Shown here piece after piece: positions 1 through 39,182 of a stretch of 39,182 bases of DNA. The translations under genes and the position numbers were made by a program. Below the pieces are notes generated by a model. The model did no database searches. It was given only the letters and a program-made list of their open reading frames with translations, and had not been told where the DNA came from. The stretch lies in the UHGV virus genome UHGV-0337819; one strand, 5' to 3'. Source of the DNA: a virus. Each line of letters opens with the position of its first letter. The stretch's first letter is position 1.

Positions 1-108
1 CCTGAAACACGTAAATTTATTACAGCAGTAGACGGAAAAATCGAAGTGAGTGTTTCTGATAAAAAAGCTATTGCAATTTTAGAAGAAGCTGCAGATTTAA
101 CAGAAATT
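1..108 (+). CDS. C-terminal fragment of a head-module protein; 5' end lies outside the window and may be the continuation of 39057-39182
   Basis: Frame 1 is open from base 1 to the TAG at 106-108. The partial CDS at the 3' window edge ends exactly on a codon boundary at 39182, so the two join in frame if the genome is circular. Confidence 0.35.
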
Positions 109-119
109 TAGGTGATTAT

Positions 120-464
120 ATGACAGACGAACAAAAAAAAGTAATTATAGAAAAAGTTTCAAAAATGCTACCTAATGTTTCAAAAGAGCGTATTTCGTCT
201 GTCTTAGACCTAGTTCTTTTGGAAATCGGATCTTACAATACATGTAAGATTGAAATTGATTGGGATTTACTTACCTCGCTTGTAATTGAAATTCTATATC
301 AGTCACTTAAAAGCGAAACTGAACAAGCTGTAACTAGCATTAAGCGCGGTGATACATCTATTAGCTATGCAACTACGCAGCAGAGTATAACAGCGTTGCT
401 AGGTAATTACAGCGACACTATAAAACGTTTAATTGGCTGTGATAGTGGGGTGTTTTTCTATTGA
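120..464 (+). CDS. head-tail connector / DNA-packaging gp6-like protein
   Basis: 114 aa; first gene after the capsid genes. Size and position fit head-tail adaptor proteins. No strong motif was recognised. Confidence 0.4.
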   Translation: MTDEQKKVIIEKVSKMLPNVSKERISSVLDLVLLEIGSYNTCKIEIDWDLLTSLVIEILYQSLKSETEQAVTSIKRGDTSISYATTQQSITALLGNYSDTIKRLIGCDSGVFFY

Positions 465-838
465 ATGAAGCGGATATTTTGGCAATGACCTATCTTGATT
501 CGTGTGTCATTGAAAGAATGAACGATATTGAAAATTCTGAAACGGGCATCACTGAGCAAGGGTATTCACCAATCCATGATGGAAAGTTAAAATGCGCATT
601 GTCTCAAAGTGGCCTGGGTAGCGCTGGTAGCTTACCAGTTGTTGAAAACAAAGGGACCTTTAATATCACTTACGAAGATCAAAAATTATTCTTAATGCCT
701 GATGTAGATGTGAAAAAGGCCGACAGAATCACTGTCATTCAAAGTACAGGTCAAAAGCATATTTTATTTGCAAAGAAACCCTTTAACTATCCAAGCCACA
801 TCGAAGTAACATTGACAGGAAGTGCAATCGATGAGTAA
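461..838 (+). CDS. head closure protein (gp15/Hk1-like)
   Basis: 125 aa; ATGA overlap with the upstream gene; position is between connector and tail-completion genes. Confidence 0.4.
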   Translation: MNEADILAMTYLDSCVIERMNDIENSETGITEQGYSPIHDGKLKCALSQSGLGSAGSLPVVENKGTFNITYEDQKLFLMPDVDVKKADRITVIQSTGQKHILFAKKPFNYPSHIEVTLTGSAIDE

Positions 839-1229
839 AAGTGATTTTAGAATGATCTCGAATGCTGACAAAGTTATTGCTAATTTAAAGAAAATGACAC
901 CAATTGCTGAAAAAGAAGGTATTGCGATGGTCAATGATTCGTTAGCGAAGATTTATCAGTTAATTGTGCCTATTACGCCGATAAAAACGGGTGATTTGAG
1001 ACGCGGATACAGAATCATTAAAGCTAGAAAAACATCAAGTGGTAGAATCGTTGGCGCATTAATTAACAATGAAAAATATTTCAAATATGTAAATGACGGA
1101 CACAGAACGAAGAATGGTGGATTTGTTAAAGGCCGATTCATGTTACAAAAGTCTTATAAATTAGCTCATGCAACATATATTCCAAAACGATTCAAACAAA
1201 TGGCGATTGTCATCGCGAAGAAAGGATAG
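822..1229 (+). CDS. HK97 gp10-family tail completion protein
   Basis: 135 aa. Contains a P-I-K-T-G-D-L-R-R-G-Y motif resembling the P.dTG.Lr.S signature of the HK97 gp10 family. Overlaps the upstream gene. Confidence 0.5.
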   Translation: MQSMSKSDFRMISNADKVIANLKKMTPIAEKEGIAMVNDSLAKIYQLIVPITPIKTGDLRRGYRIIKARKTSSGRIVGALINNEKYFKYVNDGHRTKNGGFVKGRFMLQKSYKLAHATYIPKRFKQMAIVIAKKG

Positions 1230-1232
1230 GGT

Positions 1233-1607
1233 ATGTACGATAAAATTTTAAAAATGCTTACTAGCAAAATAAAAAAGTTCTCGGATGCCCCTATCTATCT
1301 TGATGATGTGATGCAATCGTCAGAACCGTTTTATTTTGTTTTGAGCATAGAGGAAAGTATCACTGATAACGTTGGTCAAAACGTTCAGAATAAAGCATAT
1401 AACGTTGATATCGCGTTAGTTGATAGCAAGAAAAATAAACAATTAGTAACAAGCCTAACAGAAGACTGCGGGGCTTTTTTTAATGTCTTAAATCTAGATG
1501 GAAACGAATTATTTCCAGAAGATTATCAAGCATTTAAAACAGACGGAATTCAACATGTTAATTTTAATGTTGCTTTTCCTCAATTAATCGAATGGAGTGA
1601 AAAATAG
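1233..1607 (+). CDS. tail terminator / tail-tube joining protein (putative)
   Basis: 124 aa; lies immediately upstream of the major tail protein gene. Call is from position and size only. Confidence 0.35.
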   Translation: MYDKILKMLTSKIKKFSDAPIYLDDVMQSSEPFYFVLSIEESITDNVGQNVQNKAYNVDIALVDSKKNKQLVTSLTEDCGAFFNVLNLDGNELFPEDYQAFKTDGIQHVNFNVAFPQLIEWSEK

Positions 1608-2450
1608 ATGGCAAATAAGAAAAATGTTCATATTATTTCCGTTGAAACACCTACTTGGTTTCCTTTAGTAGATGAATCAGGTAATTTCCCTATCTATGAT
1701 GAGCCAACAACAATCGGGACTGCAGTAAGTATTAAACCTGATGTAAGCACTGAAACTACAACTGATTATGGTGATAGTGTTGCACAAGATTCAACTGTAT
1801 CCTTTGGTGGAGCTGAAATTGGTATGGAAACGAACGGATATGAAAATCAAGTTTTAGCAACAATTACAGGAGCAAAAATGGTAAAAGGCGGGGTGCTACG
1901 TTCGGGAGATGATATCGCGCGCGATGGAGCTTTTGCATATAAACGTTTAAAATCTAACGGAAAGTACCGATATACAATTTTTTATAAAGGTAAATTTGCC
2001 TTGACATCGGATGAAACATCCACTCGTGAAGGTAGTTCGGTTACGTATACGCATCCAGAATGGACAGGATCTTTTGTGGATGTTCCAGGATTAGGATATA
2101 TGTATTCTGTGGATGAAGACGATGAAAATGTAGATCGGGAAATGATTAAAAACTGGTTCGTTAAAGTTACTGATCCACGTGAAGAGTCTGCAACTCCTGT
2201 CAGTGGTGTAACTTTAGATAAAACTGAATTAGTCCTAACAGTAGGTGAAGTTGCAACTCTAACGCCAACAATCGCACCTGAAAACGCAACAAACAAAAAC
2301 TATTCATTTAAATCAAATGATACTTCAATTGCAACAGTAACACCTGTGCAAGGAAAAGTTACAGCAGTAGCTTCAGGAAACACAACTATTGTTGTCGCTG
2401 CTGAAGATGGCAACCATACAGCTGAATGCAGCGTAACAGTTAATGCATAA
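1608..2450 (+). CDS. major tail protein with C-terminal Ig-like (Big_2) domain
   Basis: 280 aa. C-terminal ~80 aa (VSGVTLDKTELVLTVGEVATLTPTIAPENATN...GNTTIVVAAEDGNHTAECSVTVNA) match the Big_2 pattern. It sits upstream of the chaperone/tape-measure genes. Confidence 0.65.
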   Translation: MANKKNVHIISVETPTWFPLVDESGNFPIYDEPTTIGTAVSIKPDVSTETTTDYGDSVAQDSTVSFGGAEIGMETNGYENQVLATITGAKMVKGGVLRSGDDIARDGAFAYKRLKSNGKYRYTIFYKGKFALTSDETSTREGSSVTYTHPEWTGSFVDVPGLGYMYSVDEDDENVDREMIKNWFVKVTDPREESATPVSGVTLDKTELVLTVGEVATLTPTIAPENATNKNYSFKSNDTSIATVTPVQGKVTAVASGNTTIVVAAEDGNHTAECSVTVNA

Positions 2451-2501
2451 TAAAATTTAAGGACGGCCAAGTGTCGTCCTATTATATGGAGGAATTAAAA
2501 A

Positions 2502-2855
2502 ATGGCAAGTAAATTACAAACGACAATTAAACTTTATTTGAAAGATGAAGAAGGCAATTTCACCACTAAACAATTTAAATCTGCTGAAATGTTACCAGGA
2601 TCTGTTATGGAAGATGCAACAGAATTACAAGTAGAACTAGAAGAAATCGTCAAAACAAACGACATGGAGGAAATTCGGCCTGTCTTGCGTAAGTGTTATG
2701 ACTTTATCGCAAAAGTTATTTTTGAAGGTCAATTTACGGGCCAAGAATTTCTTGACGGAATGGATGCACGTGAAATCTTAAAAATTACGGGGCAACTATT
2801 AGGGTCTGTTTCTAGCGGTTATGATGCAGTTTATTCTGATCAGAAAAAAAAGTAA
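2502..2855 (+). CDS. tail assembly chaperone (gpG-like)
   Basis: 117-aa acidic protein directly upstream of the tape measure. Ends ...SDQKKK* with the slippery run A_AAA_AAG at 2844-2850. Confidence 0.55.
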   Translation: MASKLQTTIKLYLKDEEGNFTTKQFKSAEMLPGSVMEDATELQVELEEIVKTNDMEEIRPVLRKCYDFIAKVIFEGQFTGQEFLDGMDAREILKITGQLLGSVSSGYDAVYSDQKKK

Positions 2856-3058
2856 CAGATCTCCTTTATCATCCTCATTTTAAATTTAGTCCACAGTACC
2901 GAGAAGCAGAATTAAAAATTGCACTGCTTGAAAATGGGTGGACACTAAACGAAATTGAGAATACAGACTTGAACGAACTTATGAAGCTTTATGCGTTCAG
3001 AGATGCTGTTAAAGAATTTGAAGAACTTAAATTCCTTGATGAACACACAATGTTCTAA
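2502..3058 (+). CDS. tail assembly chaperone gpGT-like fusion made by -1 programmed ribosomal frameshift at 2844-2850
   Basis: The -1 frame (codon starts = 2 mod 3) stays open from the AAAAAAG heptamer to the TAA at 3056-3058. That adds ~68 aa (KVTDLLYHPHFKFSPQYREAELKIALLENGWTLNEIENTDLNELMKLYAFRDAVKEFEELKFLDEHTMF). Position and geometry match the conserved G/GT frameshift of siphoviruses. Confidence 0.5.
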
Positions 3059-3076
3059 GAAGGGAGGGGGTACTTA

Positions 3077-6001
3077 TTGAACAATGAAGACTTAGTCTTA
3101 AAAATGATACTGGATGAATCAGGATTCTCCCAAGGTCTAAATTCGGCAGTAAAAAAGTTGCAAGGTTTTGATGGAGAGGTTGACAGAACAGGACAAAAAG
3201 GCGGCCGCTCTCTTGGGAGCATATGGACGTCGTTTGTTGGTAACTTTTTAGCCAGCGGAGCAACTAAAATAATTTCAAAAGGAATTGGGCTGATTACCAG
3301 CAACATCGATGGGGCCATTAATCGTGTGGATACGTTAAATAATGCAAACCGTGTATTTGAAAATATGGGCTTTTCAGCTGGTGAAACATCAAAAACAATG
3401 GATAGCTTAAAGAGGAGCATTCAAGGGTTGCCTACACCGTTAGATGGCGCTATTAAAGGTGTTCAATTAATCGCTTCATCAACAAATGACTTAGGAAAAT
3501 CAGAGCAAATTTTTGCAGCTTTAAATAATGGTATTCTCGGCTTTGGTGGGTCTGCAGAGATGGTAGACAATGCGATCATCCAGCTATCACAATCATTTTC
3601 AAATGGTAAAGTAGATGCGCAAACGTGGAACTCAATGATTAACAGTGGTTTGGGCCCAGCTTTAAACGCATTAGCGAAACAAATGGGGTTAACTGCTGGT
3701 CAGATGAAAGAAGGACTCTCCGATGGTTCAATTTCAGTTGAAGAATTCCAAGATTCTCTAATAAAATTGAATAAAGAGGGCGGTGGAGGTCTTAAATCAT
3801 TAGAACAGATTGCTAAAGACTCTACTGCAGGTATTAAAACCGGATTGGCTAACATGAAAACTGCGATTGTTCGTGGTGTGGCCAATGTTGTTACTAAAAT
3901 TGACGAAGGCTTAAAAAGTGCGGGCTTTGGAAGTATTAGTGAAATCATCGCTGATAAAGGGGCAAAGATGGAAGCGGCTTTATCTAAATTTGCTGAAATG
4001 ATACCGCCAATGATAAAAACAGTTAAAACATTGTATGATACGTTAAAGCCTTACGCACCGCTGCTTGCGGGTTTAGCTGGTAGCATTGGTACGTTGATGC
4101 TTGTGAATAAAGTGAATGCAGCATTTAAAGCTTGGAGAGAAGGTACAGAAGCACTTTCGATAGCTCAAGCAATTTTAAATAAGACAATGCTATCAAATCC
4201 TTTTGTTGCAATCTTAACTGCTGTAGTAGGGTTAGTCACAGCGTTTATTTATCTTTGGAAAACCAATGAAGGTTTTAGAGATGCTGTTAAAAACATTTGG
4301 AAAAACATACAGGAGGTCATTTCAAGCGCTGCTGATGTAGTTGTAAAAGCTTGGAATTCGACAATGGAATTCTTCAGCAATATGTGGGATGGTACAAAAG
4401 AAGCTTTTTCAAATGCTGGCACATGGATGAAAGAAGCACCTGGAAATGCAGCCGACTGGGTTAAAAACAAATGGAATGGCACTAAAGAATTCTTTAGTGG
4501 ACTTTGGGATTCAACAAAAGAAGGCTCAAAAAACACATGGGAAAACATCAAGCAGAGTGCTGCTGATAGTGCTAAAAATGTTGGTGAAAGTTTTAAAAAT
4601 GGCTTTGATAATGCGAAAGATTGGTTTAAGGGTGTTGGGAAATCAATATCAGATGTTTTCACAAAAGCTTTTGATTTTGTATGGAAATACATGGGGCCAT
4701 ATATAACAGGAATCAAAAATGCGTTTAAGATGGTTGTTAACGCTATGAAAGCGAACATTGAAAATATCAAAATGATCGCTGAAAATGTCGTTACTATTCT
4801 AAAAAATGTTCTGTTAGCTCCAATACTTTTCATCACATCAATGATTACAGGTGGATGGGAAGAAGCAAAAGAGAACATGATTGCTGTCTGGGATAATATT
4901 GCTGAAGCAGCTCAAACAATTTGGTTTGGTATTAAAAATATCTTTTATAACACAGTCACAGCTATTTCCTATTCAGTCACTTCTATTTTTAATGGATTGA
5001 TGTTGACAATTAAAAAGATTTGGATTGATGTGAAGTTATTTTTCACTTTGCTTTGGATTGATATCAAGTATGGAGCAATCAATATCTGGATTGAAGTTAA
5101 GTATTCCATAATTGAAATTTGGATAAATATTAAATTTGAAGCAATTAGAATATGGGAAAGTTTGAAAACTTGGTTCTTCGAAACAGTAGAAAACATTAAA
5201 AATGGTGTGATCGATGGCTGGAACAACCTAAAACAAGGAACCATTGATACATTTAATGCAACTGTTCAATGGTCAAAAGATACATGGTCCAATTTCAAAC
5301 AGTGGATTATTGATACGGCGGTTGGAATAAAAGATGGTGTTGTTCAAACCTGGTATAGAATTAGAAATGGCACAATAGAAACCTTCAACAACATGGTACA
5401 AGGTGCTAAAAACGCATGGAATAATCTCACAAGAAGTGTCAGTGATACAGTGTCGAATGTAAAACAAACTTTTGAAGATTTAAAACATGTTGATTTATTT
5501 GAAATTGGTAAAAACATCATTCAAGGATTGATTAATGGTATTGGATCTATGATTAACTCAGTTGGGGAAAAAATTCAAGAAGTAGCTGGTAATATCAAAG
5601 AAAAAATAAAAGGGGCTTTAGATATTCATTCTCCTTCGCGCTGGATGCGAGATATGATTGGTAAAAATATCGTGTTGGGTGTTGTGGATGGCATTGACCA
5701 AGAAAAAGGAACTTTGGATAAATCGGTTAAAAATATGGCTGATTTACCTACAGAATTACCGGATTTTTCTGTCACAGGTAGATATGCTAATCAACAGGAA
5801 TCACAAAGATCTAAATCAGATAAGAACAACAGCAATGCAACGACTACCTTTGGTGGTGATACCTTTAACATTAATTTACAAGCAATGGGTGAATTAGATG
5901 ATAAGCAATTAATGAGCATGGCTCAAAAATTAGTTAAATACATTCAAGTTGTCAAAAATAGAGATAGCGATGCAGTAGGAGGTGCTTTTGGTGGAATTTA
6001 A
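3077..6001 (+). CDS. tail tape measure protein
   Basis: 974 aa. Helical/coiled-coil N-terminus, central hydrophobic segments, and a long block of degenerate ~11-aa Trp-containing tandem repeats (KAWNSTMEFFSNMWDGTKEAFSN...WVKNKWNGTKEFFSGLWDSTKEGSKNTWENIK). Sits between chaperones and Dit. RBS GAAGGGAGGGGG lies upstream. Confidence 0.85.
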   Translation: MNNEDLVLKMILDESGFSQGLNSAVKKLQGFDGEVDRTGQKGGRSLGSIWTSFVGNFLASGATKIISKGIGLITSNIDGAINRVDTLNNANRVFENMGFSAGETSKTMDSLKRSIQGLPTPLDGAIKGVQLIASSTNDLGKSEQIFAALNNGILGFGGSAEMVDNAIIQLSQSFSNGKVDAQTWNSMINSGLGPALNALAKQMGLTAGQMKEGLSDGSISVEEFQDSLIKLNKEGGGGLKSLEQIAKDSTAGIKTGLANMKTAIVRGVANVVTKIDEGLKSAGFGSISEIIADKGAKMEAALSKFAEMIPPMIKTVKTLYDTLKPYAPLLAGLAGSIGTLMLVNKVNAAFKAWREGTEALSIAQAILNKTMLSNPFVAILTAVVGLVTAFIYLWKTNEGFRDAVKNIWKNIQEVISSAADVVVKAWNSTMEFFSNMWDGTKEAFSNAGTWMKEAPGNAADWVKNKWNGTKEFFSGLWDSTKEGSKNTWENIKQSAADSAKNVGESFKNGFDNAKDWFKGVGKSISDVFTKAFDFVWKYMGPYITGIKNAFKMVVNAMKANIENIKMIAENVVTILKNVLLAPILFITSMITGGWEEAKENMIAVWDNIAEAAQTIWFGIKNIFYNTVTAISYSVTSIFNGLMLTIKKIWIDVKLFFTLLWIDIKYGAINIWIEVKYSIIEIWINIKFEAIRIWESLKTWFFETVENIKNGVIDGWNNLKQGTIDTFNATVQWSKDTWSNFKQWIIDTAVGIKDGVVQTWYRIRNGTIETFNNMVQGAKNAWNNLTRSVSDTVSNVKQTFEDLKHVDLFEIGKNIIQGLINGIGSMINSVGEKIQEVAGNIKEKIKGALDIHSPSRWMRDMIGKNIVLGVVDGIDQEKGTLDKSVKNMADLPTELPDFSVTGRYANQQESQRSKSDKNNSNATTTFGGDTFNINLQAMGELDDKQLMSMAQKLVKYIQVVKNRDSDAVGGAFGGI

Positions 6002-6725
6002 AAGAGGTCAGTTTTTTCTTAATGGAAAACATAGCTCTGAATTCAATGTGTTTATGAGAGAAAGACCTGAACGACTTTCTGCGGGACGTGTAGTAGAGCT
6101 TAGGGAGCGAATGGGTAATGATTCAATAGCTGTTGATTTTGAGTATTATAAAAATGTAGAACGCACCATTACATGCTATGCGAAAGCAAGAAATTTACAA
6201 GAAGTTTCTTTCTTAGAAGATGAAATCTCGTTCTGGCTCGATATGGGAAACTATTCGGACTTTATCGTTTATTTTGATGAACATTACATTTATCAAGCCA
6301 TCGTAACAAGTCCACCAAAGTTTACAGGAACAAGAAAAACAGGGGTTTTAATTCCTTTTGAGTTTACTGTAAGTATCAGACCTTTCAAAAAAAATCGTAT
6401 TGGCCAATATTGGACAAGTAATCCTAAACAATTAATAAACACAGAAAAATATCCTTCAGAACCTACTATTCAGATTTTTGGTTCTGGGGATATTTCTTTT
6501 TTCATCAATAATCAGGAATACGCATTAAAAGCGATTGCTGGAGACATCATTATTGATTCAGAAAAACAAGAAGCTTATCGAAACTCAGGTGGAGCTTTTG
6601 AAATTTTGGATCATAAAACACTTTTCAAAGATTACCCAATTTTAAAAAGTGGAGAAAATAATTTTCGCTGGACTGGAAAAGTTACAGAGTTTAAGGTTCA
6701 GCCTAATTGGAGGCGGAAAGTTTGA
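5982..6725 (+). CDS. distal tail protein (Dit)
   Basis: 247 aa; overlaps the tape-measure 3' end and lies immediately upstream of Tal, the standard siphovirus order. Confidence 0.65.
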   Translation: MLLVEFKRGQFFLNGKHSSEFNVFMRERPERLSAGRVVELRERMGNDSIAVDFEYYKNVERTITCYAKARNLQEVSFLEDEISFWLDMGNYSDFIVYFDEHYIYQAIVTSPPKFTGTRKTGVLIPFEFTVSIRPFKKNRIGQYWTSNPKQLINTEKYPSEPTIQIFGSGDISFFINNQEYALKAIAGDIIIDSEKQEAYRNSGGAFEILDHKTLFKDYPILKSGENNFRWTGKVTEFKVQPNWRRKV

Positions 6726-9514
6726 TTCCAGTTATTTTTAAACCTGGAGAAAAAGATTTTACAACAAACGGCTTAGGACGTCTTATTGATGCGACACGTT
6801 GCGAAATCACTGAAGAAGCAAACGGAAAATATGAACTAGAAATGGACTATCCAGCGATTAGCAGATTTAGTGATTATTTCGAAAATGGCTATCAAATTAA
6901 AGCAAAGCCAAATGACTTAGAAGAATACCACATTTTTGAGATCAAACAAACGTTTAAAGATACTTTTACTAATAGCATTGTTATTTATGCCCAATCTCGT
7001 ACTTATAAGCTAGGAAACAGACAAGTGAGGCTAGTAACAGTTGATAATCGTAATGGTGCAGAAGCAATGAAATTAATCGAACAGAACATGGACGAACCTT
7101 GTGATATCAAACTATATTCTGATATAAATACAGCTTCTAGCACTACATTTGAAGCTAGAAATGTATTGAATTGTATTGCAGGGGAACAAGGTTCTCTACT
7201 TCAATACTGGGGCGGAGAAATAAAACGAGAGCCTTTTAAATTATCTTTGCTAAGGCGTAGAGGACGAGATAACGTTGGAACTGTTCGTTATGGTAAAGAT
7301 TTAAAAGGATTAACCATTAAATTTGATTGGCAATCAATTGTTACTAAAGTTTTGCCATTTGCAGAGCTTCAAAGTGGAGCAGACGGAACTTCTCAACGGA
7401 TTTATGGAAATGCAGTTAAAAGCGAATATATCAGTAAGTATCCTGATGTTTACGCTCAATACATTCAGTTTACTGAAGATCAAGGAGTAAAAGATATAGC
7501 TAGCTTAAATAAAGTGGCAAGTAAATACTTCACTACATTATATCCAGGAAGTGATAAGCCTAAAGTTTCTATTGAATTAGAAATTGAGAAACTTACAGAT
7601 TCAGAAGAAGCAAAAGAATTTGCTAAGATGCGTAACTATAATTTATTCGATACATTCACTGTATACCACAAGCTTTATGATATTGACATTCAAACGAAAG
7701 TTACAGGAATTGTCTATGATGCTTTAGCAGAAAAAACAATAAAAATCACTGCGGGAGATATCCAAGTTGCTTTTTATAAACAGCAAAGCCAAGACTTTCA
7801 AGAAGCTATAAAAACATTGACAAAAAAAGAGTATATGAGTGATTTTGTAGATTATATTACTAATTTGATTAACGGTGTTGAAGGTGGAAGTATACTTCAA
7901 TATCCTAAAAATCGACCTAATACCCATTATTACTTAGATACGGAATCCACGGATACTGCAAAAGATGTGATTGCAATTAATAACAAAGGAATTGGATTCT
8001 CAAGAACTGGTTGGAAAGGTCCATTTAAAAATGCGTGGGGAATTAATGGAGTATTGAATGCGGACTTTATAGGAGCTGGCAAAATAAAATCTAATATTTT
8101 TGAAACATCATTTAATAGCTGTGGAGATATTTTACGTATGGTAAACGGTACTTTACAAGCTTGGAATAATAAGAAAAAAATCATGGAATTAACTAAAAAA
8201 GGGATGGAGTTTTGGAATGGTAATAGTCACGTTGGCACGATGGGAACAAAGGGAAATCCTTTTCCAGGGTTAGCAGATAAAAATGGAAATCCTGTAGTTT
8301 CTGATGGGAATTCATTACTATTAGTCGCAGATAATCCCCAAAAAATTATTGGTTTGTCTAACCAATCAGGCACAGGACATTTAATTACTGGTCCTACACA
8401 GTTTTTTGTTGGAAATAATTTTAACTTTTTTGGTCCAAATGGAAGTAAAGCAATTCTGGCAGTTGATCGATTGATTGTGGGCGGCAAAGAAGTTATACCT
8501 GGTCAAAATGGTGGTGGCGGTTCTGGAGCTGGAACAGGTGGTTATCCATCAGAAGTTACAAGCGATGCAGATAAATTTGCTTGGGACTTATGGAGTTACC
8601 TATTAGCTAACGGATACAGCAAAGCAGCTGCTGCAGGTATCCTTGGAAATGTACAAGGAGAAGTTGGTCCAAGTTTGAACCCAGATACCGAACAAATAGG
8701 CGGTCCAGCTTACGGATGGGTTCAATGGGACGGTTCAGCATATCCATTGGTAGGCGCACCAACTTGGAATGGCCGAGAATATGTACAACGCTTAATCGCA
8801 GCTGCAGGTATCAAACAAGACTATAGGACGTCATTAGCCCAAGCTCAATTAATTAATTGGTGTATGTTCAATGGGCAATGGTTAGGACAAGTAAGTCCAT
8901 TAACAGTTGATGAATTTAAAGTTGTCAGCTCGCCTAAAACAGCTGCTTATGCGTTTGAATTAAACTTTGAACGTCCAGCTGCAGCACATCCAGAAAGACA
9001 AACCTATGCACAAGTATGGTATGACAAATTCAAAGATTTGAAAGCTTCTACTGCAACAGGAAAAGCTGGCATAGAACATTTGGAGACCTTAATGGGCAAA
9101 TGGCTTGGTAATGGGCAATGTTATGCCGTTCCAGCCGAATATTCTGGTTTTATGGGCGGCTGTGGTTTAGGTGCAGGAACAATTTATGGCTTTTCACATG
9201 TAATTGGTGATACATCATCTGCTGCAGATATTGGTGAAGCATATGATTGGAATGCGGTAGGTTGGCGAGTAATCCAAAATCCAACGTATCAAGATTTAGT
9301 GGTAGGAGCAATCGTCAATATTAGACGAGGTGGCCAATGGGGAACAGGTTGGACAGTAGACCCAACATATGGTCACACGGGCGTGATTTACGGCTTAAAT
9401 AACGGACGTATCCAAACCATAGAACAGAACGCCGAGCAAGGGCAAATTGTCGCAAAATATGACCGATTATATTTTGCTAATTCTATTCAATCGATTGTTA
9501 TTCCACCAAAATAA
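6707..9514 (+). CDS. tail-associated lysin (Tal) / tail endopeptidase with two C-terminal peptidoglycan hydrolase domains
   Basis: 935 aa. The N-terminal ~400 aa are of the prophage tail endopeptidase type. A Gly-rich linker (GGGGSGAGTGG) follows. Then comes a lysozyme-like segment (ANGYSKAAAAGILGNVQGE...GWVQWDG), then a CHAP-like Cys/His domain (GQCYAVPAEY...GHTGVIYG). Confidence 0.75.
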   Translation: MEAESLIPVIFKPGEKDFTTNGLGRLIDATRCEITEEANGKYELEMDYPAISRFSDYFENGYQIKAKPNDLEEYHIFEIKQTFKDTFTNSIVIYAQSRTYKLGNRQVRLVTVDNRNGAEAMKLIEQNMDEPCDIKLYSDINTASSTTFEARNVLNCIAGEQGSLLQYWGGEIKREPFKLSLLRRRGRDNVGTVRYGKDLKGLTIKFDWQSIVTKVLPFAELQSGADGTSQRIYGNAVKSEYISKYPDVYAQYIQFTEDQGVKDIASLNKVASKYFTTLYPGSDKPKVSIELEIEKLTDSEEAKEFAKMRNYNLFDTFTVYHKLYDIDIQTKVTGIVYDALAEKTIKITAGDIQVAFYKQQSQDFQEAIKTLTKKEYMSDFVDYITNLINGVEGGSILQYPKNRPNTHYYLDTESTDTAKDVIAINNKGIGFSRTGWKGPFKNAWGINGVLNADFIGAGKIKSNIFETSFNSCGDILRMVNGTLQAWNNKKKIMELTKKGMEFWNGNSHVGTMGTKGNPFPGLADKNGNPVVSDGNSLLLVADNPQKIIGLSNQSGTGHLITGPTQFFVGNNFNFFGPNGSKAILAVDRLIVGGKEVIPGQNGGGGSGAGTGGYPSEVTSDADKFAWDLWSYLLANGYSKAAAAGILGNVQGEVGPSLNPDTEQIGGPAYGWVQWDGSAYPLVGAPTWNGREYVQRLIAAAGIKQDYRTSLAQAQLINWCMFNGQWLGQVSPLTVDEFKVVSSPKTAAYAFELNFERPAAAHPERQTYAQVWYDKFKDLKASTATGKAGIEHLETLMGKWLGNGQCYAVPAEYSGFMGGCGLGAGTIYGFSHVIGDTSSAADIGEAYDWNAVGWRVIQNPTYQDLVVGAIVNIRRGGQWGTGWTVDPTYGHTGVIYGLNNGRIQTIEQNAEQGQIVAKYDRLYFANSIQSIVIPPK

Positions 9515-9532
9515 CGAAAGGAGGATTTTTCA

Positions 9533-10441
9533 ATGGTTAAATGGCAAGCAACGCTAAGTACAACTGAACCTTACAATTACATTGGGATTCAGAATGTACG
9601 ACAAGGAAATCGAAACACAGAAGTCTTAGAAGCCATACTAGTTGAAAATGCTTTGCCACTTGATTTAACAGGTTGCGAAGTTTTTTTTGAATCGGTTATT
9701 GATAATAAATATCCGATTCAACGTTCAGCAAAAATTGTGAATGCCAAAAAAGGGATTATTCAGTATACCTTTGATGAATATTCTATGCAGTCGTTACACA
9801 GACAAGAAGCATATTTCAGTATTCATAAAGGTGATAACCTGATTGGTGCAACGCAAAACTTTTCTTACTTTGTAGTGAATGCTGCTTCGAAAACAGAAGG
9901 TGAAATGGGTTCTTATTGGCAGTCCATTGAAGATTTAATCGCGGACATGAACGCTTTTATCAATGAAAACAAAGGCGATTTCACAGCATGGATGAACGCT
10001 AGAAAAGAAGAGTTTGAAAAGTGGCGCAAAAATCAACAAGATACATTTGAAGCGTGGCGAAACGGTCAAGAATCAGATTATCTAAAATGGTTCGAATCAA
10101 TCAAAGATATTTTAAAAACTGTTGATCCAGGCGGAACAATGCTAGCCGAACTAATGGATGCACGTGTAGATATACAAGGAGTGCGCCACAATTCACTTTC
10201 AGAGCGTTTATTGGCTGATATGGATTATTTGTATCATCGGTTAGAGGAACGACTATACACCATCAAATACGGTAATATAAACACGCTAGAAATTTTAGAG
10301 GATAATTCATTTTCTAAGAATCATGAAGTTGAAGTGGTAGGAACAGTCAATTACCCAATTGAAGAAGGGGCACTAATTATAGCGACAGTTGATGATCCGA
10401 AACAAATTGTTTTTACGATTGAAGGTGTAGACAATGGTTGA
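9533..10441 (+). CDS. BppU-family baseplate upper protein
   Basis: 302 aa. N-terminus (MVKWQATLSTTEPYNYIGIQNVRQGNRNTEVLE...LDLTGCEVFF) resembles the BppU_N domain. Sits downstream of Tal. Confidence 0.5.
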   Translation: MVKWQATLSTTEPYNYIGIQNVRQGNRNTEVLEAILVENALPLDLTGCEVFFESVIDNKYPIQRSAKIVNAKKGIIQYTFDEYSMQSLHRQEAYFSIHKGDNLIGATQNFSYFVVNAASKTEGEMGSYWQSIEDLIADMNAFINENKGDFTAWMNARKEEFEKWRKNQQDTFEAWRNGQESDYLKWFESIKDILKTVDPGGTMLAELMDARVDIQGVRHNSLSERLLADMDYLYHRLEERLYTIKYGNINTLEILEDNSFSKNHEVEVVGTVNYPIEEGALIIATVDDPKQIVFTIEGVDNG

Positions 10442-10751
10442 TGCTAAAAGAATGATGGAAACTGATGAAAATGGTATTAAACGTCAGTTTTTTCCTATGA
10501 CACACGTATCGGCAATCCTTGGATTAACAGAGATAATGGCTGGTAATTCAAAAGTATCTTCAGTAAATGGACATACAGGCGCAGTAATTATTACGCGTGC
10601 AGACTTAGATTTACCTATCGATGGGATTATGATTTCGAAACAGGAGTATGACAAAATTTTAAAAATCATAGCTGATTATGAAGCTGGAAAACTAGGTGGT
10701 TCTGGTGTTGAGTTTGAAAAAGTAAAAGGAGATGAAGAAATAAATGCCTGA
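10434..10751 (+). CDS. small tail-fibre-associated protein (paralog 1)
   Basis: 105 aa. Shares the motif SSVNGHTGAVIITRADLDLP with the next ORF. Overlaps the upstream gene. Confidence 0.35.
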   Translation: MVDAKRMMETDENGIKRQFFPMTHVSAILGLTEIMAGNSKVSSVNGHTGAVIITRADLDLPIDGIMISKQEYDKILKIIADYEAGKLGGSGVEFEKVKGDEEINA

Positions 10752-11061
10752 TTTATATGTAGTGAAAAAAGACGGCGTAGCTATTGATGTACAAACTAGT
10801 ACAGCTGGCGTTGTTGGATTAAATGAATTTGTTGATGGAAAAATTAGTGGTGCTGAGGCAGGCACTGTCTCGTCTGTAAATGGTCATACAGGTGAAGTTA
10901 TTTTAACTGCTTCTGATGTAAAAGCACTGCCAGACACAACTGTTATTCCAACGCTTCCTAGCAATGCCACTTCTGAAAAAGACGGTTTAATGTCTAAAAC
11001 GGATAAAGCAAAATTGGATGCATTACCAGTTTTTACATTTGAAAAGGTAGGTGAAGCGTAA
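10744..11061 (+). CDS. small tail-fibre-associated protein (paralog 2)
   Basis: 105 aa, same length as the preceding ORF. Shares SSVNGHTGEVILTASDVKALPD with it. This is a tandem paralog pair. Confidence 0.35.
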   Translation: MPDLYVVKKDGVAIDVQTSTAGVVGLNEFVDGKISGAEAGTVSSVNGHTGEVILTASDVKALPDTTVIPTLPSNATSEKDGLMSKTDKAKLDALPVFTFEKVGEA

Positions 11062-11624
11062 TGGCAGATATCGTTCAGCTAAAAGAAAATGGTGTTGTAA
11101 AGTATATGAAAACACATGCAGATGCTATTGACGGCGTGGAAGGAAAATTAGTGAAAGCTGTAGGTAATGAGACGGTGTTAGGTACTAAAAATTTTCAAGA
11201 TGGCGTCCAAATAGGAGGAAAGGTAGTCACTGCTGATAGAATTTGGCGGACTGCTTATGAAAATTGGGGCGAGGGATTTTATTGTGCTGCTTCCGAAAAT
11301 CGCGATCTTGGTGAATTCTCTAAAATCAGTCAAGTTATTCTATTGATTGGTCGATATACTGGCGCAGGAAACGATGAACGGTATGCCTATTCTGAACATA
11401 GTTTTAATTTTCCCCAAACTCGTTTAGGTACTTTCTTTTACCAACCGTTAATTTCTTATGATGGTGGTTCAGCAGCATCTTCTATTCCTGAAGTAGCTCT
11501 AAAGAAAATTAAATTTGCAAATGTTAGTGGTCGTTTGATGTTACAAGGAGACGACTATAATTCAACAAATAGTCGTTCAAAAGGATATACCGTTAAAGCA
11601 GTTTACGTTTTAGAAAAAGCATAA
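11061..11624 (+). CDS. putative receptor-binding / tail fibre distal protein
   Basis: 187 aa. ATG overlaps the upstream stop. Call is from position in the baseplate/fibre block only. Confidence 0.3.
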   Translation: MADIVQLKENGVVKYMKTHADAIDGVEGKLVKAVGNETVLGTKNFQDGVQIGGKVVTADRIWRTAYENWGEGFYCAASENRDLGEFSKISQVILLIGRYTGAGNDERYAYSEHSFNFPQTRLGTFFYQPLISYDGGSAASSIPEVALKKIKFANVSGRLMLQGDDYNSTNSRSKGYTVKAVYVLEKA

Positions 11625-11639
11625 TTGGAGATGACATAG

Positions 11640-12014
11640 ATGAAAACAATTTATAAAGTTTTATATCCAGTAGGGTTTGAAGCCCAAGAAGTTAACGACA
11701 CATATTCGGTAGTTTTACCATTTGTTGATGAACAACCGCTAGAAGGGTTAGCCAATGAGCAGTCACAATTTTTTAACTTTGAAGAAAGTAAGTGGGAAGA
11801 AGCTGTAACACAAGATTATTCCAAAAAATTGAGTTTGTTGGAAAATCTATCTGCTAGTTTACAAGTAGACAATTCGGCTTTAAAACAAGCAAATGAAAAA
11901 CTAGCTGCTAAAGCAGAATCATTAGCTCAAATCAATTCAAAGACTATGCTTACTTCGCTTCAAAATTCAAAAGAAATTGATGCGATTAAAGAACAAATCG
12001 GAGGTGCAAAATAA
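11640..12014 (+). CDS. hypothetical protein with C-terminal coiled coil (XkdW-like position)
   Basis: 124 aa; lies between the fibre genes and the XkdX-like ORF. Heptad-rich C-terminus. Confidence 0.3.
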   Translation: MKTIYKVLYPVGFEAQEVNDTYSVVLPFVDEQPLEGLANEQSQFFNFEESKWEEAVTQDYSKKLSLLENLSASLQVDNSALKQANEKLAAKAESLAQINSKTMLTSLQNSKEIDAIKEQIGGAK

Positions 12015-12151
12015 TGTATTCATACGATGACATTAAGCTAATGTTTGACTGGGGGCTGTTTACTCCTGAACAGGTCGCAGAATTTGTACCTAGCTGTATT
12101 ACAGAAGAGGAATTCACTAAAATGACAGGAAAACCGTTTAGCAAAAGCTAA
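12014..12151 (+). CDS. XkdX-family small phage protein
   Basis: 45-aa ORF absent from the supplied track (too short). Sequence MYSYDDIKLMFDWGLFTPEQVAEFVPSCITEEEFTKMTGKPFSKS. Its W-G...V..FV....IT.EE..KITG pattern, its size and its position before the holin match the XkdX family. TAATG overlap with the upstream stop. Confidence 0.5.
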   Translation: MYSYDDIKLMFDWGLFTPEQVAEFVPSCITEEEFTKMTGKPFSKS

Positions 12152-12184
12152 GCGGTTTTATTGTAAGTAGAAAGTAGGTGCAGG

Positions 12185-12406
12185 ATGAACTTAACACTAG
12201 AACAATGGTTAGCGCTGATTACATTTTTAGGCGGAATTATCTTCGCCTTAATGAAATTCTATCATGTCTTCTCTCAATTAGAGGATAGCATGAAAGAACT
12301 AAAACAAGCTGTTGACCGATTAAATAATCATGAAGTGCGCATTAGTCGATTGGAAGAACAAAATAAAACCCTCTTTCGGGGAATTGGAGGAAATAAAAAT
12401 GATTAA
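12185..12406 (+). CDS. small membrane/coiled-coil protein preceding the holin (XhlA-like or holin-associated)
   Basis: 73 aa. One N-terminal TM segment (WLALITFLGGIIFALMKF) then a coiled coil. Overlaps the holin start. Confidence 0.35.
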   Translation: MNLTLEQWLALITFLGGIIFALMKFYHVFSQLEDSMKELKQAVDRLNNHEVRISRLEEQNKTLFRGIGGNKND

Positions 12407-12632
12407 TTGGAAATCAAGAATAAAGAACAAACAATTTTGGCTTTCGATTATTCCAGCAGTTCTATTATTAATTCAAGTAGTAGCAGTTCCTTTTGGATAT
12501 AAATTTCAAATTGAAATGATTAATAAGCAACTGTTAGATGTTGTTAATGCATTATTTGTTGTGCTAACTATTCTAGGTATTGTGACAGATCCCACAACAC
12601 CTGGATTATCAGATAGGAAAGGAGATAAATAA
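12399..12632 (+). CDS. holin, phage phi-LC3 family
   Basis: GGAGG RBS at 12386-12390 upstream of the ATG at 12399. MINWKSRIKNKQFWLSIIPAVLLLIQ...VTDPTTPGLSDR matches the phi-LC3/TP901 holin signature (MINWK...DPTTxG). The supplied ORF starts at 12330 in the same frame. Confidence 0.7.
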   Translation: MINWKSRIKNKQFWLSIIPAVLLLIQVVAVPFGYKFQIEMINKQLLDVVNALFVVLTILGIVTDPTTPGLSDRKGDK

Positions 12633-13874
12633 ATGAAAAAGAAACTATTGGCAACGTTACTGGTAGTCTTATTTTTTGTATCACCAATTAGCACATTTGC
12701 TGCAAAAGGAGACCAAGGCGTTGATTTGTCTATTTGGAATGGGTATCAAGCAACATTTGGTTATGCACATGATAAATTCTCAATTTCACAAATTGGTGGG
12801 CAAAACAACTATGGGATTTATGATCAAGTTACTTATTCTAGTCAAGTAGCTAGTACGATTGCTCAAGGTAAACGAGCACATACGTATGTATGGTGGCAAA
12901 ATGTCCTTACCTACGAAAATGCAAAGCAAGTATTAGATTATTTTTTACCTAAAGTTCAAACACCAAAGGGATCAATTGTCGCCTTAGATGCGGAAGACGG
13001 CGTTCAATCAACGGATGTGACTCTATGGGCGTTAGACTATATCAAAGAGGCTGGATATACACCGATGCTTTACGGATACAAAGGGTATCTTACTTCAGCT
13101 TATGATCTATCACGAATTGCAAAGAAGTATCAATTATGGATGGCAGAATATCCAGATTATGAAGTGACACCTTATCCAAATTACAATTATTTTCCTTCAT
13201 TTGAAAATATCGGTATTTTTCAGTTCACGTCAACCTACGTTGCAGGAGGGCTAGATGGTAACGTTGATTTAACAGGTATTACTGATAATGGTTATACAAA
13301 AAATAACCAACCAGAAACAAACACACCAGCTATTGAAGAAGGTAAAGAAGTTGAAAAAACACCTACTTCTGCAGTAAAAGTCGGTGACACGGTCAAAGTG
13401 AAATTTAATGTAGATGCTTGGGCAACAGGCGAAGCTATTCCAGATTGGGTAAAAGGAAACAGCTATAAAGTGCAAGAAGTAACTGGAAGCAGAGTATTGC
13501 TTGAAGGTATCTTGTCATGGATCAGCAAAGGTGATATTGAATTATTGCCAGATGCGGCAACTGTTCCTGATAAACAACCAGAAGCGACTCATGTGGTACA
13601 ATACGGCGAAACATTATCAAGCATTGCTTATCAATACGGAACAAACTATCAAACATTGGCTGCATTAAATGGATTGACAAATCCAAATCTTATTTACCCT
13701 GGTCAAGTTTTGAAAGTCAATGGATCGGCAACAAGTAATGTCTACACGGTTAAATACGGCGATAATTTATCTAGTATTGCAGCCAAACTTGGCACTAATT
13801 ATCAAGCCTTAGCTACATTAAACGGATTAGCAAATCCTAACTTGATTTATCCTGGTCAAACATTGAATTATTAA
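12633..13874 (+). CDS. endolysin: GH25 muramidase with N-terminal signal peptide and two C-terminal LysM repeats
   Basis: 413 aa. N-terminus MKKKLLATLLVVLFFVSPISTFAAKG looks like a signal peptide. GVDLSIWNG begins the GH25 domain. Two LysM repeats follow (VVQYGETLSSIAYQYGTNYQTLAALNGL... and YTVKYGDNLSSIAAKLGTNYQALATLNGL...). Confidence 0.85.
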   Translation: MKKKLLATLLVVLFFVSPISTFAAKGDQGVDLSIWNGYQATFGYAHDKFSISQIGGQNNYGIYDQVTYSSQVASTIAQGKRAHTYVWWQNVLTYENAKQVLDYFLPKVQTPKGSIVALDAEDGVQSTDVTLWALDYIKEAGYTPMLYGYKGYLTSAYDLSRIAKKYQLWMAEYPDYEVTPYPNYNYFPSFENIGIFQFTSTYVAGGLDGNVDLTGITDNGYTKNNQPETNTPAIEEGKEVEKTPTSAVKVGDTVKVKFNVDAWATGEAIPDWVKGNSYKVQEVTGSRVLLEGILSWISKGDIELLPDAATVPDKQPEATHVVQYGETLSSIAYQYGTNYQTLAALNGLTNPNLIYPGQVLKVNGSATSNVYTVKYGDNLSSIAAKLGTNYQALATLNGLANPNLIYPGQTLNY

Positions 13875-13884
13875 GAAATAAGCA

Positions 13885-13921
13885 AATTCCTACTTCTCAT
13901 TACTAGAGGTAGGAATTTTTT
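13885..13921 (+). terminator. rho-independent terminator after the lysis cassette
   Basis: AATTCCTAC (13885-13893) and GTAGGAATT (13909-13917) form a 9-bp perfect inverted repeat, followed by TTTT. Confidence 0.6.
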
Positions 13922-13924
13922 CAA

Positions 13925-14205
13925 CGGTAAATTATGTTGAGATTTTTTTATTCTTATAGGTAAAAATGACCATACTTTGACCATACACTATAAGAAAATA
14001 TAGAAACTATCAGAACATAGGATTTAATACAAATCCCTATTTTATAAGTGTTGAAGAAAATTAGGGATTGTTAGAAAAATTAAATTTTAAAGTATCAGTT
14101 TATCCAGTAGCTAACTAGTGTAATAGCTCAAGCCTTTGTTTATCAAAGGTTTGGGCTTTTTTTGTTGGTTTGAAAAATATTTGACCATACTTTTGACCAT
14201 ACTAG
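13925..14205. other. attP-like region with integrase arm-type direct repeats
   Basis: TGACCATAC occurs at 13967-13975 and 13978-13986; TTGACCATAC occurs at 14181-14190 and 14194-14203. These are two tandem pairs about 215 bp apart. They flank the inverted repeat AATCCCTA...TAGGGATT (about 14033-14070) and a hairpin plus T-run at 14130-14163. The region lies immediately upstream of the integrase stop. Confidence 0.5.
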
Positions 14206-15360
14206 TTAAAAGCCGATGTATTTTGATAGTTTTTCGGTAGTTTTTTCTTTTCCATCATTTGTTAGATGTGTATAAGTATCTAAAGTTGTTTTTATGTTTG
14301 CATGTCCTAATCGTTCCTGAACTTCTTTATGATCTGCACCAGCATAGTATAATAAAGATGCATGCGTGTGTCTAAATCCGTGAAGCCCAATGTTTGGTAA
14401 GTTAGCCTTTTTACGATAAATATTATATCTATCTGTAATAGCTTGATTTATTGTAAATTCATTTTCTTCATTGGTGAAAATACGTGAGGGTTGTGTATAA
14501 CCAAGTTTAAGAAGATATTTTTTTTGCTCTAATTTCCATTTTTTTAAGATAGTTATTGTTTTTGCATCTAATATTAGTGTTCTGTTTGATTTTTTTGTTT
14601 TTGGAGTATTTGATACATAATAATGGTCAGATTTAGCAATTGTTTTGTTGATTTGTAGTTCACCAGTTTTAATGTTTAAATCGTCCCAAGTAAGAGCTAA
14701 CAACTCCCCTATCCTACATCCACTAAAAGCTAATAATCTGAATAATGTATAATCTCTTATTGTAATGTAGGTACTTTCGCTTTGTTCAATACTTTTTAAA
14801 AATATTTGAAGTTGATCTTTTGTATAAAATTTAATTTTCTTTTCTGATGTAATAATATCTTGATTTTTAGGAACTATTACATTAATCACTGGGTTTTGAT
14901 TGGTAACCCCTATGTTAATAGCGAATTTGAAGACTTGATTCATATAATTTATAAAAAGGGGATATTGTTTTGAACTACCTTTTGAATGCCATGTATTCAC
15001 GATTTTCTGACAATAAGCAGTTGAAATTTTTGATATTTCAATTTTTCCAAATGAAGGTAGTATGTGTTTTCTGAAGATTATTTCTGTTCGAGAGTAGCTA
15101 CTTTCTTTTACGGTATTTTTATAATTTTCTAGCCACATAAATGCTACTTCTTGGAATGTTATATTAGTGGAAGAGGGAATGCCATTTTTTTGAATTTCCA
15201 TTTCTAACCTTGCTAATGCAATTTTAGCCTCTTTTTGAGTGCGAAATCCTCTCTTAGTTGTATACTTCTTTTTTCCAGTTAGCGGATCGGTACCAAGATA
15301 TGTTTTGAAGTACCATGCTTTTTCACCATTTTTCTTTTGATATTGTTTTATCATTGCCAT
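14206..15360 (-). CDS. int: tyrosine-type site-specific integrase
   Basis: 384 aa. C-terminal catalytic region HGFRHTHASLL...HANIKTTLDTYTHL carries the R...HxxR...Y signature of tyrosine recombinases. N-terminal SAM-like arm-binding domain. Confidence 0.9.
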   Translation of the reverse strand: MAMIKQYQKKNGEKAWYFKTYLGTDPLTGKKKYTTKRGFRTQKEAKIALARLEMEIQKNGIPSSTNITFQEVAFMWLENYKNTVKESSYSRTEIIFRKHILPSFGKIEISKISTAYCQKIVNTWHSKGSSKQYPLFINYMNQVFKFAINIGVTNQNPVINVIVPKNQDIITSEKKIKFYTKDQLQIFLKSIEQSESTYITIRDYTLFRLLAFSGCRIGELLALTWDDLNIKTGELQINKTIAKSDHYYVSNTPKTKKSNRTLILDAKTITILKKWKLEQKKYLLKLGYTQPSRIFTNEENEFTINQAITDRYNIYRKKANLPNIGLHGFRHTHASLLYYAGADHKEVQERLGHANIKTTLDTYTHLTNDGKEKTTEKLSKYIGF

Positions 15361-15428
15361 TTAGAAAACCTCTTTCCAAGAACGTACGTTCGTTTTTATT
15401 TTTTTAAGAAAAGCCCGGAGGCTTTTCT

Positions 15429-15896
15429 TTACTCATTTAAATGTTGTATTGCATAGTCAGCTTCTTCTTGCGTGAATTTTTCTCCATATTCAGATGTCAG
15501 TTGATCTTTTATTGCATCAGGAGACATAGACATATCTTCTTGATAACTTTTTGCTTTTGCAAGGGCATTTTCATTATAATCTGCATTTAAATTATCAACT
15601 GCATATTGTGCTGCCTCGGCAGAGAATTTCTCTCCATGTTCTGATGTTAATTGATCATAAATTCCTGCTTTAGACATATGCATAGTATCAGAATATAATT
15701 TAGCTTTGTTTAGTGCAGATTTGTATTCTTGGGGTGTATTGTCTTTTGAATTGCTTTCTGTTTTTGCGTTATTTGAAGTGGAATCACTTCCAGAGCTCCC
15801 AGCACCTAGAAAAGCAAAACCTAAAATACATAAAATAATAAATCCAACAAAAACTCCAAAACAACCAAACATACCTTTCCCAAAACTTTTTAACAT
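15429..15896 (-). CDS. Ltp-like surface lipoprotein/membrane protein, putative superinfection exclusion
   Basis: Start chosen at the ATG (complement of 15894-15896), which has an AAGGAGG RBS 6 nt upstream; the supplied ORF extends to 15995. N-terminal TM segment, then two tandem copies of the ~45-aa repeat (SEHGEKFSAEAAQYAVDNLNADYNENALAKAK / SEYGEKFTQEEADYAIQHLNE) typical of the Ltp/host surface-exposed lipoprotein family. Confidence 0.55.
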   Translation of the reverse strand: MLKSFGKGMFGCFGVFVGFIILCILGFAFLGAGSSGSDSTSNNAKTESNSKDNTPQEYKSALNKAKLYSDTMHMSKAGIYDQLTSEHGEKFSAEAAQYAVDNLNADYNENALAKAKSYQEDMSMSPDAIKDQLTSEYGEKFTQEEADYAIQHLNE

Positions 15897-15940
15897 AAAA
15901 ATCCTCCTTGTTGACATTAAATATATTTTATATAAAAACC

Positions 15941-15975
15941 ACCTAGCCAAATTGGTCAGGTGGTTCTTTTCTAAT
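15941..15975. terminator. near-palindromic hairpin CCACCTAGCC-AAATT-GGTCAGGTGG with flanking T-run (terminator and/or operator)
   Basis: 25-bp imperfect palindrome. On the - strand it reads as a hairpin followed by TTTTTAT, downstream of the ImmA gene. Confidence 0.35.
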
Positions 15976-16081
15976 TTATAAAACCACTTTTCCAACGACT
16001 CTAAATTCGTGTTTATGTGTTATTTTAAATGATAGGTTTGTTGTCTGAATATAGAAGATATTTTTTTATTATTAAATCTAA

Positions 16082-16513
16082 TTACAAATATCTTCTTAGT
16101 TCAGGAGGTAAACCTAGATAATCCATTATTTGAAATTCAGTTAAATTTTCTAAAATATCTCGGTCTTGCATATATATGAGCAACTTCATAGCCAAAGAAT
16201 TTGCTTCACATTCCATTTTTGATATAAAAGAATCTAAGCCAAGAGATCTATAAAAAGGTGTACTTGAACCGCTGTGTAATTTGATGTGACTAAATTCATG
16301 TAGTATCACAAACTGTTGATAATATTCAGGCCAGTTTGCATTTACAATAATTGTATGGCAACGATTATTGGTTTGAGTACAACCTCCTGTTTCATCATCT
16401 AAATCAGCATATAGTAATTTACAATTCGCTTCTTTTATTAATTGATAAACGCTGTACGGATGATACAAATTAATTATTTTGTTAAATGTTTCTTCTACAT
16501 AATAATTCATCAT
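16082..16513 (-). CDS. ImmA/IrrE-family zinc metallopeptidase
   Basis: 143 aa with the HEXXH motif VILHEFSHIKLH. Sits directly downstream of, and co-oriented with, the XRE repressor, the typical ImmR/ImmA pairing. Confidence 0.75.
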   Translation of the reverse strand: MMNYYVEETFNKIINLYHPYSVYQLIKEANCKLLYADLDDETGGCTQTNNRCHTIIVNANWPEYYQQFVILHEFSHIKLHSGSSTPFYRSLGLDSFISKMECEANSLAMKLLIYMQDRDILENLTEFQIMDYLGLPPELRRYL

Positions 16514-16527
16514 ATCCCCCCGCTAAA

Positions 16528-16941
16528 TCAATTTCTATAATCCTTGCGAGTGAATTTTTTCTTTGCTTCTTCTTTATTCATTTCCATTGCAGTACGTATA
16601 GCAATTAAAAGACGGTCTTTTTGATCTTGTGTAGCTGGTTCACCATAGAAATTGAGATTTTCACCGTTAGTTAGTCCCTCAATTAATTCTTCAGCTTGGA
16701 TAGCTATATCTTTTTTTTCTTTGCCATTTAGTTCGTAATATTTTTTCTTTTCGGTACGACCAAGTAAATAGTCGGTTGAGACGTCAAAAAAATCTGCAAC
16801 TTTTTGTAATTTGTCTGATTGAGGACTTGTTTTATCCCAACGATATAAAGAATTTTCCCCTATACCTAATTTAATAGAAAGTTCTTTAATTGTAATATCC
16901 CTTTGTTTAGCAAGTAATTTTATTCTTTCTAAAGTATTCAT
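16528..16941 (-). CDS. XRE-family HTH repressor (CI-like)
   Basis: Start at MNTLERIK (complement of 16939-16941), with RBS AAAGGTGA upstream; the supplied ORF starts 14 codons earlier. HTH motif ITIKELSIKLGIGENSLYRWDK. Divergent from the cro-like gene. Confidence 0.75.
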   Translation of the reverse strand: MNTLERIKLLAKQRDITIKELSIKLGIGENSLYRWDKTSPQSDKLQKVADFFDVSTDYLLGRTEKKKYYELNGKEKKDIAIQAEELIEGLTNGENLNFYGEPATQDQKDRLLIAIRTAMEMNKEEAKKKFTRKDYRN

Positions 16942-16996
16942 ATAATCACCTTTCAGAGAAAAAAGCATACTAAATAAAAACATCTACCAAAAATGG

Positions 16997-17025
16997 TTGA
17001 CATCTACCGAATTAGATAGTATACT
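16997..17025 (+). promoter_or_regulatory. sigma-70-type early promoter (TTGACA, 17 bp, TATACT) with overlapping operator palindrome, in the lysogeny/lytic switch region
   Basis: TTGACA at 16997-17002 and TATACT at 17020-17025, with an exact 17-bp spacer. The spacer contains the palindrome ATCTAccgaatTAGAT. CATCTACC is directly repeated at 16981-16988 and 17001-17008. A possible divergent promoter sits around 17130-17160 (TTGACA on the - strand). Confidence 0.5.
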
Positions 17026-17167
17026 GATTTCAGATATAAGAAATGAGCAAAAAAATACTAATAAAAATAGTATAAAATCTTGGCGGATTTATTATGCTTA
17101 TTTCTTTGTGTTTATAGTATCATATCTGGTAGTTTTGTCAACTATTTTATCATAAAAGATTGGAGGT

Positions 17168-17383
17168 GTGATTATGTCAGTTTCTATTGTGGCAAATATA
17201 AAGAAAATTGCATTAGAGAAAAATTTAACTATTAAACAAATTGGAAAAGAATCAGGTGTAGGAGAAAATGCGATTTATAGATGGGATAAACAAAACCCTA
17301 ATTTATCAAGTTTAAAAAAGGTTTCTAATTATTTAAATATTTCTATCGATGAATTACTAGAAAGCAAAAAACAGGAGGTGTAA
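17168..17383 (+). CDS. Cro-like XRE-family HTH regulator
   Basis: 71 aa with HTH LTIKQIGKESGVGENAIYRWDK. Divergent from the repressor. RBS GGAGGTG lies upstream. Confidence 0.7.
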   Translation: MIMSVSIVANIKKIALEKNLTIKQIGKESGVGENAIYRWDKQNPNLSSLKKVSNYLNISIDELLESKKQEV

Positions 17384-17386
17384 CTT

Positions 17387-17671
17387 ATGCAGCTAAACAT
17401 TCCTGATGAAATTGTTCAAAACGAATTAGCAAATAACATTACTTTCATAGTATTAAAAGAAATTGAAAATCGTTTGAATTTATTGACTAAAACCATTGAA
17501 TTACCGCCATATCCTAACAAATCGCAAGTAAGAAAGATTTTAGAGATTGGCGATGAAAAATTGAATAATTGGATTTCAAAAGGTTTAAAAATTCAACAAT
17601 GGAGTAATCAGGATATTCGGATTGAACGATCTGAATTACAAAGATTTCTAAAAGAAACTTTTGAAATTTAA
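17387..17671 (+). CDS. hypothetical early protein
   Basis: 94 aa; follows the cro-like gene after a 3-bp gap; no motif recognised. Confidence 0.3.
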   Translation: MQLNIPDEIVQNELANNITFIVLKEIENRLNLLTKTIELPPYPNKSQVRKILEIGDEKLNNWISKGLKIQQWSNQDIRIERSELQRFLKETFEI

Positions 17672-17685
17672 AGGAGGAAAAGAAG

Positions 17686-18408
17686 ATGGAAAATCTAGTA
17701 ATTACGAAAAACCAACAAGCAGTAACAACTAGTTTACAAGTCGCAGCAACGTTTAATAAAAATCATCGTGATGTTTTAGCAGCGATTGATGATTTAAAAG
17801 AGGGGGTTGCGGAAAATTACGCAGACCTATTTTACGAAGATAGCTATATTCATCCACAAAACAAACAAAAATATAGACAAATCATTATGAACCGTGACGG
17901 ATTCACGTTACTAGCAATGGGATTCACTGGTCAAAAAGCTCTTAAGTTTAAACTGAAATATATTGAAGCATTTAACCAAATGGAGGAACTGCTTAAAACT
18001 CAATCAAACTTAACGATTAATAACACAGAATTGTTATTAGAAGCTGCGTTAAAACATGAACGTGGATTGACTCTTGTAAATCAACGTTTAGATAAGCTAG
18101 AAACAGAAACAACAATTAATAGAAGCCAACAACGAAAGATACAAGGACTAGTTTCATCAACTGTTATCAAAGTATTAGGTGGCAAAAAAACAGTGGCTTA
18201 TCGGGATTCAAGTATTAAGCAATCAGCATTTAGTAATTGCTATAAACAATTGAAAGCATTATTCGATGTAGCCTCTTATGTAGATATTCCAAAAGTTCGA
18301 TATGAAGAAGCATTAACTCTAATTCCTAAATGGAAGCCTGACTTGGAATTACAAGCAAGAATTGATATGGCTAATGGAAACGGAGATATGTTTAAAGAAG
18401 TGAGCTAG
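17686..18408 (+). CDS. Rha-family phage regulatory protein / antirepressor
   Basis: 240 aa. N-terminus MENLVITKNQQAVTTSLQVAATFNKNHRDVLAAIDDL matches the Rha N-terminal domain. RBS AGGAGGA lies upstream. Confidence 0.65.
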   Translation: MENLVITKNQQAVTTSLQVAATFNKNHRDVLAAIDDLKEGVAENYADLFYEDSYIHPQNKQKYRQIIMNRDGFTLLAMGFTGQKALKFKLKYIEAFNQMEELLKTQSNLTINNTELLLEAALKHERGLTLVNQRLDKLETETTINRSQQRKIQGLVSSTVIKVLGGKKTVAYRDSSIKQSAFSNCYKQLKALFDVASYVDIPKVRYEEALTLIPKWKPDLELQARIDMANGNGDMFKEVS

Positions 18409-18447
18409 ATCAGTAAATAAAAATAAAAGGATAAGCCTAACTTATCC

Positions 18448-18630
18448 TCAGTTAAAAGTAGTATCAACAATGATTGCTTTTGGATTCATATCATTCTTAA
18501 TGGATTCAATGATTTCTAAAACAGAAGATTTGTAGTAGTAAGTTTTGCTTGATGCGATTATTTCATTTTCTTCAGTTTTAATCAAAAAATAGTATTTTTT
18601 ATCAGAAGCTCGTTTAATCACAAAAAACAT
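18448..18630 (-). CDS. DUF1508/YegP-like small protein
   Basis: 60 aa. FVIKRASDKKYYFLIKTEENEIIASSKTYYYKSSVLEIIESIKN resembles the YegP repeat pattern (F.I.K...G.Y.F.L.A.NGE.I..SE.Y..K.....GI.SVK.N). It is the only minus-strand gene in the early region. Confidence 0.4.
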   Translation of the reverse strand: MFFVIKRASDKKYYFLIKTEENEIIASSKTYYYKSSVLEIIESIKNDMNPKAIIVDTTFN

Positions 18631-18682
18631 TTTTGCACCCCACTTTCAATTGAATTATATCAAAATATAGGAGGTTAACAAC

Positions 18683-18877
18683 ATGAAAGCAATTCGAGAA
18701 ACACGATTGATAGGCGCATTTTTATTGATGATTGTGCTAGGTGTGTTATTGAAAAGCCACTTTTCAGTTCCAGTGTTGGCAACAATAAGTGTACCTCTTT
18801 TTATCCGTTGGTTTTTCAACTGGGACGAAGCGGAGTATCAGCATTTTCAAAAAAAGACAAAAAAAGCCCCACTTTAG
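18683..18877 (+). CDS. small membrane protein
   Basis: 64 aa with two predicted TM segments; RBS AGGAGG lies upstream. Confidence 0.3.
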   Translation: MKAIRETRLIGAFLLMIVLGVLLKSHFSVPVLATISVPLFIRWFFNWDEAEYQHFQKKTKKAPL

Positions 18878-18949
18878 TTAGAGCTAAAGCAGGGAAAATA
18901 AAGTAAATAGAATCTAAATAAATTGTATCACAGAAAGGAAGGCAATAAA

Positions 18950-19357
18950 ATGTCAAAAAATATTAATGTTCCTTTAAGTGGGATTAGTGAGGGAGGATTA
19001 CAAGAACGATTTGATTATGAGCTTGCTCAAGTCATTAACAATATAAATGATCCTAATACAGATCCTACAAAAAAGAGAAAGATAACAATTGATTTAACGA
19101 TTATTCCAGACGAATATCGTGAAGATATTTTGATTGATTATCAAGTGAAATCAAAATTAGTTCCAAGAGAAGCATTAACTTCAAAAATTATTATTGGTCA
19201 AGATGGTAAAGGAAAACCGTTAGCAAATGAATTGAAAAGTGGACAACGAGGCCAGATGTATTTCGATCCAGATGATTCTGAATTGAAAGATGATAAAGGC
19301 ACACCAGTAGAAGAAATTGAAGAAACAGATAAAATAAAAAAATTTAAAACAAACTAG
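18950..19357 (+). CDS. hypothetical protein
   Basis: Start at ATG 18950 with RBS GAAAGGAAGG; the supplied ORF starts at 18923 in frame. 135 aa. Confidence 0.35.
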   Translation: MSKNINVPLSGISEGGLQERFDYELAQVINNINDPNTDPTKKRKITIDLTIIPDEYREDILIDYQVKSKLVPREALTSKIIIGQDGKGKPLANELKSGQRGQMYFDPDDSELKDDKGTPVEEIEETDKIKKFKTN

Positions 19358-19369
19358 GAGTGAAATATT

Positions 19370-20113
19370 ATGTCAGAACATTTAAAAGAAGCTTTAGCGT
19401 ATGCAGTAAGATTACGTGATGACCAAAAAATTATTTATAAAGAAGAGGAAAAAGTATTTTTTGATCGTTCAAAAGCGGATTTAGTTGAACTCGATCCAAT
19501 TAAACGAGCAGAAACACTCACAGTTAATTCTTTATCTGGATTAATTGGTTATCTACAATCAAAATTTTCCCATGAAGAAGTTACGTCAAAATTATTAATT
19601 CATGTTGAAAGCCCAACAAACGTTGCTGTTTATTCAGCTTTAGATGCAGATCGTAAGCGTGAAAAAATTATTGAAGCAAAAGCGTTATTAGAAGTGTTTC
19701 CATATAGTCGCTTTATGGATTCAGAAGAATTTATTATTAATGTTCAATCTCTTATTCAACGTGATCTTGATGCAAAAGCTATTCTGGAATGTGCTAGCGC
19801 TATTCGAATTGAAGGCGGGGGAGATTTAGTTGATAACGGAGTTTCTCAAGTTGCTACAGTAAAAGAAGGAGCAGCAACGCTCACAAAAGCAGAAGTACCT
19901 AGTCCAGCAAATTTAAGACCTTATCGAACATTTTTAGAAGTTGAACAGCCAGATAGCCCATTTGTTTTTAGAATCAATAAATATGGTCATTGCGCATTGT
20001 TCGAAGCAGATGGTGGGATTTGGAAACATGTAGCTATGGAACGTATTCATGAATATTTAAATCAATCTTTAAATGAGTATGTTGAAAAAGGTTCAGTAAC
20101 AATTATTGCGTAA
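19370..20113 (+). CDS. hypothetical protein (early/recombination module)
   Basis: 247 aa; RBS AGGAG lies upstream; no motif recognised. Confidence 0.35.
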   Translation: MSEHLKEALAYAVRLRDDQKIIYKEEEKVFFDRSKADLVELDPIKRAETLTVNSLSGLIGYLQSKFSHEEVTSKLLIHVESPTNVAVYSALDADRKREKIIEAKALLEVFPYSRFMDSEEFIINVQSLIQRDLDAKAILECASAIRIEGGGDLVDNGVSQVATVKEGAATLTKAEVPSPANLRPYRTFLEVEQPDSPFVFRINKYGHCALFEADGGIWKHVAMERIHEYLNQSLNEYVEKGSVTIIA

Positions 20114-20184
20114 ATAAAAAGAGCCTCACTCGTTTTTTGACGAGTGGGGACACATATAAAATTAACTAAGGAGAGTATACCAAA

Positions 20185-20523
20185 ATGAACGACAAAATTC
20201 AAAAATTGATTAAAAAACTAGCAAAAGAATGCCAGAAAGAAGATGTAGGTTTATCTTTGGCTGCTATCGATTTAGAAGGAGAGATGGCAATATCTCAAGT
20301 TGGAAAAGGCACGATAGTAGCCATTGCTGCACATAGCCAATATACACTAACAAAAGAAAAACTGGAACAATCAGATTGTGATTGTCCAAAACATCGTTTA
20401 TTAAAAGAGATGTACGGTATTGAAACAGAAACTACGACTAAAAATACACATACTTTTGTCACAGATGATCCAAACGATTTGATGGATATATTATCGAAGA
20501 TTTTTCAAGGTGAGTTTAAATGA
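20185..20523 (+). CDS. hypothetical protein
   Basis: 112 aa; RBS AAGGAG lies upstream. Confidence 0.3.
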   Translation: MNDKIQKLIKKLAKECQKEDVGLSLAAIDLEGEMAISQVGKGTIVAIAAHSQYTLTKEKLEQSDCDCPKHRLLKEMYGIETETTTKNTHTFVTDDPNDLMDILSKIFQGEFK

Positions 20524-20699
20524 CTAGAAAAGAAAAGTTAAACCAAGCAAAAAGATTAGCTGATTTATGGTACAGGCAGCAAAAAAATCAATTATACATT
20601 GCGCAACAAAAAGAGCGCAGAGGAATTGCATGATGAAAAAAGCGACTACGCCGCCAAGCAAATAGTCGCAAAAAAATATACTGATAGGGGAATTATATC

Positions 20700-20945
20700 A
20701 TGAAAATAGAATTTGATTCAATTGGGAGAATTCATTTACTTGATGAATCTTCGCCCTATGGTTCTTTAATTTTTGAAAAAGACATTGAAAACGATCATGT
20801 TGCTGTATATCAAGATAGCGAAGATGAAGAGGTTAGATTTGCATTTGAAAGTTTAGATGAATGTGCTTATTTCAAAAAATCTGAATTAATTGAAGGATTA
20901 GAAAAAGTTCTTTCATTGTTGAAAGAGGAGGAACGAAATGAATAA
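20700..20945 (+). CDS. small highly acidic protein
   Basis: 81 aa, strongly D/E-rich (...YQDSEDEEVRFAFESLDECAYF...LKEEERNE). Overlaps the ERF start. Confidence 0.3.
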   Translation: MKIEFDSIGRIHLLDESSPYGSLIFEKDIENDHVAVYQDSEDEEVRFAFESLDECAYFKKSELIEGLEKVLSLLKEEERNE

Positions 20946-21615
20946 TTGCAGTGAAAATTTAGAAAAACTTTTTGATGGTATGTATAAATTAAAAAGTAAG
21001 TTAACTCAACCAAAATTTGATGCAGAAGTTGCTTATTCGACTAAAAAAGGAGCAATGAATTTCCAGTATGCCACTCTTAAAGCGATTGAAGAAGCGATTA
21101 GAAAAGCTGCACAAGAATCCGAAAGCGGAATTGATTTTCAACAAAATGTTGTCAATGAAAATAATGCGTTAAAAGTTACAACAATTATCACTCATATAAG
21201 CGGGCAGTATATCATTCATGGTCCATTTGAATTCCCCAATAGTGGCACCAATCCACAAGGGCTAGGAAGCTTAACAACTTATGCAAGACGTTACTCTTTG
21301 TCTGCTGCTTTTGGAATTGCTGCAGATAAAGACGACGATGGCCAAACGGCAGCTGAAAAGAACAGCGATACTCCGAAAGTTAATTTGATTAGCGGTAAAC
21401 AGTTAGCTACGTTGAATGATCATATCCGACAACTTTCTGAATTATCAAATTCTGAACTTGATTATGTACGAAACGAACTAAGTAAAGAATTAAATATAGA
21501 TGTCAATGAAAACATGCCAGCTAGCATGTTCAATAAAGCTATTGGAGTTCTGAAGCAATGGATACAACAATTCCAGCCACAACCAGAAGAAAACATTACA
21601 TGGGGGCAAAAATAA
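20938..21615 (+). CDS. ERF-family single-strand annealing protein
   Basis: 225 aa. FQYATLKAIEEAIRKAA...GQYIIHGPFEF...GLGSLTTYARRYSLSAAFGIAADKDDDG matches the ERF superfamily core. Confidence 0.65.
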   Translation: MNNCSENLEKLFDGMYKLKSKLTQPKFDAEVAYSTKKGAMNFQYATLKAIEEAIRKAAQESESGIDFQQNVVNENNALKVTTIITHISGQYIIHGPFEFPNSGTNPQGLGSLTTYARRYSLSAAFGIAADKDDDGQTAAEKNSDTPKVNLISGKQLATLNDHIRQLSELSNSELDYVRNELSKELNIDVNENMPASMFNKAIGVLKQWIQQFQPQPEENITWGQK

Positions 21616-22538
21616 TGACAAACGAATTAACAACAGATTTGCAATTTAATGTTGATTTTAAAGCTAGTGAAATCACTATTCAAAATGAAACACAGTTGGC
21701 TGAAATGGTCGATAGCGCCGTTAGTCACTATTCAACAATGGTTTTTACTGATGAAAACATTCCAGAAGCAAAAAAAGCAAGAGCAGACTTAAACAAAGTT
21801 GCGACGTTGCTAGATGATCAACGCAAAGTGGTTAAAAATCAATATAATAAGCCATTAAAAGATTTTGAGAAAAAAATAAAAAAATATATGAGCCAAATTG
21901 AAGATGTTAGCGATGAAATCAATAAAAATATTCAAGCATATGAAGAAGCGGAACGTCAGAAGCGATTAGAAAAAATTCAAACAGTAATCGATGAAATGTC
22001 TGAAAACTATAATGTATCAATGGAGGAAATTGAAATTTCCAATTCATGGCTTAACAAGACCTCTTTTACAGCTAAAGGAGAGCCAACTAAAAAAATTATT
22101 GAAGAAATTGCATCTGTGATGACAACATTAGCCAATGAAAAAGAACGTATTGAGAACGATAAAAAAATAATTGAAAACTATACTAAAGCGGTTGGTTTAG
22201 AACCATATTCTTGGGTTGGTTTGATTGATAGCGGGCGTACAGCATCAGAATTGATAAAGGAAATTGATTCAGCCTTTGCTTTAAAAAAAGAACAAGAAGA
22301 ACGAGAAAAAGCAAAAAAAGAGCACGACGATGCTATTGCTGCCTTGAAAACTGAAACAATCAACAATAAAACAGTTGACACTGAAACAGGCGAAATCATT
22401 ACAGAAGAAGTGCCAAAAACCAGCAGAAAACAACAAGAGAAAACAGTTACGTTAAGACTAACAGCAGAGCATCAAAAGTTAGTTGCGTTAAACAATTTTA
22501 TTATTAATAACGGCATTCAAGTGGAAGTGGTTGAATGA
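21615..22538 (+). CDS. hypothetical coiled-coil protein (DUF1351-like, recombination-module accessory)
   Basis: Start at ATG 21615 (TAATG overlap with the ERF stop); the supplied ORF starts at 21558 in frame. Long K/E-rich coiled coil. Confidence 0.4.
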   Translation: MTNELTTDLQFNVDFKASEITIQNETQLAEMVDSAVSHYSTMVFTDENIPEAKKARADLNKVATLLDDQRKVVKNQYNKPLKDFEKKIKKYMSQIEDVSDEINKNIQAYEEAERQKRLEKIQTVIDEMSENYNVSMEEIEISNSWLNKTSFTAKGEPTKKIIEEIASVMTTLANEKERIENDKKIIENYTKAVGLEPYSWVGLIDSGRTASELIKEIDSAFALKKEQEEREKAKKEHDDAIAALKTETINNKTVDTETGEIITEEVPKTSRKQQEKTVTLRLTAEHQKLVALNNFIINNGIQVEVVE

Positions 22539-23215
22539 ACTTAAACAACGTTTATTCCGCAGTTATTAAATCTTTAAAAGGTCAAAGAATAACTGCGGAC
22601 ATAAACGAAGTAATTAACATTGAACGGCTTAAAACAATGTACTACGGATATGATGGACCAAGGGAAGTTGAAATTCGTTTTATCGATCCAAGACAATTTA
22701 CTGCAGCACAACGAAACTTTATATATGCGCTGTTAGGAGATATTAGCAGAGAAACAGGAGATAAAACCTCTTTGTTGAAGGATATGTTCTATTCACACTT
22801 TGAAGAGCTTAGAGGTTATCCTATGAGCTTAAAAAAGGAATCAAAAAACACGGTAGACGATGCAACAATTTTAGCAAATATAATTCTTGATTATATTTTT
22901 GAAAATAGCATTCCCTTTAAAAAAGGTTACGATATTTTGCCAGGAAACCAAGAATATTATTTTTATAAATGTATTACTAAACGTGTTTGCTGCATTTGTG
23001 GAAAAACTAGCGCAGAGATTGATCATTTTGATAAAGCGTTAGGACGAAGAAACAGAAGGAAAGTTGACCATACAGAATATACATTTGCATCTTTATGTCA
23101 TTGCCATCATAAAGAAAAACACGATATAGGAATAAAAGCATTTAAAGCTAAATATCATGTTAAAGGAATTAAATTAAATCAAGACACCATTAAAAAGTTA
23201 AACATAGGGGGTTAA
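22535..23215 (+). CDS. conserved phage protein with C-terminal Cys/His cluster (HNH-like/DUF968-type)
   Basis: 226 aa. C-terminal CCICGKTSAEIDHFDKALGRRNRRKVDHTEYTFASLCHCHHKEKH. Contains an internal copy of TTGACCATAC at 23064-23073. Confidence 0.35.
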   Translation: MNLNNVYSAVIKSLKGQRITADINEVINIERLKTMYYGYDGPREVEIRFIDPRQFTAAQRNFIYALLGDISRETGDKTSLLKDMFYSHFEELRGYPMSLKKESKNTVDDATILANIILDYIFENSIPFKKGYDILPGNQEYYFYKCITKRVCCICGKTSAEIDHFDKALGRRNRRKVDHTEYTFASLCHCHHKEKHDIGIKAFKAKYHVKGIKLNQDTIKKLNIGG

Positions 23216-23218
23216 ACA

Positions 23219-24178
23219 ATGGCAGAAATCAGTTGGATAAAACTAAAAACGACCATGTTCGATGATGAAAAGATAAAACTTATCCAATCGATGCCAGAAG
23301 CCGATGCAATACTAGTGATTTGGATTCGATTACTAGTATTGGCTGGCAAAACCAATGATGAGGGATTGATCTATATTCAGAGGAACATGCCTTATACCGA
23401 AGAAATGTTGGCGACGTTGTTTTCTAAGCCTGTCAATGTTGTTCGTTTGGCTTTAATGACTTTACAGCAATTCAATATGATTGATTTAAACGAAGATGGA
23501 TTAATTGCTATTGAAAACTGGGATAAGCACCAAAACATTGAAGGCATGGAAAAAGTACGTTTGAAAAATGCAGAACGAGTTAGAAAACATCGAGAACGCA
23601 AGAAACAACAGGCTTTAGAGGATAAAAATAGTGGTAACGTTACATGTAACGTTACAGTAACGGATTGTAACGGTACAGATAAAGATATAGATAAAGAAAT
23701 AGATATAGATATAGATAAAGATAAAAAGAATAGGTCAAAAACATCTTGTAAATATTCTGACGAACATTTACGTCTTGCTGAAAAGTTAAAAAATAATTTA
23801 ATCAATGATTTTCCAAGTGAAATGAAAAGAGTGAACATTGAAAAATGGGCTGATACGTTCAGGTTAATAGAAGAACGAGATCAACAAACTATTGCAGCAA
23901 TTGACTATGTTCTTGATTGGTTACCGACTAATTCATTCTGGTTTGGAAACATTAGAAGTGCTTCTAAGCTAAGAACACAGTTCGAAAAACTAAAATTTGA
24001 AATCAAGAATGAAAAAGAACGTGGTCAACAACGAGCAACTTACCAACGTCAAAATGTTAGGACTGAAAAATTACCAGATTGGGCAAAAGAACCAAATAAC
24101 CAGCAAGAAGAAAAGCTATCGCCAGAAAAGCAAGCTGAATTTGAAAAACAAATGCAAGAATTGTTGGGAGGAGAGTAA
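23219..24178 (+). CDS. phage replisome organiser / DnaD-like replication initiation protein
   Basis: 319 aa. N-terminus MAEISWIKLKTTMFDDEKIKLIQSMPEADAILVIWIRLLVLAGKTNDEGLIY matches the phage replisome-organiser N-terminal domain. A low-complexity linker (NVTCNVTVTDCNGTDKDIDKEIDIDIDKDKK) is encoded by the iteron region. Confidence 0.7.
   Translation: MAEISWIKLKTTMFDDEKIKLIQSMPEADAILVIWIRLLVLAGKTNDEGLIYIQRNMPYTEEMLATLFSKPVNVVRLALMTLQQFNMIDLNEDGLIAIENWDKHQNIEGMEKVRLKNAERVRKHRERKKQQALEDKNSGNVTCNVTVTDCNGTDKDIDKEIDIDIDKDKKNRSKTSCKYSDEHLRLAEKLKNNLINDFPSEMKRVNIEKWADTFRLIEERDQQTIAAIDYVLDWLPTNSFWFGNIRSASKLRTQFEKLKFEIKNEKERGQQRATYQRQNVRTEKLPDWAKEPNNQQEEKLSPEKQAEFEKQMQELLGGE
23634..23728. repeat. putative origin of replication embedded in the replisome-organiser gene: GTAACG-type iterons plus AGATA(A/T)AG AT-rich repeats
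   Basis: GTAACGTTAC palindromes at 23634-23643 and 23646-23655. GTAACGG at 23657 and 23667, at 10-12-bp spacing. Then GATAAAGATATAGATAAAGAAATAGATATAGATATAGATAAAGATAAAAAG at 23677-23728. Confidence 0.55.
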
Positions 24179-24181
24179 ATC

Positions 24182-24484
24182 ATGATTGAAATGAGAGTAC
24201 TTGATTATCGAATTACTAGCGATGATAGGCAAGTAATCGTAAATAAAGCAAGACGAAACGAACACGGAGAGTTAACCATTTTGACTGATAAAGACGGTAC
24301 ACAAAAAGAATCACTCGCTTTGATTGGTTATTATGGCAATTTAAGTAAGGCTCTCGTCGCAATAGAACGCGATTATGTGCTTTCTAGTGGTAAAACAATA
24401 CAAACAGTCAAAGAATACAAAAAAGAGCTAGAATCGATTCACAGCAAGCTAAAACGTGAATTAGATTTCGGGGAGGAATTTTAG
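24182..24484 (+). CDS. hypothetical protein
   Basis: 100 aa; starts 3 bp after the replication gene. Confidence 0.3.
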   Translation: MIEMRVLDYRITSDDRQVIVNKARRNEHGELTILTDKDGTQKESLALIGYYGNLSKALVAIERDYVLSSGKTIQTVKEYKKELESIHSKLKRELDFGEEF

Positions 24485-24784
24485 ATGGATGAATTAGTTA
24501 AATTAGTGGAAGAATGGGCGAAAGAAAAGCGTTTAGATAAAGCGGAATCTGAAAAGCAAATGCTAAAAGTGATTGAGGAAGTCGGAGAAGTTGGCGCTTC
24601 ATTGGCAAGAAACAACGAAAACGACCTAAGAGATGGTATCGGGGATGTGGTTGTGACATTAATTATTCTTGCTATGCAAAATAACATGGACTTACACGAA
24701 TGCTTAAATCAAGCATATAGCGAAATCAAAAATCGCCAAGGGAAAATGGTAAACGGAGTATTCGTCAAAGAAGCCGATTTGTAA
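24485..24784 (+). CDS. MazG-like nucleotide pyrophosphohydrolase
   Basis: 99 aa. EEVGEVGASLARNNENDLRDGIGDVVVTLIILAMQNNMDL matches the small phage MazG core (EExGE...D.lGDvl). Confidence 0.65.
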   Translation: MDELVKLVEEWAKEKRLDKAESEKQMLKVIEEVGEVGASLARNNENDLRDGIGDVVVTLIILAMQNNMDLHECLNQAYSEIKNRQGKMVNGVFVKEADL

Positions 24785-24792
24785 GGTTCGAG

Positions 24793-25224
24793 GTGGAAGA
24801 GATGCGAATTATTCTACCGATTGAACCAAAGCCACAAAGTCGCCCGAGATTCGCAAGGCGTGGAAATTATGTTCAAACCTACGAAGATCGAGCGATGAAA
24901 GAATACAAAAATCAAGTAAAGAATTATCTTCGTAAATCAAGAGCAAAGTTGATTGAAAAAGGGCCAATTTCCGCGCATGTGACGTTTTATATCCATCCGC
25001 CTAAATCTGCTCTAAGTAATAAGCAGAAACGGTTAGACGTGAAATTAGAGCGTAAATATTGCGACAAAAAACCAGACCTCGATAATTATTTCAAAGCAGT
25101 CACAGATGCTGCTGAAGGCATTTTGTACAAAAATGACGGTCAAATAGCTGTGATGGTATGTCAAAAGCTCTACAGCTTAAACCCACGAACAGAAATTGAA
25201 ATCATGAGATTGGAGGGGGAATAA
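24793..25224 (+). CDS. rusA: RusA-family Holliday junction resolvase
   Basis: RIILPIEPKPQSRPRF...DLDNYFKAVTDAAEGILYKNDGQI matches the RusA family. Track start is the GTG at 24793; the alternative ATG at 24802 has the better RBS (GAGGTGG). Confidence 0.7.
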   Translation: MEEMRIILPIEPKPQSRPRFARRGNYVQTYEDRAMKEYKNQVKNYLRKSRAKLIEKGPISAHVTFYIHPPKSALSNKQKRLDVKLERKYCDKKPDLDNYFKAVTDAAEGILYKNDGQIAVMVCQKLYSLNPRTEIEIMRLEGE

Positions 25225-25979
25225 TGGCAAACAATATACTCAAAGCAAAAAAACAAGCCATTCGACATAAAATTCTTTCTCTGACAGGCGACGACGATAC
25301 TTGGATGAACAATCCAGAAATCGTGAGAGAGGTCCAGCGGTTGTCTACGTTATTAAATTCTGATCGCATAGGTGATAAGCGACCATTGCCAAGGCTAGAT
25401 CCTGATAAGCTGACGAAAGAAGAATACCAACGCTTGTTGGATTTGGGCTATCAAGTAAAAGATATTAAGAAAGCCCTAGGGCTAGGCACAACAACCTTTC
25501 AAAATTGGCGAATGGCGAATGAAATAGAAAATAAAATTAAGAGAAAGCAAAATAACAAAGTAGAGGAGAACAAGCACATGAAATTTAACATCAATACAGC
25601 AAGTTTATTATTACCGGGAACATTTGGAGCAGAAGGAAAAGAGTGTATTACGATTTCGAAAAGTGGACTAGCTTTAAGTGGTCCAGTTGTGAGACGACTA
25701 AATAAACCTGAATGGGTCCAATTATATTTAGATGAATCTAGATTAGCGTTGTTCGTCATTCCGTGTGAAGCGACAGACGAAGGCGCTAGAAGTTGTGTAA
25801 ATCCTAAATCAAACGGGAAAGCAGGTTACCGTAAAAGCTGGTCAGGGAGCATTTTAGAGAAGGTAGCTAAAGCCAGTGGAATGGATATTGAAAATTATCG
25901 TTACCATGTTGAACCAGAAGGAGTAGAAGGGTATCCGACAGCATTAGGCTTTGATTTAACAAAGGCGGTAAAAAATTAA
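25224..25979 (+). CDS. hypothetical protein (possible AbrB/SpoVT-like segment in C-terminal half)
   Basis: 251 aa. ITISKSGLALSGPVVRRLNKPEWVQLYLDE weakly resembles a swapped-hairpin DNA-binding fold; not confident. Confidence 0.3.
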   Translation: MANNILKAKKQAIRHKILSLTGDDDTWMNNPEIVREVQRLSTLLNSDRIGDKRPLPRLDPDKLTKEEYQRLLDLGYQVKDIKKALGLGTTTFQNWRMANEIENKIKRKQNNKVEENKHMKFNINTASLLLPGTFGAEGKECITISKSGLALSGPVVRRLNKPEWVQLYLDESRLALFVIPCEATDEGARSCVNPKSNGKAGYRKSWSGSILEKVAKASGMDIENYRYHVEPEGVEGYPTALGFDLTKAVKN

Positions 25980-26143
25980 TGGGTAAAAAACGTTCGAAGA
26001 TAAAAAAGAAAAACCGCAGACTAAAAGAAAAAGCTATCGCAAACGGCACATACAATAAGCGAGGTAAAAACGATGACGTGCATAAAATGCAAGGGAGAAC
26101 GGGTTGTCTGGACGAAGGACAAATACGGACATGCGAAAGCTAA
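25979..26143 (+). CDS. possible small basic peptide (MGKKRSKIKKKNRRLKEKAIANGT...), paralog of 28400-28489
   Basis: ATG at 25979-25981 overlaps the upstream stop (TAATG). The first 24 codons have a protein-level paralog at 28400. The extent is uncertain because a zinc-ribbon ORF follows in another frame. Confidence 0.2.
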   Translation: MGKKRSKIKKKNRRLKEKAIANGTYNKRGKNDDVHKMQGRTGCLDEGQIRTCES

Positions 26144-26210
26144 ACCATGCCCAGTATGTAATCGTGAAGGAAATAATGTCAGGAACGAATTAAAAACACT
26201 AAAAAAATAA
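26073..26210 (+). CDS. small zinc-ribbon protein (CxxC...CxxC)
   Basis: 45-aa ORF not in the supplied track. Sequence MTCIKCKGERVVWTKDKYGHAKAKPCPVCNREGNNVRNELKTLKK, with four Cys in two CxxC pairs. GAGGT RBS lies 7 nt upstream. Confidence 0.35.
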   Translation: MTCIKCKGERVVWTKDKYGHAKAKPCPVCNREGNNVRNELKTLKK

Positions 26211-26266
26211 CAGAGGAGGTATGGAGGTTTGGTCGACCACAAAGAATTCTTTACTCCTTTGAAATT

Positions 26267-27010
26267 ATGATAGTATGGGCACTATTTGATAGTGGGAACG
26301 GATGTTATAAACGTTCTGCACAAAAGTTTGAAGATATAGAAATATACAGCATAGGTTTGGATATTGAAAACAAGAATGACCATTTTATTCATCTGAATTT
26401 AGCGGACTATTCTTATATGTTCAACGATAATAAATTATTCAAAGTTTTAGACAAATTACCAAAGCCGGATCTAATTATTGCAAGCCCACCGTGCGAAAGC
26501 TGGTCAGTAGCTAGTGCAATGAAAAATGGGAATGCTTGTTGGAAAAGAGAAGATGTAACAGATAATTTATTTGCACCACAGATATTACCAAGCCCGTTTA
26601 CTATAAGAACCACAAAAGATTACGAAGATACTAATTATGTTTATGAACGACAATTTTTAAAAAGAGTGAATGGAGAGTTAACGGTTTTTAATACTATAAA
26701 AATTATAAAAAAGTACCAACCCAGATATTTCATTATTGAGAACCCGGCTAATGGTAAAATTTGGGAATATATTGAAGATGTCTTGAATTTTAAACTACCA
26801 TTTAAAAATTTAACCAGGTATAACAATTATGATTATCCATTACAGAAGCCTACGAAATTTGCCAGTAATATTCATTTGGGATTGAAAAATAAAGTTATTA
26901 AACAAGAAATTGCCTGGGGCAATTTTTCCAAAAGCTATAATGAACGATCAAATATTCCAGAAAAATTAGTGGATGACATATTTAAAAAAGTTTTAGAGAA
27001 AAATAAATAG
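26267..27010 (+). CDS. DNA (cytosine-5)-methyltransferase-like protein, unusually short
   Basis: 247 aa. WALFDSGNGCY resembles motif I (F.G.GG). DLIIASPPCESWSVAS resembles motif IV (GFPCQAFSIAG, with the catalytic Cys). YFIIENPANG resembles motif VI (ENV). No room for a normal target-recognition domain. Confidence 0.45.
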   Translation: MIVWALFDSGNGCYKRSAQKFEDIEIYSIGLDIENKNDHFIHLNLADYSYMFNDNKLFKVLDKLPKPDLIIASPPCESWSVASAMKNGNACWKREDVTDNLFAPQILPSPFTIRTTKDYEDTNYVYERQFLKRVNGELTVFNTIKIIKKYQPRYFIIENPANGKIWEYIEDVLNFKLPFKNLTRYNNYDYPLQKPTKFASNIHLGLKNKVIKQEIAWGNFSKSYNERSNIPEKLVDDIFKKVLEKNK

Positions 27011-27063
27011 AAAGGAGCGGAGGTTTGCGGCCGCATTAAAAAGCTTTTTGCTCCTTAAAAACG

Positions 27064-27498
27064 ATGAAATTAACAACAGAAAAAATAAATGAACTGCTAG
27101 GTGTTGATGATGCCTACAAAGCGCCAGAAGCGCTCATGAATATATTACTAAATCGTGATAAACGAGAAATCGTGTTTAACAAATTTTTAGAAATAGAAAA
27201 TGACTTAACTTTCGATTGGTTTCACGAATATTTTCAAGACGAACACGCTGATCGGAAAGTCAAGAAACAAGATTTTACGCCAAATTCTATTGGCGAAGTG
27301 ATTGCAAAAATCGTAGGACCTGGAAGCGGATTGACACATGAAGTAGCTTCTGGGACAGGTGGAATGATCATACAAAAATGGCGAGCAGACAGACTATCTA
27401 TTGGTTTTTTTGAATATAAACCATCAATGACTTTTTACGATTTAGAGGATCTTGAAGAAGACGGCGAAGTATTGTTAATCGATGGTAGCTTGATTTAG
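27064..27498 (+). CDS. N6-adenine methyltransferase N-terminal-like protein (motif X/I present, NPPY motif absent)
   Basis: 144 aa. DFTPNSIGEVIAKIVGPGSGLTHEVASGTGGMII aligns with the HsdM/gamma-class pattern FTP..V..LMV.LL.P..G..V.DPACGSGGFL. The protein ends about 37 aa after motif I. Confidence 0.4.
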   Translation: MKLTTEKINELLGVDDAYKAPEALMNILLNRDKREIVFNKFLEIENDLTFDWFHEYFQDEHADRKVKKQDFTPNSIGEVIAKIVGPGSGLTHEVASGTGGMIIQKWRADRLSIGFFEYKPSMTFYDLEDLEEDGEVLLIDGSLI

Positions 27499-27509
27499 GA
27501 GGAATAGCG

Positions 27510-28025
27510 ATGAATAAACAAGAATTGATTGAAGAATTAGAATGCATAGAAGTTTCTACAGACAGCCTTGATTATTTGAAAGGTGCTAACTATGCTGTCG
27601 AAAAAGCAATTAGCTTAGCAAAACAACTAGATGAACCGAAAAAAGTCGTTATTCCGAAGTTCGTGGCAGAATGGATTGAATATGCTAAAAAGAAAGGTGA
27701 TAGCCTAAGCGCTTCATTCAAACCGTGGGACCTATATGGCGCTGAATACGGTAAGGTTAATAGCTGGATAAAGGACAATGAAGAGACTTATGCTCGTGCT
27801 TGGCTAGATGGATATGAGGTGGAAAAAGAACTAAGGTATGTAATAAGTGTTCCCAACGATAGTATTCATAAACACTATTTAGCTAGGTTTATAAATAGTA
27901 ATTTCGAAATGCCTGTTTTTAGACACATTGGCGAAGAAGACCCACTATTTATTAAAGACAAAGCAAAAGCAGCCGTTATTGCTGACTGGGTGAAAGGTAC
28001 GGTTGAGAAGTGGGAGGAACAGTGA
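27510..28025 (+). CDS. hypothetical protein (DUF1642-like)
   Basis: 171 aa; RBS AGGAGG lies upstream. Confidence 0.35.
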   Translation: MNKQELIEELECIEVSTDSLDYLKGANYAVEKAISLAKQLDEPKKVVIPKFVAEWIEYAKKKGDSLSASFKPWDLYGAEYGKVNSWIKDNEETYARAWLDGYEVEKELRYVISVPNDSIHKHYLARFINSNFEMPVFRHIGEEDPLFIKDKAKAAVIADWVKGTVEKWEEQ

Positions 28026-28210
28026 TGAAACGCAACTGGAAAAGAGTAATAAATAAAGTTAGTGGCATTGCAATAATGATTCTTGTAGCAAAAGCAGCCG
28101 TGAGCTATTTCGTGTATAGCAATGACATAACAAGCAGTGACCTCGTTTATTTCCTTTCATGCTCGTTTATTTTGGGGTTAGGGCTATATTTAGGAGGTTC
28201 AAGTGTATGA
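28010..28210 (+). CDS. small membrane protein
   Basis: 66 aa with two hydrophobic segments; overlaps the neighbouring genes. Confidence 0.3.
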   Translation: MGGTVMKRNWKRVINKVSGIAIMILVAKAAVSYFVYSNDITSSDLVYFLSCSFILGLGLYLGGSSV

Positions 28211-28407
28211 GTTATCCAGAAGTTTATATCTTAGGAAGGCAAGTCGATGGCGTTTATGTTGAGTATTCAGAACCATATCTTTCAAAAAAAGAAGCTGAAT
28301 TTGATAAGCATCACTATGAAATGGGCCAATCAATGTCACATGATGCTGGCTCTTGGAAAATTTTAAAGTATGGCAGACCAATTACATTGGAGGTGCAACA
28401 TGGGTAA
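28207..28407 (+). CDS. hypothetical protein
   Basis: Start at ATG 28207 with AGGAGG 9 nt upstream; the supplied ORF starts at 28159 in frame. 66 aa. Confidence 0.35.
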   Translation: MSYPEVYILGRQVDGVYVEYSEPYLSKKEAEFDKHHYEMGQSMSHDAGSWKILKYGRPITLEVQHG

Positions 28408-28489
28408 GAAAAAATCAAAAATTAAAAAGAAAAAGTGTCGCTTGCAAGAAAAGGCAATTGCAAACGGCACTCAAAATTCTAAAAAATAA
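28400..28489 (+). CDS. possible small basic peptide MGKKKSKIKKKKCRLQEKAIANGTQNSKK, paralog of 25979
   Basis: 29 codons. ATG overlaps the upstream gene's 3' end. The differences from the 25979 copy are mostly conservative (K/R, Q/K), which suggests the peptide is under selection. Confidence 0.2.
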   Translation: MGKKKSKIKKKKCRLQEKAIANGTQNSKK

Positions 28490-28551
28490 AAAAAGTCGGA
28501 ATCGCTCCGACCAACCACATTGATATTATAACATAAAAGGAGCGATTTAAC

Positions 28552-28968
28552 TTGATTCAATTGTTAAAAGAAGTTGATTTCAGTCAGACTAGAGCCAATG
28601 CGAGAGCCGTGTTGAAAAATTTTAGACGTTTGGACCGAATAGCTGGTCGTTCCTTAGTAGATGTTCGATCACCAATCATTACAGACATGCCAAAAGGTAT
28701 AAAGCATGGCAACAAAGCAGAAGATGCGTTGATCCAGATGATTGATGTCGAAGTAGAGCGTGATGCAATCCTAACGGCTTTGATGTCACTAAGCATTATA
28801 AGTCGTCAAATTCTTCACTACAGTTTTTGCGTGCAGGACCATTACTCTAATTACAAGATTGCTAGAGAAGTCGGCTATTCCGAAAGAAGTATTCAACGCA
28901 TGAAATCAGAAGCTTTGATTGAATTCGCAGAAGCTTACCGCAATGGAAAAATAATTGCATATAAATAA
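28552..28968 (+). CDS. arpU: ArpU-family late-gene transcriptional regulator
   Basis: 138 aa. N-terminus LLKEVDFSQTRANARAVLKNFRRLDRIAG. Size and position (last gene of the early/replication block, before the packaging module) match ArpU/RinA-type phage late activators. Confidence 0.65.
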   Translation: MIQLLKEVDFSQTRANARAVLKNFRRLDRIAGRSLVDVRSPIITDMPKGIKHGNKAEDALIQMIDVEVERDAILTALMSLSIISRQILHYSFCVQDHYSNYKIAREVGYSERSIQRMKSEALIEFAEAYRNGKIIAYK

Positions 28969-28973
28969 AATTT

Positions 28974-29002
28974 TTGGCGGTTTTTTGGCGGAAAGTTGGC
29001 GG
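28974..29002 (+). repeat. three direct TTGGCGG repeats with exact 11-bp periodicity
   Basis: TTGGCGG at 28974-28980, 28985-28991 and 28996-29002. Each is preceded by a T-run. They start 6 bp after the ArpU stop. Confidence 0.6.
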
Positions 29003-30118
29003 TTTTTATCAATATTTAGATGTTATTATGGTAGTGTCGAAAGATAAGGAGACGAGGGTAAGGCATGCATTACCTATCTTAGCTCCGTTTCGCTTATCTT
29101 TTGAGGCTACCTATAAAAAATAAAGAATAAGGATGTGGAAAGTCCAGTTCTTTCTGTCTCGTTTAGTCTAGGTAGCAAATATTGCAATAAACTTGGCATT
29201 AAGCTTACACGTAGACGTACGCCGAAAGCACTTGTCAAGATAGCGCTATGTAGTTTGCAATGATCACTCACAAATCATACGTTCTCAAACTAAAGAAATG
29301 AGGTGTAATTCCTCTCTCTTTTTTCTACAGGTTTGTGAGTGATTACTATTAAAAATTGAAAAATCAATAGATTTAAACCTAGTGAAGAGCATTTGAACAA
29401 TGTGCTAGGGTAGTATGGGATAAGTCGATAACTAAAATGAATTGGGATACTGATTGATTTTAGTGGTGGATTTTACAGCAATGTAAAAAGGGCTAATAGT
29501 AAAAGCTATTAATCGCAAAGTACTACGTGGAATTTGTGCAGGTGTAAGGTACGAAACTTTCGGGCGTGACAATAGACGCTCCAGTGGAGAATAATCTAAG
29601 TTAGGTGGAAGTGTGAGAAGCTTGGCAGACCTTAGAAACCTCAAACCAAGCGCTTTGCAGAGAAACTGAGAAATCAGTGTTTAACGAAAGAAGTCGGTAC
29701 GAGTAGCTTAATGCAGCAATTATTTACAGATGACAAATAATAAAAATGGGACTCTTATGTAAATGCTGAATGTTCAAGTGAAAGTTATTAGCCGGTAGAG
29801 CTAGATCATACAGAAAAAGCAAAGAGAAGCTATTGGGTAGCGCCCGATAGTTCAGCCTCTTTGGGTATGTGACTGAATAACACTGTAAACAAAGGAAGCA
29901 GGAAGAAAAGCCTAAATCTGTTGATTTTTGAGTTTTTAATTATCGCTGTGGCGGAAGTAGAGAGACGCAAAGGTGTAGATAGTGAGCGTAAGGCGCACTA
30001 TTGAGACCTTGTACAAAACTAGAGAGGGCTAGTGCATGAGTGGTGCAATTCCACTCCAGCGATATTAAGATTGCGGTAGACAATCTTAAAAATGGCATAA
30101 TGGGAAAATCCTTTCGGT

Positions 30119-30189
30119 TGGCGTGTAGCATCTGGGATGCAACGAGCATATTGCGAGATAAGAAGCAGGTTCGATTCCTGCCACGCCAA
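30119..30189 (+). other. tRNA-like element: 7-bp acceptor stem plus canonical T-arm, but no recognisable D or anticodon arm
   Basis: TGGCGTG (30119-30125) pairs perfectly with CACGCCA (30182-30188). T-arm is GCAGG-TTCGATT-CCTGC (30165-30181), with the canonical TTCGA T-loop. Discriminator A at 30189; no encoded CCA. The interior holds only the hairpin GCATC-TGG-GATGC. Confidence 0.45.
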
Positions 30190-30357
30190 TAGGTAGCTTT
30201 GCTACTTAATAAAAGAATCGTCAATAGATGTTTCTTACTTTAACGGTCGGTTCACCTCCTTCGGAACAGCCAGCCTGCGAAACAGGATAAAGTGGCTAGC
30301 AACCTAGTATTGCTAAATAAGTGTTAGATTGGCTAGGCAGTCTAACATAAATCTTTA

Positions 30358-30389
30358 GACTACTCAATATAAATGAGTGGTCTTTTTTT
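30358..30389 (+). terminator. rho-independent terminator
   Basis: GACTACTCA (30358-30366), loop ATATAAA, TGAGTGGTC (30374-30382; one G-U pair), then TTTTTTT (30383-30389). Confidence 0.6.
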
Positions 30390-30547
30390 GTACATAAAAA
30401 GCCACTAGACCCAGTCTAGTGGCTAGGTAGCATTCGTGCACAATATTTTTTGATTGCTATTTACAAAAAGGAGTTGCTACCTATGAATAGTATATCAAGA
30501 AGTGATTTATTGAATCAAGTACATAAAAACAACTAGGAGGGAAAAAC

Positions 30548-30781
30548 ATGATCCAAAACTATTGGTATGTATCGTTAACACATAAATATCCACAGTCGAA
30601 CCGCTCAACTGGTTCAATGCGTGTTGTACTGTCTGTGCTGATAAAAGAAAATGTATCCATTGTCAAAATGATGAGAGAAGCTACGCCAAAGGAAATCGAT
30701 GCGTGCAAGCTAGTTTATTGTGGTTATGGCGGTTGGAAAGATAAGCATATACAAGAGAATATAGAGAAGTACATGAAATGA
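30548..30781 (+). CDS. hypothetical protein, first gene of the late operon
   Basis: 77 aa; RBS AGGAGGG at 30533-30539. Confidence 0.35.
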   Translation: MIQNYWYVSLTHKYPQSNRSTGSMRVVLSVLIKENVSIVKMMREATPKEIDACKLVYCGYGGWKDKHIQENIEKYMK

Positions 30782-30811
30782 TAAATTATTAGACAGAAAG
30801 GCGGTGAGGTC

Positions 30812-31597
30812 ATGGCAAAGTACACAGAGTGGCTAACCGATGAAGGGTTAATCAAAATCGAAGGATGGGCACGAGATGGCCTCATCGATAAGCAGATAGC
30901 CCAGAATATCGGGGTAGCTTATTCAACTTTCAGAGAATGGGTAAAAAAATTTCCAGCACTTTCGGCATCCTTAAAAAGAGGAAAAGAAGTTGTTGATAGA
31001 CAAGTTGAAAATGCTTTGTTTAAAAGTGCTATAGGATACGAATACACTGAAATTACTAAAGAAAGAATGGCAGATAACGGGCAAAAGAAACGACATAATG
31101 GTGAATCATCTTTGACAGAAGAAGAGTGGGAAACAGCACTTGCTTATTTTAATTACAGTTGTGCATATTGTGGTAATTCAGATGAGATGACTAAAGACCA
31201 TCTTGACCCATTAAAAAATGGCGGCGAGTTGACTTTTTCAAATGTAGTTCCTGCATGTCGTTCTTGTAATTCAAGCAAAAAGGATCATCAATGGCTTTCG
31301 TGGTATCAAAACCAAGACTTTTACGACAGATACAAAGCAAATAAAATCACTGATTATATATCATTCGTGTTAAGCTTTCCGAAAAAAGAAGAAAACACAG
31401 AGCTAGTTGTTACAAAAGAAATAACTAAATTGGTAGCCCCTAATCCAACTGCGGCTATTTTCTGGTTGAAAAATAGAAAGCCAGACGAATGGCGAGATCG
31501 AAAAGAAACTCAAATTTCTGGCGAAATGTCTGTTAGCAATCCATTCACTAACTTATCTGAAGAAGAATTAAGAAGGTTAGCTAAAGATGATGGATAA
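30812..31597 (+). CDS. terS: terminase small subunit with an inserted HNH endonuclease domain (TerS-HNH fusion)
   Basis: 261 aa. The N-terminal ~80 aa are an HTH of the TerS DNA-binding type (GWARDGLIDKQIAQNIGVAYSTFREWVKK...KEVVDRQVENALFKSAIG). The central HNH core is CAYCGNSDEMTKDHLDPLKNGGELTFSNVVPACRSCNSSKKDH. The C-terminus (AAIFWLKNRKPDEWRDRKE) matches the conserved TerS tail. Its stop overlaps the TerL start. Confidence 0.55.
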   Translation: MAKYTEWLTDEGLIKIEGWARDGLIDKQIAQNIGVAYSTFREWVKKFPALSASLKRGKEVVDRQVENALFKSAIGYEYTEITKERMADNGQKKRHNGESSLTEEEWETALAYFNYSCAYCGNSDEMTKDHLDPLKNGGELTFSNVVPACRSCNSSKKDHQWLSWYQNQDFYDRYKANKITDYISFVLSFPKKEENTELVVTKEITKLVAPNPTAAIFWLKNRKPDEWRDRKETQISGEMSVSNPFTNLSEEELRRLAKDDG

Positions 31598-32978
31598 AAT
31601 TGTTTTAGGTGCAAAGTTAGAATTATCCCGCCGTTATTTTTGGGACTATTGCAAATTAACGGCATCTGACTTTTACAAACAAGATAGAGTGTACTTAAAA
31701 GAATTATGCGATGATTTACAAGAATTCATTTATGATAGTGACGATGACGTTCTAGTTATCAATGAACCACCTAGACATGGAAAATCAAGAACTGCTGGTA
31801 AGTTTGTAGAATGGTTATTAGGAAATGACAATCAAAAAAAGATAATGACGGGTTCGTATAACGAAACATTATCTACAACATTTTCTAAAGGTGTGAGGAA
31901 TGCTATTCAGGAAATAAAAGCTGATGAAGGCAGGATAGTATTTTCAGATGTATTCCCTGGTGTAGAAATAAAATCAGGTGATGGCGCTATGAATTTGTGG
32001 AGCTTGAATGGTGGGTACAATAATTATCTAGCGACATCTCCAACAGGAACAGCTACAGGTTTTGGTGCAGACATCATCATCATTGATGATTTAATTAAAA
32101 ATGCTGAAGAAGCAAATAATGCTATGGTTTTAGAGAAGCACTGGGATTGGTTTACCAATACTATGCTTTCTCGTTTAGAAACAGGCGGTAAAATTATAAT
32201 CATCATGACTAGGTGGCATTCTAATGATTTAGCAGGAAAAGCTTTAGAGGAGTTACCTCAATCTGGTTATAAAGTAAAGCATATTAGCATGAAAGCATAT
32301 AACGAAGAAACAGACACTATGCTTTGTGAGTCTGTCCTTTCTAAAGAAGAATATTTCCGTAAAAAGAAAACGATGGGTGCAGATATTGCTTCTGCTAACT
32401 ATCAACAAGAACCGATTGATTTAAAAGGTCGTTTGTACCAAAAATTTTCAACATATGAAACACGCTCTAATTACATTAAAATATGGAATTATACCGATAC
32501 AGCAGATACTGGTGCTGATAATCTTTGTTCAATTGTTTTTGGTGAGACAGAAGATCATAAAGCAGAAGTATTGGATGTTCTATTTACAAAAGAACCAATG
32601 GAACAAACGGAAACAGCACACGCTGAACAAATTAAAAACAACCAAGTAAACCATGTCCGCATTGAGTCTAACTCTGGTGGGCGTGGTTTTTCTCGTAATT
32701 CAGAAAGAATCGTTAAAGAACGAGGATATCGTGGTGCTTATTACGAGCCGTTTCATCAATCGGCAAATAAACAATCACGTATTCTTTCTAATTCGGCACT
32801 TGTAGAAAATAATGTGTATTTCCCATCAGATTGGAAAATAAGATGGCCAGAATTTTATGAAGCTATGACGACCTACCAAAGGGAAGGTAAAAACAAACAC
32901 GATGATGCACCAGATGCTGTAACAGGCATTGTAGAAACATTAGCAAATGATAACCAAGTTAGATTTATCCAATATTAG
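31587..32978 (+). CDS. terL: terminase large subunit
   Basis: 463 aa. Walker A-like INEPPRHGKSRTAG. Walker B/acidic DIIIIDDLIK. C-terminal nuclease domain with conserved Asp residues. Confidence 0.85.
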   Translation: MMDKIVLGAKLELSRRYFWDYCKLTASDFYKQDRVYLKELCDDLQEFIYDSDDDVLVINEPPRHGKSRTAGKFVEWLLGNDNQKKIMTGSYNETLSTTFSKGVRNAIQEIKADEGRIVFSDVFPGVEIKSGDGAMNLWSLNGGYNNYLATSPTGTATGFGADIIIIDDLIKNAEEANNAMVLEKHWDWFTNTMLSRLETGGKIIIIMTRWHSNDLAGKALEELPQSGYKVKHISMKAYNEETDTMLCESVLSKEEYFRKKKTMGADIASANYQQEPIDLKGRLYQKFSTYETRSNYIKIWNYTDTADTGADNLCSIVFGETEDHKAEVLDVLFTKEPMEQTETAHAEQIKNNQVNHVRIESNSGGRGFSRNSERIVKERGYRGAYYEPFHQSANKQSRILSNSALVENNVYFPSDWKIRWPEFYEAMTTYQREGKNKHDDAPDAVTGIVETLANDNQVRFIQY

Positions 32979-32989
32979 GAGGTGTGAAA

Positions 32990-34468
32990 ATGTTTCAAAA
33001 CAATTTAAGTTTGAAGCGGTATAAAAGATTACGAACAAAATATTCTACACAAATTAATGAAGAAGTTTTCGATCCTAATGATTTTATTACTGAAATGAAG
33101 CCATTTTTTGATGATAGAGAGCGCAAATACAAAGCTTATACAAGCGAACAAAATGAGATCGATAGAAGACCTAAACCAAACACAAAGATTATAAAAGTGA
33201 ATAATAAACTTCATGCTGGTTTATACAATACTATTGTCGATCAAGCAGCGGACCATTTCACAGGCATTCCAATTAAGTGGGATTATGATATTACAGAACA
33301 AAGAAAGTCCTTAATTCAAAAAACAAAGGATTTATTTTTAGGTAACGTCAGCGCGAAGATAAAAACACCTAAAGAATTCGATAGACTAGCAGAATTAGTT
33401 AAAGAAATGCGATTCGCAATGTTGGATTCAGACACGGCACGATATCAAGGCGCTTGTGGAGTTGCTTTTCGTTTGTTAGAACCCGTTGAAACTGCGGGAG
33501 AGTGGCAATTGTGGGCATGTAATGTTGAGCCATGGAGAGCCGAAAAATATGAAAATGCAGATATTTTCATTCGAGAGAAATATGACACACACCAAAAGAA
33601 GTTTTTCGAAGAAATGAAAGTTGTTACTAAGAAAAAAATCTTAACGTATAACAGATACGTGGAAACAAATTTAATGAATGCGGCTGAAACATTTAAATTG
33701 ACAGCAGAAACTGATAACCCTTTAGAAACCTTCTACCTATCAGAATTTAAAAACAACACGAATCGTTATTGCGATTTTGAAGTAGCAGAGGAACTTTCTG
33801 ATGCATTTGATAGAAGCCTGTCAGACCAGCAAAACGAGGTAGAGCAATTTAAATTAGCGTATATGATGATTAGCGGGTCTCGTTTAGGCGAAGAAGAAGA
33901 AGCACAGAGGATGATGGAGCAATTAGGTATTATTAACTTGCCAGATCCACAAGCTAAGGTTGGCTATGTAACGAAAGATATTAACAAAGATTTCAACGAG
34001 TATCATCTTAATCAGCTGAAAAAGCTTTACTACACAGTCACTAAGTCAATCGACTTCAACGATGAAGTATTTAAATCCAATAGCTCTGGTGAAGCTCGCA
34101 AGTGGCAAATAATAGCACTAGAAGCCAAAACAAACACGAAAGAACAGTACTTTAAAGAAGGATTAAAAGAAGTTGCAGAGACCATGGCAGCTTTTATAAA
34201 ATTTAACGATAAATTAGAAGTAGATGTTTCTAAAATTGTGTTTACATTTAGTCGTAGTTTACCAACCGATATTGGATATCTTGCTGAGGCGTTACCTAAA
34301 TTAGCACCTTATGTATCAAAACGTACTATCATTAATCAAATTCCATTCGTTAAAGATCCAGATTACGAGGCGGACATGATGAATTTAGAACAAGGGCAAA
34401 ACTATCCAAGTGGGGAATACGGCAAGCTAGGCGGTGCGGATAATGACGAAGAAGAAAATAACGGCTAG
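32990..34468 (+). CDS. portal protein (SPP1 gp6-like)
   Basis: Start at ATG 32990 with AGGAGGTG RBS; the supplied ORF starts at the GTG at 32984. About 492 aa. Lies directly after TerL and before MuF, the SPP1-type head module order. Acidic C-terminus. Confidence 0.8.
   Translation: MFQNNLSLKRYKRLRTKYSTQINEEVFDPNDFITEMKPFFDDRERKYKAYTSEQNEIDRRPKPNTKIIKVNNKLHAGLYNTIVDQAADHFTGIPIKWDYDITEQRKSLIQKTKDLFLGNVSAKIKTPKEFDRLAELVKEMRFAMLDSDTARYQGACGVAFRLLEPVETAGEWQLWACNVEPWRAEKYENADIFIREKYDTHQKKFFEEMKVVTKKKILTYNRYVETNLMNAAETFKLTAETDNPLETFYLSEFKNNTNRYCDFEVAEELSDAFDRSLSDQQNEVEQFKLAYMMISGSRLGEEEEAQRMMEQLGIINLPDPQAKVGYVTKDINKDFNEYHLNQLKKLYYTVTKSIDFNDEVFKSNSSGEARKWQIIALEAKTNTKEQYFKEGLKEVAETMAAFIKFNDKLEVDVSKIVFTFSRSLPTDIGYLAEALPKLAPYVSKRTIINQIPFVKDPDYEADMMNLEQGQNYPSGEYGKLGGADNDEEENNG

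Positions 34469-39182: not shown

Follow-up and report, generated by a model that had tools for sequence, protein, structure and literature searches.

What fills the 1.58 kb that separates the late activator gene from the terminase genes in this viral genome? The window analysed here, the whole 39,182-nucleotide stretch UHGV-0337819, belongs by nucleotide homology to a temperate Enterococcus phage. An earlier reading made from the letters alone (the sequence-only reading) had singled out positions 28969–30547 as a candidate giant structured RNA of the ROOL or GOLLD class or, failing that, an elaborate cos/pac region. Much of its description holds. Our ORF scan of the window finds no + strand frame of 60 codons or more in this stretch, as had been claimed; it is the second longest + strand ORF-free stretch, the longest, 13875–15705, looking from strand skew and ORF gaps like a lysogeny module on the minus strand. 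Six ORFs of 42–93 aa scanned inside the region matched no Pfam family. The region is indeed less AT-rich than its surroundings, though modestly so (GC 38.4% versus 34.9% for the whole window). The helices that had been listed are all present and perfect (29041–48 with 29093–100, 29263–74 with 29332–43, and the hairpins at 30066–88, 30323–46 and 30400–24), and folding energies fall well below those of shuffled sequences (z = −7.1 for 29022–29117, −4.7 for 29255–29348 and −6.0 for 30350–30430). The context had likewise been judged correctly: a temperate phage of Lactobacillales type, a position upstream of the packaging genes, and tRNA-like elements alongside.

We conclude, with a probability of about 0.8, that the 1.58 kb is the composite non-coding leader of the late operon (packaging, morphogenesis, lysis), and that it carries RNA cargo, mainly ROOL. 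Reading along the + strand, the leader holds three ArpU boxes, an extended −10 element, two conserved hairpins (A and B), ROOL, a split tRNA-Leu-like element (TLM-1), a third hairpin (C), a degenerate tRNA-Arg-like element (TLM-2), an intrinsic terminator and an inverted repeat. The slot is modular in make-up, and its modules are gained and lost independently among sibling phages. The first ORF beyond it (30548–30781, + strand, 77 aa) belongs to no family and gave no Pfam match.

Which RNA is the cargo? Scanning with Infernal and the Rfam ROOL and GOLLD models, a check the sequence-only reading had itself suggested, returned a full-length ROOL (RF03087) at 29354–29931 on the + strand, with 268.6 bits against a gathering threshold of 99.1, E = 1.6e-60, and coverage of model positions 1–574 of 574. 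Of the two classes proposed, then, ROOL stands and GOLLD does not, the Rfam models giving no GOLLD match in the window at the gathering threshold or at E ≤ 1. Together with its complete closing helix, ROOL extends from 29348 to 29940. That helix (29348–29375/29913–29940) is 28 nt long, 89% complementary and the strongest inverted repeat of the region. Covariation, also suggested as a check, is extensive: RNAalifold applied to ten Enterococcus-phage copies yields 165 pairs, 59 of them with double-sided compensatory changes, the closing helix included. A variable linker at about 29715–29775 (alignment columns ~385–447) is unalignable, A/U-rich and of low model posterior probability. Membership of the family, boundaries and fold are thus shown, and full-length homologues (222–268 bits) occur in eight other Enterococcus phage loci. 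We also scanned viral contigs with the core motif ACAATAGACG N8-16 AATAAT; of the 127 matches counted over all sequences examined, known ROOL loci among them, 98 lacked any other ROOL block and only one, L342, was a new ROOL, so that the scan was not useful as a broad survey of ROOL contexts.

This core finding is not new, because ROOL is a known family, described by Weinberg et al. 2017 (PMC5737381), and the E. faecalis ROOL has been solved by cryo-EM (PDB 9ISV, 9J3R, 9J3T; see also Ling et al. 2025, PMC12515178). The flat, multi-junction monomer self-assembles into an RNA-only cage, and such cages, hexamers or octamers, are known for the Efa, Lsa and env-120 ROOLs (PMC12286853, PMC12990946, PMC12191101). 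By analogy with the family, the present copy would be expected to assemble likewise.

Does a single RNA span the whole region, as had been supposed? ROOL covers only ~595 nt, ~0.6 of the 1.58 kb, and the rest consists of separable modules. The supposition drew on a recurring motif, and the recurrence is real, its enrichment stronger than had been stated. On one strand or the other, the 8-mer TAGGTAGC stands five times in the region, at 29106–13 (−), 29169–76 (+), 30190–30197 (+), 30424–31 (+) and 30476–83 (−), whereas 20,000 shuffles averaged 0.04 copies and never gave more than 2; the rest of the window has one further copy only. A giant RNA of 1.4 kb, closed by long-range GCUACCUA/UAGGUAGC pairing and holding ROOL as its central domain, could draw on the perfect complementarity of the motif copies (10 bp between 29169–78 and 30474–83), on their enrichment and conservation in the slot, and on the terminator that bounds the unit at 30390. 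Yet ROOL closes itself by its own covarying 28-nt helix, and the proposed 6-bp closures (29106/30426 and 29171/30476) are not supported. Each motif copy at 29106 and 30424 has its nearest complementary partner close by, at 29169 and 30476 respectively, and in many siblings there are copies with no partner. No Rfam family covers the flanks. Moreover the modules occur separately, siblings having the upstream module and a tRNA, or the TLM pair, without ROOL. We regard a single giant RNA as most improbable.

How might the leader be transcribed? The gene that flanks and defines the slot on its upstream side (28552–28968, + strand, 138 aa) encodes a late transcriptional activator of the ArpU family. 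Its product matched no Pfam family, so the assignment rests on homology, with 92–95% nucleotide identity to ArpU-family-annotated genes of phiFL3A, phiEf11 and IME197, and on the ArpU that has been studied in phiFL2A (PMC3753634). Beginning 6 nt past the arpU stop codon are three direct repeats of TTGGCGG (28974, 28985 and 28996; together 28974–29002, + strand), identical to the phiFL2A boxes and invariant in 80 sibling loci. In phiFL2A both ArpU binding and the ArpU-dependent expression of terS depend on the boxes, and mutating these abolishes both; the promoter belongs to Ltr family I (Quiles-Puchalt et al. 2013, PMC3753634). By analogy ArpU would bind and activate here also. Exactly 18 nt past the third box, in 80 of 80 loci and in 20 sequence variants, stands TGnTAnnAT, an extended −10 element, here TGTTATTAT at 29021–29029 (+ strand), from which a start at about 29036–29038 is predicted. 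The putative promoter rests on this conservation; a sigma-70 pattern scan found promoter-like sites no commoner than in shuffles (8 versus 6.5).

Two hairpins separate the promoter from ROOL. Hairpin A (29026–29116, + strand), a long stem-loop located where the transcript is predicted to begin, has a folding energy of −40.6 kcal/mol (z = −7.1), and in phiFL2A its position is taken by a hairpin of different sequence (atcgaaagtcaaa/tttgactttcgat). The only Rfam match at hairpin A, to MIR848 at 21.9 bits, we judged meaningless. Hairpin B (29261–29345, + strand), directly upstream of the cargo, has a perfect 12-bp stem (z = −4.7) that differs from its phiFL2A counterpart by paired changes. Within it lie a small hairpin (29300–29314) and a U-rich tract (29315–29326), an inner part that appears terminator-like. 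Most siblings keep hairpin B at 77–86% identity, there immediately 5′ of a tRNA.

What lies on the other side of ROOL? The sequence-only reading had noticed a tRNA-like module; such a module is present, but there are two of them, both within 250 nt of ROOL. The first, TLM-1 (29942–30064, + strand), was delimited by sibling alignment and covariation and begins 2 nt past the closing helix of ROOL, leaving a gap of 1 nt. Its acceptor stem pairs 29942–48 with 30057–63, its D-arm, of tRNA-Leu type, starts at 29951, its T-arm occupies 30038–56, and the discriminator is A 30064. These parts keep tRNA geometry, while a 64-nt non-conserved middle replaces the anticodon arm within the 123 nt. In other copies this middle ranges from absent to ~255 nt, and its sequence is unrelated from copy to copy. 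ARAGORN reported no tRNA here and Rfam no match at E ≤ 1. The element is nonetheless a covarying family, absent from Rfam and found in phages of Enterococcus, Listeria, Bacillus and Leuconostoc; it stands behind such cargo RNAs as ROOL, rliG and rli62, and it occurs also without ROOL. The 5′ partner is present in 102 of 140 T-arm contexts versus 0.07% in shuffles. Over 55 frames, 94.3% of positions are paired versus 79.4% when shuffled, with 144 double-sided changes versus 40, and six of seven acceptor pairs and three of four free T-stem pairs covary. The search filter used a 6-bp T-stem; a 5-bp version recovered one element only. As a negative control, a scan of bacterial genomes with the T-arm pattern gave the split frame in none of the at least 120 chance matches listed.

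The second element, TLM-2 (30119–30189, + strand), matches the Rfam tRNA model (RF00005) marginally, at 33.5 bits against a threshold of 29. Its acceptor, D and T arms are intact and its anticodon arm is unrecognisable, only 8 nt being aligned there. We call it tRNA-like rather than a tRNA because ARAGORN reports none and folding finds no anticodon stem. It is homologous to the tRNAs that occupy the slot in siblings with the same acceptor, TGGCGTG/CACGCCA. Hairpin C (30066–30088, + strand; z = −3.9) is the spacer between the two elements. The TAGGTAGC copy at 30190–30197 directly abuts the 3′ end of TLM-2.

Could everything outside ROOL be the functionless debris of decayed tRNA genes and recombination? 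The loss of an anticodon arm from TLM-2, the highly mosaic slot and the non-conserved middle of TLM-1 would all fit such decay. It would not predict that the acceptor and T stems of TLM-1 covary across four genera at 94% pairing, nor that TLM-2 is conserved at 90–93% along with TLM-1 in eight loci, nor that structures are kept through compensatory change, as hairpin C is (A–T to G–C in L060 and L062) and as the terminator is. TLM-1, TLM-2 and the terminator are structurally conserved, and we consider decay very unlikely.

The terminator itself, claimed earlier as a hairpin with a U7 run at 30358–30389, was recovered by our terminator scan at 30357–30390 (+ strand), with a 10-bp stem, a 7-nt loop and a T7 run; siblings keep the hairpin and T-run with different stem sequences. 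It is followed by an invariant block (30390–30432, no strand assigned) of the form GTACATAAAAAG-CCACTAGA-loop-TCTAGTGG-CTAGGTAGC, which contains a perfect 11-bp inverted repeat at 30400–30424. Across siblings with different neighbours the arms of this repeat are invariant and the loop alone varies, so the block is a candidate protein-binding site.

Is the region, or part of it, then the DNA site at which terminase recognises the genome (cos/pac), its repeats and hairpins being protein-binding elements? In favour are its position just ahead of the terminase genes, the presence of TAGGTAGC in five copies and both orientations, and the never-varying arms of the 30400–30424 repeat, which resemble a protein site more than an RNA helix. 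The small terminase subunit (TerS, 30812–31597, + strand) does contain the HNH domain that had been attributed to it (Pfam HNH, residues 117–158). In a number of phage groups, cos packaging is associated with HNH proteins. Here, though, the protein is a phiFL2A-type TerS with an HNH insertion, its residues 1–84 and 200–250 matching residues 1–84 and 92–142 of the phiFL2A protein, and phiFL2A is a transducing phage (PMC3753634). The ROOL block is a covarying RNA and is missing from 76 of 80 siblings. TAGGTAGC stands in 3–5 copies beside at least three unrelated TerL types and so does not go with any single terminase. That one copy invariably adjoins a tRNA 3′ end points to a role at the RNA level or at the junction. 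GenBank records of siblings (VEsP-1, IME197) start at terS by convention and are uninformative on physical ends. For the ROOL block the cos/pac alternative thus goes unsupported, and over all its forms, among them a possible site within 30390–30547, we think it improbable. Comparison of TerS type with the 3′ segment showed that most siblings have a TerS of a different type from that of the present phage.

If ROOL is cargo of the leader, what do other phages carry in its place? Only four of the 80 siblings have ROOL in the slot, and most of the others have a single tRNA. The slot of L083 holds rli28 and RatA. In Listeria phages the corresponding slot, which runs from the late activator to the terminase module, is filled by rliG or rli62, and the same split tRNA-like element follows. 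When rliG was deleted from this slot in the Listeria phage phi10403S, virion yield was not reduced; rliG is expressed in lysogeny (PMC7397523). ROOL is thus very probably accessory cargo and not packaging machinery. In five independent contexts, two of them myophages, a tRNA or tRNA-like element lies 1–17 nt past the ROOL helix, and in the myophage EFDG1 ROOL sits within a tRNA array.

How would such a transcript be expressed and matured? Transcription would probably begin near 29037, from the promoter whose extended −10 element follows the third ArpU box by 18 nt, and ROOL would therefore lie on the late-leader transcript. The primary transcript would either end at the terminator at 30390, as an RNA of ~1.35 kb, or read through into terS. 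It counts against this model that the terminator between ROOL and terS is strong, so that late expression from the proposed promoter would need read-through, antitermination or a second promoter. The tRNA-like elements might act as punctuation, a proposal to which we give not quite an even chance. Cleavage by host RNase P at 29941/29942 would place the ROOL 3′ end one nucleotide beyond the closing helix, and tRNA 3′-end processing after 30189 would part the non-coding piece from the downstream mRNA.

In favour of punctuation stand the tRNA or tRNA-like neighbours 1–17 nt past the ROOL helix, the strong covariation of the TLM-1 frame and the phiFL2A transcript. The single published 5′-RACE end of phiFL2A, a G 118 bp upstream of terS, lies ~650 bp downstream of the boxes, 3 nt past the discriminator of its TLM-2 and within the equivalent TAGGTAGC copy. 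On the authors' own interpretation this end is where transcription starts, and a terminator separates arpU from the terS promoter; they saw only RNAs of 2–4 kb and suggested extensive processing (PMC3753634). Contrary to the published reading, the late-operon 'transcription start' of phiFL2A may be a tRNA processing site.

Several observations run against punctuation. TLM-1 is unlike canonical substrates of RNase P in three respects: its acceptor + T stack is 13 bp long, T-loop position 55 is G and not U, and CCA is not encoded. The nearest downstream tRNA of three myophages lies ~100 to 330 nt past ROOL, and in L342 nothing tRNA-like was found downstream of it.

As an alternative to punctuation, the tRNA-like element may stay on ROOL as a displayed 3′ appendage, which we hold to be possible at odds clearly below even. 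The Rfam rliG model appears to span the boundary between leader and TLM-1 as one sRNA, which argues that the element can stay attached and is not cut off. More broadly, the elements might not be processing signals at all, being either 3′ cargo that remains on ROOL outside the cage or independent tRNA mimics, for example decoys for tRNA-targeting defences or substrates of leucyl-tRNA synthetase. The frame retains a tRNA-Leu-like D-arm and an A discriminator, and tRNA-Leu recognition is independent of the anticodon. The 1-nt gap between the ROOL helix and the acceptor stem of TLM-1 also suits attachment, as does the finding that RNAs fused to the ROOL 3′ end, a tRNA precursor among them, are displayed radially and leave the octamer undisturbed (Ling et al., PMC12515178). 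Against this stands the phiFL2A 5′ end, which lies at the 3′ edge of the second element and which we read as cleavage at a tRNA-like boundary. TLM-1 is moreover found in loci that lack ROOL and behind unrelated cargo, and its middle is so variable as to be hard to square with a single decoding or decoy function. Taken over all its forms, the view that the elements are not processing signals seems to us rather unlikely.

What, then, does the locus teach? The ROOL identification adds no new kind of element, though it confirms that an RNA of the ROOL class can be recognised from the bare sequence; the value lies in the context, one of few clues to the function of ROOL, which is unknown despite several high-resolution structures. 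Four points stand out. ROOL lies downstream of an activator-dependent late promoter that has been defined experimentally in the sibling phiFL2A; it is one interchangeable cargo of a slot whose other occupants are a single tRNA or a small RNA; in several phage lineages, independently, a tRNA-like element adjoins its closing helix; and a homologous slot RNA of Listeria, expressed in lysogeny, is dispensable for virion production. Together these give concrete, testable ideas on how ROOL is expressed and matured. They suggest that the long-noted linkage of ROOL and GOLLD to tRNAs reflects co-transcription and tRNA-type processing. Tentatively, since we place it somewhat short of even odds, we propose that TLM-1 belongs to a widespread class of phage RNA that has so far gone unrecognised (Enterococcus, Listeria, Bacillus, Leuconostoc, Brochothrix), which may combine a conserved acceptor/D/T 'top half' with a freely replaceable insert. 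With TAGGTAGC it would form a cassette system in late leaders and tRNA arrays, through which interchangeable non-coding cargo (ROOL, rliG, rli62, tRNAs) is expressed, delimited and perhaps processed. If true, this would account for ROOL and GOLLD always lying beside tRNAs. The split tRNA-like family and the enriched TAGGTAGC motif are the part that deserves follow-up.

How does the locus compare with known systems? It shares with the ArpU/Ltr late promoter of phiFL2A the three TTGGCGG boxes immediately after arpU, their spacing to the extended −10 element, and homologous ArpU and TerS proteins. The leader from boxes to terS differs, measuring 1.8 kb with ROOL here versus ~0.8 kb in phiFL2A, where a 220-nt segment takes the place of ROOL. 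The Listeria RNAs rliG (RF02415) and rli62 (RF01486) share the slot position and the split tRNA-like element downstream, but are much smaller and have no sequence similarity to ROOL or to the present leader.

The ROOL copy agrees with known members of the family in its full-length model match, its length of ~580–595 nt, its closing helix, multi-stem junctions and variable internal linker, and its prophage context beside tRNA or tRNA-like genes; the Efa ROOL comes from the same host genus. No structural difference from the solved Efa ROOL was detected at the level of the Rfam model, whose consensus line covers nested pairs only. In the cited ROOL literature we found no description of an ArpU-controlled late-leader position or of a tRNA-like element abutting the 3′ end. 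GOLLD too is a large, ornate, cage-forming phage RNA found near tRNAs, which sometimes lie inside its linker (PMC12286853, PMC12990946), but its sequence and fold are unrelated to those of ROOL.

TLM-1 resembles the tRNA-like domain of tmRNA, in which the 5′ and 3′ ends likewise form the acceptor, a T-arm and a D-loop analogue are present, and the anticodon arm gives way to a large insert. It differs in that neither ARAGORN nor Rfam gives a tmRNA match, there is no tag reading frame, and its insert is non-conserved and can be absent. Comparable 3′-end processing at tRNA-like structures is found in the tRNA-like/pre-miRNA units of murine gammaherpesvirus 68 and in mitochondrial tRNA punctuation. 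In MALAT1–mascRNA (PMC8457004) too, a large non-coding RNA has a tRNA-like structure directly behind it, and recognition of that structure by RNase P or RNase Z would set the ends of its neighbour. Such systems are eukaryotic or organellar, whereas TLM-1 has a variable insert for its anticodon arm and its cleavage is only proposed. If host RNase P and RNase Z do cut at these elements, the late leader would be a bacterial-virus counterpart of maturation of the MALAT1–mascRNA type.

The stretch from 28969 to 30547 is bounded upstream by an arpU-family gene (28552-28968) and downstream by a 77-codon ORF that starts at 30548 and precedes the terminase genes at 30812 and 31587. What the sequence-only reading had observed of this stretch is confirmed. 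On its plus strand no ORF reaches 60 codons, Pfam matched none of the six ORFs of 42-93 aa scanned within it on either strand, and the stretch is less AT-rich than its surroundings (GC 38.4%, against 34.9% for the window). Every helix that had been listed was found, all of them perfect, and sub-regions fold well below shuffled sequence, most at z -3.8 to -7.1. A pattern scan recovered the hairpin and U-run terminator, at 30357-30390. The tRNA-like module is present too, except that there are two such elements rather than one, TLM-1 at 29942-30064 and TLM-2 at 30119-30189.

What, then, occupies this stretch? Two possibilities had been raised, a giant RNA of the ROOL or GOLLD class and a cos/pac region. 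Searched with Rfam 15, the whole window contains a single strong match, ROOL (RF03087) at 29354-29931 (+), with 268.6 bits against a gathering score of 99.1 and E = 1.6e-60. This Infernal match spans all 574 model positions and is unchanged under permissive filters; GOLLD and the other large-RNA models gave zero matches, permissive filters included. The strongest inverted repeat of the stretch is the ROOL closing helix (29348-29375 with 29913-29940; 28 nt, 89% complementary), which reaches a few bases past the Rfam boundaries; ROOL takes up about 595 nt of the 1.58 kb. BLAST places the window among the temperate Enterococcus phages of phiFL/phiEf11 type, and dozens of large Enterococcus myophages contain, without annotation, a segment about 74% identical to its ROOL. 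Eight further loci carry full-length ROOL (222-268 bits, Rfam). In a folded alignment of ten copies the covariation that an RNA reading calls for is there: 59 of the 165 pairs, the extended closing helix included, are kept through changes on both sides. The A/U-rich part at about 29715-29775 is unalignable across copies, as expected for the disordered linker of the ROOL family. Given the full-length match, the closing helix and the covarying pairs, it is certain that the centre of the stretch is a ROOL RNA, and the first interpretation was right. The cos/pac reading of this block was rejected: the block is a covarying RNA, absent from most of the sibling phages. One natural variant (locus L121, 1175-1706, minus strand) is missing some 50 nt, a hairpin subdomain at alignment columns 66-115, yet scores 222 bits, and could reveal a dispensable part of ROOL.

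ROOL was described in 2017 as an RNA of mean length 581 nt, found in prophages and often with tRNAs nearby (PMC5737381), and cryo-EM has shown that it forms RNA-only cages (PMC12286853). Two groups solved the 580-nt E. faecalis ROOL as monomer, tetramer and octamer (PDB 9ISV, 9J3R, 9J3T), and its presence in E. faecalis chromosomes had already been noted (PMC12990946, PMC12515178, PMC12191101). A 2026 review still calls its function unknown (PMC12990946). Since the family is described and its structures are solved, the core finding is already known; worth carrying forward are the architecture around ROOL, an uncatalogued family of split tRNA-like elements, and the motif TAGGTAGC.

Where does the transcript begin? 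Three ArpU boxes (TTGGCGG) lie at 28974, 28985 and 28996, the first of them 6 nt past the arpU stop codon. They are identical to those of the sibling phage phiFL2A, in which replacing the repeats abolishes ArpU-dependent terS expression, gel shifts show ArpU binding to them, and deletion of arpU stops late transcription and lysis (PMC3753634). We mapped 80 sibling loci encoding an ArpU relative against the region. In all 80 (20 sequence variants) an extended -10 (TGnTAnnAT) stands exactly 18 nt past the third box, with a long hairpin beginning after it, an arrangement that would place the late promoter here. Judged by this conservation, the -10 would be at 29021-29029 and transcription would start near 29037, with hairpin A (29026-29116) as the 5' end of the late transcript.

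A second hairpin, B (29261-29345), is kept in most siblings, always directly upstream of whatever cargo follows. Its interior (29300-29326) contains a 4-bp GC-rich hairpin, GAGG/CCTC, and then TCTCTTTTTTCT; this small hairpin with its U-rich tract looks like a weak terminator. The phiFL2A equivalent has GAGGT/ACCTC plus CTCTTTTTTCT. Speculatively, this feature could correspond to the terminator placed between arpU and terS by the authors of the phiFL2A study; in that case ArpU might act partly by antitermination, like lambda Q. The 3' end of ROOL (TTTTTGAGTTTTTAAT, 29913-29940) resembles the 3' arm of hairpin B (GTTTGTGAGTGATTA, 29330-29345), and in siblings without ROOL that arm adjoins the tRNA-like element; the likeness may be a trace of the route by which ROOL was inserted.

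Only four of the 80 loci contain ROOL (L060, L063, L064, L065), and in many others the same upstream module is joined to a tRNA within about 50 nt. On this comparison ROOL is an optional cargo, inserted between hairpin B and the tRNA position. ARAGORN found exactly one tRNA between arpU and terS in nearly every sibling (L006-L085, locus positions about 4600-5700), its identity varying among Asn, Arg, Glu, Trp, Lys, Gln and Asp. Those read as Arg, Lys, Glu, Gln and Asp have in common the acceptor TGGCGTG/CACGCCA followed by A and a similar T-arm, and differ in the anticodon region, as if a single scaffold had been re-targeted. TLM-2 (30119-30189), a degenerate tRNA-like element scoring 33.5 bits as a tRNA with Rfam and rejected by ARAGORN, still has that acceptor stem, the slot-tRNA T-arm and a D-arm in shortened form; an anticodon stem is absent both on folding and on comparison with the slot tRNAs. 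Other contents of the slot were also seen. At L083 4320-4629 it holds the Listeria-type sRNA rli28 (147.7 bits) and, on the opposite strand, a RatA antitoxin RNA; by implication the late leader there houses a type I toxin-antitoxin module. In phiFL2A the place of ROOL, between hairpin B and a split tRNA-like element of minimal form, is taken by a non-coding segment of about 220 nt (L206 3136-3355) that has zero Rfam matches and is possibly a further cargo RNA.

TLM-1 (29942-30064) is of a different kind. It has a 7-bp acceptor, ATCGCTG/CAGCGAT, an A discriminator, a tRNA-Leu-type D-arm, and a 6-bp T-stem that adjoins the acceptor 3' strand and carries the T-loop TGCAATT. Its middle, 64 nt here, is wholly different between phages and ranges in siblings from absent (phiFL2A) to about 255 nt. 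When D-arm and T-loop motifs alone defined the two halves, the expected 5' partner accompanied 102 of 140 distinct T-arm contexts; shuffled upstream sequence gave 0.07%. We then took 55 split frames without any pairing requirement. Paired cells made up 94.3%, against 79.4% when shuffled and 29-44% when slid; there were 144 double-sided changes where 40 were expected, and six of the seven acceptor pairs and three of the four free T-stem pairs covary. BLAST with the 3' half-frame returned 170 phage records (Listeria, Bacillus, Enterococcus, Leuconostoc, Brochothrix). Full frames were confirmed in Listeria phages 188, PSA, B054, LP-101 and LP-HM00113468, Leuconostoc phiLNTR2 and Bacillus SBSphiJ2, with acceptor stems unrelated in sequence yet complementary. 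The element gave zero Rfam matches at E <= 1 in this window and Listeria phage 188, at E <= 0.1 in PSA, phiLNTR2 and SBSphiJ2, and at E <= 0.01 in B054, LP-101 and LP-HM00113468. In the Listeria phages the 267-nt Rfam rliG model runs about 105 positions beyond the start of the element (L556: 829/830), so the published RliG sRNA probably already contains an unrecognised copy. These phages also have an mcrA RNA motif (RF03010) 60-120 nt downstream of the element (L550 1647-1698; L555 993-1043; L556 1019-1069), which makes the Listeria leader a chain of several RNA motifs; in PSA the motif is just upstream of an HNH endonuclease gene, and in LP-101 that gene is one ORF further on.

How does the cargo relate to its tRNA-like neighbour? 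The ROOL helix ends at 29940 and the TLM-1 acceptor starts at 29942. The same split element lies 2-5 nt past ROOL in L060, in L220 (ROOL 74% identical) and in myophage EFP01, where the element is divergent in form. In myophage EFDG1, whose ROOL lies within a tRNA array, a real tRNA-Met begins about 17 nt past it; three other myophages have 100-330 nt before their next tRNA, and downstream of the L342 ROOL there is no tRNA-like element. The simplest reading is that host tRNA-processing enzymes would cut the tRNA-like elements, delimiting cargo RNA and mRNA. In phiFL2A the only 5' end detected by RACE is a G 118 bp upstream of terS, and its authors, who saw only 2-4 kb RNAs, suggested extensive processing (PMC3753634). 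That end maps to L206:3594, about 650 bp downstream of the ArpU boxes and 3 nt past the discriminator of a tRNA-Arg-like element (Rfam, 3519-3591); what was published as the start of late-operon transcription is probably a site of processing. The extension of the rliG model past the element's start suggests instead that, in at least some copies, the tRNA-like element stays attached to the cargo RNA, as does the reported display of 3' fusions to ROOL on a cage left undisturbed (PMC12515178).

The recurrence of GCTACCTAT and GGTAGC that had been remarked on is real, and amounts to an 8-mer, TAGGTAGC, with its reverse complement. Five copies lie in the region (29106-29113 and 30476-30483 on the minus strand; 29169-29176, 30190-30197 and 30424-30431 on the plus strand) and one elsewhere in the window; the mean over 20,000 shuffles was 0.04, and the highest count in any of them was 2. 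Across 63 sibling loci there are 162 copies in the 2 kb after arpU against 5 in the 4 kb before, about 65-fold enrichment per kb. In the window and in five inspected siblings (L010, L029, L056, L060, phiFL2A), a copy directly adjoins the slot tRNA or tRNA-like element at its 3' end, and it is within this copy that the phiFL2A RACE end falls. Multiple copies accompany at least three unrelated large-terminase types, which argues against a terminase recognition site. A signal read at the RNA level, or a junction between cassettes, fits the motif better; candidate roles are processing signal, cassette junction and protein site.

The terminator at 30357-30390 varies in stem sequence among siblings yet retains its hairpin and T-run, the mark of a functional terminator. 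A primary transcript stopping there would be about 1.35 kb long, near the length predicted earlier; late genes beyond the terminator could be expressed by read-through, by ArpU antitermination or from a second promoter. Directly after it comes the block GTACATAAAAAG-CCACTAGA-loop-TCTAGTGG-CTAGGTAGC (30390-30432), in which the inverted repeat arms CCACTAGA/TCTAGTGG are flanked by GTACATAAAAA, repeated at 30519, and CTAGGTAGC. The block is near-invariant among siblings that differ in terminator and downstream genes, variation being confined to the loop; with such arms it looks more like a candidate protein site than an RNA helix. A 17-codon candidate ORF (MNSISRSDLLNQVHKNN) lies at 30483-30536, with AAAGGAG 7 nt upstream and a start codon overlapping a copy of the GCTACCTA motif. 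The segment 30390-30547 could conceivably act as DNA, in packaging or regulation. The HNH domain of TerS, once offered in favour of cos, does exist, and carries little weight as such an argument: TerS (30812-31597) is of the phiFL2A type (81% identity over residues 1-84; residues 200-250 match 92-142), interrupted between residues 84 and 200 by an HNH endonuclease domain some 115 residues long, perhaps an in-frame insertion of a mobile endonuclease.

In Listeria phages, rliG or rli62 takes up this slot, between a late regulator upstream and HNH/terminase genes downstream, and the split element comes after it. In phi10403S, lysogens express rliG at a high level with the late genes silent, and its deletion leaves virion yield unreduced (PMC7397523); L. 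salivarius ROOL equals 16S rRNA in abundance and is non-essential (PMC12286853). As phi10403S rliG occupies the slot that ROOL has here, by analogy this ROOL is best seen as accessory cargo, possibly produced both in lysogens and during late infection.

Follow-up and report, generated by a model that had tools for sequence, protein, structure and literature searches.

ROOL and GOLLD are large non-coding RNAs (ncRNAs) whose function and biogenesis are open. Both are encoded near tRNAs and perhaps co-transcribed with them (PMC5737381, PMC12286853), and to date this link has been recorded only as closeness in the genome. Lytic Enterococcus phages carry ROOL within arrays of real tRNAs. A 39,182-nt stretch of the viral genome UHGV-0337819 (the window) presents the link in a sharper and testable form: in this temperate Enterococcus phage, a tRNA-like element, L, starts 11 nt past ROOL, and a second one, R, begins 188 nt from the ROOL end. 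L and R both lack decoding features, yet they keep the determinants for RNase P, RNase Z and the CCA-adding enzyme. Why would a phage maintain such tRNA shells beside a large ncRNA? The positions of all features are compiled in Table 1.

Table 1. Features of the non-coding island and of element R in the window
Feature	Position	Strand	Description	Basis
TTGGCGG repeats	28974-29002	+	three copies, 11-nt spacing, just past the late activator gene	sequence
ROOL RNA	29354-29931	+	full length; RF03087, 268.6 bits, model positions 1-574	Rfam
Element L	29942-30064	+	second tRNA-like element; acceptor ATCGCTG/CAGCGAT; tRNA-Leu-type D arm GCGGAAGTAGAGAGACGC; T arm with 6-bp stem GAGTGG/CCACTC and loop TGCAATT; discriminator A	sequence comparison, scanner hit, family statistics
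Hairpin hp2	30065-30089	+	between L and R; TTAAGATTG CGGTAGA CAATCTTAA	
Element R	30119-30189	+	71-nt cloverleaf of tRNA descent, apparently without decoding function; belongs to class B of the phage 'tRNA-Arg-like' family	sequence, Rfam, MFE fold, homologues
R acceptor stem	30119-30125 with 30182-30188		TGGCGTG/CACGCCA, 7/7 Watson-Crick	
R U8-A9	30126-30127			
R D-position hairpin	30128-30140		GCATC TGG GATGC	
R non-canonical arm	30142-30158		17 nt, at the anticodon-arm position	
R variable region	30159-30164			
R T arm	30165-30181		GCAGG TTCGATT CCTGC	
R discriminator	30189		A; CCA not encoded	
Hairpin hp3	30191-30207	+	AGGTAGC TTT GCTACTT, directly 3' of R	co-conserved with R in both class A and class B
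Conserved tail	30208-30235	+	apparently single-stranded; AATAAAAGAATCGTCAATAGATGTTTCT	accompanies R and hp3 in the alignment
Terminator-like hairpin	30357-30390	+	intrinsic type, hairpin and T run	terminator scan

Fold and descent of element R

According to a sequence-only reading of the window, the acceptor stem of R is perfect, its T arm canonical and its discriminator an A, and all three were borne out. Its view of the interior as a short hairpin followed by an unpaired stretch with a CGAG direct repeat had to be revised. The 5-bp hairpin is probably a shrunken D arm, because U8-A9 precede it, its first base is nucleotide 10 and its loop contains GG. The supposed repeat forms the non-canonical arm, which consists of the pairs C30143-G30157, a tandem G.A/A.G, G30146-C30154 and C30147-G30153 closed by a 5-nt loop and is also present in the minimum free energy (MFE) fold. 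This means, the statement that neither a D arm nor an anticodon stem-loop can be drawn is correct for the anticodon loop, whereas a D-position hairpin and an arm at the anticodon position exist. Through both, cloverleaf geometry and spacing are retained. When the loop at the anticodon position is read alternatively as CAUAUUG, A33 and U37 result. Another interior fold, GCAA...TTGC, was rejected; it is not preserved in ATAGC variants. The MFE of R amounts to -25.1 kcal/mol (z = -2.3 versus shuffled sequences), and acceptor and T arm together yield a 12-bp helix. Of the D-arm nucleotides typical of tRNAs, R keeps U8 and GG but has neither A14 nor A21, and its D loop comprises just 3-5 nt. Since the 5-bp D stem leaves a 3-nt D loop, formation of the elbow is uncertain.

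The Rfam tRNA model RF00005 matches exactly 30119-30189 with 33.5 bits, which is marginal relative to the cut-off of 29 (E-value 0.0021 window-wide and 7.5e-5 locally). Acceptor, 'UAGC' and T arm account for this score, and sister class B copies in six other contigs remain below the cut-off. A scanner for T arm plus acceptor recovers R at 0.14 expected hits per shuffled window. R is not a chance match, because model and scanner evidence is complemented by near-identical copies in many phage contigs. As in tRNAs, a 7-bp acceptor, an unpaired discriminator and a 5-bp T stem with a UUCRANY-type loop are found, so that R keeps what RNase P, RNase Z and the CCA-adding enzyme recognize. The anticodon arm of a tRNA (5-bp stem, 7-nt loop, U33, purine 37) is missing; the arm in its place has two G.A mismatches in its stem. 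At default settings, ARAGORN called zero tRNAs and zero tmRNAs in the whole window. With lowered thresholds and in intron, mitochondrial and tmRNA modes on 29900-30450, it returned solely implausible calls, for instance one with a 4-nt 'anticodon', and the relaxed-mode check with ARAGORN proposed in the sequence-only reading thus yielded no valid anticodon arm. R is tRNA-derived. As already presumed in that reading, decoding by R is very unlikely, because U33, a purine at 37, the 7-nt loop, A14 and an ARAGORN call are all missing.

About 50 Enterococcus phage contigs carry a homologue of R in the same slot, which is bounded by the late activator gene on one side and the terminase genes on the other. 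Some carry a tRNA-Arg annotation, and the majority lacks ROOL. In the Phifelvirus group, ARAGORN calls the clear homologues of phiFL2A, phiFL3B and VEsP-1 tRNA-Arg, and the VEsP-1 copy is also annotated as such. Their acceptor, D-stem and T-arm sequences are identical to those of R, with at most slight differences in discriminator, 3' hairpin and tail. By homology, the ancestor of R is a phage tRNA gene whose nearest relatives are called tRNA-Arg. In contrast to these relatives, R has a D loop shorter by 2 nt, differs at 7 of the 17 anticodon-arm positions, has no anticodon loop and receives no call. The relatives themselves score low, at 37-46 bits compared to 51-74 for ordinary phage tRNAs, and show U37 and a variable anticodon. 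Other comparisons contribute little to the question of descent. With the tRNAs of the lytic phage EFDG1, R shares 38-47 of 71 positions, i.e. no special similarity. A canonical tRNA-Asn in another viral contig matches the acceptor, D and T stems of R, a similarity that was imposed by the search pattern and has little bearing on ancestry.

Could R nevertheless be an unusual functional tRNA, e.g. a tRNA-Arg variant that evades host anticodon nucleases? Nuclease-resistant phage tRNAs with altered anticodon loops are known, relatives of R are called tRNA-Arg(UCG/ACG), and R passes the Rfam tRNA cut-off. For the window copy, this idea is close to refuted by the anticodon-arm defects and the silence of ARAGORN. 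In addition, A14 is missing. Position 37 of class A copies is U, C/U32 can pair with G38, A.A stands at 27-43, and the 'anticodon' (TCG, ACG or TTG) is the least constrained part of these copies. Such variability is the opposite of how a decoder behaves. A decoding role is therefore extremely unlikely, and the 'tRNA-Arg' annotation of the homologues in phage genomes is probably functionally wrong.

An even smaller likelihood, close to nil, is assigned to a site acting at the DNA level, be it an attP core, a secondary att remnant derived from a host tRNA gene or a portion of a cos/pac site upstream of the terminase. tRNA genes are frequent phage integration targets, the slot just upstream of terS-HNH and terL is a frequent cos location, and the conserved block of R, hp3 and tail could in principle be read as DNA. 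Yet the tRNA-like sequence is full-length with both tRNA halves and not a 3' half, the integrase gene (14206-15360, minus strand) is located about 15 kb away, and compensatory substitutions maintain pairing at the RNA level. A scan of GTDB (one genome per species) with the R acceptor/D/T pattern, whose sensitivity is limited in that a differing D stem would be missed, found no match in an Enterococcus chromosome; the two unrelated MAGs that it returned, one archaeon and one Arenicella, are uninformative on a host donor tRNA. The att-core remnant, which had been named as a refuting outcome for a tRNA mimic, was rejected in view of the full cloverleaf, the distant integrase and the constant slot between activator and terminase genes.

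The non-coding island around R

R had originally been placed inside a large ncRNA. This does not apply: R lies outside the match to the ROOL model, and L intervenes. The association with ROOL as such was confirmed by a genuine ROOL just upstream on the same strand. It has to be qualified in that R is not part of ROOL, that L and not R adjoins it, and that ROOL is absent upstream in all evaluated class A loci (about 25) and in at least four class B loci. The window ROOL is 99% identical to ROOL in other E. faecalis-type phage contigs and may be close to ROOL-Efa, which has been analysed by cryo-EM.

The terminator scan revealed no terminator-like site on the plus strand between 29931 and 30357, and ROOL and R are probably co-transcribed. 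The terminator-like hairpin further downstream is likely to form the 3' end of the ROOL-L-R transcript. The TTGGCGG repeats downstream of the late activator gene (phrog_248) recur in related loci, and three copies of TTAGGG are found in locus L014. They are predicted to be the late promoter or activator-binding region that probably drives the non-coding island. Folding of 29932-30395 indicates strong structure (z = -5.07), and the cloverleaf of R persists in this context.

L follows the same logic as R: it is a tRNA shell in which the anticodon arm is missing. An insert of about 70 nt stands in place of anticodon and variable arms, and no Rfam match was obtained for L. In the window and in the related locus L054, L starts 11-14 nt past the 3' end of ROOL. 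No tRNA-like element was detected 5' of ROOL in the window, so that the 5' end of ROOL would need another route. In other loci, ROOL is replaced by a 'module X', whose 3' half is invariant and rendered a test for consensus structure and covariation uninformative.

The hairpins on both sides of R are also maintained. hp2 displays compensatory changes (TTGAG.../...CTCAA) in several relatives including L052 and L009, and its loop carries inserts of about 100 nt in two others. For hp3, 98% of the cells are paired, pairwise identity within class B is 98%, and pairing-preserving changes occur, among them GTGG/CCAC in one locus. Pairwise identity of the tail is 94% compared to 60% further downstream. 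When the window was searched for a complement to the tail sequence CGTCAATAGATGTTTCT, solely the self-match was found.

The short distance between ROOL and L might suggest that L and R stay covalently joined to the 3' end of ROOL, as a cargo or handle on the outside of an RNA cage. According to a commentary on the cryo-EM work of Ling et al., E. faecalis ROOL forms an octameric cage that tolerates engineered 3' fusions including a tRNA precursor, which are displayed radially (PMC12515178). Similarly, the GOLLD linker sometimes bears tRNAs (PMC12286853). Such a function is very improbable. R is separated from ROOL by 188 nt and occurs without ROOL in all class A and some class B loci mentioned above. 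Vice versa, L054 comprises ROOL and L only and L055 ROOL alone. Furthermore, cutting by RNase P and RNase Z is expected for any tRNA-like structure in Firmicutes.

Conservation and variation in the R family

The proposal that R is either a tRNA mimic or a decayed tRNA holds insofar as R is tRNA-derived and has kept the features recognized by processing enzymes. A one-off decay is rendered less plausible by the distribution of the class B variant. It is kept in at least 21 contigs, and over 15 distinct contexts its identity is 97.5%, whereas the 5' flank reaches 75% and the distal 3' flank 60%. Helix pairing among 15 variants is 98-100% for acceptor, D and T stems and 57% for the anticodon-position helix. 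Substitutions in the three stems preserve pairing in nearly all cases (A2: six pairing-compatible versus one disruptive; A3: 100% paired). In 12 top-half variants, pairing is 100% and both sides have changed in 7 of 12 pairs. The covariation set is subject to an ascertainment bias, as three of its sequences (L072, L087, L139) were chosen partly because they are paired. One substitution path leads from G3-C70 via G.U to A-U. The G-C closing pair of the non-canonical arm covaries with A-U and G.U in relatives.

Nevertheless, R might be a neutral relic, i.e. a decaying phage tRNA pseudogene in a mosaic non-coding island that is functionless, whether transcribed or not. The eroded anticodon arm, the loss of A14, the replacement of U8 by A in three class B copies (L090, L097, L141) and the shortened D loop would fit such a scenario, as would the fact that most class B copies score below the Rfam tRNA cut-off. 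In addition, modules have been gained and lost: there are R-less and L-less loci and deletions joined at short homologies, and in four relatives (L099, L106, L130, L151) L is fused straight to hp3. R is dispensable in these relatives and in L054 and L055, where it is likewise missing. The family is narrow, restricted to Enterococcus phages and little diverged, which limits the power of conservation tests, and a looser search pattern with a free acceptor added only one further locus. The high identity could in part stem from an 'R + hp3 + tail' cassette that spread horizontally not long ago, instead of from selection. As all loci were gathered by searching for R or L, a rule that one tRNA-like element always precedes hp3 would be circular. 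A neutral relic is, however, unlikely. It would leave unexplained why R is so much better conserved than its immediate flanks and why substitutions in acceptor, D and T stems nearly all preserve pairing. Moreover, decay is limited to a single arm that processing enzymes ignore, and the same pattern is repeated in independent tRNA-like families of other phage groups.

A putative processing handle

The combination of a preserved top half with a lost decoding arm is best accommodated when R is regarded as a non-decoding tRNA module kept as a processing handle for RNase P and RNase Z, a reading to which we assign a probability of roughly 45%. R would then most likely mark a cutting site in a long ROOL-carrying non-coding transcript. 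The late promoter would drive one long leader composed of ROOL, L, hp2, R, hp3, the conserved tail and the terminator. Host RNase P could cut at 30118/30119, enabled by the 12-bp acceptor/T-arm helix, the T loop and the GG in the D loop. Cleavage by RNase Z would follow after A30189, and CCA would probably be added next. R might thus serve as a 'punctuation mark' that separates neighbouring RNAs, defines their ends and perhaps stabilizes them, from which the phage might benefit.

This reading agrees with what has been reported on the enzymes. RNase P gauges the stack of acceptor and T arm, requires the T loop but not the D loop and also cuts tRNA-like substrates that are not tRNAs including MALAT1 (PMC4919913). 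Cytidines or CCA past the discriminator inhibit RNase Z, and the B. subtilis enzyme contacts acceptor and T arm only (PMC7479834). In Streptococcus and Lactococcus (Streptococcaceae), all tRNA genes lack CCA and are matured by RNase Z (PMC8549757). The base following the discriminator is T (U) in 27 of 27 R contexts and in 74 of 75 L contexts, and never C or CCA. The loss of nucleotides involved in the tertiary fold (A14, and U8 in three copies) counts against a handle, and so does the dispensability of R in some relatives. Within class B, the non-canonical arm is conserved (97%) as strongly as the top half. A pure processing handle does not need this, so that an extra or different role of the arm is possible.

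Such a role might be that of a decoy or sponge: processed and CCA-tailed R, and also L, would accumulate and titrate host factors that recognize the tRNA body or 3' end. Candidate targets, which are wholly speculative like the decoy itself, would be abortive-infection toxins that alter or cut tRNA ends, such as AbiEii/MenT-type nucleotidyltransferases or CapRel-type pyrophosphokinases, as well as enzymes for tRNA modification or quality control. Defence toxins that target tRNA ends exist. Acceptor-end and elbow features are precisely what R retains, its context is the late region, when defences would act, and the non-canonical arm is conserved inside class B. In addition, several anticodon-less tRNA-like families occur in tandem in Lactobacillales phages, seemingly beyond what punctuation requires. 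By contrast, variation between classes is concentrated in the arm at the anticodon position, which has no obvious tie to acceptor-end toxins. A decoy is consequently quite unlikely.

A broader version of the handle reading extends to L. In the late leader of Lactobacillales phages, such shells stand alone or in tandem, and L-type shells harbour unrelated inserts between 0 and about 230 nt in place of anticodon and variable arms. R and L might represent a class of phage RNAs not described before: tRNA shells devoid of decoding that would exploit host tRNA maturation to excise, stabilize or present ncRNA cargo including ROOL and that may also act as decoys for tRNA-directed defences. This generalization is tentative and rather doubtful. 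A search of the literature on ROOL and RNase P, tRNA-like elements in Enterococcus phages and ArpU and tRNA yielded no earlier description. If L and R are processing handles, they would define the mature 3' end of ROOL, and the locus would correspond, in bacteria, to the arrangement of MALAT1 and mascRNA.

The closest functional analogues are mascRNA (MALAT1) and the MEN-beta element (NEAT1). Like R, they are cloverleaf-like mimics that lack a functional anticodon loop and follow a large structured ncRNA, and in the case of R no terminator-like site lies in between. By analogy, RNase P and RNase Z cleavage and CCA addition as in mascRNA (PMC4919913; bioRxiv 10.64898/2026.01.19.700226) can be proposed for R. 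However, there is no sequence relationship, R is of bacterial/phage origin with predicted cleavages, and the element adjoining ROOL is L and not R. The tRNAs that flank ROOL in lytic Enterococcus phages would be a parallel to R if they acted alike. In contrast to these and other tRNAs near ROOL or GOLLD, the neighbours in the window are non-decoding tRNA-like elements, and the R family occurs mostly without ROOL. Bacterial non-decoding mimics that share acceptor/T-arm mimicry and the loss of the anticodon arm with R are the tRNA-like domain of tmRNA and the tRNA-like module of the bacterial Y RNA YrlA (PMC4201824). Unlike tmRNA, R has a G3-C70 pair instead of G3:U70 (save the variant in L052), is contiguous over its 71 nt, contains no mRNA-like domain and elicits no tmRNA call by ARAGORN. 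The tRNA-like module of YrlA is joined to a Ro-binding stem via the anticodon-stem position, whereas R is a free-standing cloverleaf.

Anatomy of the tRNA-derived element R

R, an element of 71 nt, retains the cloverleaf spacing of a tRNA (7-2-13-1-17-6-17-7-1). Its acceptor strands (TGGCGTG/CACGCCA) form seven of seven Watson-Crick pairs, and it has a canonical T arm (GCAGG-TTCGATT-CCTGC) and A as discriminator, all as a sequence-only reading had stated; CCA is not encoded. The same reading denied R a D arm. However, the hairpin of 5 bp and 3 nt (GCATC-TGG-GATGC) starts at nucleotide 10 after U8-A9 (TA) and has GG in its loop, so it is, by its sequence, best described as a shrunken D arm. The alleged lack of an anticodon stem-loop holds for the loop but not for the arm: Between a single A and the variable region TAAGAA, a 17-nt arm (ACGAG-CATATTG-CGAGA) occupies the anticodon-arm position. 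Its two CGAG copies are opposed as C-G, G.A, A.G and G-C, followed by a C-G pair and a 5-nt loop. This non-canonical arm is also predicted by the MFE fold, which is a cloverleaf (z = -2.3).

The Rfam tRNA model matches R at its exact coordinates with 33.5 bits (cut-off 29; E-value 0.0021 in the window, 7.5e-5 in a local search), the central part being barely aligned. A scanner for a T arm plus a 7-bp acceptor recovers R, with 0.14 matches expected per shuffled window. ARAGORN calls no tRNA or tmRNA in the whole window and yields only implausible calls for the R region with lowered thresholds or in the intron and mitochondrial modes. R lacks a 7-nt anticodon loop, U33 and a purine at 37. This anticodon-arm anatomy sets it apart from decoding tRNAs and makes a decoding role very improbable, as had been supposed. 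R is rated here, from its sequence features, as a tRNA-derived, non-decoding mimic.

The non-coding island

The window represents a temperate phage genome of siphovirus type. No credible ORF was found in the ~1.5 kb between the late activator and the terminase genes, and all elements of this island, from the repeats to the terminator, lie on one strand (see table). R had been placed inside the large non-coding RNA, but it is located 188 nt downstream of ROOL and is not part of it. Between ROOL and R, no terminator-like site was found. At z = -5.07, the segment 29932-30395 is far more structured than its shuffles; folded in this context, R keeps its cloverleaf.

Features in and around the non-coding island of the window and in related viral loci (L002 to L053)
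Sequence	Feature	Position	Strand	Remark
Window	Integrase gene	14206-15360	-	
Window	Late transcriptional activator gene	28552-28968		phrog_248 (ArpU/RinA-type family)
Window	Three TTGGCGG repeats	28974-29002	+	11-nt spacing, directly after activator gene
Window	Short terminator-like hairpin	~29300-29325	+	followed by U run
Window	ROOL RNA, full length	29354-29931	+	268.6 bits
Window	Element L, tRNA-like	29942-30064	+	
Window	Hairpin hp2	30065-30089	+	5' of R
Window	Element R	30119-30189	+	
Window	Hairpin hp3	30191-30207	+	3' of R
Window	Conserved tail	30208-30235, after hp3	+	followed by more hairpins
Window	Intrinsic terminator-like hairpin	30357-30390	+	terminator scan
Window	Strong terminator-like hairpin	30400-30424	-	back-to-back with plus-strand one
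Window	17-codon ORF	30484-30537	+	good ribosome-binding site (AAGGAG)
Window	Small terminase subunit gene with HNH insertion	30812-31597	+	then large terminase subunit and portal genes
L002 (phiFL2A)	Module X	~1090-1320		
L005	rli28-family sRNA (RF01492)	10778-10957	-	
L012	rli28-family sRNA (RF01492)	234-413	-	
L036	rli28-family sRNA (RF01492)	1820-1999	-	
L005	RatA antitoxin RNA (RF01776)	10643-10730	+	adjoins rli28-family sRNA
L036	RatA antitoxin RNA (RF01776)	1685-1772	+	adjoins rli28-family sRNA
L053 (EFDG1)	Annotated tRNA-Met	3119-3190		26 nt after ROOL

The TTGGCGG repeats are probably an activator binding site or a late promoter. They also occur in related loci; L014 has three copies of TTAGGG together with a different activator C-terminus. 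Two terminator-like hairpins separate the first late gene (30548) from this presumed late promoter, and no promoter-like site was found after the second one. Late-gene transcription may require read-through or antitermination across the island. The hairpin hp2 shows compensatory changes among loci and is another insertion-tolerant stem, since L016 and L021 carry inserts of ~100 nt in its loop. The minus-strand hairpin and the 17-codon ORF, which is upstream of the first late gene, belong to a segment common to phiFL1-type phages without R. Both ends of the small terminase subunit match phrog_309; the middle of the protein carries an inserted HNH endonuclease domain (Pfam PF01844, residues 117-158).

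Relatives and conservation of R

BLAST against phage records matched the R region in Enterococcus phages only. R is homologous to phage 'tRNA-Arg' genes: The match in VEsP-1 is annotated as tRNA-Arg-TCG, and for phiFL2A and phiFL3B ARAGORN calls tRNA-Arg (UCG or ACG). All three relatives have low Rfam scores (37-43 bits), and their loci lack ROOL. A pattern scan of viral contigs yielded 46 loci in two classes, class A (73 nt, 'tRNA-Arg' type) and class B (71 nt, window type; five sequence variants including that of the window). In later scans, class B gained copies that have A in place of U8 and one copy with G3.U70. These scans also brought class C (L067), which combines acceptor and T arms as in R with a canonical D arm; its anticodon loop is closed up into a stem of 6 bp with a tetraloop. 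Further elements with different acceptor sequences occupy the R slot in L072, L087 and L139. The annotated tRNA-Arg copies of class A look, by sequence, ill-suited to decoding, because their 'anticodon' varies (TCG, ACG, TTG), U is present at 37, 32 and 38 are pairable and 27/43 is A.A.

A ROOL similar to that of the window precedes ten copies of class B and none of class A; ROOL is missing from at least four class B loci whose upstream sequence exceeds 1.1 kb. A commentary reports that ROOL tolerates 3' fusions (PMC12515178), so R might be cargo displayed on the ROOL cage; as ROOL is missing from most R loci, this is improbable. Where class B loci lack ROOL, R is followed after ~110 nt by an rli28-family sRNA (~145 bits).

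Among 15 distinct R sequences, the acceptor (100%), D (98%) and T (100%) helices are paired and all changes but one are pairing-compatible, while the anticodon-position helix is 57% paired. Twelve distinct 'top halves' from all classes, three of them chosen partly because they pair, are 100% paired, with 7 of 12 pairs altered on both sides; one pair runs from G3-C70 via G.U to A-U. As the family is shallow, this covariation rests on few events, and several sequence sets were gathered with structure-aware patterns. An att or cos DNA site, of which the sequence-only reading had considered an att-core remnant, is scarcely credible given the full-length cloverleaf, the distant integrase gene and the covariation at the RNA level.

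The 15 distinct class B contexts have a mean pairwise identity of 75% in the 5' flank (-55 to -1), 97.5% in R, 98% in hp3, 94% in the 30 nt after hp3 and 60% from +51 to +130. R, hp3 and the tail therefore form a conserved cassette amid variable sequence. T directly follows the discriminator in all 27 R contexts. A neutral relic would fit the tertiary nucleotides lost from R and its absence from some loci, but is unlikely in view of this contrast with the flanks and of the compensatory changes.

Element L and the proposed role in transcript processing

L has a 7-bp acceptor (ATCGCTG/CAGCGAT), discriminator A, the bacterial tRNA-Leu hallmark D arm GCGGAAyAGGTAGACGC (degenerate in the window copy) and a 6-bp T stem with the loop TGCAAWT. 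An insert takes the place of the anticodon and variable arms; among the matches listed, inserts range from 0 to ~230 nt and comprise many types that are mutually unalignable by eye. A scan for T arm plus 3' acceptor found L in at least 120 viral loci (at least 63 distinct elements). The acceptor variants ATCGCTG, GTCACTG, ATCACTG and GTCGCTG each have the matching 3' strand. As an unbiased check, the four T-stem positions that the pattern had not constrained were examined, and in 67 of 76 unique matches all of them pair. A 7-mer that complements the 3' acceptor strand was found upstream in 83/96 cases (1/96 after shuffling). Despite unrelated downstream sequences, 74 of 75 contexts have T next to the discriminator. 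L is present, unannotated, in Lacticaseibacillus phages and lies directly 3' of real tRNAs in large lytic phages. No Rfam match was found for L, and no description of R- or L-type elements in the literature. L, to which R led, may be an undescribed RNA family and is much larger than that of R.

The features kept in R (12-bp acceptor/T stack, T loop, a D loop with GG, discriminator followed by U, no CCA) are those read by tRNA end-processing enzymes. RNase P gauges the acceptor/T-arm stack, depends on the T loop, can do without the D loop, and also cuts tRNA-like substrates that are not tRNAs, including MALAT1 (PMC4919913). Contacts of B. subtilis RNase Z are limited to acceptor stem and T arm, and C or CCA after the discriminator inhibits it (PMC7479834). 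In Streptococcaceae (Streptococcus, Lactococcus), no tRNA gene encodes the CCA end, and RNase Z matures all of the tRNAs (PMC8549757). The arm ignored by such enzymes is the one drifted in R and replaced in L. ROOL and GOLLD occur near tRNAs, with which they are possibly co-transcribed (PMC5737381, PMC12286853); lytic Enterococcus phages have ROOL within arrays of real tRNAs. On these grounds we favour, with a probability of about 0.45, that R, with L, is a non-decoding tRNA module retained for processing the late non-coding transcript and defining its ends; the cleavages, CCA addition and phage benefit are part of this tentative model. R would work like mascRNA at the MALAT1 end, with no common ancestry. 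The model of ROOL 3'-end formation that R provides is directly testable. Alternatively, R could be a putative decoy for host factors or defence toxins that target tRNA, which would account for the conservation of the non-canonical arm within class B and for several tRNA-like elements in tandem; we consider this distinctly unlikely.

The non-coding island gathers assorted non-coding RNA modules, as the rli28-family and RatA RNAs illustrate. From locus to locus, the modules are freely combined: ROOL+L+R, ROOL+L, ROOL alone, module X+L+R, R alone and L fused directly to hp3 were found. The distance from ROOL to L is 11 nt in the window and 14 nt in L054. Module X (CTACAGGTTTGCAAGTGAC...TTGATTGATTG) is a conserved non-coding stretch of ~230 nt just 5' of L, in ROOL's slot; it is found in L002, at the equivalent position in class A loci, and in L005 and L038. 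No Rfam match was found for it, and its 3' 130 nt are nearly invariant, which leaves too little variation for covariation analysis.

On 1.28 Mb of related loci, the scanner gave 178 matches that are not ARAGORN tRNAs and 113 that are. Further families of short tRNA-like elements lacking an ARAGORN call, often in tandem after L, occur in other Lactobacillales phage groups (L061, L081, L084 and L134, downstream of L; L073, L075, L111, L115, L116, L123 and L152; L086 and L091). One example, GAGGCCG...CGGCCTC, is 64 nt long and contains a CATATG/CATATG hairpin; others are GCAACCG...CGGTTGC (57-82 nt) and CACGAG...CTCGTG (114 nt). The annotated tRNA-Met of EFDG1 scores only 43 bits and receives no ARAGORN call; its acceptor stem is mismatched. 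In L138, a large phage contig, a tmRNA-like sequence of ~348 nt (GGGGTAGTTTTGGTTTCGAC...GGGTTCGAGTCCCGTCTACTCCA) lies directly 5' of the L element.
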